Source: Octopus vulgaris
Lineage: Eukaryota
Assembly (NCBI GenBank): GCA_951406725.2
Contig: OX597817.1
Coordinates: 56,792,001-56,856,000 of the forward strand
Direction: 5' to 3'
Length of the DNA stretch: 64,000 nucleotides
Position numbers and translations under genes: made by a program. Below, in pieces: positions 1 to 64,000 of this stretch. A model generated the notes under the pieces. That model did not search any database, was not told the origin of the DNA, and saw only the letters and a program-made list of their open reading frames with translations. Each line of letters starts with the position of its first letter. Position 1 is the first letter of the stretch.

Positions 1-52
1 AACAGTGATAGACATAAACCAAAACATAAAAAACAAAAAATAAATATAATTG

Positions 53-103
<51 letters not shown>

Positions 104-261
104 AAATTTAAAATTTAAATTACTAAAATTTTAAATTTTTTAATTTATATTTTTAAATTTTTTAATTATATTTTTTAAATTTTTTAATTTTTAAATTTTT
201 TTTATATATACCTAACCAAAAAGTATAAAAAGGTTAAATATAATATAATAAGTAAAAACAC

Positions 262-352
262 TACGTACGTTTCATGGCTATAATTCAATTCGAATTACAA
301 TTAAGTTTAAATTCAATTGAAAATTCGAATTAAGATTATATTCAATCTTCAG
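262..352 (-). ncRNA. Hammerhead-like motif with a long AT-rich stem II
   Basis: Minus: CUGAAGA, an imperfect hairpin of about 70 nt, then GAAA-CGUACG-UA. Stem I is weak. Confidence 0.45.
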
Positions 353-605
353 GTTAATGATAATAGTTAAATAAATAAGCAAATAGAGTTAAACAATATT
401 TTTTAAGAAATAAATAAAATAATAATTTTTCTTATAAAAAAACTCTATTATCTAAATTAGAAACTTAAAACATCAGGATTATGTCATACAACCCATTTAT
501 TATGTTAAATATTAATTTTTAAGGTAAAAAAAAAACAGATAGAAAAATGTATTTATCTATTAAGATATAATATGGCTTTAAAAAACATCAATAAACTCAC
601 GAATA

Positions 606-759
606 TCCTTAACTCAGTTACAGTCCAATATCTAATTACCAAATTATTTAACAAAATAATCACTATTCATATTTTTAAATTTAAGTTTAAAAATATGAAT
701 AGTGATTATTTTGTTAAATAATTTGGTAATTAGATATTGGACTATAACTGAGTTAAGGA
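606..759. repeat. 154-bp near-perfect palindrome with no spacer
   Basis: tccttaactcagtta...ttaa centre at 682/683...taactgagttaagga. Two mismatched pairs. Confidence 0.9.
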
Positions 760-930
760 CAACCAGACACAAAGCACACTTCATACACACACACACACAC
801 ACGTGTGTGTGTGTATGTGTAAATATATATATATATATATATATATACGACGGGCTTGTCCAGCTGCGGTGGTATTCACACACACACACACACACACACA
901 CGCACGCACGCACACACACACACACACAAG

Positions 931-973
<43 letters not shown>

Positions 974-1701
974 GACGGGCCTCTTTTCAGTTTCCGTCTC
1001 TCAAATCCATTCACAAGGCTTTGGTCGACCCGAGGCTATAGTAAAAGATACTTGCCCAAGGTGTTACCCTGTAGGACTGAACCCGGAACCATGTGGTTGG
1101 GAAGCAAACTTCTAACTACACAGCCACGCATGAATATTTTAGAACTTGTTTGTGGAGAAGTATTTAGACTCTCCTTAGTATTCTTTTATTCGTTTCAGTC
1201 ATTTGACTGCGGCCATGCTAGAGCACCGCCTTTAGTCAAACAAATCAACCCCAGGACTTATTCATTGTAAGCCTGGTATTTATTCTATCGGCCTCTTTTG
1301 CCGAACCGCTAATTTACGGGGACATAAACACATCAGCATCGGTTGTCAAGCGATGTTGAGGGAACAAACACATACACAAACATATACATATTGGAGCTTC
1401 CAGCGCGAATGCCAAGGAATATAGCATGTCGTTTCCAAATTTCTGGATGAGTGAATTGCGACATGGTGCTGTTTTCCTCACAGACGGTGCCCAACCAACC
1501 CGACAAAATCAAAAACAAACAATGAGCATGCGTGAAATTAAAAATATGAAATTGTGATAATTTGCCCATCACATCCTGAATTCCTTTATTCTTTGTAAGC
1601 CTAGAACTTACTCTATCAGTCAATTTTGCCGAACCGCTAAGTTACGGGGACGTAAACACACCAACATCGGTTGTCAAGCGACGGTAATGGGGAAAAACAT
1701 A

Positions 1702-1797
<96 letters not shown>

Positions 1798-1873
1798 GGG
1801 TTGAGTCGGGGTTAACCACAGTAAATAAGGTACTCAATACATAGCAGAGTAAAGTAATTTATTTTATAGAAGG

Positions 1874-1924
1874 AGCTTCTACAGGACTAGAACTGTTTCA
1901 TTCAGATGAAATCTTCAGGAAGCT
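1874..1924 (-). ncRNA. Type I hammerhead ribozyme motif in a short insert (about 1795-1983) between (TA)n tracts
   Basis: Minus: AGCUUC-CUGAAGA-uUUC aucu GAAu-GAAA-CAG uucuaguc CUG-UA-GAAGCU. Canonical core and a perfect 6-bp stem I. Confidence 0.8.
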
Positions 1925-1981
1925 GGCTGTCAAAATAAGGTCTGGTATTTATACATTTAGGCAGATTTAATGGGGGGGACG

Positions 1982-2013
<32 letters not shown>

Positions 2014-2109
2014 GACGGGCTTCTTTCAGTTTCCGTCTACCAAATCCACTCACAAGACTTTGGCCGACCCGAGGCTTATAGTGGAAGACACTTACCACAC
2101 AGCCACGCA

Positions 2110-2560
2110 AGAATATTTTAGTACCTGTGTGTGGCGAAGTATTTAAAGACTCTCCTAAGTAGGCATTTTGCTTGTGCTGTTTTGTATCTGTTTCAATATT
2201 CCTTGTCTCTGCGTCTATTTATTTTCCTGTTGGGGGGTCTTTGATGTAAACGGATGTCCTAAATATGTTGTTTTTATCTAAATGTTTATGTCTAAGCTGG
2301 AGACATTATACTGCTGGCCGTGTTTTATTTGTGCTGTTTTCGTCGATGAATTTAGTACAACGTTGTTTTCAGGTCTTTCTTTAATGTCTCGACCTGTTCC
2401 GGCTTGTCCATTACGACGAGTATATCGCTCACATACTTGGTTTGTGTTGTAGGTTTATATGTTAGTACCACTTTGTTCTCTATTGTGATATTAGGGTCCA
2501 CTTTTGCTGTCGGTGTTTTATGTGTTCACAATAGAAAACAAAATCGTAAACATAAACAAT
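2110..2560 (-). mobile_element. Decayed Penelope-like reverse transcriptase fragment
   Basis: Broken minus frames give KYVSDILVV (YVDD-like), FRTSVYIK and RYKTA..KCLLRRVFK. Confidence 0.45.
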
Positions 2561-2723
2561 GTACATCAGGTCTGTGGATGATGTAGCCGTTGTAATGGGG
2601 TTTGTGATAAACGGAAGTGAAGTCAGTTCGAGGTTGGAGCTGGGGAGAAACCGAGCGCGGAGGAGAAAGAGGGAGGGGGAGAGAGAAAGAGAAATAGATA
2701 GATAGATATGTTTGAGAGAGGTT

Positions 2724-2762
<39 letters not shown>

Positions 2763-4019
2763 AAAGAAATAGGGAGAGGAAGAAGTTGATAAGATAGACA
2801 GAGTTGGAGAATAGATTTTGAAGAGAGAGGTGAAAGGGAGAAGATATTTGGGAGGGAGAGATCGAGAGATATAGATACATCAGTGGAGAGCGGTTTGAGG
2901 AAAGACAAGAGACAGGCAGAGAGAGAGAGAGAGAGAATGTGAGAGGGAGAGAAATGAATGAAGAGAATAAGAGGAGAGTAATAGATTTAGAAGAGTTGAA
3001 AGAGAGAGAGAGAGAGAGAGGGAGAGAGGGAAATGCAGAGAGAGAGAGAGAAGTGGAAAGGTCGATAGAAAGACAGACACACACATACATACATACACAC
3101 ATACATACATACATACATACATACATACATACATACATACATACATACATACATACATACATACATACATACATACATACATACATACATACATACATAC
3201 ATACATACATACATACATACATACATACATACATACATACATACATACATACATACGTAGAGAAGTCTTGAAAATTGTTATGGTAGAGGGAAGAGGATAG
3301 CAGAGAGAGACAAGAAGAGAGAGGAGGAAAATAAGTAGAGAGAGAGGTAGTAGAACAGGGGGTAGAAGTATAGAGAAAGAAGTATATATATAGAGAGAGA
3401 AGGAGAGACAGAGAAACAGAGAAGTAGACTGATAGAATAGAAGATAGTATGGGCTTATTTCAAATAGAACATGAGAGAGAGGGAGGGGTCGGGAGGGGGA
3501 ATCTCCACGATGACAATATGTATGTATGTATATATATATATACATATATATATATATTTATATATATATATATATGTATATATATATTGTCACCAAAAGA
3601 CAGGGAAGATCAGGTGACAAAATATATGGAATACGTGGGAAGGTAGCGATGAGTGAAAACAGTGACAAAAGACAGGAATGCAATGGGAGATTGCGTATGT
3701 ACGTGTGCGTGTTTGTGTTTCTGCATTGTGTTGTGTATATGTAAGGCTAGAGTTGATAATGAAGAGGTGCTGTGTGTTGCTAACACTGTCGCACAGTTAG
3801 CTTTACGACCGTCTTTAGCAAGATGGCTGCCGTTGCTGCAACAGCCTCGATGTGGTCGTTAATTAACATTCCATTGTCCTCTCATCTCAATCGTTCTCCT
3901 CTCTGCTCGCGAACAATAACCTCTCGCAGGCACAAAGGCGCAGGAGGCAGGACACGATTTTTTCACTCTATGTAAGGATTTGTGCGTATACTCACACATA
4001 TACATACGCTCATATAGAC

Positions 4020-4078
<59 letters not shown>

Positions 4079-4665
4079 GAGGCCTACAGACAGATATGTG
4101 TGTGTGTGTGTGCATTTATATATATTTGTGTGCTCGTGTGTATGTGTGTGTACATATACGTATATATATTTGTACTGTTTTGTATCTGAACATGTATGTA
4201 TATATATATACCGTAAGGAACCCCTTAATTTTGGGGGGCTTAAAATTTAGAAAAAAGGTTTTGTAAGGGATTATAATACTATTCGTGTATAAGAAAGTCC
4301 CATAATTTTTTAACCTAATTTTTGACAAAAAAGGATTTCTTATACACGTTAAAATACGATATATATATATTTAATATTCAAAGTGTATATTTTTAAATAA
4401 AATCAAGCTGGGTTTACCAGTAGATGATCCGGAACATGTAACTCTGAGTACTGGAAAGTGGAGCTCTTCTGTTTTAATGTTATTAAGGAATATTCTACAT
4501 TTGTATAAAGTCCTATTATATATCGCTTCTGGTGAATCAACAGAGATTTATATCTATCTGTCTATCTATCTATCCATATATACATATATGTTGATAGTCT
4601 ACTCTTTATGCAGAGTTTGACCATCTCCTCTACTTACGCCTTAGCGCCATCATGGCTTCTGATAT

Positions 4666-4738
<73 letters not shown>

Positions 4739-4973
4739 ATAAAAATATATATAAATATATATATATACATATATGTTTATATATGCACACGCACACACTT
4801 ACATGCATACACATTTACTAGATATATCATATATTTGCCTGTATTATACACATACGTATATTATCTATATATATGTGTGTGTGCGTGCGTGTGTGTGTGT
4901 GTGTGTATAAGTACGCATATATAAAAATGCATGCGTGTGTGTATTTACGAATGAATATAGATAGATGGATAGA

Positions 4974-5017
<44 letters not shown>

Positions 5018-5063
5018 TAGATAACTTTCTTTATTGGCCACACAGGGCTGGACACAGAGGGGA

Positions 5064-5130
<67 letters not shown>

Positions 5131-5147
5131 CATACATACATACATGC

Positions 5148-5187
<40 letters not shown>

Positions 5188-5256
5188 TTTGAACATTATA
5201 CAAATATTCCTTTAAAAAAACTTTTCTTCTAATTTTTCTAAATTTAATTATTTAAT

Positions 5257-5304
5257 CGTTACAGTTGAAAAGGTCTCAAAATGACCGAAACCGGTACTGA
5301 AATG
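5257..5304 (+). ncRNA. Hammerhead motif (U3-A8 variant), copy 1 of a 210-bp tandem
   Basis: cguuaCAG-UUGAAAA-GGUC ucaaaau GACC-GAAA-CCGG-UA-CUGaaaug. Confidence 0.72.
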
Positions 5305-5347
5305 TTCTTTATAAAATTATTTTAGCATTTTCTATTTTGACTTGTTT

Positions 5348-5397
<50 letters not shown>

Positions 5398-5466
5398 TTT
5401 GAACACTATACAAATATTCCTTTAAAAAAACTTTTCTTCTAATTTTTCTAAACTTGATTATTTAAT

Positions 5467-5514
5467 CGTTACAGTTGAAAAGGTCTCAAAATGACCGAAA
5501 CCGGTACTGAAATG
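5467..5514 (+). ncRNA. Hammerhead motif (U3-A8 variant), copy 2
   Basis: Identical motif 210 bp downstream of copy 1. Confidence 0.72.
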
Positions 5515-5557
5515 TTCACTATAAAATTATTTTAGCATTTTCTATTTTGACTTGTTT

Positions 5558-5668
<111 letters not shown>

Positions 5669-6049
5669 CACACATACAGACGTATATTTACATATGAATA
5701 TATGTTTGCATATATTCTTATGCTACATACATATAAACACACACACACACACACACAGCGGTGGTGGTGTGGTGCTGATAGCGATGGTGGTGTTGGTGAT
5801 GGTAGTGGTGGTAGTGGTGATTGTGGTGTTGGTGTTGATGGTGCTGGTGGTGCTGCTGCAGTTGGCGGCGTTGATGCTGGTGTTGCAATGGTGTCTGTAT
5901 TATTGTTGTTTTGTTTTGCTGGTTACATCGATGATGTTGATGGCGATGATGATGATGATATTTCTCTACGAAGGTACAACCGGACATACACCATAGCAGC
6001 GGTTATCTGGTCACTTCCACGGTTTTCCGACTCTCTCTCTCTCTCTCTT

Positions 6050-6109
<60 letters not shown>

Positions 6110-6235
6110 CTCTGTCCTTGTCAGACAGAGGGAGACAGAGAGATCGGAAAAGTGTATATATATATAGTAGAAATATGTTACGAAAAGAATATATATATAT
6201 ATATATATAGAAAGAGAGAGAGAGAGAGAGAGATA

Positions 6236-6266
<31 letters not shown>

Positions 6267-6476
6267 GTATGTATATATATATACACATATGTATGTATTA
6301 TATACATATACTTGTTTATACATATATATATATATGCATGTATATACATATGTAGGTATATACACGCACACAAACACATACACATATATGCATAAATCTA
6401 TGCATATTTTTATATATGACTTTATTTTATGCAAGTAAGAATCAACATTTATATTTTAATATGCATAAACATGTAA

Positions 6477-6507
<31 letters not shown>

Positions 6508-6628
6508 ATATGTATAAAAAGGTGTGTGTGTGTGTGTGTCTGCGCGCTTGTGTTTGGGTGTGTATTGGTACTGGAAATCTGTGGCTTGCCTTTCTCCATT
6601 TTTCTAGCATTCTCTTTCTCTCATATAC

Positions 6629-6757
<129 letters not shown>

Positions 6758-6826
6758 GGAGTAAACACATAAATGTGAAACAAGGTGGAAAAAAGAGTAC
6801 TCAAATACCAGTGGTAGAGTAATATG

Positions 6827-6936
6827 CTTTATTTTAAGCAGCAGAAAAATCAACAAAATCTGTTACTCTGAGTTTCTCGGCAACGAGAAACTCAGAGTAA
6901 CAGATTTTGTTGATTTTTCTGCTGCTTAAAATAAAG
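6827..6936. repeat. Perfect 53-bp inverted repeat with GCAA loop
   Basis: Arms 6827-6879 and 6884-6936. Confidence 0.92.
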
Positions 6937-7026
6937 TATATATATATATATATATATACATTAATGTTTGCACATACATACACACAAGCATACTTGTATA
7001 CATACAGAGTGAGAAACTGATAGAAT

Positions 7027-7106
<80 letters not shown>

Positions 7107-7776
7107 TGACTTTAAGTGTGTTAGCGTTGCCGAATACTACGCTTTGTGTTCTGCTTTTGTCCCATTCCCAGCAATATTATAAGACCTGTTAATTCTCTCC
7201 AGGCTTTCCTTTTATTTCTCATTTTCTTTCTCACGCCTACATCCGGTCGTTTTTTTTTTTCTTTCGGAGCTACTTCCGGTCGTTTCGTATTTTTGGAATG
7301 GTTATTGTTGTTCTGTGGCTGTTATAGAGAGAGACTTACGGTTACATTAACAGCAATATCGAGAACAACATGATGTGGTGGTTTTAGGACAATGGCACAC
7401 GTTCCGGCAAGAAGCGTGTATAATCTAGCAGGGAAAAAAAAAACCAACATTTACCATAGATTTCAAAAGAAAAGTCTCTATCCTTCTATTTTGCTTGTCG
7501 CTACGTGTGTTCGAGTGTTACGCTTTAAGCAACTTTAACTATGGAACAAAATCGAAGGGGTTCAAAACATCTGAAACAATGCAACAATGTTATGAAAATC
7601 GATCAATTTATACAAAATATATTCAGAAATCTTTTATTTTTTACTTGCTTCAGTCATTAGTCTGCGGCCATGTTGGGACACCACGTTGAAGAATTTTTAA
7701 AGGAACGAATCGATTGCTAGTACCTATTTTTTAAAACCTGGTACTAGATATATATATGTGTGTGTGTGTGAGAGAA

Positions 7777-7829
<53 letters not shown>

Positions 7830-8430
7830 ACACTATTGGGTCTGATCCACCACTGTCAAATGGCAAGATCGTGTTCGAAATAGTGAGTCACTGGAGAGGT
7901 GTGAGATCACTGGTATTGAAACATTTTTGATTAAGATACAAATGCGGTGGTCTGGTCATCTCGTAAGAATGGATGACTCAAGAGTTCCAAAGCGTCTTCT
8001 TCTTCGTTACAAGGACAAACTAAAAGACAATCTGAAGCGTTGTGACATTGCTCTGAGCTCCTGGGAGAGTGCAGCAGGGGATCGCAGCAAATGGAGGAAA
8101 ATGTGTTTTCTAAAGACTAGAGAATTTGAAAGTAACCGCCTTCGTCATAGGGACGCCTTTCGTGCAAATTTGAAAGCAACGCATCAGCAAAATCCACCAA
8201 ACAATGATTGTGTGTGTCACTGTGGGTTCAAAGCACGAAGCAAAGCTGGGTTAGCTGTCCCCTCGAGAAGACCTTTTGAACCAACGAATACGTGCAAGTG
8301 TACCATTTGCGAGAAAGTGTGCAAGACATCTGCTGGATTGAAGGTACACATGCGGTGTCACAAGGCTAAGGAATTTTTGAAGGCTATTTACTGAACTCTC
8401 ATTCATCGTCTTCGATGAGAGAATCCACCA
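7830..8430 (+). mobile_element. RTE-clade LINE 3' fragment with C2H2 zinc-finger tail
   Basis: QMRWSGHLVRMDDSRVPKRLL, RYKD.LK, WE..A.DRSKWR and CTICEKVC...GL..HMRCH. Terminal hairpin tcatcgtcttcgatga. Confidence 0.8.
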
Positions 8431-8740
8431 TATATATATATTTGAAGGTTTTGGAGATGATGTACAGGTATTTTATATTAGAAGAAATGAGGTACTCAGA
8501 AATTCGGATGGTTTTATATTTACAAATATTTATTTGTATATTACATATTTTTCATACATCATATAACTTAGATCATATATCATATATTAGCGCTTTCGTC
8601 CATTCTAGTGGAGTTTTCAAATTGAACTAAGTTCTTGTGGAAAAATTTGACCATTTTTATAGTGTTATTGAGTGTGTAGTGGTGGGGATGGATATGAGAT
8701 AGTACAAGAGGGTGATGAATGAGGAGAAAGTGAGAGAAAG

Positions 8741-8835
<95 letters not shown>

Positions 8836-9381
8836 CTGAAAATAGTGTTAAAGAAAAAGAAGGAAAGGAAGGAAAGGGAGAGAAAGAAGAAAAAATTGTT
8901 TTGATTAACCAGTGATCTAGCATACTGAAAAATCTGAAGATCCAGGAAAATTATATTACATACATATAAGAGCGATGACCACTAAGTGGACATCCATTAT
9001 GCTTACCACTAAGAAAGGATTGTTCTCAAGAAAAATTTAGTAAACGCCAGAACGTAAGCGAGCAAGTCAAATGAAAAGATACAAAATATAAAGATTAATC
9101 ACAAACCCGATTTCGTTGTTACCACTTACGTAATTACTTACGTAATTGTCCGCAACTCATCAGTGTGATCGTCATAGCACTGGTACAGTTTGGGCTACCT
9201 GGTGTCAACCGCAGGCGGGGTCTATTTCCGTTGGATCTACTTGATGAACCCTGCAGTGTTAGTTGAAATAACAATAACAACAACAACAAGAATAACAATA
9301 ATAACAACAACCATAATAATAATAATAACAACAACAACAACCATAATAATAATAATAATGATGATGATGATGATGATAATG

Positions 9382-9422
<41 letters not shown>

Positions 9423-9429
<7 letters not shown>

Positions 9430-9985
9430 GCCCTGATGCAGTACCAGGCAGTGGCTCTCATGGTTTCTGATCTTAACTGATTGGAAGTGTTATCATGTAC
9501 ATTGTTTTGTCTTGGTATAAAAGATGGGCTACAGCAAATATTCTGCTCAATACCACAGATTTGCTTGTCAGTTGTTTGACCTTAACCAGTTGAGCATGTC
9601 CCTTAGTGGCTGATGATATGTGCATCTCTGATCACGAGCAGAAGTAGTGGGGGAGCATCAGAGCCATGTGCTGAGAGGGATTCTTTGAGGTTTGAATAGT
9701 TCACCTCTGGAAACATGGGTGGTTCTTTCAACATCCTTAAACAACCCTTATTCAGGGACCTTTTGAGCGGGATGGGCTACTCAACCTGAAGAAAATTCTA
9801 ACTGGGCCCCACCTGCAAGGTCATGTGCTGTTTATCTTGATATGAGATCACCATGTCGCGCACATATGGTTGTGATGCATGTGCCTGGTGTACCCTTATC
9901 AGACAGGTAGTCATGATGGGTATATTGGGCTTCGTATATTTTACCCCAGTGTCACTTTGATGGCATGAACTGCTCTCTCACTCAA
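9423..9985 (+). mobile_element. Non-coding interspersed element of about 560 bp inserted in an (AAT)n tract; near-identical reverse copy at 61292-61820
   Basis: Direct comparison of the two copies. Both are flanked by AAT/TTA microsatellite. Confidence 0.85.
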
Positions 9986-9996
9986 TAATAATAATA

Positions 9997-10027
<31 letters not shown>

Positions 10028-10052
10028 TGTAGACAAACAGACGGACAGACAA

Positions 10053-10149
<97 letters not shown>

Positions 10150-10685
10150 CAGACAGACATTGACATATGCTCTGACTCGCTGTTCATTTATCAATCACTT
10201 TAGAATCTATTGATTAAGTTGTCTTTCATGTATCTATATAAGTATGTATATATTTACTCAATATATTAATATGTGTATATATAAACGTATGTATGTATAA
10301 GTATCTGAAAAGAAATATATGTCGTACACGCGCACATACAAACCTCACATGCACAAGGCAACTCACGTAGACACACGCGCGGGTACACTCACACACACAC
10401 ACGCACACACACGTATGTGTAATCAATAAAGTTTTGACCTGATCAGATTATCATTGAAGCTTATCATTGTTTATATCTCTATCGATATATCCATCAGTTC
10501 GACTCTGTGATCAATTGATCTGCCCGCCCCGCCCCCCTCCTCTCACCCTCACTCATAAAACGGACTCATATCTTTCACACTAATAAAGCCGAATATGTCT
10601 GTGTGTCTCTCTTGCTATGACAGTTTAATACCAGCCATTATCCGCCGCTCAGACGACGACTGGCTCTTATAGTTATCTATGTACA

Positions 10686-10742
<57 letters not shown>

Positions 10743-10769
10743 TATACATACCATATATATATGTGTGTG

Positions 10770-10827
<58 letters not shown>

Positions 10828-10830
<3 letters not shown>

Positions 10831-11233
10831 CTTGTTTCAGTCATTTGACTGCGACTATGCTGGAGTACAGCCTTTAGACCGAGCAAATCTGCTCCAGGAC
10901 TTATTCTTTTGTAAGCCTAGTACTTATTCTATCGACCGCTTTTGCCGAACCGCTACGTTACGGGGATGTAAACACACTAGCATCAGTTGTCAAGCGATGT
11001 TGGCGAGGACAAATACAGGCACACAAACACACACACACACACACAATCATACACACACACACACACACACATATATATACGACGGGCTTCTTTCAGTTTC
11101 CGTCTACCAAATACTACTGTCACAAGGCTTTGGGCGGCCCAAGGCTATAATGGAAGACACTAGCCCAAGGTGCCACGCAGTGGGACTGAACCTGGAACCA
11201 TGTGGTTGGTAAGCAAGCTACCTACCACACAGC
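10828..11233 (-). mobile_element. SINE family A, full copy
   Basis: Same consensus. Partial copies also near 974-1128, 1186-1385, 1585-1705, 2013-2106, 19578-19715, 28540-28690, 30330-30467 and 50395-50515. Confidence 0.85.
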
Positions 11234-11249
11234 GACTCCTGTTCATCAT

Positions 11250-11820
11250 CCTTTAAATCTTAAGAAGGGATTGCAGGTTTTTATAATCTCGGATATTGTG
11301 ATCGTTTGTAGTGTATAAATTAAGGATTTGCATTCTCTCACCAAAATCCCCAGTTATACCTTGCTCCAGACGGGTCGGTATGTATCCTGTTGCTCCAACA
11401 ATAATGGGTACGAAGCTGAAAGTGTGTCTTGGGCACTGGATTTGCAATTTCCTTATCAATGGTCCATAGATGTCCTTTTTCTCTGGTATGTTTCTAACCA
11501 TGTTGCTATCCAGGGAGCATCTGATTTCCTGCAACAAAACAGCTTTTCCTTGTGGCCCCACGCAACAATACATGGCCGGATGCGTTTTAACTTGGTGGCT
11601 GCTTTAATTCTAAAGTTCCATCAATATTCTTTTAACCCATCAGTCCCGATATAATCTGTTTCGTCTGTAAGTTTTTATCTCTTTTGTTTTCTTGTTCCAG
11701 ATCTTTCTGGCCACCGCATCAGACTTTATGGGAAGATAATATCTGAAAGGCATTTTCTCGCAGTTGGCAATCATCTTTGATGTCTTCAGTCTTGGTCTTG
11801 CACAGCCTATATTTGTTCTC
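11250..11820 (-). mobile_element. R4/Dong-like retrotransposon fragment (restriction-like endonuclease end)
   Basis: EKKDIYGPLIR.L......FVPIIVGATG. Frameshifted. Confidence 0.65.
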
Positions 11821-11839
11821 TATCAGCCAATGACAACGA

Positions 11840-12355
11840 ACAAACCAGAGGAGTGATGACAAGGAATAAGGAACTGCACCCTAAAAGCGATATCGATAGA
11901 TTTTATGTGCTTAACGAAGGAGAAATAGGCTTCATGGGATGCAAGATCTGTGTTGTCAGCAGATCTGGAATGGGACATCAAACAGCAAAATTAACCCTTG
12001 TTTGCTGCTGTTAGAAATAGCAACACGATACCTATCGAAAATGTGATACACCCAAAAACATAAGAAATAAGATGGAGAACGAAGATTAATCAACTGGAAA
12101 AGGAAAACAATTCATTGACAATACCTCAGAGAAATTGAATGGAAAGACAAGGCGAACAACCGGAGATGGTTAAGGAAAAGCGATCTGAAAGGATGCACTG
12201 AAGAAATGATATGCAGCGCCCAGGAACAAGCTCTGAAAACTAATTTCATGAAACTCCAAGAGCAGTGAATCTCGCCTTTGTAGAATGCGTGGCAGAAAAA
12301 AGGAACAATCTCGCATTTTTTGCGTGAGTCTAGCAGACAGGCCGAAAAGGAACAC
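11840..12355 (+). mobile_element. R4/Dong-like retrotransposon fragment (post-RT and zinc-finger region)
   Basis: LHPKSDIDRFYV and WLRKSDLKGCTEEMICSAQEQALKTNF in broken frames. Confidence 0.65.
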
Positions 12356-12860
12356 AGCATACTCAGTTCCAGAACTACGGAAATGCTATTAGAATATCGC
12401 AGGAAAGAATCGAAAGACGGATTCTTGAAGCCGAATCAAACGACAGGAGACCTACTGGATAGACCATGAATGAAATGGCTGAGAATCCAGCCAGAGCGTG
12501 TACTGATAGCGACTTCTGGTAGGACCCTATGGAGGAGATGCTTGAGAACTCTACCCCACTGACCATCACGGGAATCGTAGGTGGAGAAGATGGATGGATA
12601 GACTATACAGCATACGATATTCGTTTTGTGTATAATCAATGTTGGTTGTTTAGTCTGGATTAAATCCCGATCGGACATATTTATGATGAAAGATATTCAA
12701 GCCAAGACCGTCTCGTCTTGTCTTTATTTAAGATGGAGAAAATTCCATCAGTGTTCCTGTAAAGATTGTATGAGAGAGAGAGATTGCAGTCTTGAATTAT
12801 AATATCGGGAATTTGAGCCTATTTAAAATATTTCATAGGTTTCCAACATGATCTGTGAAT

Positions 12861-12929
<69 letters not shown>

Positions 12930-12978
12930 CAGAAGGGAAGAAAGAAAGAAGGGAAGAAAGAAAGAAAGAAAGAAAGAA

Positions 12979-13037
<59 letters not shown>

Positions 13038-13082
13038 GAAAGAAAGAAAAGAAGGATAGAAAGAAGGAAAGAAAGAAAGGAG

Positions 13083-13113
<31 letters not shown>

Positions 13114-13453
13114 AAAGGAAGGGGATTTCATTTATTTATTCAGTTAGCATCAGACCACGTGTTTTAACACAAGATATATCTTCTCAGATAGCTTTGTTTT
13201 GAATCTATATCTTAGATATAAATTCAAGACTTAGATATACATCTTGCCTTTTTTTCTTCTTTTTTTTTGTTTTAATCTATGATATCTTAATGACAAATAC
13301 TAAAATATATCTTAGCTTTTAATACATAATATCTTCACGCCGAGCCTTATACATATCTTGAATTTTAATCTACATCCTCTCAGCAAGACTTGCATATATA
13401 TTAGGTATTAATAGATGCTATCTTCACAGCAAGATTTGTATATATACATACAT

Positions 13454-13521
<68 letters not shown>

Positions 13522-14143
13522 TCAGTTTAAATCTTCTATAATGCCGCAGTATACATACATTCATACATACATACATACATACACATACATATATATATAT
13601 ATACACGCATGCACACACATACACACACGCATAATTTGGGTGGATAAATTAAATTTACAAATATATGAAATGGCTTGCTGTTACAGATGACGTAGGCGGA
13701 ATTCGAACTCTGAACCGAGATGTATTAAACTTAATACCTTAATCTATTTAATTCGATATTGTATTGTCTAGGTCATCGTTCCGACCACAATTTCCAGGAA
13801 ATATTAATTTAAAATGAAATAAAGCGTCTTACAAAATATAATATAATTCGTTAATTTCAATTTTCTTTCCAACAAATCGTTTTATATTATGTATTTATAT
13901 TTTTTGTTGTGTGTGTGTGTGTGTGTGAGTATAATTTTTATATGTATGTCAAATAATGTTGTTTTATATTTTTATTCAATATAGAAAAGATTGCTGTAAG
14001 CAAGTTCCATGTGGTGATGAGACTGTTAAGGTAACCGGAAAAGGGAGGGTTTTAGCAAGACACGGATAATATTAAACTTTTTTCCAATTATGAAGAAATA
14101 AAATATTAAATTGAAAACTAGAAAATTTTACAGACATAAATAT

Positions 14144-14211
<68 letters not shown>

Positions 14212-14476
14212 GGGGTATGTGTGTATGTATGCATGTATGTATATATCATAAATACATATATATACTTTTATTCATGCATGCATAGAAAGTTATAGTTATA
14301 TATGAATTTATGTGTGTATGTATATATGTATTCATATGTTTTATGTTCTTTCCACGCATAAATAATGTATGGTAGTTTCACAGTGGTATGAATTGCAATT
14401 AAGTAGGGAAACGTACTCAATACCGTTAGGTAGAGTGAAGTAACATTGTTTACTAAAATCTGACACACACTGATTG

Positions 14477-14521
14477 AGTCGCTGCAACTCAGGGTTTCTC
14501 GTTCCTGCTCGTCAGGCGACT
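14477..14521 (-). ncRNA. Degenerate hammerhead-like motif
   Basis: Minus: AGUCGC-CUGACGA-...-GAAA-...-GCGACU. Stem I is perfect, but stem II and the UH site are decayed. Confidence 0.45.
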
Positions 14522-15479
14522 GCAACTTGGGAAACGCTTTACATTTTTTATGATCATCAATATGGGGGTTTAAGCTTAAATTTCTTATCAGCCCTTTTCA
14601 AAGAAAAGTGTTATATATATGTGTGTGTATGTGTATGTATGCATGTTTGCATATATATATATATATATATATAAGTATATATATACATATAAGAAATGTG
14701 ATACGTGTGCATATAAGTATGTATATACATGCATATTTCTATATGTATAGTCACTCATATATGTATATGCCTGTGTGTATATATATATATTTATGTACAT
14801 TATGCGCTATATGTATGTATATATATATATATATATTTGTGTACGTGTGTGTATATATATATACATCCATATTTTATATATCACTCATATATGTGTATGC
14901 ATGTGTGTGTATATATATTTATGTACACTAATGGCCTATATGTATATATATATATGTACAGGGTTTATATATAAGAAATAATTCCTTCCCTCATAGGCAC
15001 AAGGCCTGAAACTTTGGAAGTGAGGGATGCAGTGGGTTACATTGAAGTCATTGCTCAACTGTCACTTATTTTATCGACCCCCGAAAGAATAAAACGCATT
15101 GTCGACTCGGATGGAATTTGAACTCCGTATTTGGGAAATATGACAAAGTCTATGAATGATTGAACGATCCCTATCAGACGGAAGATCGAACCAGAATCAC
15201 ATGAGTTTAGTCCCAATATACTGGAGTCGATTTAAAGTGATAGATGATTACTAATACAATTTGAATCAACAAAACGGTGTGCTTTCTTGTGGAGTCGTGA
15301 TGTCAAGGGCTTGTATTAAATTCTGAGTTACTAAATTTTAAGATTTAAAATTCACTGTGACAAAAACAATCCTATGCTACCAAAAGCTTACCAAACGCCC
15401 TACTGTATTTGTGTGGATTACCACACCTGTCTATGATTTCAAATACCTCGAGTGAGCACACATTGCACTTTCCTATGTA

Positions 15480-16130
15480 TGGGAAAGCGGTTCTGATCAA
15501 GAAATTTCTTATGCAATTTCCTTCATTTTTTTATCCAACATCTATTCAGACAGGATGTAGGTTTGCGCTTACCAGGGTTCTTAAATGAAGAGACATAACA
15601 GTAAAATCACAGTTTAAATTAAAACGGTGTGACCCCTATATAATGAAAGGTTCCTATTTTAGTGGTAACACTGCAATTATACGGTAATTTCATTCTAAGG
15701 CACAGGATTAGCTATCGGACACTCAGTAGAGGTTCTACAATTACATGGGGCAGGAGGGACTCGTTGGGCAGGCTGTTATTACCAATTATCGATTGTACGT
15801 TAGTGTTTCATAGGGATTCCGTGATAACTGTTGCAGGTTGCAGCGAAATGCTCTTATTATGATTAATAAATCCTGTTGGAGGCTATTGTGGCCCCTTAAT
15901 GATAATAATATACAATTTCCCGTTATTTATGGTAGCTATATCCGGTGACATGTTCGGTGTGGTTGAATACGATAATTTAACAGTGTGTTTTGTTAAATAT
16001 TTTATGGTACCTAAGTGTAGAAGAAAAAACAAATCAAAGGCTTTTCAAAAGGTGCCCGCTATATCAGTTACTATGTGTAGCCCGAAAGGGGATTGAACCG
16101 TGTTATTTTCCTCTTACGTAATCTATTATT
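15480..16130 (-). mobile_element. Decayed Penelope-like element C-terminal (GIY-YIG) fragment
   Basis: Broken minus-strand frames give FTKHTVKLSYSTTPNM, CNCR...ECPI and YIGVT. Boundaries are approximate. Confidence 0.55.
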
Positions 16131-16518
16131 TTTAGTTTGATTTGCATAATCTAAATCCTCCTGACCATTGAGATTATTAGTAGTTGCTATATCCCTACGT
16201 TTGATCCGGGAAGAGCAATGGAGTTTGCAATAATTCTATGTTGAGAACATCGACATTAGAATAGTCGATCGATTAATTGATCGAATAATCGATCGCTTCG
16301 TTTTCCGGAGGGTTACCATGGAGGGAAACCAATTGTATCGATCTTCCCCTGGGACCCGTGCTACAGTATAGTAGTTTTTAACATTGTTATTATTGTTATT
16401 GTTCTTCTTCTTCTCCTTCTTCTTCTCCTCCTCCTCCTCCTCCTTCTTCTTCTTCTTCTCCTCCTCCTCCTCCTCCTTCTTTTTCTTCTCCTCCTCCTCC
16501 TTCTTCTTCTTCTTCATC

Positions 16519-16578
<60 letters not shown>

Positions 16579-16697
16579 GTTTCTTCTTTCTTCAAATTCT
16601 CTTCCGTTTCTCGCCGAGTGTTTTCCGTGCACCTAGAGCAGAGAAGCTCATTGTATGCATTCCCAGATTAGCTTTGCCCTAGGTGTACGGAAAACAA

Positions 16698-16856
<159 letters not shown>

Positions 16857-17886
16857 GCTATTGCACTCGTTGTTCTGCTTCCTACCTATGTAAGCTCAAA
16901 TACAAAGCTTAATGATAGTTTCACGAAGTGTCACTCCGACATATTCAGCCCCTCATATTGCATGGTGTTTCACTAGTGAATCATTTACATACAACGCAGT
17001 TAGAAAATGAACGGCCCAGAAACAATAGTAACGAATATCAAGGTTGTGCCGTATTCATTCTTCGTCATCTTATCTACATACATATACTTACGTACACATA
17101 TATATACATATACATATATACACGTATATATATACACGAATATCAAAGTTGTGCCATATTCATTCTTCGTCATCTTATGTACATATATATACATACATAA
17201 ACATGTATATATATACATATATATATATACACGTATATATATATATATATATATACACGTATATATATACATATATAAACATACATATATATATTATATA
17301 CATATACGTATATAAGCATACATATATATTATATATATATATAGACGTATATATATATACACGTATATATATACATATACAAACATACATGTACATATTA
17401 TATATATATACATATATAAACATACATATATATATATATATTATATATATACGCATATATATACATATATATATACATGCACACACATATATACATGTGT
17501 CATTATCTATTAATATATCTATCTGTATGTCTATATCTTCCTTTCTTTACCCCCCCCCCCGCTTTATCTGTCTGTCTAACTCTTTATTCCAACATTTGAA
17601 GTCAGCCAACTGCATTATTGCTTTGGTCACACTCGATGCACATCTGACATCTTCATGTGCATACTGCTGCACCAATTACATTTTAATTATCTTCTCCTCC
17701 TCCTCCTCCTATTCCTCTCCCTCTCCCTTCGCTCCCTTTCTTTTTCTCACTCACCTCTTTTACTCTGTCCCTCTCCCTCTGTTCCTCTCCCTGTCTTTTT
17801 CACTACCGTCCCTCTATCACTTACTGTTGCTTCTCATCTCTAAAATTAACATCTTCTTCCTTTTCTTCTTCTTCTTCTTCTTCTTC

Positions 17887-17940
<54 letters not shown>

Positions 17941-18150
17941 GTCTTCTTTTTGTACACCTTCTTCATTATCATCATCTTATTATTATTATTATTATTATTA
18001 TCATCATCATCATCATCATCTTTATCTTCATCTTCTTCTTTATCATCATCATCTTATTCTTATTCTTTGTCTTCTTTTTCTTCTTTTTTTTTCTTCTTCT
18101 TCATTATCATCATCTTTTTCTTCTCCCGCTTCTTCTTCTTCACCTTCTCC

Positions 18151-18189
<39 letters not shown>

Positions 18190-19029
18190 TTCTACTTCTT
18201 TTTCTCTTCCGCCTCCTTAATCCTAGGCCAGCCCTGACTGAAAGAGCCTATGATCTAGCAACATGTCCCCCAAAAATGTCCACTTTAAAACGGTGGATGT
18301 TGAAATTCAAGGAACATTTAACTGCTATTTCTAGCCGATAGCGTACTGACGCGAAAGTTGCCTCATTGACTCACGTGATGTTACTTGAAAAGAAATGACA
18401 AACTAAAACTAGCCCGGAAGTGGTTGCAAAATGCTCGAACATTCTAATCGGAATATTGAGTTTCGAAATTTACCCGCGTATTAAAGCAATGTCATTGTTC
18501 ACATCGGGCAAAATGAAATACTAACATATTTAAGACATCAGGAAGAAGAAGAAGAAGAAGAAGAAGAAGAAGAAGAAGAAGAAGAAGAAGAAGAAGAAGA
18601 AGAAGAAGAAGAAGAAGAAGAAGAAGAAGAAGAAGAAGAAGAAGAAGAAGAAGAAAGAGAAGAAGAAAAGAAGTAGATGGTTATTTAATTTTAAACTGTA
18701 AGGAAGAAAACACATTTCGACGTTTTCGACAATTGTCATTCGTCAAAACATAGAAGATAAAGAAACTCCGTGAAAGCAATGTTACATACAACTGTATGTA
18801 TAAGGGGGGGGGGGTTAAGTATATAGGCGGCTCCGTGTGCATGTGTGTGTATGTGTGTGTGTGTGTGTGTGGTTGTTCTTGAGAATTGCACATAATGACA
18901 ATACAGTTAAAACTACATAGGAAACAAGCTCTTGCTTGGGATGCATGTAACGGACTTGATAAGATCTGACCCTCAAACCTTCCACCTACGCTAACAGTTT
19001 AAAATATTTAGAATATTGATTGATAGAAC

Positions 19030-19385
19030 ACAGATTGAGCCGCTCCCTCTCTATGGATCAGCCTGCTCAGAAAGGTACAGAACATCAGTTGAAGATCACA
19101 CCCAATACTTGGTAACATCTACGGAAATCTGCTACCAATATCCCTCAAGTTAAAGCAGAAACGGCTACAATTTGCTGGCCACTGTCATCAAGCAGAGAAA
19201 GAGGTTATCTCATCCCTGTTCCAGTGGAATCCCTCTGGAAGTGTTTTCTCCAGGAAACTGACATTTCCAGGACTGAGGGCTGAATAATGGAGGTCTGAAC
19301 ACAGCAATGCAGGACAGCAATAGTGTGGAAAGAGATTGTCAATGGAGTTCCGACTAACCATAGGTTGGTCTAGGGATGAGGATGA
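19030..19385 (+). mobile_element. RTE-like LINE 3' fragment
   Basis: IYGNLLPISLKLKQKRLQFAGHC...KEVISSL..W. Confidence 0.6.
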
Positions 19386-20637
19386 AAACCACATGCGCCA
19401 ACACGTACACATGCATCGTGTGTCCATACATGGTGCCTCAAACACATGTACGATTCATTTATCCCGACAATGTCTAAGACATCAACCTTATACACCAATT
19501 CATTTTCGAGGAGGTTGCTTGACTCTGTGTGTATGTGTGCGTGAGTGTGTGTATGTGCGTGTGTATCTGGGTGGGTGTGTATGGTAAGAAGCTTGCTTCC
19601 CGACAACATGGTTCCAGGTTCAGTCCCACTGCGTGACACCTTGGGCGGGTTTCTTCCACTACAGCCTCGGGCTAACAAATGCCTTGTGAGACGGAAACTG
19701 AAAGAAGCCTATCGTATGTGTTCGCACGTGTGTGTGTGTGTGTGTATGTATGAATGTGTGTGCGTGTGTGTGTATGTGTGTGTGTTTGCGTCTGTCTGTG
19801 TCTGTGTTTGTGGGCGTCTGCATGTGTATGTGCATGCGTGTGTATATGTGCGTGTGCATGTGTGTGCGTATGTGTGTGTGCGTGTGTCTTTGTGTGTGTG
19901 TTTGTGTGCGTGTGTATGTGATTGTATGTGTGTGTGTGTATGTGTATGTGTGTATGTGTGTATGTGTGTGTGTATGGTTGTATGTGTTTGTATGTGTGTG
20001 TGTGCATGTGTACGTGTGTGTATGTGCGTATGTGTGTGTATGTGTGGGTGCATGTGTACGTATGTGTATGTGCGTATGTGTGTGTATGTGTGTGTATGTG
20101 TGTGCGTGTTTGTCCCATCACCACCACCACCACCACCACCACCACTGCCTGACAGCCCGTAGCGGTTTGCTTACGTCACCGCAAAATTATCGGCAAAAGA
20201 CAATGTTAGACTAAACACCAGTCTTTCAAAAAATATAAAAGCTAAATCCCCGGATCGGTTCCTTTGCCAAATAGCCTTCAAGAGGATGCCCCAGCATGGC
20301 CGCATCCTAATGACCGAAACCAGTAAACGATAAAAGATAAAAGGAACATATGCGCATGCGCACAGCTGCCTCTATCTGTTTCTTTGTTTCTCATGCTTGC
20401 AGCTCCGCGTCTACATTGGACGCGTACAAATGGACAAATATATCATTCTTTGAACAGGTCAAGCTTATGAAATTAATTTCATAAATTAATAATCTTTGAC
20501 TGTTGTTGATATCGTTCGTGTCAATGTGGCCGTTGCTGCTGTTGCTGTGGTTGTCGTTGTTATTTCTATTGTTAATGTTGTTCGGCTGCCCCGGGTTACA
20601 TGTGCAAGTACAAACCTATGGTATATTGGTAACTGAT

Positions 20638-20670
<33 letters not shown>

Positions 20671-20681
20671 GCATATATATA

Positions 20682-20717
<36 letters not shown>

Positions 20718-20950
20718 TATATATATATATGCATATATATATATATGCATATATATATATATATATATATGCATATATATATATGCATATATATATACAT
20801 ATGCATATATATATATATATGTATATATATGTATACACATATATATTTATACATATATAGATATATCTATATAAATTTATAGATATATAGATATATAGAT
20901 ATAGACATACATATATTTATAAATGCATATAGATAAAGTATATATATATA

Positions 20951-20991
<41 letters not shown>

Positions 20992-21134
20992 GCACACAAA
21001 CACACACAAACACATTTACATATTATATATACATGAATGTGTGTACCAGACGATCAATGGAAGGTTGCAGAGGAGTAAAACATGACATCGAAGAGGTGCA
21101 TTGTGGGTAGGGGACGGATGATAACAATGGTGGT

Positions 21135-21166
<32 letters not shown>

Positions 21167-21397
21167 TGATGATGATAATGATGATGATGCCGATGATGAT
21201 GATGATGATAACGACGATGACGATGACGATGATGATGATCCTGGTTTGTTATTCTCCACAGACCAATGATAGACGAATATCGATCAGTCCTTCCAATATG
21301 ATCAGAGCTATAAATTACTGCCGCAGCGTTTGCCATCTTCGATCACATTCAAGGTTCAGTAATCACTGGCACATGGCTTTCACACACGGTAATACTC

Positions 21398-21470
<73 letters not shown>

Positions 21471-21560
21471 GTGTGTGTACGTATGCAAGGATGCAAGGAT
21501 GTTTGTAAGTAACTGCTTGTGTATGCATACGTGGGTCTTTATACATGGGTATACATACAT

Positions 21561-21593
<33 letters not shown>

Positions 21594-21599
21594 CATATA

Positions 21600-21646
<47 letters not shown>

Positions 21647-22485
21647 CAAAGGGAAAGCAAGAGGAATATAAACATACGCATACACACACATATATATATA
21701 CACAAATGTATACACATCTATGTATGGCTGTGTGTATGTATAGATACACATTCTCTATTAGATGCACATCTATACATATATGTGTGTATACATATATGTG
21801 CATACCAGATATATGTACGTGTATGCATATATGTGTATGTGTGCACGCCTGAGAGTGTGTGTGTATCTGTGTCTCTTTGTTTGTATTTATGTATATATAT
21901 ATATATAGATATATTTATATATGTATGTATATATATACATATATATATATATATGCGTGTATAAACGTACGTATATATACGTATACATGCATATTTATTA
22001 TGTATGTGTATATATATATATATATACTTACATATACATATATACATACATCAGCATACAGTATATAAACGCGAGTTAAAAAGAGTGAGTCTGGGTGGGT
22101 TTAGGGGAGAGGCGGAAGAAGGAGATATAAGGAAGAAATGGTTGAAATACAGAGAGGAAAGAAACAGTAAATAGATAATGGCGGAAAAATTGCGTAGTAG
22201 GGTGGGAGTAAGAGTTAAAGACAGAAAAGGAGTAGGAGAGAGAGTGATAGTAAGAGGAGAGTTGATGTTTAGATATGATGGGGGTAGGAGGGTCTGTGAG
22301 GAAAATAGAGGCAGAGAGGGGAGAAGGGAAAGGAGGAGAAGTAAGAGTGATAAGTTTGGCTGAACGTCACACGACCCTTACATAAATATTCGATAGGGGG
22401 GAACAACAGGTCACAGCTCTGTCGGGATATATTTAGTGCATTGTGGGTAATGATTCATCACTGACAGAGATAGATATACTTACAT

Positions 22486-22520
<35 letters not shown>

Positions 22521-22643
22521 CATTTGTATGTAAGATATGTATGTATATATATTTATATATATATATATATACATCCACACACACACATATATATATATGT
22601 ATATATATATACATACATATATATATATATACATACATATGTA

Positions 22644-22717
<74 letters not shown>

Positions 22718-22726
22718 GATATATAT

Positions 22727-22782
<56 letters not shown>

Positions 22783-24606
22783 ATATAATGACAAGTTATG
22801 TATTAACGCTGGAGATTTTAAGTATAGATTATGTAAGATGCAAAGACGTAGTAGATAGTTAACCACTAGCAAAGACCCTGTCATTTTCTCCTGTCAAATT
22901 AAGGTTATATAAATGTTATTATAGGTATACACTAACAGCAGTACCTCCCCACATATCACATGAAGTTCGTAGATAATTTCGTAGCCACTTAACCACCATC
23001 AGATAAGCTATTCCACTCCTTTCTTACACAGCCAAGTATTACACACTCCAGTAGAAGGGTCGTTTCATTTTGCTTCAGTTTGATTAATGCAAGGAAATTA
23101 TACGGAATTTTTACTTGTTAATCTGTAACTTGTTATCATCTTTTTATTTCTGTGTTTAATTATCGTCATAAATATCGAATATATTTGTAATTCCTGACAG
23201 TGTTAGACAGTGGTAGACATGATCAGAAGGCATAACTAGATTGGGACAAGGTAAACATTTGCCCTTGTTACATGTGAAGACAGTATTACGTATGATTTGT
23301 TTTGGGTTTTTTTTTCTTGCTTTCATGTATCAGCATTGTTTTATTGTATATGTGTGTGTATGCATCTGTCAGTGTGTGGACATTCGTGTGTGTACCTATG
23401 TATGTATGTATGTGATTAAAACACACTGTTTTTCGCACGTGCGTATTAAATTGGATTTACTCCTCAGTGTAAATTCGATTTACTCCACAGTGTTCTAATC
23501 ACCGGCGGTGTAAGTGAAGAGGGTAACTCTAACTAAGGTTGAAAAAGGAGCTAACTCATACCAGTTTTATTAGACTAGGTAGAGTGGTCTCAAATTGTGC
23601 TGAGTCAAACTCGGAACCCCACAACAAAATAATGTTCACCCCGCTCTAATTGCCCAACGAAACTAACCAACTTACTACAATGAAACCTCTCCCCAGCAAA
23701 ATTACCAACTCAAGAACAAAATTTAACATAAAACTTACTAACTTTGCCTCGATTGCCATCACATATGTATGAACTATTTTCGTATCCTAACCGATGTATC
23801 AATCCTTTTTCGCATTCTGAAGAGATTTGCTAAAACTAGTAAATCGAAACGATCGTAAATGCTACCTTTCTCATTGCTTCCTTCTTCTTTGTTATCTAAT
23901 CAAATTAATGGCATACCAGCGAAAACGACGAGTCTCTCCTTGTTATTACATCCATTTTCTTCTCGTATATATATATATACACATACATAAACATACATAT
24001 ATATATATACATACATAAACATATATATATGTATGTATGCATACATGCAGGCATGTATGTGTGTAAGTATGTATACATGTATGTATGAATGTATGTATAT
24101 ATGTATGTATGTATGCATGGATGCAGGCATGCATGTATGCATGTATGTATGAATGCATGTAAGTATGTATATATGTATGAATGTATGTGTGTATACATGC
24201 AGGCATGTATGTATGGATGTGTGTATGTATGAATGTATGTATATAAGTATGTATGAATGTATGCTTATTTGTATATATGTATGTATGTATATATGTATGT
24301 TTTTTTTGTTTTTTACTTTTTAGTTTCAGCTCAGAGCTGCGGCCATGCTGATGCACCGCGTATGTATATAAATATATATTTACATTTAGAAAGACCTACA
24401 GAATATTTTACAGATGGTGGGTAGGCGATACTGAGACTAGAATCAAACTTATAACACTTGCTTGTGACTCAAATGTGGCCTGTCAGCTTATTTACCTAGT
24501 GGTCATGTAAGCCGTCAGGCGAAACTTCAAGCGTGAATCAATACTAATTTTATTGTATATTGACTCACACACACACCCATACACACACACTCCCACACAC
24601 ACACGC

Positions 24607-24637
<31 letters not shown>

Positions 24638-25366
24638 AACACACACACACGCCACACACACACACACACATACACACACACATTATAAACATTGACTGAA
24701 GCTGCAAGTTTGATAGACGTTTATTAAATCCATACAAAGAAAAGTTTGTCAGTTACTTCGGAATTACTGCTTTGGAGCCGTCATCATAATTACACACACA
24801 CACACATCTCAAACCATATACATACATATATATATAAGGGTCTCAGGGAATAAAGACCAATACCTAGAACGCGTTTTGGTGCTGTAGACAACGGCGTTGT
24901 CAATGCTGTCATCTCTACTTTCGACAGAGGGATAATAGATATTTCGCAGATGTTATTCGTTCAACTGTTGGGTTGCTTCATAAAAATAGATCAAAAGAAA
25001 TATAAAATGCCAATTAGTCGGAACAGCAGCGAAGTATTTGTTGTTTAGGGTTATATATAAAGGGGTGGGTGGGTGTATATTGTTGTGTATTTCGGGGTAT
25101 GATTATTTCCATCGTTTATTTGTTTAGTTATTAGTGTGAAGGTGTCTGTATGAGCGTATACTTCATGAGTATTCATAAATATATATAAATATATATATCT
25201 GTGTCTATGTTCCACTTTGCTCCAAACGCACACAAGCATATATACACACGTGTACACACACACGGTAATTAGAATACATATGTTTAAATTTCTCAATATA
25301 TGTATGTGTATATGTGTGCAAGCATGTAAGAACAATCAGCCAGACAAACTGACAGACCGACCGACT

Positions 25367-25441
<75 letters not shown>

Positions 25442-25763
25442 CTATCTTTACGCCAGCAAAGTATATATAAATATATGTGTTTAAATATGTAAATGTGTGT
25501 ATATATATGAATGGTATAATTTAATTTTTCATTATTGAATTGATAAAAGGTGTTTTTTTCTAATTCATATATATATATAAATTAGAAAAAAACACCTTTT
25601 AACATTTCAATAATGAAAAATTAAATTATACCATTTAGAAAAATTACCTATTGATAAAAGATGTTTTTTTTTCTAATTTATATATATATTTTGTGAAATT
25701 TGATTTAGTATTTCTAAATTGAATTTTTCCCTTTAAGTTCGGAATAATATTCCCTCATATTAT

Positions 25764-25812
<49 letters not shown>

Positions 25813-25896
25813 CATACTTATACATATGAACAGTATATACGATCACATAAACATGAAATATATATATATGAATGTACATATATATATATATATATA

Positions 25897-26264
25897 ACGG
25901 GAAGCTTTATGAAAATAAACAAAAGACGAAGGCAGGTGGAAAACAAACGAACAATTGTATTAGTATGGCGCTCAGGAAATATAAATAAAACAAGTCTTTA
26001 ACGTTTCGAGCCTACGCTCTTCAACAGAAAGATACACAGAGAGAGAAAAACACAGAAAGAAGGAGAGAAAAAAATGCGTGCAGTAGCTAACGAATCAACA
26101 TGGCGATCTGATTTCGGCCAGAGGTCAAAGATCAAACATGAGACGCGAGAGCGAAATAAGGGGAGATAATAGGGTTGATAAAAGGGTTGAGGGACCAGCT
26201 AAAAGTGCGTGGGAGGGGTCTGGATGTGTGTATGTATAGGGTTGGTGTATGTATTAGTATGTAT

Positions 26265-26305
<41 letters not shown>

Positions 26306-26862
26306 AGAGAGTATTAGTGCGTAAGATTGGTCTGGACGTACGTATGTATGGGGTTGGTGTATGTATTAGTATGTATTAGTATGTATTAGTATGTATTAGT
26401 ACGTATTGGTATGTATAGGTGTGTGTGTGTGTGTGTGAGAGAGAGTATAAGTGCGTATGCGGGGTCTGGACGTGTGTATGTATAGGGTTGGTGTAAGTAT
26501 TAGTATGTACTAGTATGTATTAGTACGTATTAGTATGTATTAGTTGGTGTGTGTATTAGTATGGCACATCATATGTGATGTGATGGGTAAAGTCATGTGG
26601 TGTAGTGAGGAGAAGAGGGGGAGGGGGAGAAGAGGGGGAGAAGGGGAGGGGAAGAAGAGGGAGAGGAGAAGGGGGAAGAGGAGAGGATGGGGGAGAAGGA
26701 AGGGGAGGAGGGGGATGAAGGAGGAAAGAGGGAGAGGGGGAGAGAGAAGGGGAGAGAGGGAGTGAGGGAGCAGAGGGAAGGGGAAGAGGGAGGGAGAAAG
26801 AGGGAAGAAGGGAAGGGGAGTAGGGGTGAAAGGATGAAGGACTGAAGAAGTAGGGGTCGGGG
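25897..26862 (-). mobile_element. 3'/terminal-repeat part of the same Penelope-like family
   Basis: The reverse complement of 26820-26862 (ccccgacccctacttcttcagtccttcatcctttcacccctac) matches 58530-58575 just after the GIY-YIG stop. The segment ends in a hammerhead-like motif and sits in (TA)n. Confidence 0.7.
25995..26032 (-). ncRNA. Hammerhead-like motif with a degenerate core in a Penelope-like terminal repeat
   Basis: Minus: UCUUU-CUGUUGA-a-GAGC guag GCUC-GAAA-CG-UU-AAAGA. Relatives at 43440-43475 (+, CUGUAGA) and 45371-45403 (+, CUGAAGA). Confidence 0.55.
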
Positions 26863-27020
26863 ATGTGTGTGTGTGTGTGTGTGTGCATATATGTATATAT
26901 ATATATATATGTATATATGTATATATATATATATTATATATATATATATATATATACATATATACATATATGTATATATATGTATATGTATATATATATG
27001 TACATATGTATATATATATG

Positions 27021-27074
<54 letters not shown>

Positions 27075-27292
27075 TGTATGTATATATTACTTATCTCTTG
27101 GCTTTTGTGTCAAATTGTAATGAAAACAATTTAACATTCCTCTGAAGAATTATTCCATATTTTTTGTAGAGTATTTATAATACCTTTACACTAGTAGTGG
27201 TGACAGTGACTTCAAAGTTTCGATCTGAAAGCCTTCACTCGACTGTCTATATATGTGTATATATATACAAGAAAATATTTGATTATTACTAA

Positions 27293-27364
<72 letters not shown>

Positions 27365-27463
27365 GTTTATTGATATTAGATTTAGTGTAATCTTCACGTC
27401 ACAATACATATTATAGTAGATTCCAATATACCGTATACTAATTGACTAGTATAGGCACAGAAA

Positions 27464-28175
<712 letters not shown>

Positions 28176-28177
28176 AT

Positions 28178-28318
28178 ATGTGGTGAATCTAGGGAGATCT
28201 CACTGCTATTTCCAGCATCTTGAAGGCATAGAAAGTATAAGCGTGGCTATGTGGTAAGAAGTTTGCTTTCAAATAATATGGTTCCGGGTTCAATCTCACT
28301 GCGTGGCATCTTGAGCAA

Positions 28319-28370
<52 letters not shown>

Positions 28371-28752
28371 GTTCGTTTCAATCTCAGCTGTTTCCTCTTG
28401 AAGCACATGTGCTTATTCCATTGTTACAACTCAATATGTAGTCTCAGTTGCTGCTCTATGTTAATCAAAATATTATTATATAATGGTGAACAAATGATAC
28501 CAAAAATTTCCAAATTCTAGTTTTGTTTTAAACTGCAGGCTTCTTTCAGTTTCCGGCAACCAAATCTATTCACAATGCTTTGGTCGGCCCGAGATTGTAA
28601 GTAGAAGACATTTGCTCAAGATGCCACGCAGTGAGATTGAACCCGGAACCATATTATTTGAAAGCAAACTTCTTACCACATAGCCACGCTTATACTTTCT
28701 ATGCCTTCAAGATGCTGGAAATAGCAGTGAGATCTCCCTAGATTCACCACAT
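28178..28752. repeat. 145-bp inverted duplication
   Basis: 28178-28322 is the reverse complement of 28608-28752. Confidence 0.9.
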
Positions 28753-29254
28753 ACCATCTTATAAAAGAAGTCACATTAGATATTTTCATCCTAAATATAC
28801 TGTGCTTGAAAGCAAGGACGAATTGGTCACGGCTTGAACGTCTTTGAAGATGGGTTTGTTGACTAAGACTAGTTTAAAGCTAAAGTCGTCGGGTTATGTA
28901 GTGTTTCACGGCGGGGTCATGACTGGAACGCTCTCCTGATAAAACAGCAACATATTCGAGCAACAGCAACGACAACCAGCTAACGAGAAAGCCATCTACG
29001 TGGTCGCTAAATTTGCAAGAAACAGCAGCCAGATTTCCCTCAAACCACACCCAAAAGCTTAAAGGAGAAGGAAGAAAACGTGATAAAAGTAGTCCTAAAT
29101 GTATAGTTTGTATGAGAAGTTTTAGGAGATGGTCATATTTGGAACGATTATGATCGTTGGTTTATTCGATTTGAATTGTTCCAGGTTAACGAAAGAAAAA
29201 CAAAGAAATAACAGGGAGGGAAAATAAAATCGATTTATCAGAATGATAACGGAT

Positions 29255-29612
29255 TGATTTGTGAAAAATCGATAATTGATCGTAGAAAATTGATTCGTCG
29301 GTCAGAGAAAAGTTATTTTGGATCTGTCGAAAATCCATGATTGAGTGTTAAAAAAAATAGATGATCGATTGTGGAAAATTGACAATCGATACTTGGAAAA
29401 TTGATAACCAATAAGTCGAAAATAGATGATTGATCTGTATCAAATCGATTATTGAACTGCCGAAAATTGATTATTGGCCGCAGAATATTCTTGATCGATC
29501 TCTTGGAAATCGATATTCGGGCGTAGACTATGATTATCGATCGGAGAAAATCGATATTCAATATACAAAGATCAATGACTGATCGATAGAAAATGATTGA
29601 TCTTAGAAAAGT
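29255..29612. repeat. Degenerate 22-bp minisatellite (GAAAATYGAT..TYGAT consensus)
   Basis: Units such as gaaaattgattcgtcggtcaga, gaaaattgacaatcgatacttg and gaaaatagatgattgatctgta recur at about 22-bp spacing. Confidence 0.7.
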
Positions 29613-29913
29613 AAAAATAGACATCTTTGGATAAACGTATCTTTATTAAACAGAAGCGCAGGAAAATTCTTCAATTTTATCTGAAGAAGTTGTGGAATGT
29701 TCTCTGAGAGAATTACAGCAGAGTAAGAACTTTGGTAGGAGACTGTGGAACGAGGCAAATCGATATGATATGTGAAACATCAGATGCTAGGTTCGATCCT
29801 TCGTTAGTCTGTAATTTGATGTGTAAATGCCTCGTGTTATTGCTGCTGCTGCTGCTGTTATAGTTGTTGTTGTTGTTGTTGTGGTGGTGGTGATGGTGGT
29901 GGTGGTGGTGTTG

Positions 29914-29945
<32 letters not shown>

Positions 29946-30988
29946 GGTGGTGATGACGGTGGTGGTGATGGTGGTGGTGGTGGTGATGGTGGTAGTGATG
30001 GTGGAGGTGGTGGTGGTGGTGGTGGTGGTGGTAGTGATGGTGGTGATGGTAGTGGTGGTGGTAGTGGTGGTGGTAGTGGTGGTGTTGCTGCTGATGCTTC
30101 TGCTGCTGCTGCTGCTGCTCTTGCTGTGTCTCGTTGTCATCGTAGCTCTTATGCTTGTGACAGCAGCTGTAATCCGGTAAATGCAGTCGAGGCAAAATTT
30201 AATTAAATTAGCCATCTGCGTATCATATTCAATGTACATAGACTGTTGATAAACCAATTACCACAGAATTTGTCCTGAGATAATATCTATTACGGACGTG
30301 TACCGTATTGAAAACATAATAATCTTTCGGTTTCCGTCTACTAAATCCACTCACAAGGCTTTGGTTGGGTCGAGGCTTTACTAGACGACACAAGCCGGAG
30401 GTGTTATGCAATGAGACTGAACCCAGAACCATGTGGTTGGGAGACAAACTTTTTACCATACAACCACGAAATAACAAAAAACAAACCTTCATCCTTACAC
30501 AAAAAAAAAAAAACAGGTAGAAATTGTGCAAACCAGGACAAGATATAGAACCCACGACCTTCAGCTCATCAGCCGTATACCGTAACCATTCAGCCACGCT
30601 CTTTCTCAATAGAAATAGGAGTGACAGAGCTGCTGTCACATCTATTGTGCTAATGGTGAGGTTTTGCCATTATTGGTGTTTCTTTGGTTACAGTATAGGC
30701 TGTAGTGGAAGTAGTGGTGATAGCTATGGTAACAGTGTTGTTATCATTGTTATTGATTTCGCAGTAACATTCCACAAAATTCGATCAGCGCGTATCGATA
30801 AGTTTTTACATCATTGTCTTTTGTAATTCATGATTTTTGTTAGATTTCATGGTTTGGTTTTGTCGCAGTTCTTTGTGTTTCAATGCAATCGATCGATTGT
30901 TATACACGCAGATGTGTATATAAATACATATATATATATTTGCGTGTGTGTGTGTGTGTGTATTGTGTATGTGTATGTGTGTGTGTAT

Positions 30989-31021
<33 letters not shown>

Positions 31022-31063
31022 GTGTGTGTATATATATATACATATATATATATATCTACATAT

Positions 31064-31122
<59 letters not shown>

Positions 31123-31145
31123 TATCGAGAGGGAGAGAGAGAAAC

Positions 31146-31229
<84 letters not shown>

Positions 31230-31247
31230 GAATAGATAGATAGATAT

Positions 31248-31309
<62 letters not shown>

Positions 31310-31645
31310 GTATATGTGTGTGTGTGTGTACAGAGAGAGAGAGCGAGAGACTGTGTGGGTATGTGTTTAAGAGAATGGAGAGGAGGGAGGTGGAGAGGGA
31401 GGAGTCGGTAGAAACACCATTTTTACAAATATGTCAGCTCAATTGGAAAACTTCATCAAGATGGCTTTTTGTGGGGTTTTGTTTTATGTTATTTCATTTG
31501 TTTTTGTATATTTTTTTCTAAGGACATAAAAAATAATATTGTTTTCCGCCATTTTAGTTCAATGTGGAAATAATCTTTCTCTTCCGCTATATTTCTATTT
31601 CTCTATCTCTATCTAATTATACATCTCCCCCCCCCTCTCTCTCTC

Positions 31646-31708
<63 letters not shown>

Positions 31709-31720
31709 CTACATATATAC

Positions 31721-31764
<44 letters not shown>

Positions 31765-31969
31765 GAGTGTATGTGTGCATGTATGTGCATATATATATAT
31801 ACATATATACGTATGTATGTGTGGATGTATGTATATATATATATGTGTGTGTGTGTGTACGTATAAATATATATATATGAATGTATAACTATGTATATAC
31901 ACACGTATATATGTGTGTATGTATGTATGTGTATGTATATACATACATACATATATATATATACATATA

Positions 31970-32063
<94 letters not shown>

Positions 32064-32587
32064 CAGAGAGACAGAGGCAATGTATATCACTGTTGTAGCA
32101 ACAAAACATCAGATTTAATCTGTTTATGTTATTATTTAAATCAATTTATTTTATTTATTTCACTCCGACTCCATGATATTGTTTTTGGTTTTATTTCTTT
32201 CTGTTTTTATTTAAATATTTTTTAACTTTCTTCGCCAAAATTCTTTTGCTTCTTTTTGGCATTCAAATTCCAAGTCCCATCGAGGTGGACTTAGTCATTT
32301 AATATTCCTAGGTTGATATAATAAAGTACTGGCGTAAAGTACCAACCCTCCCTTGACAAAATTTCAGACCTTGTACCTGAAGCGCAGAAACGTTGGTGCG
32401 TCGGACAAACTGCATTGTGGTATTTTTTCCAGCTCTTTGTTTCCTGTGTTCAAATCCAGCCGAGATCAACTTCGTCTTTCATCGTTTCGGGATGCGTGAA
32501 ATAACAGAAGCAGTCAAGCACTGGTTTTGATGTACTCGACTAACCTCCACTTCTAAATTGCAAACACACATTTTTATTATTTTTTTC

Positions 32588-33282
32588 TACTCTAGGCACA
32601 AGGACCGAAATTTGTGGGAAGGAGGGCCAGTCGATAAGATCGACGTCAGTACGTAACTGGTACTTAATTTATCAACCCTGAAAGGATAAAAAGCAAAGTC
32701 GACCTCGGCGGAATTTGAACTTAGAACGTAAAGACAGACAAAATACCTATTTCTATTTCTTTACTACCCACAAGGGGCTAAACACAGAGAGGACAAACAA
32801 GGATAGACAAACGGATTAAGTCGATTATATCGACCCCAGTTTGCAACTGGTACTTAATTTATCAACCCCGAAAGGACGAAAAGCAAAGTCGACCTCGGCG
32901 GAATTTGAACTCAGAACGTAACGGCAGACGAAATACATATTTTTTTACTACCCACAAGGGGCTAAAAACAGAGAGGACAAACAAGAACAGACAGACGGAT
33001 TAAGTCGATTATATCAACCCCAGTGCGTAACTGGTACTTATTTAATCGACCCCGAAAGGATGACAGGCAAAGTCGACCTCCGCAGAATTTGATCTCAGAA
33101 CTTAACGTCAGACGAAATACCTATTTCTTTACTACCCACAAGGGGCTAAACACAGAGGAGACAAACAAGGACAGACAAACGGATTAAGTCGATTATATCG
33201 ACCCCAGTGCGTAACTGGTACTTAATTTATCGACCCCGAAAGGATGAAAGGCAAAGTCAACCTCGGCGAAATTTGACCTCGC
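32588..33282 (-). repeat. SINE family B tandem array (four bodies, about 180-bp period)
   Basis: Repeated unit tttactacccacaaggggctaaacacagag...gacctcggcggaatttgaactcagaacgtaa. Further family B copies at 33317-33750, 35083-35290, 54448-54675, 55490-55655 and 60492-61275. Confidence 0.85.
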
Positions 33283-33784
33283 CGTGTTACACATTTTATT
33301 ATTAACGTATTCCAAAGGCGGCGATCTGGCAAAATCGTTAGCACAGCGGGTGAAATGCTTTGCGCTATTTCGTCTGTCTTTATGTTCTGAGTTCAAATTC
33401 TGGCGAGGTCGACTTTGCCTTTCATCCTTTCAGGGTCGATAAATTAAGTACCAGTAAAAAAACTGGGATCGATGTAATCGACTAGTCCCCTCCCCACAAA
33501 TTTCATGCCTTGTACCTTAAATAGAAAGGATTATTATAACAAGCTGGCAGAGTCGTTAGAGCACTGGACAGCGCTGGACGAAATAATTAGCGGTATTTCG
33601 CCCGTCGCTACGTTCTGAGTTAAAATTCCGCTGAGGTCAGCTTTGCCTTTCATCCTTTCGGGGTCTATAAATAAGTACTAGTTGCACAGTAGGGTCGATT
33701 AATCGACTCATCCCCTCCCCCGAAATTGCTGCCCTTGCGGCAAAATTCGAGACTATTATTATTATTGTTGTTGCTACTGCTGCT

Positions 33785-35080
33785 GTCGTTGATATGTTTT
33801 CCTTCGTTTACAATCTTGCTTTACCATTTTGTCCATCAATACTTTGGTACTTCTGCATCTCCTTCTACAATCTTTTTGTTCTGTCAGTAATATATCGTTC
33901 TCATTAAGAAATTTGTACAGTTCTTCTGCAATTCCTCCACGCAGTAACTTCCACATTAATGAGCGGCAAGAAATTGGCCTGTAATTGTCGGCAGCCTTTC
34001 CTTCAGACACGACACCGTTCGTCCTTTTGTCAACCAGCCCAGGGTTTCTTCTCTATCGATCAGTGCATTAAATTGCTCTGCGATCAATTTATGGCACCTC
34101 CTAAACTTTTATTCTTTTTTCCAAAATCCCTGCATACCATCAGGTCCTACTGCTTTCCAATTGCTTATCCTTTTACTCATATTTCTGATATTCTCTTCTG
34201 TGAAATGGATAGCCTCTTGCTGGGAATAAGAAGCCGTTTGATTCAGGGTGCAGAAACCATTCAGCTGCAGTATTATGTTGTTCATGCTTACTCCATATCT
34301 TACTCCAAAACTATTGACTTTCATCAGCATTAGGAACAAATCTTTTACATTCTATATCATCTTTAATTTCTTGATGACACCTTTTCTAGTCGATTCTAAA
34401 CAATTGGCTTTGTCGGTATTGTTTAATCCGTTGTTCAAACCCAGTTAGCTTTGCTTTTTTGGCAAGTATGCGCTGCTTCAGTTCTTCCACTATAACATTC
34501 AGACTTTTTGTATCTATACCATACTTCTTCAATTTTTCAAACTTGCATTCATTCATCAATTCTCCATTTCTTTTCTTGATAAGTATTGACACTACACTGC
34601 TCAAGGAGTTTATATCTTCTGATATTCTCCTTTTCCATCATGTTTGTTTATTTCCTCTCCTATCCTTCGATGTTCTGTTCCCAATAGTTCCCAATCCCAT
34701 CCTTTCTGCCACAATCCTATTTGCAGCCTTAATGAGTTTATTTGTTTGTGTGATGTTCTTTGTTTTCACGTGTCTCAATACATTATAGACCCTACTTGTC
34801 TCTTGGTTTAGTCGCCATTGGTTAGCACATACAGTCGCACATAAATTCTGTCTTTTCTGCATTTAATAGATCCAAAATCCTGTTCACTGTTTGGTCTTCA
34901 TTGTTTAAATTGTCACTGATCTCGATTCTTTCACGATTCACGATAATATATTCTTGCGAACGACTGTCCCTCCCTCCCACTATAACACTTTCGTTTCTCG
35001 TATGCCCAGCATCAACTGATATCCTTCTTTTAATAGTTTCTAGCTTCAATTCTGTTAACCATCCGTTCTTTCGTATTGCT
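33785..35080 (-). mobile_element. R4/Dong-like retrotransposon fragment (N-terminal region to early RT)
   Basis: EELKQRILAKKAKL..FEQRIKQYRQ..LF, NWKAVGPDGMQGFW and NYRPISC..LMWKLL...EQK.CRR. Many frameshifts. Confidence 0.8.
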
Positions 35081-35668
35081 CATGGCGGCAAACTAGCAGA
35101 ATCGTAAGCACGCCGGACAAAGCGCTTAGCGGTATGCCGTATTTCTTCCGGCTTTACGTTCTGAGTTAAAATTTCGCCGAGGTGACTTTGTCTTTCATCC
35201 TTTCGGGGTCGATAAAATAACCAGCTTAGCACTGGGGTCAATGTAATCGACTAGTCCCAAAGTTTCAGGCCTTGTGCTTCTAGTAGAAAGGTTTATTAAT
35301 ACAGTTATTTTTAGGACGGCAACGCCCGGCCCTGTATGAATGTATGAATAAACCTTTGATGAGATACCGTATATTGAAACAGATGTTGCTGTATTTTTGG
35401 GACATTCGATATTTGTTTACAGATACACACGTTACAGGAACGCAGTCCCCACTGTCGCCCTTTTTTGTTGATTTGTCAACGTCTTTCATCCGACGTATCT
35501 CTCATCATCAACGTGTCGTCTGTTCCTACTCACCGAGAACTTATTGACAATGTTTCAGTTCTCAGAATAGACATTTTGACAAGTCATTCAATTCACGAAG
35601 GGAAAAGCAGCCATTATTGATAGAAAAATATTCATAAATGACAACTGTGTGGGGGTGGTCAGTGTGCG

Positions 35669-35786
<118 letters not shown>

Positions 35787-35829
35787 GATATATATATATA
35801 TATATAGATAGAGGAATAGATATATGTAT

Positions 35830-35866
<37 letters not shown>

Positions 35867-36646
35867 GATAGGTAGATATGTATATATACATACATGCATA
35901 CGTACATATATACCTACACACCATATATATATATATATATATATATGTGTATATATATATGTATATATATATAGTCGTTTTACCAATTTTGTGGATACTG
36001 TAGCATTTTCTTTCACCTCTCCCCTCATTACTGATTTCAAATATTTTTGGCCACTTTTGTCGGAATTCTAGTTCAAATTTTTTCCTCCCTGTTTAACAAA
36101 CGTAAACCTAGAAACCATTCTTCTAACTCCAGCTCGCTTTTCTTACACACTTGCATGCACATTTCTAACACCTTCCACCTTGCACTTACGTGCATCATCA
36201 CACACTCACACATGCCGCCCACCCCTTTCTCACCTGCACTCTTTCACACTACGCACTCACCCCGTTTATACCCAGCTATAGATGCACTCTCATACGTGCA
36301 TCTACACACCCATCCCGTCTACCCGTATTAACTGTTCCCATATGACTGCATTCCTGCCTGTCCAATTTCATCTTTTTGTTTGCCCTCTGCATCTTTCTAT
36401 ATATATATATATATATAATAGAAATATTAAAATAACTAAGTCTCTCTAAAAGAGAACAGCGGCAGCGTTCCCGGAAAATAATAGTTATCGCCATACTAAT
36501 ATGGCATTCTTATAAAAATAAGAAAAAAGCTGTCCGCTTATTAGCTCCATGAGGCCATCGCCTTAAGTTAGCTATTTGATACACAAACTGTATCCATATA
36601 ACCTTCGAACAAGGGAGGTCAGTCGCTCCACACTACTTGACCGGCA

Positions 36647-36688
36647 GCTACAGACGCGTTTCAGGGTATTGCCCCTTTTCAATGCAGC
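36647..36688 (-). ncRNA. Type I minimal hammerhead ribozyme, U3-A8 core variant
   Basis: Minus strand: GCUGCA-UUGAAAA-GGGG caaua CCCU-GAAA-CGCG-UC-UGUAGC. Stem I 6 bp, stem II 4 bp, palindromic CGCG in stem III, GUC cleavage triplet. Confidence 0.8.
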
Positions 36689-36950
36689 GTAGCCAGCCAG
36701 TAGGTGTCGCTTCCTAAATCTTTATTATGATTATAAAAATCTTACAGAGATAGTACATTACAATACAAAACATAATTACAAAAAGTTTACGTTGTTCGTT
36801 TGATATTTACATATGTTGATTATTGATTATGATACTAGACTTTACTTTTCTCCTTTTTTTTTAAAATTAAAAATGATTTTGGCCAGCTAGATATATCACA
36901 GTCAGGATTCTTACCCGACAGCCTAAGAGCCCAGAGACTATTTTCTCCCT

Positions 36951-39900
36951 TCATGATGACCAAGCAGGGTTACTCACACCCACCTTTTTTATCACATCCT
37001 TCCATCGATTCACATACTTTTTCTGTGTCAGGTTCCTCTTCTCTAAATCCATCTTGCTCTTTAGATGGTATCTGAAGTATTTTAACATACCATATCCAGA
37101 GACAAAGGTTCCTGACACCAAACCTTCCAATCTAGTTCTCCACACACACTCTTTCAGTACTGCCACCGTACAGTGAAAACAAGCCTCACCTTCCTTTGAG
37201 AGTCCAGCTGGCGGTATCATCTTTATTATAGAACCAGCCGATAGCTGTACTCGTCCCAGATGCGACAACACGTGTTCTACGTAACTTATTAAGCCTGACA
37301 GCTCCTGACAATGTACAAAAGCGTGCTGGACGGTTTCATCGTCCAACCCACATCTTGGACATGTCGGTGGCACTGACATTCCATGCCTATATAACTTATC
37401 GCGAACAGGTAGAGCATTCCTATAGCACTGCCAAGTCAGGGATTTTTGGTAATTGTCCAAATACCCCGGCTTGAAAGTCTTCTTAAACAGGTCGGATAGT
37501 TGATCCTCATCGAACCCCAGAGCCCCTCTTAGGACGTCGTCATTTTTTGCCTCTACCATCCTTCTATAAAATGTCGAGGTGGTATTCCCGCAGCCGGCTT
37601 TGCCTATCTTGTGGATCAGCCAGAGTGCCTGTCGGCACTCTTTCTGCCATAAAGTCAGGTTCCGTCTTTTAATGAAACCGGGTTTAAATCTCTCCATAGA
37701 GTCCGGTTGCGGGAAGAAATTATCTGCCAGCGGACTCCACACCTTATCACCTTCCAGGTGAAACCAGAGATGTCTCAGTCTCAGCGCATGCCTGCGCATC
37801 ATTAACCAAGGCATCCCCAGCCCACCCTTTAGTGGTTCCTGGCAACACACGGAGCGCCTTACAAGTGGCTTTCCTCCCTTCCACAAAAAGCGGAAAAGGA
37901 GTCGATCCAACTTGCTTAGCCACAAATCGGGGCAAGGCACGACAGTCAGGCGATAGGTGATTACAGATGCTATAAACACCTGTACCACCTCCGCCCTCCC
38001 TTTCAAGGAAAGATGCCTTCCGGACCACTCCCGAACAATGGCTTCTACCTTGGTCACTACCTCGCTCCAATTTTTCTCCGTCTGGGAGTCTGAACCAAAC
38101 CAAACTCCAAGCAATTTAACAGGACCATCTGTCCAGTGTCCAACAACACTGGACGATATCGGCTTGTTCCTCCAGGTGCCGAGGCGCAAACTAGTGGACT
38201 TGTCCTTGTTAACTTTTGCCCCAGCCACCGCTTCGTATCTTCGGAGAGCACCTTCTACACGAGTTAGTTGTGCTTCGTTGGACACGATGAAGGTGACGTC
38301 ATCCGCATACGCAGAAACAGACTTACCGCATCCGATTTCATTAGGATTGCATCTCACCGTCTCCAACTTCCGCAGCAATGGCTCAAGAGCCAAAACGTAC
38401 AGGAGAGGGGACAAGGGACATCCTTGACGAACTGAACGCTTAATCGAAAACGGTTCCGTTAAGTAACCGTTTATCTGGACTGTGGACTTGATACCGCTGT
38501 ACATAGCTGATATCCACCCGCGAAAGTCAGGACCTAGCCCAGCCGCTTCGAGAACCGTCGCCAGGTACTGATGATCTACCCTATCAAATGCTTTACTTTG
38601 GTCTAAATGGACCAATGCCCCTCCTTTGCCGGCTAATTGCCCAACCCTGTCTATAGTGTAGCGTAGAAGGTGAAGATTATCTTCGATCGACCTGCCTGGG
38701 ATTGCACATGTCTGTGCCTTTCCGACAAGTTTTTCCATGACGACCTTCAACCTTTCTGCTAACACCTTGGCCAAAATCTTTAACTCTACATTAAGTAGAG
38801 TTATGGGCCTATAATTACTAATATTATCCCCCTTGCTCGGGTCTTTCTGGATCAGCGTCACAACTCCCCGGCTCACAGAACTGGGAATCCTCCCATTCTG
38901 TTGCCAGTTTGCGTAGACGCTTGCCAGTATGTCCCCGAACAAGTCCGGCATACAACAATAAAACTCATAGGGCAGACCATCCAGTCCCGGCGACTTTTCC
39001 CGGGCGCATTCAGCCAAAACCCCTCTTACCTCCGCGGGAGTAATCGGTCCTTCACAGCGTTCCGCTCTGCTTGGCGAGAGCCGAGGCCCACCAGCTAGGA
39101 AGTTCTGTAAGTCCTCCCCTCGCTCGAGTGGATCGCCCTCCCCAAACAACCGAGCGAAATGCTGTTGAAAGACCTTCTGTATCTCCTCCTGTCCATAGAT
39201 TTTGCGTCCCTGTTCGTCAGTTAAAGACTTAATAGAGGACTTTTTGCCCTTCTGACTCTCCACACGACGTGCCCATCCGGCAACATTAATACCTTCTCGT
39301 TTCACTGCACGTAGCTTAGCTCTGACTCTACATCCTTCATGCTTGGCATTGAGGTGACGGTACAAGATCGTTCTCTCTGCTAACACTCTAGATGCACAGC
39401 CAGATCCCATTGCCTCGTCTAAGTTCTTAACTAAATCGCCCTCTATTCTAGTCCTATCTAAACTTAGCTGGTTGCTAAATCTAATGGACTCCAAACGGAT
39501 GGCTCTTTTGAGGGCGATCCACCATCTATTATTAATGATGGTTCCACATAATGCCCTCTGGACTAATTCCATAATCCGGTTACGGAAAGCTTCACAAGCC
39601 AAAATAGACTTGTTCATTTTCCAGTATCCGGGTCCCTGTCTATGGCATTTATCTACATGTACCTCACACGTCACTAATTTGTGATCCGTGTAAGGCACAA
39701 TACAAAATTGTGGACAGCTAATGCTATTCCTATCTCGTTCTTTAACAAATACCCTATCTATATACGATCTGCGTGAGCCGTCATTGTTACTCCACGTCCA
39801 CTGTGGAATGCTCGGCTCATCCATTCGAAACCGATCTACTAGATTAAAGCTCGTCAGTAGACCCTTAAGGCAAGGATTCCCCCTTCTATCAGACGAGCCC

Positions 39901-40349
39901 ACACTATCTATCCGCGCATCGATGATAGTGTTGAAATCCCCTACCAATACTACCGTTTTAGACGTCACTAGAAAGTGCTCCAAGTTCCGATAAAAACCAG
40001 TCTGCCTACCCTCATTAGGAGCATAAACAGCTACCAACCTGAAGGACTGCTTACTTACGTGAGTTACATCGAGGACAACCAGCCTACCTTCTGGGTCCAT
40101 AAAGACAGTACTTACCTGTAAGTCCAAGTTCTTCCTGATAAGGACTGCCACGCCTGCACTTCCTCCTCGGCTAGGAGAAATAAATTTCTCGTAACCATTG
40201 AGAAGATGCGAGAACGCTTGGGTTCCTCTCATCTTGGACTCGGTGACAATGGCTACATCTATTCTGTGTGTCCTGAGGTCGTCCAGCAAGCAAGCCTGTT
40301 TCCATTTCGACCCCATTCCACGCACATTTATACAGCCCAACTTAATCAT
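36951..40349 (-). CDS. LINE ORF2: APE endonuclease + reverse transcriptase + C-terminal zinc finger (1132 aa)
   Basis: APE motifs INVRG, GDFN, SYIDR, TDH and the linker GPGYWKMN. RT motifs SPGLDG, NYRPITLLN, DQSKAFDRVDH, RQGCPLSP, YADD. Zinc finger CPRC-x8-H-x4-C. Confidence 0.97.
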   Translation of the reverse strand: MIKLGCINVRGMGSKWKQACLLDDLRTHRIDVAIVTESKMRGTQAFSHLLNGYEKFISPSRGGSAGVAVLIRKNLDLQVSTVFMDPEGRLVVLDVTHVSKQSFRLVAVYAPNEGRQTGFYRNLEHFLVTSKTVVLVGDFNTIIDARIDSVGSSDRRGNPCLKGLLTSFNLVDRFRMDEPSIPQWTWSNNDGSRRSYIDRVFVKERDRNSISCPQFCIVPYTDHKLVTCEVHVDKCHRQGPGYWKMNKSILACEAFRNRIMELVQRALCGTIINNRWWIALKRAIRLESIRFSNQLSLDRTRIEGDLVKNLDEAMGSGCASRVLAERTILYRHLNAKHEGCRVRAKLRAVKREGINVAGWARRVESQKGKKSSIKSLTDEQGRKIYGQEEIQKVFQQHFARLFGEGDPLERGEDLQNFLAGGPRLSPSRAERCEGPITPAEVRGVLAECAREKSPGLDGLPYEFYCCMPDLFGDILASVYANWQQNGRIPSSVSRGVVTLIQKDPSKGDNISNYRPITLLNVELKILAKVLAERLKVVMEKLVGKAQTCAIPGRSIEDNLHLLRYTIDRVGQLAGKGGALVHLDQSKAFDRVDHQYLATVLEAAGLGPDFRGWISAMYSGIKSTVQINGYLTEPFSIKRSVRQGCPLSPLLYVLALEPLLRKLETVRCNPNEIGCGKSVSAYADDVTFIVSNEAQLTRVEGALRRYEAVAGAKVNKDKSTSLRLGTWRNKPISSSVVGHWTDGPVKLLGVWFGSDSQTEKNWSEVVTKVEAIVREWSGRHLSLKGRAEVVQVFIASVITYRLTVVPCPDLWLSKLDRLLFRFLWKGGKPLVRRSVCCQEPLKGGLGMPWLMMRRHALRLRHLWFHLEGDKVWSPLADNFFPQPDSMERFKPGFIKRRNLTLWQKECRQALWLIHKIGKAGCGNTTSTFYRRMVEAKNDDVLRGALGFDEDQLSDLFKKTFKPGYLDNYQKSLTWQCYRNALPVRDKLYRHGMSVPPTCPRCGLDDETVQHAFVHCQELSGLISYVEHVLSHLGRVQLSAGSIIKMIPPAGLSKEGEACFHCTVAVLKECVWRTRLEGLVSGTFVSGYGMLKYFRYHLKSKMDLEKRNLTQKKYVNRWKDVIKKVGVSNPAWSS

Positions 40350-40373
40350 CGATGAATGAAGAAAGTTTGTTAC

Positions 40374-41855
40374 TTACGGTTGTGAGAGGGAGCATGGCAG
40401 CTTTTGTCTGCCTGCCTCCCCCACACTCTCCGTTGTTGCTGGGCATTTAATCGGCGTTGCCACCGGGCTCTGGGATGGAGTGGCTGCCGGGCTAATATTC
40501 AATTTTCCAGCTATCACCTCTTGTGTGACATCTTTAATCAGGTTGTCCCTCACGTGTAGTTGGAAGAGTCTCTCCTTCCATTCCTCCTCTCCAACCTTCG
40601 CATACCTCCAATCCGGGTTTTTTTCCGATGATTTGAAACATTTTATGTTTGGTTTCGCCTTTATGTACCAAACTACTCTCTCGTTTTTTGTGTTATAAGC
40701 AATGCACCTATCGGTTTTTTTGAATCCTTTTAAAGTTGGGGGCTGGGGTTTAATGAAATGCTGGCCTACAAAAGTAGTGCCAGCGGGGTGGGATTGGATA
40801 ATTTTTTTGTGTTGTTCTTCTGCGTTTGTTTTTCTTTTTGTTTGGGGTGGGGAGTCCGGGGTATTGGATTTCTTCCTTTTGTTGGTTACAGTCGTATATT
40901 CCATTACTTCCAGTTCTTTTCCATTTGATAAAATATTTTCCACCTCGTTTTCGTTTTCGCTTTGTTTTCCATTCATTTTCTTTTCCTCCTTTTGACTTTC
41001 ATTTTGCTTTTTCCGGGTATTCTCTTTAGTTGTTGCTGTGATGTCTGCTTTGTTCTCCACAGCGGTTTGAATGGGGGCATTAACGGGTTTTTTCTTTTTG
41101 CACTCTGAGCGGACGTGACCCTTCTGCCCACATTTGAAACATCTGGGCCTACGTCCCTCAACCGATACCCGCGCAGTGTGTCCATCCCCCACGAAGACCC
41201 TGTCTGGCAAACTCTCCAGCGTTGCATTGTCAGCTTGAACGATCATTTCAAGCTGCTGACCTTTCCAAAATTTTGCCTCTTTCATCCTCATGTTTAAAAT
41301 GTTTAATTTCTCTTCTACGTCGAATACGACCGCTGTTGCTGCCCACATTACATCGTAACCTGTTGGTATATCCTCTACTGTTATCTTAGCTGTTCTGCGC
41401 CCTAAGTACGTGGGCAGCAACAGGATGTCTGCACTCTTCAACGTTTGAGTTGAAATTTCCTTCGCTATGCTAGCCGACTCGAAATGCGCTTCAATAGTAG
41501 CGCTTCTCACTCCTCGGCCAACATAGCGAACCTTGTTCCAAATTGGTGCCATGCACCGTTCTACCAATTCATTTCTTACATCTGCAATCCTTTTTTCCTT
41601 AATATTATATACCTTATAAATTACCGTCTTCTCACGGATTGCTTGTAAGGTGTCAGGGGGCGGTATTATTCTCGTTTCTTCTCCATTCCTTTGTATGAAC
41701 TTTCTGAACTTGAAGAGATCCTCCATTGTTACTTCCAGTTCTATAACATTGCCTCCAACGGCTTCCGAAAAACTTTGTTTCTCCTTTGTATCCTTTTGCT
41801 TTATAACTTCTCCCATCTCGGGAAAATCAGAATTTGACGTTAAGTCAAGATCCAT
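40374..41855 (-). CDS. LINE ORF1 (gag-like nucleic-acid chaperone, about 493 aa)
   Basis: CCHC knuckle CFKCGQKGHVRSEC followed by a basic low-complexity region. First ATG at 41855; the track start at 41906 is a GTG. Confidence 0.88.
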   Translation of the reverse strand: MDLDLTSNSDFPEMGEVIKQKDTKEKQSFSEAVGGNVIELEVTMEDLFKFRKFIQRNGEETRIIPPPDTLQAIREKTVIYKVYNIKEKRIADVRNELVERCMAPIWNKVRYVGRGVRSATIEAHFESASIAKEISTQTLKSADILLLPTYLGRRTAKITVEDIPTGYDVMWAATAVVFDVEEKLNILNMRMKEAKFWKGQQLEMIVQADNATLESLPDRVFVGDGHTARVSVEGRRPRCFKCGQKGHVRSECKKKKPVNAPIQTAVENKADITATTKENTRKKQNESQKEEKKMNGKQSENENEVENILSNGKELEVMEYTTVTNKRKKSNTPDSPPQTKRKTNAEEQHKKIIQSHPAGTTFVGQHFIKPQPPTLKGFKKTDRCIAYNTKNERVVWYIKAKPNIKCFKSSEKNPDWRYAKVGEEEWKERLFQLHVRDNLIKDVTQEVIAGKLNISPAATPSQSPVATPIKCPATTESVGEAGRQKLPCSLSQP

Positions 41856-42383
41856 AATAAAATGCAAGTGACTTGTCACAAGAGACAAGATAAAAATTAA
41901 ATCCACACTGAATTAAAGTTCATATATAAAAAGAAATTTTCTACCCCGAAGGGCGAAAATTACTTTGTTTCACAAGTTAATACTCCAAAAATTGTACGTG
42001 TAAATCCAGAACAGAACGAACTAACATAACAGCTTACAGCGTAAAATAATCCGACGTAATCCAAGGAAAAATCAGTAGGTGTCGCTTCCGACAATCTCTG
42101 TTCGATGGTTTTATTTACCTAGTTTCGGTGGAATACATCCACTTGTTTTCAATAATAGAAATATTAAAATAACTAAGTCTCTCTAAAAGAGAACAGCGGC
42201 AGCGTTCCCGGAAAATAATAGTTATCGCCATACTAATATGGCATTCTTATAAAAATAAGAAAAAAGCTGTCCGCTTATTAGCTCCATGAGGCCATCGCCT
42301 TAAGTTAGCTATTTGATACACAAACTGTATCCATATAACCTTCGAACAAGGGAGGTCAGTCGCTCCACACTACTTGACCGGCA

Positions 42384-42425
42384 GCTACAGACGCGTTTCA
42401 GGGTATTGCCCCTTTTCAATGCAGC
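42384..42425 (-). ncRNA. Type I minimal hammerhead ribozyme, second copy
   Basis: Identical to 36647-36688. Confidence 0.8.
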
Positions 42426-42640
42426 GTAGCCAGCCAGTAGGTGTCGCTTCCGACAATCTCTGTTCGATGGTTTTATTTACCTAGTTTCGGTGGAATACAT
42501 CCACTTGTTTTCAATAATAGAAATATTAAAATAACTAAGTCTCTCTAAAAGAGAACAGCGGCAGCGTTCCCGGAAAATAATAGTTATCGCCATACTAATA
42601 TGGCATTCTTATAAAAATACACGCATAAACATATACATAC

Positions 42641-42671
<31 letters not shown>

Positions 42672-43343
42672 TGTATGTATGTATGTATGTATGCATGTAT
42701 GTATGTATGTATGTATGTATGTATGTATGTATGAATGTATGCATACATACATACCACCTAGATCTGCACCCGCGGTCGGCTTCACACACACACACATTTT
42801 TTTTATCTTTTACATATGCATGTATGTATGTATGGATGGATGGGTGGATGGATGGATGAATGGATGGATGGTTGTGTGTATGTATGTATGTATGTATGTA
42901 TGTATGTATGTATGTATGTATGCATGTATGTATGTATGCCTGCATGTATGTATATATGTATGTATGTGTGCATGTATACATACATATCTCTCGAAGTTCC
43001 TAAAAATATAAAGAATTCTGTAAACAACACATATCTACATACGTACATACACAAACACACACGCGCGTACACTCACACACACACACATACACACGCATAC
43101 ATACATAATACATGCAGATAGATACGCTATTTTATTTGAGTTTGCCCTCCAAATACATAAGTTTTTATACTTTTATTTCTTGGTTTTGAGACCTCGGCCA
43201 TGCTGTAGCTCTGTTTCTTCCCTTTCTAAACATTGTGATATATGTAAATAACAAAACTACATATATTCAATGAAACTCTGTTATCCATTTTGTTTGTTCT
43301 TTCTCATATGCATATATATATACATCCATACATACATACATAC

Positions 43344-43387
<44 letters not shown>

Positions 43388-43590
43388 AGATCGTTTGCCA
43401 TTACACACATTTTTTTCTCTCCTTGTTTTTTCTGTGTCCCTTTCTGTAGAAGAGCGTAGGCTCGAAACGTAAAAGACTTTTTTCTATTCCTGAGCGTTAT
43501 ACTAATACATCTGTTTGTTTTGTACACCAACAGTCTTCGTTTTTTGTTGTTGTTTTTTTGTAAACTCTCCATATATATATATAACGACAC

Positions 43591-44068
43591 AAAAACGCAA
43601 TAGAGGACAATAAAACATTCGTTCAGATAGACGATACAAAGGCGGACAGGAAAAACAACAATTAGATGCCTACTTTCTTTAGTCATGTTAACAGATGTCC
43701 TTCCTGTTTCGAACAGTTATACTTGAGACTGTTCGATCTGGTTGCCCCCAAAAAAAGTCTAAGCTAAAAGCATTAGATGTCCTTTGTACACTATATTCTC
43801 CGTTTTTTGTCATTGTTGCTCTACACATTCGCTAGCTTTCTTACAAAAGACATCTAATGCTCTTAGCTTAGACTTTTTGGGAGCAACCAGATCGAACATT
43901 CTCAAGTGTAACTGTCCGAAACTGTAAGGACATCTGCTAACTTGACTGAAGAAAGAAGGCCAAGAATGACACGTCCTTTTTTTACCTGTCCCTCTAATTC
44001 TTGTTTTCTCTGTCCGCCTTTGTATCGTCTATCTGACCGAATGTTTTATTGTCTCCTATTGCGTTTTT
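43591..44068. repeat. Diverged inverted repeat, arms of about 200-230 bp
   Basis: 43591-43788 versus 43842-44068, with scattered mismatches and one indel. Confidence 0.8.
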
Positions 44069-44288
44069 ATTCCATTTTTTTATATTTCTATATACATATA
44101 GAAATATGTATCGAACTCTCTCATGCACCAAATGGCAGTTGCTTAAAAGCATTCGTGAAGTAAAACCATGTAGCAACACCAAATGGCGGTGCCCCAGCAT
44201 GGCCACAGCTCGTGAGCTGAAACTAGAATCAATCAATCAATCAATCAATCATATAGCGGCATACGTACACATTTGTGTTCATCTAATA

Positions 44289-44373
<85 letters not shown>

Positions 44374-44376
44374 AAG

Positions 44377-44441
<65 letters not shown>

Positions 44442-44672
44442 TAATAAAAGGGAAGACAAACGAAGAAACGATTATCTTATGAAGTCCAGTAGCTTATAGC
44501 TTACAGCTGTTTCCACTACAGGGCGTGGCGGAATCGTAATTGAGTGCCTGAGTAACACCTTACAGTTACTCAGGCACTCAACTATGAGTCCACCTTAACT
44601 TTGTTGTGGAAGCAGCTGTAGGTTAATAGAGTTCACAAGATAATCTTTTTTCTTTTGTCATCTCTTTTGTTT

Positions 44673-44711
<39 letters not shown>

Positions 44712-44769
44712 ATGTGTGTGTGTATATATATATATGTGTGTGTGTCTGTGTATTTTTTTCTCTTTCATC

Positions 44770-45160
44770 TCTTTTACTTGTTTCAGTCATTTGACAACGG
44801 CCATGCTGGAACACCGCCTTTAGTCGAGCAAATCGACTCCAGGACTTATTCTTTGTAAGCCTAATACTTATTCGATCGGTTTCTTTTGCCGAACCGCTAA
44901 GTTACGGGGACGTAAACACACCACCATCGGTTGTCAAGTGATGATGGGGGGTCAAACACAGACACACAAGCATATACACACACGTACATAAATATATATA
45001 TATACATATATACGACGGGCTTCTTTCAGTTTCCGTCTACCAAATCCACTCACAAGGCGTTGGTCGGCCCGAGGCTATAGTAGAAGACACTTGCCCAAGG
45101 TGCCACGCAGTGGGACTGAACCTGGAACCATGTGGTTGGTAAGCAAGCTACTTATCACAC
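44770..45160 (-). mobile_element. SINE family A, full copy
   Basis: Reverse complement of 49438-49860. Confidence 0.85.
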
Positions 45161-45788
45161 ATTCAATCCTGCGCCTTGTATGTGTATATATATATAAATA
45201 TATGTATGTGTGCTTGTGAGTGTGTGTATGTATGTATGTATGTATGTATGTATGTATGTATGTATGTATGTATATATGTATTTATATATATGTATAATGT
45301 AACCACATGTGGATTGTTGGCGATTTTTTCCTCCGTCTTCCTTTTCTCTTGGACTTTCCTCTGTCTGCTGTTTCTGAAGAAGAGCTTTGCTCGAAACGTA
45401 AATCCACCTTTCTTTCCTTCTCTGAGCGTCTGCTAATACCACATCCTCACATTGCTTGGACCACATCCTCACATTGCTGGGTTTTTTTCTCTGTTTGATC
45501 TTAGCCACGAACGCGTGTCTTCATCCTAACGATATGCAGGATTGAACCCAGAGCCATTACAAAACAGTCTGACCTGACAGTCCTGAATCGTACAAAAGTA
45601 ACAGGATGCATCCAAGTTTCTAAGTTTAGTCGTTGTTTGGATGGAGATTGCGCGAAGCCTCCTTCTTCGAAAGGTGTTCAGTCAACACACACGTGCACAC
45701 ATAATGCACACACACACACGTACGTACACACATGTATGTGAATATATGTTTCGTGTGTGTGTGCGCGTGAGAGAGAGAGTGTGTGTGT

Positions 45789-45831
<43 letters not shown>

Positions 45832-46469
45832 TGTGTGTGCGTGAGAGAGAGAGAGTGTTGTGCGTGTATGTGTTTGTATGTGTGTGTGTTCGTACGTGTG
45901 TGTGCGTGAGAGAGAGATATAAAGGGCATTTTTTGTGAATCTATTATGAGTTACCTCCCTTAATAAATAGCAAGTGAACAGAACTTGTGTGATAACAACA
46001 CACACACACACACACACACACACACTGACCTGACAGAACGAGGTCCCTTTAAGACGACGTCCCCTTCAACACAAGCCATCACTTTGTCCTGTTCTGGCTA
46101 AACACTGGGCTCTTGGTGTCAGTAGTCGGGTGTTTGCTCCAACGAGGAACGAGCAACCATATCCTCCAAAATTTCACCCTAGCGTCTTATACAAAAGAAG
46201 GAACATATTAACCAGTGTGATTGTAGATGTATAGAAAGACAGGATTGCCACAGCCGGAACGCTTTTGATCGTTGACTAATCTGGAGCTAAACAACGCTAA
46301 CAACTATGTTAACGGCGACACCGCTTGTTCTGAGTTACGTCCCTTGGTATAGTCTGAGGCTTGTAAGAGTGCTCTCCCTTACAATTCTATAGCTTTAATT
46401 CTTTCCTGAGAATTAAGTTATCAATAAACTGTCAATACATTTATCACGAAAATAGTTTTTCTCAGCAGT

Positions 46470-47640
46470 TTCTTCTTCGACCACAAAATGCTGTGGACGA
46501 AAGTGGATGTGTGTGACCGCCAGGTGGCAAAAGAACTTCTTGGTTTAACCAGAAAGTTAAAAATGCCTCTAAGGTAAGCAGTGGACTTTTAAACCCTGGT
46601 TGACAAACAAGTTTCCTTTTTGCACAGGTGGGACACTGAGGCGCGAAATGTTGCTGCAGAAACAGAACGTCCAAGGCTAAGTCAGTGAAGGAAATTGGAG
46701 CTAAGCTGGACTCTAACTTTACATAGGCCAATTAATTATTCTAGTTGACGATCTGTCGACATCGTAATAAGAAGCCATTAAGAAGTCGGCTGAACTTCTC
46801 TGAACTACAAAGAGGAGCATTTTGGGGAGGGAAAGAGGATATCTTGCTTATCTAAATCCAGTCATAATAGAATCTTCTGGAAGACACATGGTACATCAAG
46901 GGGCGAAGGTTTATTTCGCAGAAACTGAAGTTATAGAAGTGATGAAAGCGTTCAAATGTGGCGAAGCCGTAGGAAAGGATAAAATTCGGCCAGAGATGTT
47001 AAATGCCTTAAACAGATATAGAGCAACATTTATATACAGACATAGAAATATTTGCCCAAGTAGAGACATGTGACCATTCGTAAAAGAACTTTGCAGAAAC
47101 CAGAAATTTCTCTTTAGACCCAAGACACTGCGAAATCCTACACAGCATGTCTTTCAATACATGGCCATATGCCTTTTCGACATCTACAAAACAAGGGTAC
47201 ACCTCTTCGCAATATTTCTATCGTTTAAGGCTACGAGCTGGCAGAAACGTTAGCACGCCGGGTCAAATGCTGAGCAGTATTTCGTCTGCCGCTACGTTCT
47301 GAATTCAAATTCCGCCGAGGTCGACATTGCCTTTCATCCTTTCGACTTCGATAAATTAAGGACCAGTTGCGTACTGAGGTCGATCTAATCGACTGGCCCC
47401 CTCCCACCAAAATTTCGGGCCTTGTGCCTAGAGTAGAAAACAATATTTCTATCGTTTATCGAAGACCTGCCATAGAGTAAATATCTGGTTGGTTGTGCCG
47501 TGTTCTGAACGGAAGCCACACAGCTCTTCAACAAGTTTGAGCGCAACACTTTCCCTCCATCTCTTTCCCAGACCTCTAGCGTAGATTTTACTAGTGATGT
47601 TCAATAAGGAGATTCCCTGTAAATCAAACATTGTCTCTAG
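46470..47640. mobile_element. Rearranged RTE-like LINE remnant (plus-strand piece joined to a minus-strand RT piece), interrupted by a SINE
   Basis: Plus: GEAVGKDKIRPEMLNAL. Minus: GISLLNITSKIYAR...CGFRSEHGTTNQIFTL and CFVDVEKAY. Confidence 0.7.
47228..47440 (+). mobile_element. SINE family B (tRNA-derived; gcctttcatcctttcggggtcgataaa core resembling the MetaSINE domain) with 18-bp TSD
   Basis: caatatttctatcgttta at 47210-47227 and 47441-47458. The B-box-like gagttcaaattcc is seen across the family. Confidence 0.85.
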
Positions 47641-48093
47641 CTTCTCTTTTATAAAAAAAAAAATAGTGGTTATCACTCTGCATCGCCATTGTATATCATT
47701 ATAACTGTATCTACATTATTAAAGACATTTGCGTTAAAAGTGTTCGAATGATTAAAATCCTCCATATTAATTATTATCGAGAAAATCTTTAAAGGCTGAG
47801 AAATCATTATTTCTAATCTAATGTGGTTCAGTTTCTTGTCTTGAATCTCATCCAAATCTGCTCACGTAACAATCATTATATTTATCACTCTCACAAAATA
47901 ATATGATTATATTAATCATCAAACAAGATACGACGATATAAATCATTACACGTTATAATTACATTAAGAGAAGTAATGATAAAAGCATTCAGTAGCCGGT
48001 GTCGTTGGAAATATTTCCCCAACAGGAAATTATGCCGGTGACATAAGTAAAAAGGTTTTCGAAATTGAATTCATTCAGAAAGACTTTCACTTA

Positions 48094-48459
48094 TCTCTCT
48101 ATATATAAAGCTGAAGTTGTCTGTGTATGGCAGGTTTGGTAGCCTTCAACTAACACTATCTCCTCCGATACCCTGCGGCGCAAGTTGACCAAAATTGAGA
48201 GTATGATACAAGAAAGTTTGCTCTTCCTTCCGTAGAAGAAAAAACTAAAATCGGACCATGTTAACCCCAAAAAGTTACATCAAAATGGTGCTTTTTTTCT
48301 ATGAAAATCCCTATTTTTTACGATTTTTTGACTGCTGTGTCACCGTTTTTCGGTGTATTTCAACCAGAAAAATGTTCACTTAAAGAGAATAACAAGCTAC
48401 ATAATGCAAAATTCTAAAGGGTCGAAACAAACCTGAACAACGCCGGGCGATACTGCTAG
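48094..48459 (+). mobile_element. Non-autonomous Helitron
   Basis: A|TC start, subterminal hairpin (cctgaacaacgccggg), CTAG|T end, no TSD. Confidence 0.7.
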
Positions 48460-48644
48460 TATATATATACGTCCTCTTCTGTGTTCAAACCATCGTAAAA
48501 GAAAAACGAGAAACATCAACCAGCCAAATAATCATTACCTATCAACTTTGGTGCTTCAAAGTGGTTGCTTGATCTGCTAGATACAGTAATCAAATATCAA
48601 TGAAATCATTCCCGGAAGACAGCCATTAACAAAATTTCCCCCAA

Positions 48645-48690
48645 GACACCTGATGAAGGCTGGAGAGTATATCCGCCGAAACGTTGTGTT
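48645..48690 (+). ncRNA. Minimal hammerhead motif of Penelope-like terminal repeat type
   Basis: GACAC-CUGAUGA-a-GGCuGGA gaguaua UCCGCC-GAAA-CG-UU-GUGUU. A truncated reverse relative lies near 50830-50900. Confidence 0.72.
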
Positions 48691-49437
48691 AACAACAAAC
48701 AGGATGTGGACAAATATCCGTCAAATGTAAATAATGTAAATAATAGCAACTTAACTTTTACATTTGAATTAGTGTTACTTCCAACTATACTTTTTTAGCT
48801 GATGACGGTTCACCGTCAACTGATACGAGATCCCAGGTGCAGAAAATACCCGTGAGTAAACATTTAGATCTTTGCCCAACAAACAAACACCCCAAATACC
48901 AATTTTTCCTTTAATATCAAAGCATCGGGTACACCTCTGTCTAATTCTGATTACATAAGGAAAATATATTCATTAAGAAATACAAACCAAAGCTAAATAA
49001 TTTATAAGAACGCAACAGAATGAGTATATACACTATATACAGGAAGTCAAAATACAGGAAGTCAAAAGCTGAGGTAACGGGTTCCTTCCGAGACTCGAAA
49101 CCCAAACTTCAAATACCTGTGTAATTACACTTTTCCGATATTACTGGCTGATGTCATCCTAGAAACTTCTCAGCTGGCCCCTCGTAATGTTGTAAGTTAT
49201 TGAGGTAGTGGGACGCTCTTTATCCTGTATCAAATAGGACGAGAATAAAACTGGTGACACCATAACGCACACACACACATCCTTCCCACTGAAAGAAAAC
49301 GTTTCGAGACGCCACTACGTCACTGGTAATGATTTCTCCTGTCACCGCTCATACTGGAGCATTGGTGTCAATTCCTCGATTCGTTCCGGCGAGTAAATAG
49401 CAGCCAGATTCTCTGAAATGTCATCATAACGAATGAG

Positions 49438-49860
49438 TGGCTGTGTGGTAAGAAGCTTGCTTACCAACCACATGGTTCCGGGTTCAGTCTCAGTGCGTGG
49501 TACCTTGGGCAAGTACCTTCTACTATGGCCTCGGGCCGACCAAAACCTTGTGAGTGGATTTGGTAGACGGAAACTGAAAGAAGCCCGTCGTATATATGTA
49601 TGTATATGTATATGTATGTGTGTACGTGTTTGTGTGTGGGGGGTGTATGTTTGTGTGTCTGTGTTTGTCTCCCCAACATCGTTTGACAATTGATGCTGGT
49701 GTGTTTACGTCCCCGTCACTTAGCGTTCGGCAAAAGAGCCCGATAGAATAAGTACTAGGCTTACAAAAGAATAAGTCCTGGGATCGATTCGCTCGACTAA
49801 AGGCGGTGCTCCAGCATGGCCGCAGTCAAATGTCTGAAACAAGTAAAAGAGTAAAAGAGT
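49438..49860 (+). mobile_element. SINE family A, full copy (tRNA-like head, CORE-like ccttgggcaag segment, internal microsatellite)
   Basis: Head ggctgtgtggtaagaagc...gggttcagtc resembles A/B boxes. Many copies in the window. Confidence 0.85.
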
Positions 49861-50553
49861 AACGAAAAATTAGCCAAGGTACGCTGGAGTGTACAAAAAG
49901 ACTGTATTGCCGCACCTGGAGCTCTTATGATCTTGGGTTTCTTTCAATTATAAATGAGATGCAGCTAAAAAAAATAGTCACAATAAGAACAACAACAACA
50001 ACGACGACGACGACCATATATTTTTCCAGTTTGGTAAAAATGCAACCTTACGCAGTTATCTCCCACAACATAGTCTTGCGCTGTAAGAGTGCTCTCCCCT
50101 GCAAACATATCGCTATAGTCTATGCTGAATCAAGCTTTTCTACATCGATATGATAATAATAATAATAATCCTTTTTACTAAAGGCACAAGGCCCGGAATT
50201 TGTGGGGATGGTGATAATCGATTACATCGACCCCAGTACTCGACTGGTACTTAATTTATCGAACCCCGAAATGATAAAAGGCAAAGTCATCCATCATGCT
50301 AACAACTCTGCCTGCTCGCTGCTCAGCCTGTAGCTGGGGAGTACAGGGTTCGATTCTCGTTGCTACCTGCTGGCAACTATTGATAGACGTAGACATGGCT
50401 ATGTGGTAAGAAGTTTGCTTCCCAACCACATGGTTCCCCGGGTTCAATCTCATTGTGTGGCACCTTGGGCAAGTGTCTACTATAGCCTCGGACCGACCGA
50501 AGGCATGTGAGTGGAGAAGCCTAACGAGTATATATATATAGAGAGAGACATAC

Positions 50554-50586
<33 letters not shown>

Positions 50587-50610
50587 CACGCACACGTGTA
50601 TATATATGTC

Positions 50611-50704
<94 letters not shown>

Positions 50705-50926
50705 TAAGGGAGCGAAACTACAAGGACTTTCCGTAGTCCGGTTGATGAGGAAATCGGCTGCGAATGATCCTTGTTTTTGTCCTGTTTGCCGTTTGTCACA
50801 CACACACAAACACACATATAGTGAATAGAATTATTTACATTATTTACATTTGACGGATATTTGTCCCCTCTTGTTTGTTGTTTCAGCTGATATACCCTCC
50901 TCTTGGGGAAATTTAGAACCTGGGTT

Positions 50927-50958
<32 letters not shown>

Positions 50959-51477
50959 CGAACTCGGAATCTTGGGGTTAGTAGCTTAACCACTACGCCA
51001 TATGCCTGTGGACAATAATGGAATGAATTTTTAGGGCTTATAAATCTAATATTCTCCTATCCTTCCTTAACACCGGTTCCCATATGCTACTTATATCTAC
51101 ACTCGGTCTGCTTAGGAGGTTGTTGTGTCCTAGCATATGTGCTGCTTCTTTTAGTTTTCGTATTTTCCAGTGTCTATTATTTTAACTTCATCTCACAGCG
51201 GGTGGTGGTTTCTATTTTTCCATACATGATCAGCTATACCCGATTTATCTGTACCCGTCAAATGTAAATAATGTACATAATTCCTCATCTCTTAAATATA
51301 GAACTGTAGTGAATAAAAGTTTTGAGTTTGCGTGAAAACAAGAGCATTGCCATTTAAGTCTATATAATTTATGATATGTGTGCATGTTACTTCATACAAT
51401 TATGAAGCCAAACTCTGGGTCACAATATTCCACATACGGTAGAGATATGGAACAGAAGCTGAGACAAAACTGTTGTC

Positions 51478-51730
51478 TCATGTAAAGTTTTTGAGTCCGT
51501 CGAAGCCATTCATGCTGCATTTTGTGGTGGCCAAACGACATCCAAATGTTATGGCGTCTTCTACAGAAAGTCCCTGGAGCAGAGAGTAAATTGTGCCGGC
51601 TGTGAATGTGTCTCCGGCGCCTAATGAATCCTCGGGGTTTGTTAACTTTTCTGCAGGACTGTGGTAAATCGCTCCGTTTGAAAGTCGACAGGTGGCGCCC
51701 TGTTCACCCCACGTACATATCAGAGCTTCA
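51478..51730 (-). CDS. KHK: Ketohexokinase-like terminal exon 8 (EALICTWGEQGA...DSLGAGDTFTAG...FGCRLATTKCSMNGFDGLKNFT*)
   Basis: Acceptor ttctttcag, TGA at 51478-51480. Contains PfkB signature 2 DxLGAGDTF with the catalytic Asp and the KHK-type C-terminus KC...GFDG. The spliced CDS is 945 nt (314 aa) with no internal stops. Confidence 0.95.
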
Positions 51731-51949
51731 CTGAAAGAACATTAAAATTTAATGTTAATTGAATATTAAATCTATATTATGTCTTGAGAGGGTCATTACG
51801 CTAATAATTATAACACACCCACTGGTTCAATATCACTTCTTTATTGTTAGTCAGTTGGTTAAATATCTCAGAACAGACTTTGAAGAGAGAGGACAAGTCA
51901 CTGAGAAAGTGGCGAATAGCGACAGAAGGACTTTGACTAACAAACAACC

Positions 51950-52354
51950 TATTTCTTTACCACACACAAAGGGCTAAACACAGAGAGGACAAGCAAGGAC
52001 AGACAAACGGATTATATCGACTCCAGTGCGTAACTGGTACTTATTTAATCGACCCCGAAAGGATGAAAGGCAAAGTCGACCTAGGCGGAATTTGAACTCA
52101 GAACGTAACGGCAGACGAAATACCTATTTCTTTACTACCCACAAGGGGCTAAACACAGAGAGGACAAACAAGGACAGACAAACGGATTAAGTCGATTATA
52201 TCGACCCCAGTGCGTAACTGGTACTTAATTCATCGACCCCGAAAGGATGAAAGGCAGAGTCGACCTCGGCGAAATTTGAACTCAGAACGTAACGCCAGAC
52301 GAAATACCTGCTAAGCATTTCGCCCGGCGTGCTAACGTTTCTGTCAGCTCACCC
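51950..52354 (-). mobile_element. SINE family B dimer with 14-bp TSD
   Basis: actaacaaacaacc at 51936-51949 and 52355-52368 brackets one full unit plus one headless unit. Confidence 0.8.
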
Positions 52355-52865
52355 ACTAACAAACAACCGAGTGATTGTTTAGTCAGCACATTAAATAAAT
52401 AATTGATCAGTTAATTGGTTAAATATTTAACCATTTAACTAACAATAAAGTGATATTGAATCAGTGCGTATGCTACTATTATTGGCATGATGACCCTCCC
52501 AAAACAAGATTAGTTTCAACACACGAATCCTCAACAAGAATCCTATTAACCAAATACAAAAATGAAATAAATCTATGCTAATTAATTAGTTAGTGAATGT
52601 TAAATGAATGTTAGTAAAGAAACTAGCTAATATACACCAAGTAACCACCACCATCGCAACAGCATCAACAACGCACTTCGCTCACTCGAGATTGCAGGAT
52701 TAGATTACAACGGAAGAATCGTGCTACTTCGCTGCATTCATTTTTATCTTTTTATCTTTTTTTTTTCTTTTGGGTGAAGGTTACAAACTATTTGAAAAGT
52801 TTTGAAGGTAAAAATTATTAATCGTATTAACATCGTTAAATTATCAATATGTAATATAATTTCTT

Positions 52866-52938
<73 letters not shown>

Positions 52939-52959
52939 CAGACAGACAGACAGACAGAC

Positions 52960-53022
<63 letters not shown>

Positions 53023-53214
53023 CGCAACAAAATTTCTTTCTGGGGTTCATTACAATCTGCTCCCTCTTAATAATTTTGAGTCCTTTCTACGAATTTAATC
53101 CTGAAACTCAGTTCGACTCAACAACTCCCACAGCTTCGACACACAACATTTCTTCTTCTCGCCATAAAATTAAGTAAAAAAAAGATGTCGGTTGGTAATC
53201 TCGACTCTGTTTAC

Positions 53215-53329
53215 CTTTGTGGACAGGAACTTGCCAATCCCGTTACTGCTTCTTCCATGGAGGAATATCCTCGGAATTTAGCGTAGTCTTTGCCAAGAAA
53301 CACATAATTTGGTTCACACAAGAGAATCT
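53215..53329 (-). CDS. KHK: Ketohexokinase-like exon 7 (EILLCEPNYVFLGKDYAKFRGYSSMEEAVTGLASSCPQ)
   Basis: Acceptor tctgttag, donor gtaaac. VF..KD.AK..G..S.EEA motif. Phases 1 and 2 fit the neighbouring exons. Confidence 0.9.
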
Positions 53330-53463
53330 CTAACAGACAAGATAGAAAACGTATAGGTCACTGTTAGTATATTCAAGACACAGTATTCGGTGATAAGTAC
53401 ATTGTCTGGTCTACACATAATGTGCGTGTGTATATTAGCATGTGCATGCTTATTGTGTGTATA

Positions 53464-53574
<111 letters not shown>

Positions 53575-53733
53575 TTGCGGGAGATTTGGTTCCTATATTA
53601 AATCATGGAACTTAATACCTGTATCCTTCGTTAGTTCACCGTCCTGACCTTTGGTACTACTAAATCGTATCATTTACTTCGTATAATATTTATTTTTTGT
53701 CTAGAAGCTGGCAAACGGTTCGCTTCAACTTAC

Positions 53734-53866
53734 CAAATTCTTTTTCAGGTTTTTCGACTTCAACAGACGTTATAATTCTTTCCTTTAAGTTTTTCGATCG
53801 GTTGGTATCGGAAAGATACTGGAGAATCTTCTTGAGCTGCTGAATATTTTCGGTGCCACTCAGAGC
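53734..53866 (-). CDS. KHK: Ketohexokinase-like exon 6 (ALSGTENIQQLKKILQYLSDTNRSKNLKERIITSVEVEKPEKEF)
   Basis: Acceptor tgtttgcag, donor gtaagt. Contains the SVEVEKP motif. Confidence 0.92.
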
Positions 53867-54789
53867 CTGCAAACACAAGATTGAAATAAAGGAGGTGCCG
53901 CAGACAATCTACTATTGTTAACTAAGAAGACATTGCACGCGTCAGTCGCAGCCAATTTACTTCATGTATGTCCCGGCTGGACATTTATCTCCATGTAGGA
54001 CTTGTAAGAAGGTGGAGCGGTTAACTGGTCAAGGACCTTGAGAGCAGCTTCCTGGGATAATTTAGTGAGCTTCGTTCTTATGAATTTTTTAACTCATTGC
54101 AGCCTTGGAGATTGACAGCCTCTGCTCCCGGGCCGAACGATTCTTGCAATCCGCAGAAAATAATGATTCCTTTAATAGACACAAGGCTGACGGGAGGGAA
54201 ATCGATGATATCGATCTCGGTTCTTGATTGTATGAGACTTTATTTTCGAATCAGTCCCGGGAGGATGAAAAGCAACGTTGAACCTCGGCGAAATTTGAAC
54301 TAAGAAAGCAAACAGCCTGAAAAAACACAGCAAGGCATTTTGTACGAAGGCTCCAATGACTTTACCAATTCGTGTTCTAATCCACACAATTTTAGAAATA
54401 ACCAATTGCGGAGGTGATATCAGCAACCATTCAGTCCAGCAAATACCTATTTCTTTACTACCCACAAGAGGCTAAACACAGAGAGGACAAAAAAGGACAG
54501 ACAAACGGATTAAGTCGATTGCATCGACCCCAGTGCGTAACTGGTACTTAATTTATCGACCCCGAAAGGATGAAAGGCAGAGTCAACCTCGGCGGAATTT
54601 GAACTCAGAACGTAACGGCAGACGAAATACCGCTAAGCATTTCGCCCAGCGTTCTAACGTTTCTGCCAGCTCGCCTCAGTAAATACCATCAAGGAAAAAC
54701 ACCATCATTGTCTCAGAGCCAGAAGAGAAGTCCAGTTCAATGAAACGTGAATCAACATCATGGCTACTTTCCACATCTCCGGGCTGGTA

Positions 54790-55250
54790 GATGAGTGTGT
54801 ATCTGGAAACGGTTAAAGTTGCAGCAACACGTTATACTAATAACGCTCCATCTAGACATAGCGATTGTCTCAAATTCCACCAAACAAATGATCATGAGAA
54901 TAACACATGGGGAAAGCTCACGGCAGGAAGTTGGCCAAGTACCAGAAGCTGGTAGGGCAGTGCAGTAATCGAAACTGGCAGGTATTGTTTCAAGGCAATT
55001 GAAGGAGGGGTTTTTAGAGCGTTCATTCTGCAAAACTTTGACTGGGATGGGAGTTACTGGAGCAGCAAAGAGGAGGGCCATAGGTTCCATCAGTGAAGCT
55101 GCAGAGAAGGCCATTAGATGGTGGCTTTGAATGAAGAGGGTAGACCAGTGCAAGCTGGGACTCGATCAACTGAGCGAGGCGGGGTCTGATATTGAAGAAC
55201 TTCAAAACCCCGGAGATCCCAGATACATCACTGACGATGTATCCCAGAGC
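54790..55250 (+). mobile_element. HERO/NeSL-like retrotransposon 3' remnant
   Basis: DIAIVSNSTKQ, RKLAKYQ.L and RRAIGSISEAAEKA.RW (RLE-domain style). The 3' UTR ends ...tacatcactgacgatgtatcc, resembling HERO ends as recalled. Confidence 0.55.
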
Positions 55251-55327
55251 ATCCGTAAGATGTATCGTAAAACTAAACTAGTTTTAATAATTTTGTAAAT
55301 AATTAAAATAGTTTAAAGCATACCGAC

Positions 55328-55406
55328 CTCAAAATGAATCCATTTAAAGACATTCTTATGTAAATCAATTCTCAGGAATTCCTCAAAAGTTACTGAAGGA
55401 AGGTTT
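55328..55406 (-). CDS. KHK: Ketohexokinase-like exon 5 (NLPSVTFEEFLRIDLHKNVFKWIHFE)
   Basis: Polypyrimidine acceptor ttttcttttag, donor gtcggt. LP.V...F..DL..FKWIH.E motif. This exon is absent from the ORF track. Confidence 0.9.
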
Positions 55407-57346
55407 CTAAAAAGAAAAAAAAACATACAAAAGCATAAATGAGACTTGTGTATTTCATATGACTGCACAGTCATTATACATAATACTAAAACGTTCTGAG
55501 TTCAAATTCCGCCGAGGTCGACTTTGCCTTTCATCCTTTCGGGGTCGATTAATAAAGTACCAGCTACGCACTGGGGTCGATGTAATCGACTTAATCCCTT
55601 TGTCTTTCCTTGTTTGTCCCTTCTGTGTTTAGCTCCTTGTGGGTAGTAAAGAAATATATACATAATGCTAAAACTTATATATGGGACATGTATATTTTCT
55701 GTGAAAGGAAATGATTTACTTTATCACATCTTAAATATTTTATGTGCGAGGTCGTTGTCCTGATTTTTTTTTTTTATTCTACTAATTAGAAGCGACATGC
55801 TCTCGAGATCGTGGTTTCGATTCCCGAATCAGGCAGTGGGTTGTATTTGGGGCCAAAACACTTCATTTCACGTTGCTCCAGTCCACTCAGCCGTAAATGG
55901 GTCACTCTGCAATGACCTGGCGTCCCGTTTAGGCGTGGGGACCGGAGTGTTGTGATTACGGTCACGTATCAACTGTAGAAATCTGGTAACCGGCCCTATG
56001 AGTATGAGAACTCGATGCAGTAAGGCCCAGAGACTTGTGGATATTACCAGCCGTCCCCTACCGTCTTCTCTATAATAGAAGCTGTTTCCGCACAACAAAC
56101 TCTGTAATATAACTCCGTTCACGTGACCATCACATGACCATATCACGTTTATTAACATAATCTCGAGGATCCCAAGAAATTTGTAATCGTCTTTATCGGC
56201 AATTAATGGCGGTACTAAAGGAACAGATTGAATTAATGTAAGTTAACTTTTCCGTGGTATGTAGAGGCGCATGTCTTAGTGGTTAAGGTTATTGTGGTTT
56301 CGATTCCTGGATCGGGCGATGCGCTGTGCTCTTGAGCAAGACACTTCATTTCACATTGCTGCAGTCCAATCAGCTGGCAAAACTGAGTAAGCCTGTCACG
56401 GATCAGCGTCCCATCCCGGGACGAGAAACCGGGAAACCGGTCATAAGCCCCTTGCAGAGTAATGTAGACTAACCGAACTTCCTCATGGCATCTATACAAA
56501 ATAATGTGAACCGATCGAATGCAAGTAAACAGTTGGGTTGGAGCGAACTAGTGACAGAATGTATCAGCAATTGAGGAACCCTTCTTTCTGTCCTCAACTG
56601 GGTGAAGTCATAGGGGTACGGCCGGACCATATAGTGAAGTCACAGGGATACGGCCGGATCATATGGTGGATGTGTGGCGGAGATCGTCCTTCTTCAGGTT
56701 TGGAAAAAAGAAAGAAAATTAGGAGAATCGATCCCAATTATATTCCCGAAGGGAAGAAAGGTCAACTTGGCCTCAACAGGATTTAAACGTAGAGCAGCGC
56801 AGCGAAATAAAAAGATCACCAAGAAATAGTCTAGCCGAGGTTTTAACGACTCCACTGACTCGGTGCCTATTTAATGCCCATAGATTTAGTTAATGAATTT
56901 AAATAGTTAAAATTTAGAATATGTTCGTTTAAACTGTTTTTGGTAGCATAAAAGACGAATACGCGCACTTCACGCGTCACATTTTCAGCAGCGCATATTC
57001 AGGAAAAAAAAACCCCAAGATTATAAAGCATCAAAGCTTGTACTACTTAAACCAAATTTGCATAAAGGACTTGTGGGGGTGTTTTTAAGCAGATTTGGCG
57101 GGGGAAAAAATTTGTCATTAAGTTCTTCGGTAAAAAGTTAAAAATTAGAATAAATTGGTTTTCTACGAGAAAAATTTTAACATTTGGTACTAAACTTTTC
57201 TTCAGGAACGATTTTTATCCCTATCCGACGAAGAGTGAATGAATAGGATGTAATAAGAAAAGGATACAGACAGAGAAGGTTGGGAAGGGGGGGGAATAGA
57301 AAATAGTGAAGGAAAACCATCAAACTTGACACAGAGTATAACTCAC

Positions 57347-57481
57347 ATTGGGGGAGACAGGATTGTTCTAGAAGCATTCAAAGAGTTGATAAGCACCACT
57401 GTCTGAATATTGATGTGTCCATCGTGGAAGATGCAGTTGGATATGTCAATATTATATTTGGCGAAGTCTTCGATAAGAAAC
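57347..57481 (-). CDS. KHK: Ketohexokinase-like exon 4 (FLIEDFAKYNIDISNCIFHDGHINIQTVVLINSLNASRTILSPP)
   Basis: Acceptor atgttgcag, donor gtgagt, 135 bp. Contains the IN...SRTIL motif of KHK. Confidence 0.92.
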
Positions 57482-57533
57482 CTGCAACATAGATTGTGAG
57501 TGAGTGTATATATACATATATATATATATCTAT

Positions 57534-57581
<48 letters not shown>

Positions 57582-57726
57582 TGTGTGTGTTATGAGAATT
57601 TTATGGAAACTCAACAATTTACATATTTTATCCTTATGAAAAACTGAGACCATACTAAAGAGGGTTGTTGAGTCTAGTTGCGTATAAACTAAAAATATGA
57701 AGAATCTTTGTTAGATATCGCCCTTG

Positions 57727-58063
57727 TCACACTGCGTGGCACCTTGAGCAAGTATCTTCTACTATAGCCTCGGGCCGATCAACGCCTTGTGGATTTGGTA
57801 GACGGAAACTGAAAGAAGCCCGTCGTATATATGTATATGTATATATGTATGTGTGTGTATATGTTTGTGTATGTGTTTGTCCCCTCAACATCGATTGACA
57901 ACCGATGCTAGTGTGTTTACGTCCCCGTAACATAGCGGTTCGGCAAAAGAAACCGATAGAATAAGTACTAGGCTTACAAAGAATAAGTCCTGGGGTCGAT
58001 TTGCTCGACTAAAGGCAGTGATCTAGCATGGTCGCAATCAAATGACTGAAACAAGTAAAAGAG
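57727..58063 (+). mobile_element. SINE family A, 5'-truncated copy
   Basis: Same consensus, lacking the head. Confidence 0.8.
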
Positions 58064-58072
58064 TATATATAT

Positions 58073-58800
58073 TTGGTCCACAGTTCCTTCCCTGACCCTA
58101 CCTCCCAACCTGGCTCGTTCCCCTGCTCCCGCCCACGTTGCCACACTTGCCCTTACCTCTCCAACACCACCCTCCTCACTGGCACCCATCATCGACCCTA
58201 TCGCATCATCAACTCCTTCACCTGCACCTCCAGTAATATCATCTATTGCATCTCTTGCTCTCTCTGCCATTCCCTGTACATCGGACAAACGGGACGCTTC
58301 TTGGCTGACCGGTTCGTGGAACACCTCCGTGATATCCGCCTTGCCAACGACACACCGGTCTCACGCCATTTCCGCTCCACCGGTCACTCCTTGCAACACC
58401 TGTCTGTGTTCGGTTTGTCCTTGCACAGAGGCCATCCGGATTCCCGTTTGCGCCGTGAACAGATATTAATCTTCTCTCTTCGCTCTTTTACGCTATTTGG
58501 TCTCAACTCCCCCCTTTTCATCTAACCCACCCCGACTCCTATTTCTCTTCAGTCCTTCATCTTTTCACCCCTACTCTCTTTCCCTCCTCTTCCCTCCTTT
58601 CCCTTCTTCCCTCCTCTTCTTTCCTCTTTCTTCTTCCCTCTTTTCCTTCTCTCTTTCTCTCTGCTCCCTCACTCCCCTTCTCTCTCCCCCTATCCTCCCC
58701 CTCCTCCTCCTCTCCCCTACTTTCCCACCCCTCCTCTTCTCCTCTCCTTCCTTCTCCCCTTTCCCTCTACTCCTCTTCTCCTCTCGTTCCTTCTCCTCAA
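58073..58800 (+). mobile_element. Penelope-like element fragment: GIY-YIG endonuclease domain plus pyrimidine-rich 3' region
   Basis: CSRPRCHTC zinc motif and NIIYCISCSLCHSLYIGQTGR..DRF.EH...HF...H...RE...GLN (ORF 58073-58525). No RT upstream. Lies in a KHK intron. Confidence 0.9.
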
Positions 58801-59134
58801 TGAGCTAACCCCAGCCAGAATCGAACCTACAAATCAACGCTAACACGGTTCCTTGCACATCCGATTGAGCCAAACGCTCACCCATCAATTTCAGTCAAAT
58901 TTAATTAATATATACTTAAACTGCCTAATACTACATATAATATATAGGCATGGCTGTGTGGTAAGAAGTTTGCTTCCCAACTACATGGTTCCGGGTTCAG
59001 TCCCACAGTGTGAGCTACACATGGAAAAGACATAGATGCCGGAACCATGTAGTTGGGAAAGAAGTTTCTTATCACACAGCCACCCTGAACCTCTATGATA
59101 AGTTTAAAGAGATATTAAAGATATGAAAACTGAC

Positions 59135-59251
59135 GCTTTCTCGTAGCTACTGGCCATACTTCCGAAGAACGCACAAGGTTGTCCAAGGAGGGACAAAACA
59201 GTTGAGTTATTCGAAGCGTTACCACCTCGTCTCCATTCTTGATGAATAACT
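59135..59251 (-). CDS. KHK: Ketohexokinase-like exon 3 ([38 protein letters not shown])
   Basis: Acceptor tattgcag, donor gtcagt, 117 bp. Contains PfkB signature 1 (RGGNASN..TVLSLLG..CAF.GS). Confidence 0.93.
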
Positions 59252-60026
59252 CTGCAATACGAGAACAAAAAATACAAATGATAATTAAGAATAATGATGA
59301 TAATTAAATAGGGAGCGATTGTATATAATTACTAATTATATCTAATTAGATAACTGATACACTTAAAAAAATTGTTTAGTTTGGTGTTGTGATATTGTCT
59401 TCGCTGTCTTTGCCGCCGTGAAATCTAAATGGACATTGAGACAGTTGAAAAGTGCGGATAACAAAACGGGCTCCGAGGAGCAGCCGTTTTATGTCTATCA
59501 TCGGAACTACATTTGGAGCTCGAGGGGGAATTTTGGAGCAAAGGGGCCCTCTTGTACCAAAGAGCACTCTTTCGATAGACAACACGTTGATTTCATAAGT
59601 GTCGCATGGTGGAAATAAACGCATTTACCAAACATTCAATTCATTTCATTTTTTTTTTTTTTTGCATTTTAATTTGTACATCTGTACTCCCGACTGCATA
59701 CAAGTGCATATATAAAACGACGTTCTTTATTTTTTGATCATTATTTGCTGATATCAAAATAAGTAGAATATTGAAAAATAAAAATATTTTGTAGCGGATC
59801 ATTTGTGACTCCAAGGGTCGAAAGGGGGCCTTTGGCCAAAATAGGTTGAGAACCTTTGATCTAAATTAATCATTTCCAGTTAAAAGATGGCAACGAAATG
59901 TTTTACTTTATACCAAAAATAGAAACTGAAAAGACATTCGGCAAAGCTATTGAAACTAACCAAGGCAATACTCCAGTATAGCCGCAGTCTGAAAGAATAT
60001 AATAATAAAAGAATACAAATTCTTAC

Positions 60027-60125
60027 AGTGTATCAGTATCTTCGTCCGGGTATTTGGGGCAAATGTTTACAATATCAATACACACTAAACCAACGAATAA
60101 AACCTTCGGTTTCTCTTCTGAATCG
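60027..60125 (-). CDS. KHK: Ketohexokinase-like exon 2 (DSEEKPKVLFVGLVCIDIVNICPKYPDEDTDT)
   Basis: Acceptor catttttcag, donor gtaaga. The peptide resembles the KHK N-terminus ([22 protein letters not shown] in human, from memory). Confidence 0.9.
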
Positions 60126-60323
60126 CTGAAAAATGTAAATGGATTCTGAGTTATTGCTCGAAACATTTTTCATTGTTTAAGTAAAAACTGACGTAAAGAA
60201 GAAACAGGCGTTAATGCATTAATATAGCATCAGTGGGTTTTGAACCCAGCACATAGAGGTTTGCAACTAAATACTACAGCATATTTCATGTGCCATTACG
60301 TGATCTTAGATTTCTGTTGTTGC

Positions 60324-60396
<73 letters not shown>

Positions 60397-60427
60397 GTTG
60401 TTATTATTATTATTATTATTATTATTG

Positions 60428-60477
<50 letters not shown>

Positions 60478-61291
60478 GTTATTATAGCACAATCGTTAGC
60501 TCACTGGGCGAAATGCTTAGCAGTATTTCGTCTGTCCTTACGTTCTGAGTTCAAATTCCGCCGAGGTCGACTTTGCCTTTCATCCTTTTGAAGTCGATAA
60601 ATTAAGTACCAGTGAAACACTAGAGTCGATGTAATCAACTAGTCCCCTCTACAAAATTTCAGGCCTTGTGCCTCTAGTAGAAAGGATTGTTATTGTTATA
60701 TTGATTTTAAATTACGCCGAGATTGACTTTGCCATCTAAGTTCAAGTGTCACCGAAGTCGACTTTGTCTTTCATTCTTTCCGATTCGATCAAATAAGTAC
60801 CTGTTGAATACTGGGGTCCATATAATCGACTAACCCTTTCCCCAATATTTTAGCCCGTGTGCCTGAAGTAAAAAAGACTGATAGCACGTCGGTGAAAATG
60901 TTTAGTGGCATTTCTTCCGGACATACATTCTGAGTTCAAATTCCACCGAGGTCGATTTTGCCTTTCGGGGTTAATAAAATAAGTACCAGTTAATTACTGA
61001 AGTCAATGTAATCGACTTTGCTGGCCTTGTGCAAAAATTTGAAATTATTATTATTATTATTATCGGCGAGGTGGCAAAACCGTTAGCATACCGGACGAAA
61101 ATGCTAAGCGGTTTTTCGTCTGCCGCTAAGTTCTGAGTTCAAATTCCGCGGAAGTCGACACTGCCTTTTATCCTTTCGGGGTCGATAAATCAAGTACCAG
61201 TGAAAGACTGGGGTCGATGTAATCGTCTTCTTCCCTCCCCCGAAATTTGAGGCCTTGTGCCTCCAGTAGAAAGGATTATTATTATTATTAT

Positions 61292-61819
61292 TGAGTGAGA
61301 GAGCAGTTCATGCCATCAAAGTGACACTGGGGTAAAATATACGAAGCCCAATATACCCATCATGACTACCCGTCTGATAAGGGCACACCAGGCACATGCA
61401 TCACAACCATATGTGCGCGACATGGTGATCTCATATCAAGATAAACAGCACATGACCTTGCAGGTGGGGCCCAGTTAGAATTTTCTTCAGGTTGAGTAGC
61501 CCATCCCGCTCAAGCGGTCCCTGAATAAGGGTTGTTTAAGGATGTTGAAAGAACCACCCATGTTTCCAGAGTTGAATTATCCAAACCCCAAAGAATCCCT
61601 CTCAACACATGGCTATGATGCTCCCCTACTACTTCTGCTCGTGATCAGAGATGCACATATCGTCAGCCACTAAGGGACATGCTCAACTGGTTAAGGTCAA
61701 ACAACTGACAAGCAAATCTATGGTATTGAGCAGAATATTTGCTGTAGCCCATCTTTTATACCAAGACAAAACAATGTACATGATAACACTTCCAATCAGT
61801 TGATAACACTTCCAATCAG

Positions 61820-61820
<1 letters not shown>
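61292..61820 (-). mobile_element. Second copy of the AAT-targeting element (5'-shortened), in KHK intron 1
   Basis: Reverse complement of about 9475-9985. Confidence 0.85.
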
Positions 61821-61896
<76 letters not shown>

Positions 61897-61915
61897 GAAA
61901 TAGATTAAGACTTAC

Positions 61916-61929
61916 CGCAAGTGAGACAT
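61916..61929 (-). CDS. KHK: Ketohexokinase-like gene, putative coding exon 1 (MSHL-R)
   Basis: Minus strand reads ATG TCT CAC TTG CG|gtaagt, a consensus donor. Phase 2 matches the next exon, which begins with one extra base. The exon is too short for homology support. Confidence 0.6.
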
Positions 61930-61952
61930 ATCTGGTTGTCAGTTATAAACAG

Positions 61953-62039
<87 letters not shown>

Positions 62040-62324
62040 TGTCTGTCTGTCTGTGTACTTTTTCTATGGTTTTGGTTTAAAGTTGATAATGACTTCGAAG
62101 TTTCATTGCTGCTGGTTCATTAAACTGCAATGTAGAATTATAACAACAAGATTTTTAAAGTGAATAAATGTAAAATAATTGAAGAAGAATTCTATGATTG
62201 CATGCTTGTAATCATGTGACGGGGGCTGAGAGGTGACATAGTTTCGGCACTATGAGACTTAAAGTTTCGTAAGCTTCTTACAGAGAAACCTAGCTCGGGG
62301 TTAGGTGTACAAACACATGGACGC

Positions 62325-62399
<75 letters not shown>

Positions 62400-62412
62400 C
62401 ACATATATATAA

Positions 62413-62566
62413 GTGGCTGTGTGGTGAGAAGCTTGCTTCCCAAGCACATGGTTCCGGGCTCAGTCCCATTGCATGGCACCTTAGGCAAGTGTCTTCTACT
62501 ATAGCCCCAGGCCGACCAAAGCCTTGTGAGTGGATTTGGTAGACGGAAACTGAAAGCAGCCCGTCG

Positions 62567-62626
<60 letters not shown>

Positions 62627-63375
62627 TATATAAACTGTAGTTGTGTGAGTGTCTGTCCCCTTCGATTTAGATTCCTAACTACTCCCACATTTTGCGGTGC
62701 AGTTTAACCAAATTCGGGTATCTTATAGTCGTGATTCATATCGAGCCCGTCTGGCTATTAGCGCGCGTCTACGATGAGTCTACGATTTTTAAAATAATTT
62801 AACATCATTTTTTATTCCATTTTAATGCATATTTTTTCGTGTGTCGATGGCGGCGGAGTTGGCGTCCACGCTCACAGCTGCACCTGTGTTGCTTCTCCCC
62901 CTTCTTCCCTCCCTCGTGAAGCTGTGGGGGAAGGGAGTGTAAGGAAATCAACGTCGTAAAGCATTGTCAAGGAGACCAGCGTTCTTTTAGAACAACAACT
63001 TCATGGCTTGAAGACACCAAAACAGAAATGGCTAAGATTGCCCGAATTGGCATCTATAAGGGAAGTAACTCTCTAAAAATGCTTATATAGTTATTTCCCT
63101 TACAAACCCGAGCAACGCCGGGCGATACTGCTAGTATATATATATATATATGTATGTATGTATTTATATGTTTGTGTGCCTGTGTTTGTACCTCGCCATC
63201 GCTTGAGAACTGATGTTGGTGTGTTTACGTCCCCGTAACTTAGCGGTTCGGTAAAAGAAACCGATAGAATAAGTACTAGTATTACAAAGAATAAGTCCTC
63301 GGGTCGATTTGTTCGACTAAAGGCGTGCTCCGGCATGGCGGCAGTCGAATAACGGAAACCAATAAAACAAAGAAT
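62413..63375 (+). mobile_element. SINE family A copy split by a Helitron
   Basis: 5' half at 62413-62570 and 3' half at about 63165-63375. Confidence 0.8.
62621..63134 (+). mobile_element. Non-autonomous Helitron nested in the central microsatellite of a SINE
   Basis: Same 3' end as 48094-48459 (caaacccgagcaacgccgggcgatactgCTAG-T) and a similar 5' start tatatataaa(g)ctg.agttgt. The 5' boundary is approximate. Confidence 0.7.
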
Positions 63376-64000
63376 AAAAGAATATAAGTATGTATGTGTA
63401 TGTATACGCGGGCGCCTGTGTATGTGTGTACGTGAGTGTGTGTGTGTGTATGTATGTGTGAGTCCGTCCTCTTCTCTCTATCAAAATTCTCTCACAAAGC
63501 TCAAGGTATGTTGCGTAATGTCACTGTTATTTAATAAGAGAGAGAGAGAGAGAAATGGAAGAAAAAATGAAGGAGAAGAGGAGGAGGAGGAGGAGGAGGA
63601 AGGAAGGAAGAGGAAGGAAGGAAGGAAGGAAGGAAGGAAGGAAGGAAGGAAGAGGAAGAAGAAGATAAAGAAGAAGAAGAAGAAGAAGAAGAAGAAGAAG
63701 AAGATAAAGAAGAAGATAAAGAAGAAGAAGAAGATAAAGAAGAAGAAGAAGATAAAGAAGAAGATAAAGAAGAAGATAAAGAAGGAGGAGGAGAAGGAGA
63801 AGAAGTAGAAGTAGATAAAGAAGAAGATAAAGAAGAAGATAAAGAAGAAGAAGGTAAAGAAGAAGAAGGGGGAGGAGGAGGAGGAGGAGGAGGAGGAGAA
63901 GATAAAGAAGAAGAAGATAAAGAAGATAAAGAAGAAGATAAAGAAGAAGATAAAGAAGAAGGGGGGAAGATGGGGAGAAGAAGAAGAAGAAGATAAAGAA

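Follow-up and report, generated by a model that had tools for sequence, protein, structure and literature searches.

A Young Tx1-like LINE Inserted at the First Base of an Octopus Hammerhead Retrozyme, and Its Sister Lineages at U1 and U2 snRNA Gene Starts

Results

The LINE and the Surrounding Repeat

The window (the whole 64,000-nt stretch of Octopus vulgaris DNA analysed here) contains a young, full-length Tx1-like LINE inserted in a tandem repeat. The following features were annotated.

36415..36714 (−): downstream repeat unit, positions 1–300, with a (TA)n tract at its end
36627..36710 (−): downstream type I hammerhead, from its fold; core at 36682, cleavage predicted after 36653
36698..36714 (−): 3′ copy of the target-site duplication (TSD), 17 bp, repeat positions +1 to +17
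36715..42072 (−): full-length Tx1-like LINE, 5358 bp, without a poly(A) tail, from sequence
36721..36726 (−): AATAAA, six bases short of the LINE 3′ end, with no A tail after it, from sequence
36951..40349 (−): ORF2, open frame, 1132 aa, APE endonuclease, reverse transcriptase (RT), and zf-RVT
40374..41855 (−): ORF1, open frame, 493 aa, single CCHC zinc knuckle
42073..42089 (−): 5′ TSD copy, 17 bp; 42089 is the putative transcription start, and the copy the putative RNA head
42090..42451 (−): complete 362-bp upstream repeat unit
42136..42149 (−): PSE-like (snRNA-promoter-like) motif, −57 from the LINE junction, matrix rank 1 of 698
42364..42447 (−): upstream type I hammerhead, from its fold; core at 42419, cleavage predicted after 42390
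42452..42619 (−): 5′-truncated repeat unit, positions 195–362
42498..42511 (−): PSE-like motif again, in an identical repeat copy, at −57 relative to the start of the complete unit

The length of the LINE, its two open ORFs, and its perfect TSD match the original prediction to the base; the TSD copies are identical at 17/17 positions, and the bases beyond them differ on either side. ORF2 contains the Pfam domains Exo_endo_phos, RVT_1, and zf-RVT, and its closest solved structure is L1 ORF2p (E = 3e-66; R2, E = 8e-23). The ORF1 knuckle was found with PF00098 (238–254; 23.1 bits against a cut-off of 20.8), and such a CCHC knuckle is a feature of the Tx1 clade. The APE domain with an L1-group RT, the knuckle, and target specificity with a TSD all agree with Tx1 membership; the poly(A) or simple-repeat 3′ tail that is common in the L1 group is missing, and none of the 30 LINE 3′ junctions read carries an A tail. 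Because the Tx1 name appeared on none of the 120 homologues listed, nor on any of nine clusters, the label is kept at “Tx1-like”.

The repeat unit is identical in every copy in the window (300 bp on the left, 362 + 168 bp on the right) and carries a type I hammerhead with predicted self-cleavage on the coding strand of the LINE, as had been proposed. Recomputing the cut sites (predicted C17 at 42390 and 36653) gave the distances originally reported, i.e., 317 nt upstream and 62 nt downstream of the LINE, and 5737 nt apart. The core reads UUGAAAA instead of CUGANGA, with U3:A8 replacing C3:G8. Rfam returned no hammerhead family match at E ≤ 10 for positions 42050–42630 and, for the entire window, the 150 listed of 344 matches were all miRNA hits driven by microsatellites; the hammerhead call is based on the fold and on comparison across repeat families, in which a paired 3/8 position, GAAA, an NUH site, and stems I–III are all present. 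Among 50 hammerhead motifs in the flanks, positions 3–8 are C-G in 20, U-A in 19, and U-G in 11, and stem III is self-complementary in 46, over seven distinct sequences; the control for the hammerhead finder gave 15/2000. A second hammerhead-like string (42152/42514), which lacks stem I and overlaps the promoter-like motif, was rejected.

Dispersed tandem units of 150–450 bp with a type I hammerhead characterize retrozymes, and the 362-bp unit is of this kind; inverted 5′-truncated arms and (TA)n insertion, as in Penelope pLTRs, are present as well. By its sequence organization, the repeat is a Penelope-style hammerhead retrozyme. A census yielded at least 190 matches (40 of 1175 candidates scored) and 1134 exact unit junctions. 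Repeat arms that begin close to the cut site were discounted as evidence: six of 64 start at positions 57–68, a range picked post hoc, against 2.3 expected, and none starts at 63.

Target Specificity of the Window Lineage

The proposal that this LINE family targets the hammerhead repeat was borne out. All 21 known 3′ ends in the window lineage (A lineage), including those of four 5′-truncated copies, and all 16 intact 5′ ends are located at the same 17-mer, for which 1134 empty sites were counted; no full-length off-target copy of this lineage was found. Tabulating the flanks of the other copies revealed the same junction throughout, rather than unrelated flanks, and the insertions share their strand with the hammerhead repeat. 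The truncated copies L123 and L119b each have their own TSD, tandem insertions in which one flank is LINE sequence were also seen, and seven copies have both ORFs open. These counts leave out L158, an internal piece of the L156 locus; 11 lower search matches have no locus, one of which (C11:33580839) was later read within L119. Two bracketing ribozymes are present at the window locus but are not a family trait, as 8/16 full-length copies, and five of the seven with both ORFs open, lack an intact upstream ribozyme.

Sister Lineages and a Shared Promoter-Like Motif

Sister lineages are inserted 56–67 nt upstream of the cut site in other type I hammerhead repeats, and further sister insertions are located at +1 of U1 and U2 snRNA genes. 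Target choice is much looser in the older lineages, with hammerhead flanks in 16/29 (B query), 17/30 (C query), and 3/19 read (D query, for which 19/43 matches were read and L106 was already in the locus set). The targets of the B, C, D, and U2 lineages all start with ATC. Off-target sites echo the +1 of their own lineage; in the U1-type lineage, 7/9 begin with ATAC. A tree, from which L030, L142, L145, L147, L153, and L177 were left out as too short, places the window lineage within the U1-type lineage and the U2 copies within family C. The window target and U1 +1 share next to no sequence; APE DNA identity over the target switches is 97.1% (window versus U1) and 98.0% (U2 switch). In 12 of the 13 copies read, the loop ahead of the catalytic Asp is the same, and the U2 copy has a single residue changed; 11 APE substitutions separate the window LINE from the U1-headed copy and could alter specificity. 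None of the five U5 starts examined carried an insertion. A pile-up of insertions at U1 presents a decayed TSD on its 5′ side and perfect TSDs on its 3′ side, suggesting insertion away from the promoter.

A motif matrix was built from U1, U2, and U5 promoters, in which the motif lies at −56 to −60 in 12/12 cases. The −57 site in the window ranks first of 698 with this matrix, yet scores only 6.4 bits and deviates from the ATCAGTG core. Of 23 scans over target flanks, whose sequences are related to each other, 18 put the motif first, at −57 to −60; the exceptions include rank 2 in three family B scans and rank 16 in one family D scan, and in L221 the motif is at −50. It is absent at −57 upstream of three tandem LINE copies and was found in none of seven U6 upstream regions, which, with several of them pseudogene-like, were set aside as uninformative. 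The retrozyme, U1, and U2 targets share a common promoter-like motif near −57, and the window units carry a putative snRNA-type promoter; use of an snRNA promoter has been reported for a hammerhead satellite of newts (PMC2220036). The motif at −57 and the U1 and U2 targets of the sister lineages were not part of the original prediction.

Evidence on the Ends of the LINE RNA

Target-switched sister copies carry heads of 14–17 nt that start exactly at the old junction. L109 has a U1 +1 to +17 head at a non-U1 site, and all four U2-inserted 5′ ends seen carry a U2 14-mer and then a 14-nt retrozyme head; the heads are demonstrated in sisters only, because the A lineage has no off-target full-length copy. 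Their starting point suggests that the LINE RNA probably begins at a borrowed promoter and not at the upstream ribozyme; U1/U2 heads of Tx1 families are also explicable by template jumps (PMC4494074). When upstream units were compared between arrays, no 317-nt leader copied along with the LINE was found, and these units retain array-private variants 92–203 nt from the junction. No array repeats at a 5737-bp period; the C2 array alone has a single step of 5735 bp. The idea that the LINE borrows retrozyme transcription thus survives as a probable borrowed start, while the role assigned to the upstream ribozyme in setting the 5′ end conflicts with the sister heads and with the copies that lack it intact; that lack and the private variants also speak against a 5737-nt RNA or circle. 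The downstream ribozyme may plausibly trim the 3′ end, given one footprint in a sister family, L189, where one junction falls exactly at the hammerhead cut site and the LINE 5′ end lies outside the reading.

Discussion

A Candidate Mechanism and Its Alternatives

Our preferred reading, held with somewhat more confidence than doubt, is that the window contains a young Tx1-like LINE whose clade, by a mechanism that we infer, seeks out genes with snRNA-type promoters and enters them at the first base; the evidence suggests that the whole group takes the promoters of its target genes and finds its site through borrowed flanking RNA. The upstream promoter would initiate at the TSD, so that the LINE RNA would open with a 14–17-nt head of target sequence, and transcription would read through past the tail-less LINE 3′ end into the target. 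The hammerhead 62 nt downstream may then trim the read-through RNA, which is the least certain step and one that we doubt slightly more than we credit. A weakly specific APE nick, combined with pairing of the target-derived ends, would return daughter copies to the same target family. Rare jumps would found a new lineage only when landing at another such +1; this would account for why all successful switches seen end there.

An ordinary sequence-specific Tx1 element, with an endonuclease that alone reads the target, a promoter of its own, and an incidental ribozyme, would agree with the ascription of Tx1 target choice mainly to the endonuclease (PMC4494074), with the ATC that starts the B, C, D, and U2 targets, and with tandem insertions flanked on one side by LINE sequence. 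We consider it unlikely, however, since the window target hardly resembles U1 +1 despite 97.1% APE DNA identity, every one of the repeated switches leads to +1 of a motif-bearing promoter, and the heads begin at the junction. Position rather than sequence might instead pick the site, through tethering to SNAPc, a factor of snRNA promoters, or to open chromatin at the promoter, in the way that TFIIIB tethers Ty3 integration. The constant spacing of −56 to −60 over unrelated targets fits tethering, and the five-copy C2 array and L190/L217 are open to interpretation as repeated promoter-side insertion; it is nevertheless improbable, as the window lineage keeps to one repeat family in 21/21 copies despite the presence of U1, U2, U5, and other retrozyme promoters, the five U5 starts are empty, and the TSD order in the U1 pile-up points away from the promoter.

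The original model, in which two ribozymes cut both RNA ends to release a 5737-nt RNA or circle, fits the geometry of the window locus, where read-through from the upstream unit could yield such an RNA, and monomers and circles are established for mussel retrozymes (PMC7229834). Its probability is nonetheless low, given the full-length copies (including 5/7 with both ORFs open) without an intact upstream ribozyme, the absence of a copied leader or of a 5737-bp period, and sister heads that start at +1. A ribozyme-cut 5′ end carries no cap and would therefore be poorly translated. Spread of a single LINE-in-retrozyme composite by the Penelope-type machinery of the repeat could account for L114 and L124, which consist of a LINE 3′ end and a downstream unit with variants unlike the rest of the array and terminate at the usual termini of the repeat; as a general route this is largely refuted and very improbable, since array structure and private variants differ at every locus, L123 and L119b each carry a separate TSD, and sister lineages sit in unrelated repeats and snRNA genes.

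Returning to the borrowing of promoters and flanking RNA, a more specific version can be put forward tentatively, although we think it rather doubtful: the clade may be retargeted by its RNA flanks and not by its endonuclease, with the repeat providing a promoter (5′ head) and a hammerhead (3′ end), the resulting ends guiding insertion, and near-identical enzymes having moved among retrozymes, U1, and U2.

Significance

Hammerhead retrozymes represent a new target class for site-specific LINEs, and +1 of snRNA-type promoters adds a positional rule to the biology of these elements. Natural pairs of 97–98% identical endonucleases with unrelated targets, together with the seven copies with both ORFs open, allow a direct test of the long-standing question of what changes the target in APE retrotransposons, be it the enzyme, the RNA flank, or a host factor. 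Our data also hint at the promoter of invertebrate retrozymes and have a bearing on retargetable gene insertion. If retargeting by flanks is true, the LINE would amount to a naturally occurring, RNA-programmed APE retrotransposon with site specificity, and to a parasite of a ribozyme-bearing parasite.

Comparison with Known Systems

Target-specific Tx1 LINEs include Tx1L in Tx1D, Keno in U2, and Tx1-Mar in Mariner-N4_AMi; APE-RT with a TSD, a multicopy target, and tandem insertion are shared with Tx1 LINEs, as are the U1/U2 heads of some families (PMC4494074). Unlike these three elements, the window LINE targets a hammerhead retrozyme, the present clade enters U1, U2, and repeats at the first base, and near-identical lineages have unrelated targets that share promoter position only. 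Keno inserts within U2, not at +1.

Tandem units (here of 362 bp) with one type I hammerhead are common to the window repeat, metazoan non-LTR retrozymes, and Penelope pLTR derivatives, as are the inverted 5′-truncated arms and (TA)n ends (PMC7229834; bioRxiv 10.64898/2026.07.22.740005; PMC8557442). In contrast to known retrozymes, the window repeat has a U3:A8 core, an snRNA-promoter-like motif in each unit, and a dedicated LINE parasite. Newt satellite 2 is likewise a hammerhead tandem repeat with a reported snRNA-type Pol II promoter (PMC2220036). The octopus repeat differs in having a targeting LINE, of which the cited part of the newt report makes no mention, and in that its promoter is proposed from sequence alone.

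Dependence on target transcription would be shared with R2, and target-derived ends may help specific insertion in both systems. R2 carries its own HDV-like ribozyme at its 5′ end and a restriction-like endonuclease, whereas here the ribozyme is that of the target and lies downstream; both ribozymes at the window locus are in target DNA beyond the TSDs, contrary to self-release of the R2 type. Co-transcription with the target is described for R2 (PMC4494074). U1, U6, and U2 snRNA genes are also targets of Dada DNA transposons and Utopia, which use other enzymes and whose specificity is ascribed to primary sequence within the genes (PMC8869645, PMC4640811).

Structure and Target Specificity of the LINE

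The genome searched comprised 2.8 Gb, and the window occupies positions 56792001-56856000 of its contig C4. The LINE of the window and its flanks present the following features:

36715-42072, minus strand: LINE bounded by identical 17-mers
36698-36714 and 42073-42089, flanks of the LINE: 17-mer copies, identical in sequence
ORF1, 493 aa: open, CCHC
ORF2, 1132 aa: open, APE-RT-zf

The element is called Tx1-like, a label taken from domain architecture rather than from a tree including named families. Among the matches listed, the closest named homologue belongs to Argonauta hians, at 64% across a portion of ORF2. In the limpet Patella caerulea, eleven near-identical relatives with neighbouring locus tags (the P0065 cluster) suggest a tandem, possibly site-specific cluster.

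The original prediction that this LINE targets a hammerhead repeat was borne out: the 3′ ends of the window lineage lie on the target 17-mer in 21/21 cases, and the 17-mer precedes all 16 intact 5′ ends (≥95.5% identity). Among 30 loci cut from the genome, 20 presented the LINE 3′ end followed by the 17-mer, which led into the repeat in 17 and, in three members of a five-copy array, into the LINE that follows; an additional 69-bp copy also has the 17-mer next to the LINE 3′ end. A genome-wide search for exact matches to the 3′ end of the lineage gave 19, all of them within these loci. No off-target full-length copy of this lineage was found. Because four 5′-truncated copies (two with their own TSD) stop at the same target base and the surrounding arrays vary in layout and in the private variants they carry, these copies are independent insertions, with two possible exceptions. 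In these (L114:6943-7503 and L124:3763-5126), a LINE 3′ end adjoins a downstream unit whose variants are unlike those of the remaining array; the two may have been moved together by the repeat's machinery, or the pattern may reflect recombination or assembly noise. Five tandem LINE copies, with bare 17-mers or one unit between them, lie at G000:C2:73.04-73.07 Mb (L091-L093); the first is 5′-truncated and has a small target deletion.

The Hammerhead Repeat

The 362-bp units of the window are identical to one another, and each folds as a type I hammerhead in which stem I is long, stem II has 4 bp, and stem III (ACGCGU) is minimal; its UUGAAAA core went unrecognized by Rfam. The fold places C17 of the two predicted hammerheads at 42390 and 36653, and the distances first proposed (317 nt upstream and 62 nt downstream of the LINE, 5737 nt between cuts) were reproduced from window coordinates. 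The family is dispersed (190 matches in the 40 candidates scored out of 1175), with 1134 empty exact unit junctions (control, 0). Its arrays are short and 5′-truncated, often have an inverted arm, and stop near unit position 237 or 300, in most cases with (TA)n.

In all 50 motifs adjoining LINE ends, which come from related copies and not from 50 independent events, positions 3 and 8 are paired (C-G 20, U-A 19, U-G 11), while stem III is self-complementary in 46, with seven different sequences; the finder matched 15 of 2000 control pieces. This constant pairing, together with the self-complementary stem III, argues for selected, probably dimer-acting predicted ribozymes.

Elsewhere in the window, a 210-bp tandem (5148-5604, 2.2 copies) with a UUGAAAA-core hammerhead-like motif on the plus strand at 5265 and 5475 is probably a second retrozyme family, and single or degenerate motifs at 48650 (+), 14515 (−), and about 43450 (+) are likely relics of Penelope-type repeats. 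A 184-bp tandem repeat (32629-33280, 3.5 copies) has similar sequence beside loci L106 and L191; the 3′ flank of L144 possibly holds a further hammerhead-like repeat, below the finder's threshold.

Sister Lineages and Target Switches

The remaining 10 of the 30 loci belong to a sister lineage (U1-type); one adjoins an entire U1 gene (Rfam), and ATAC, which equals the U1 start, comes next in seven of the nine others. More distant lineages (82-85% at the DNA level) adjoin different hammerhead repeats, whose predicted cut site lies 56-67 nt away from the junction. Searches with LINEs of more distant lineages gave hammerhead flanks in 16/29 (B query), 17/30 (C query), and, where targeting is loose, 3 of 19 loci fetched out of 43 matches (D query); the C query also gave five copies at U2 +1, three junctions into the 5′ end of another LINE, and three further hammerhead-like flanks below threshold. 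In a midpoint-rooted tree from 83 of 89 3′ regions, the window lineage falls inside the U1-type lineage, and family C encloses the copies at U2, a nesting which indicates that targets changed at least twice, recently.

LINEs that differ in age (66-93% relative to the copy in the window) are piled up at a U1 gene (L094-L099, G000:C18:49.00-49.06 Mb), with U1 17-mers between them. More distant LINE families have the same junctions (L160, L182, L184, L189, and L190), given which the junction habit may be old within the clade. At L142, L145, and L147, LINE 3′ ends are followed by apparent antisense sequence of the same clade.

A Promoter-Like Motif Common to the Targets

In 11 of 12 U1, U2, and U5 upstream regions, an open search located ATCAGT exclusively between −56 and −60; the twelfth region has a one-base variant. 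A matrix made from these 12 regions alone put the −57 site of the window unit, a weak variant (6.4 bits), at rank 1 of 698; in 23 target scans, the site at −57 to −60 came top in 18, second in three, and 16th in one, and was shifted to −50 in one. The −57 motif is present in 13 of 16 full-length copies, the other three being internal tandem copies. ATCAGT was absent upstream of tandem U6-like genes (L239 and L240, G000:C1:139.42 Mb), which have the octamer ATGCAAAT upstream.

RNA Ends and Mechanism

The best explanation, to which we give slightly better than even credence, is promoter capture combined with homing and a survival filter: the LINE would capture a promoter at its target's +1, its RNA ends would derive from the target, homing would consist of a nick plus pairing of these ends, and only jumps landing at another such +1 would survive. 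At L109, U1 +1 to +17 heads a LINE at a non-U1 site; this copy lies between two oppositely oriented U2 genes within an snRNA cluster. Each of the four U2-inserted 5′ ends observed runs from the U2 14-mer through a 14-nt retrozyme head, which begins at the retrozyme junction, into the LINE; the four may derive from one event. No A tail was present at the 30 LINE 3′ junctions inspected, from which we infer a read-through template.

That ribozymes cut both RNA ends, as originally proposed, seems highly doubtful: speaking against the 317-nt leader are upstream units in which variants private to the array persist at 92, 118, and 203 nt from the LINE junction, and the 8 of 16 full-length copies without an intact upstream ribozyme, including five of the seven with both ORFs open. 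A transcript starting at 42089 has one predicted ribozyme and may need a partner in trans. At L189, retrozyme sequence running from +1 precisely to C17 (58 nt) comes after a family C LINE, and a second LINE adjoins it with no overlap. A template jump onto hammerhead-cut RNA would leave such a footprint, but this is a single case, and the RNA could be retrozyme leader, not LINE read-through. Specificity from the endonuclease alone is unlikely; APE DNA identity across the two switches is 97.1% and 98.0%, and the loop before the catalytic Asp, a specificity determinant, is identical in all but one of 13 copies read. That the promoter complex tethers the element is also improbable, if by a shade more so; evidence on the order of insertion points both ways, with promoter-side insertion fitting the C2 array and L190 and gene-side insertion fitting the U1 pile-up. 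Hitchhiking is the least credible account.

Comparison with Known Systems

The position of ATCAGT matches that of the vertebrate proximal sequence element, which sits about 60 bp upstream (accessible text of PMC4494074), and a newt hammerhead satellite has been reported with an snRNA promoter (PMC2220036, in part). The 362-bp repeat fits non-LTR retrozymes as portrayed in the available portions of PMC7229834 and bioRxiv 10.64898/2026.07.22.740005, and Penelope-like elements show the array pattern found here (PMC8557442, excerpts). The present case was not found in the literature searched (Tx1 with hammerhead, Penelope/pLTR, and U1 start sites; Repbase Reports, most subscription journals, and supplements lay outside this scope), which likewise held no matching account of SNAPc targeting or read-through retargeting; Repbase Reports may annotate such targets. 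Tx1 families at snRNA genes, satellites, and other transposons, some with U1/U2 heads, are known from the accessible parts of PMC4494074, PMC4640811, and PMC8869645, and, within the literature searched, as far as its accessible text goes, a hammerhead repeat would be a new target among these.
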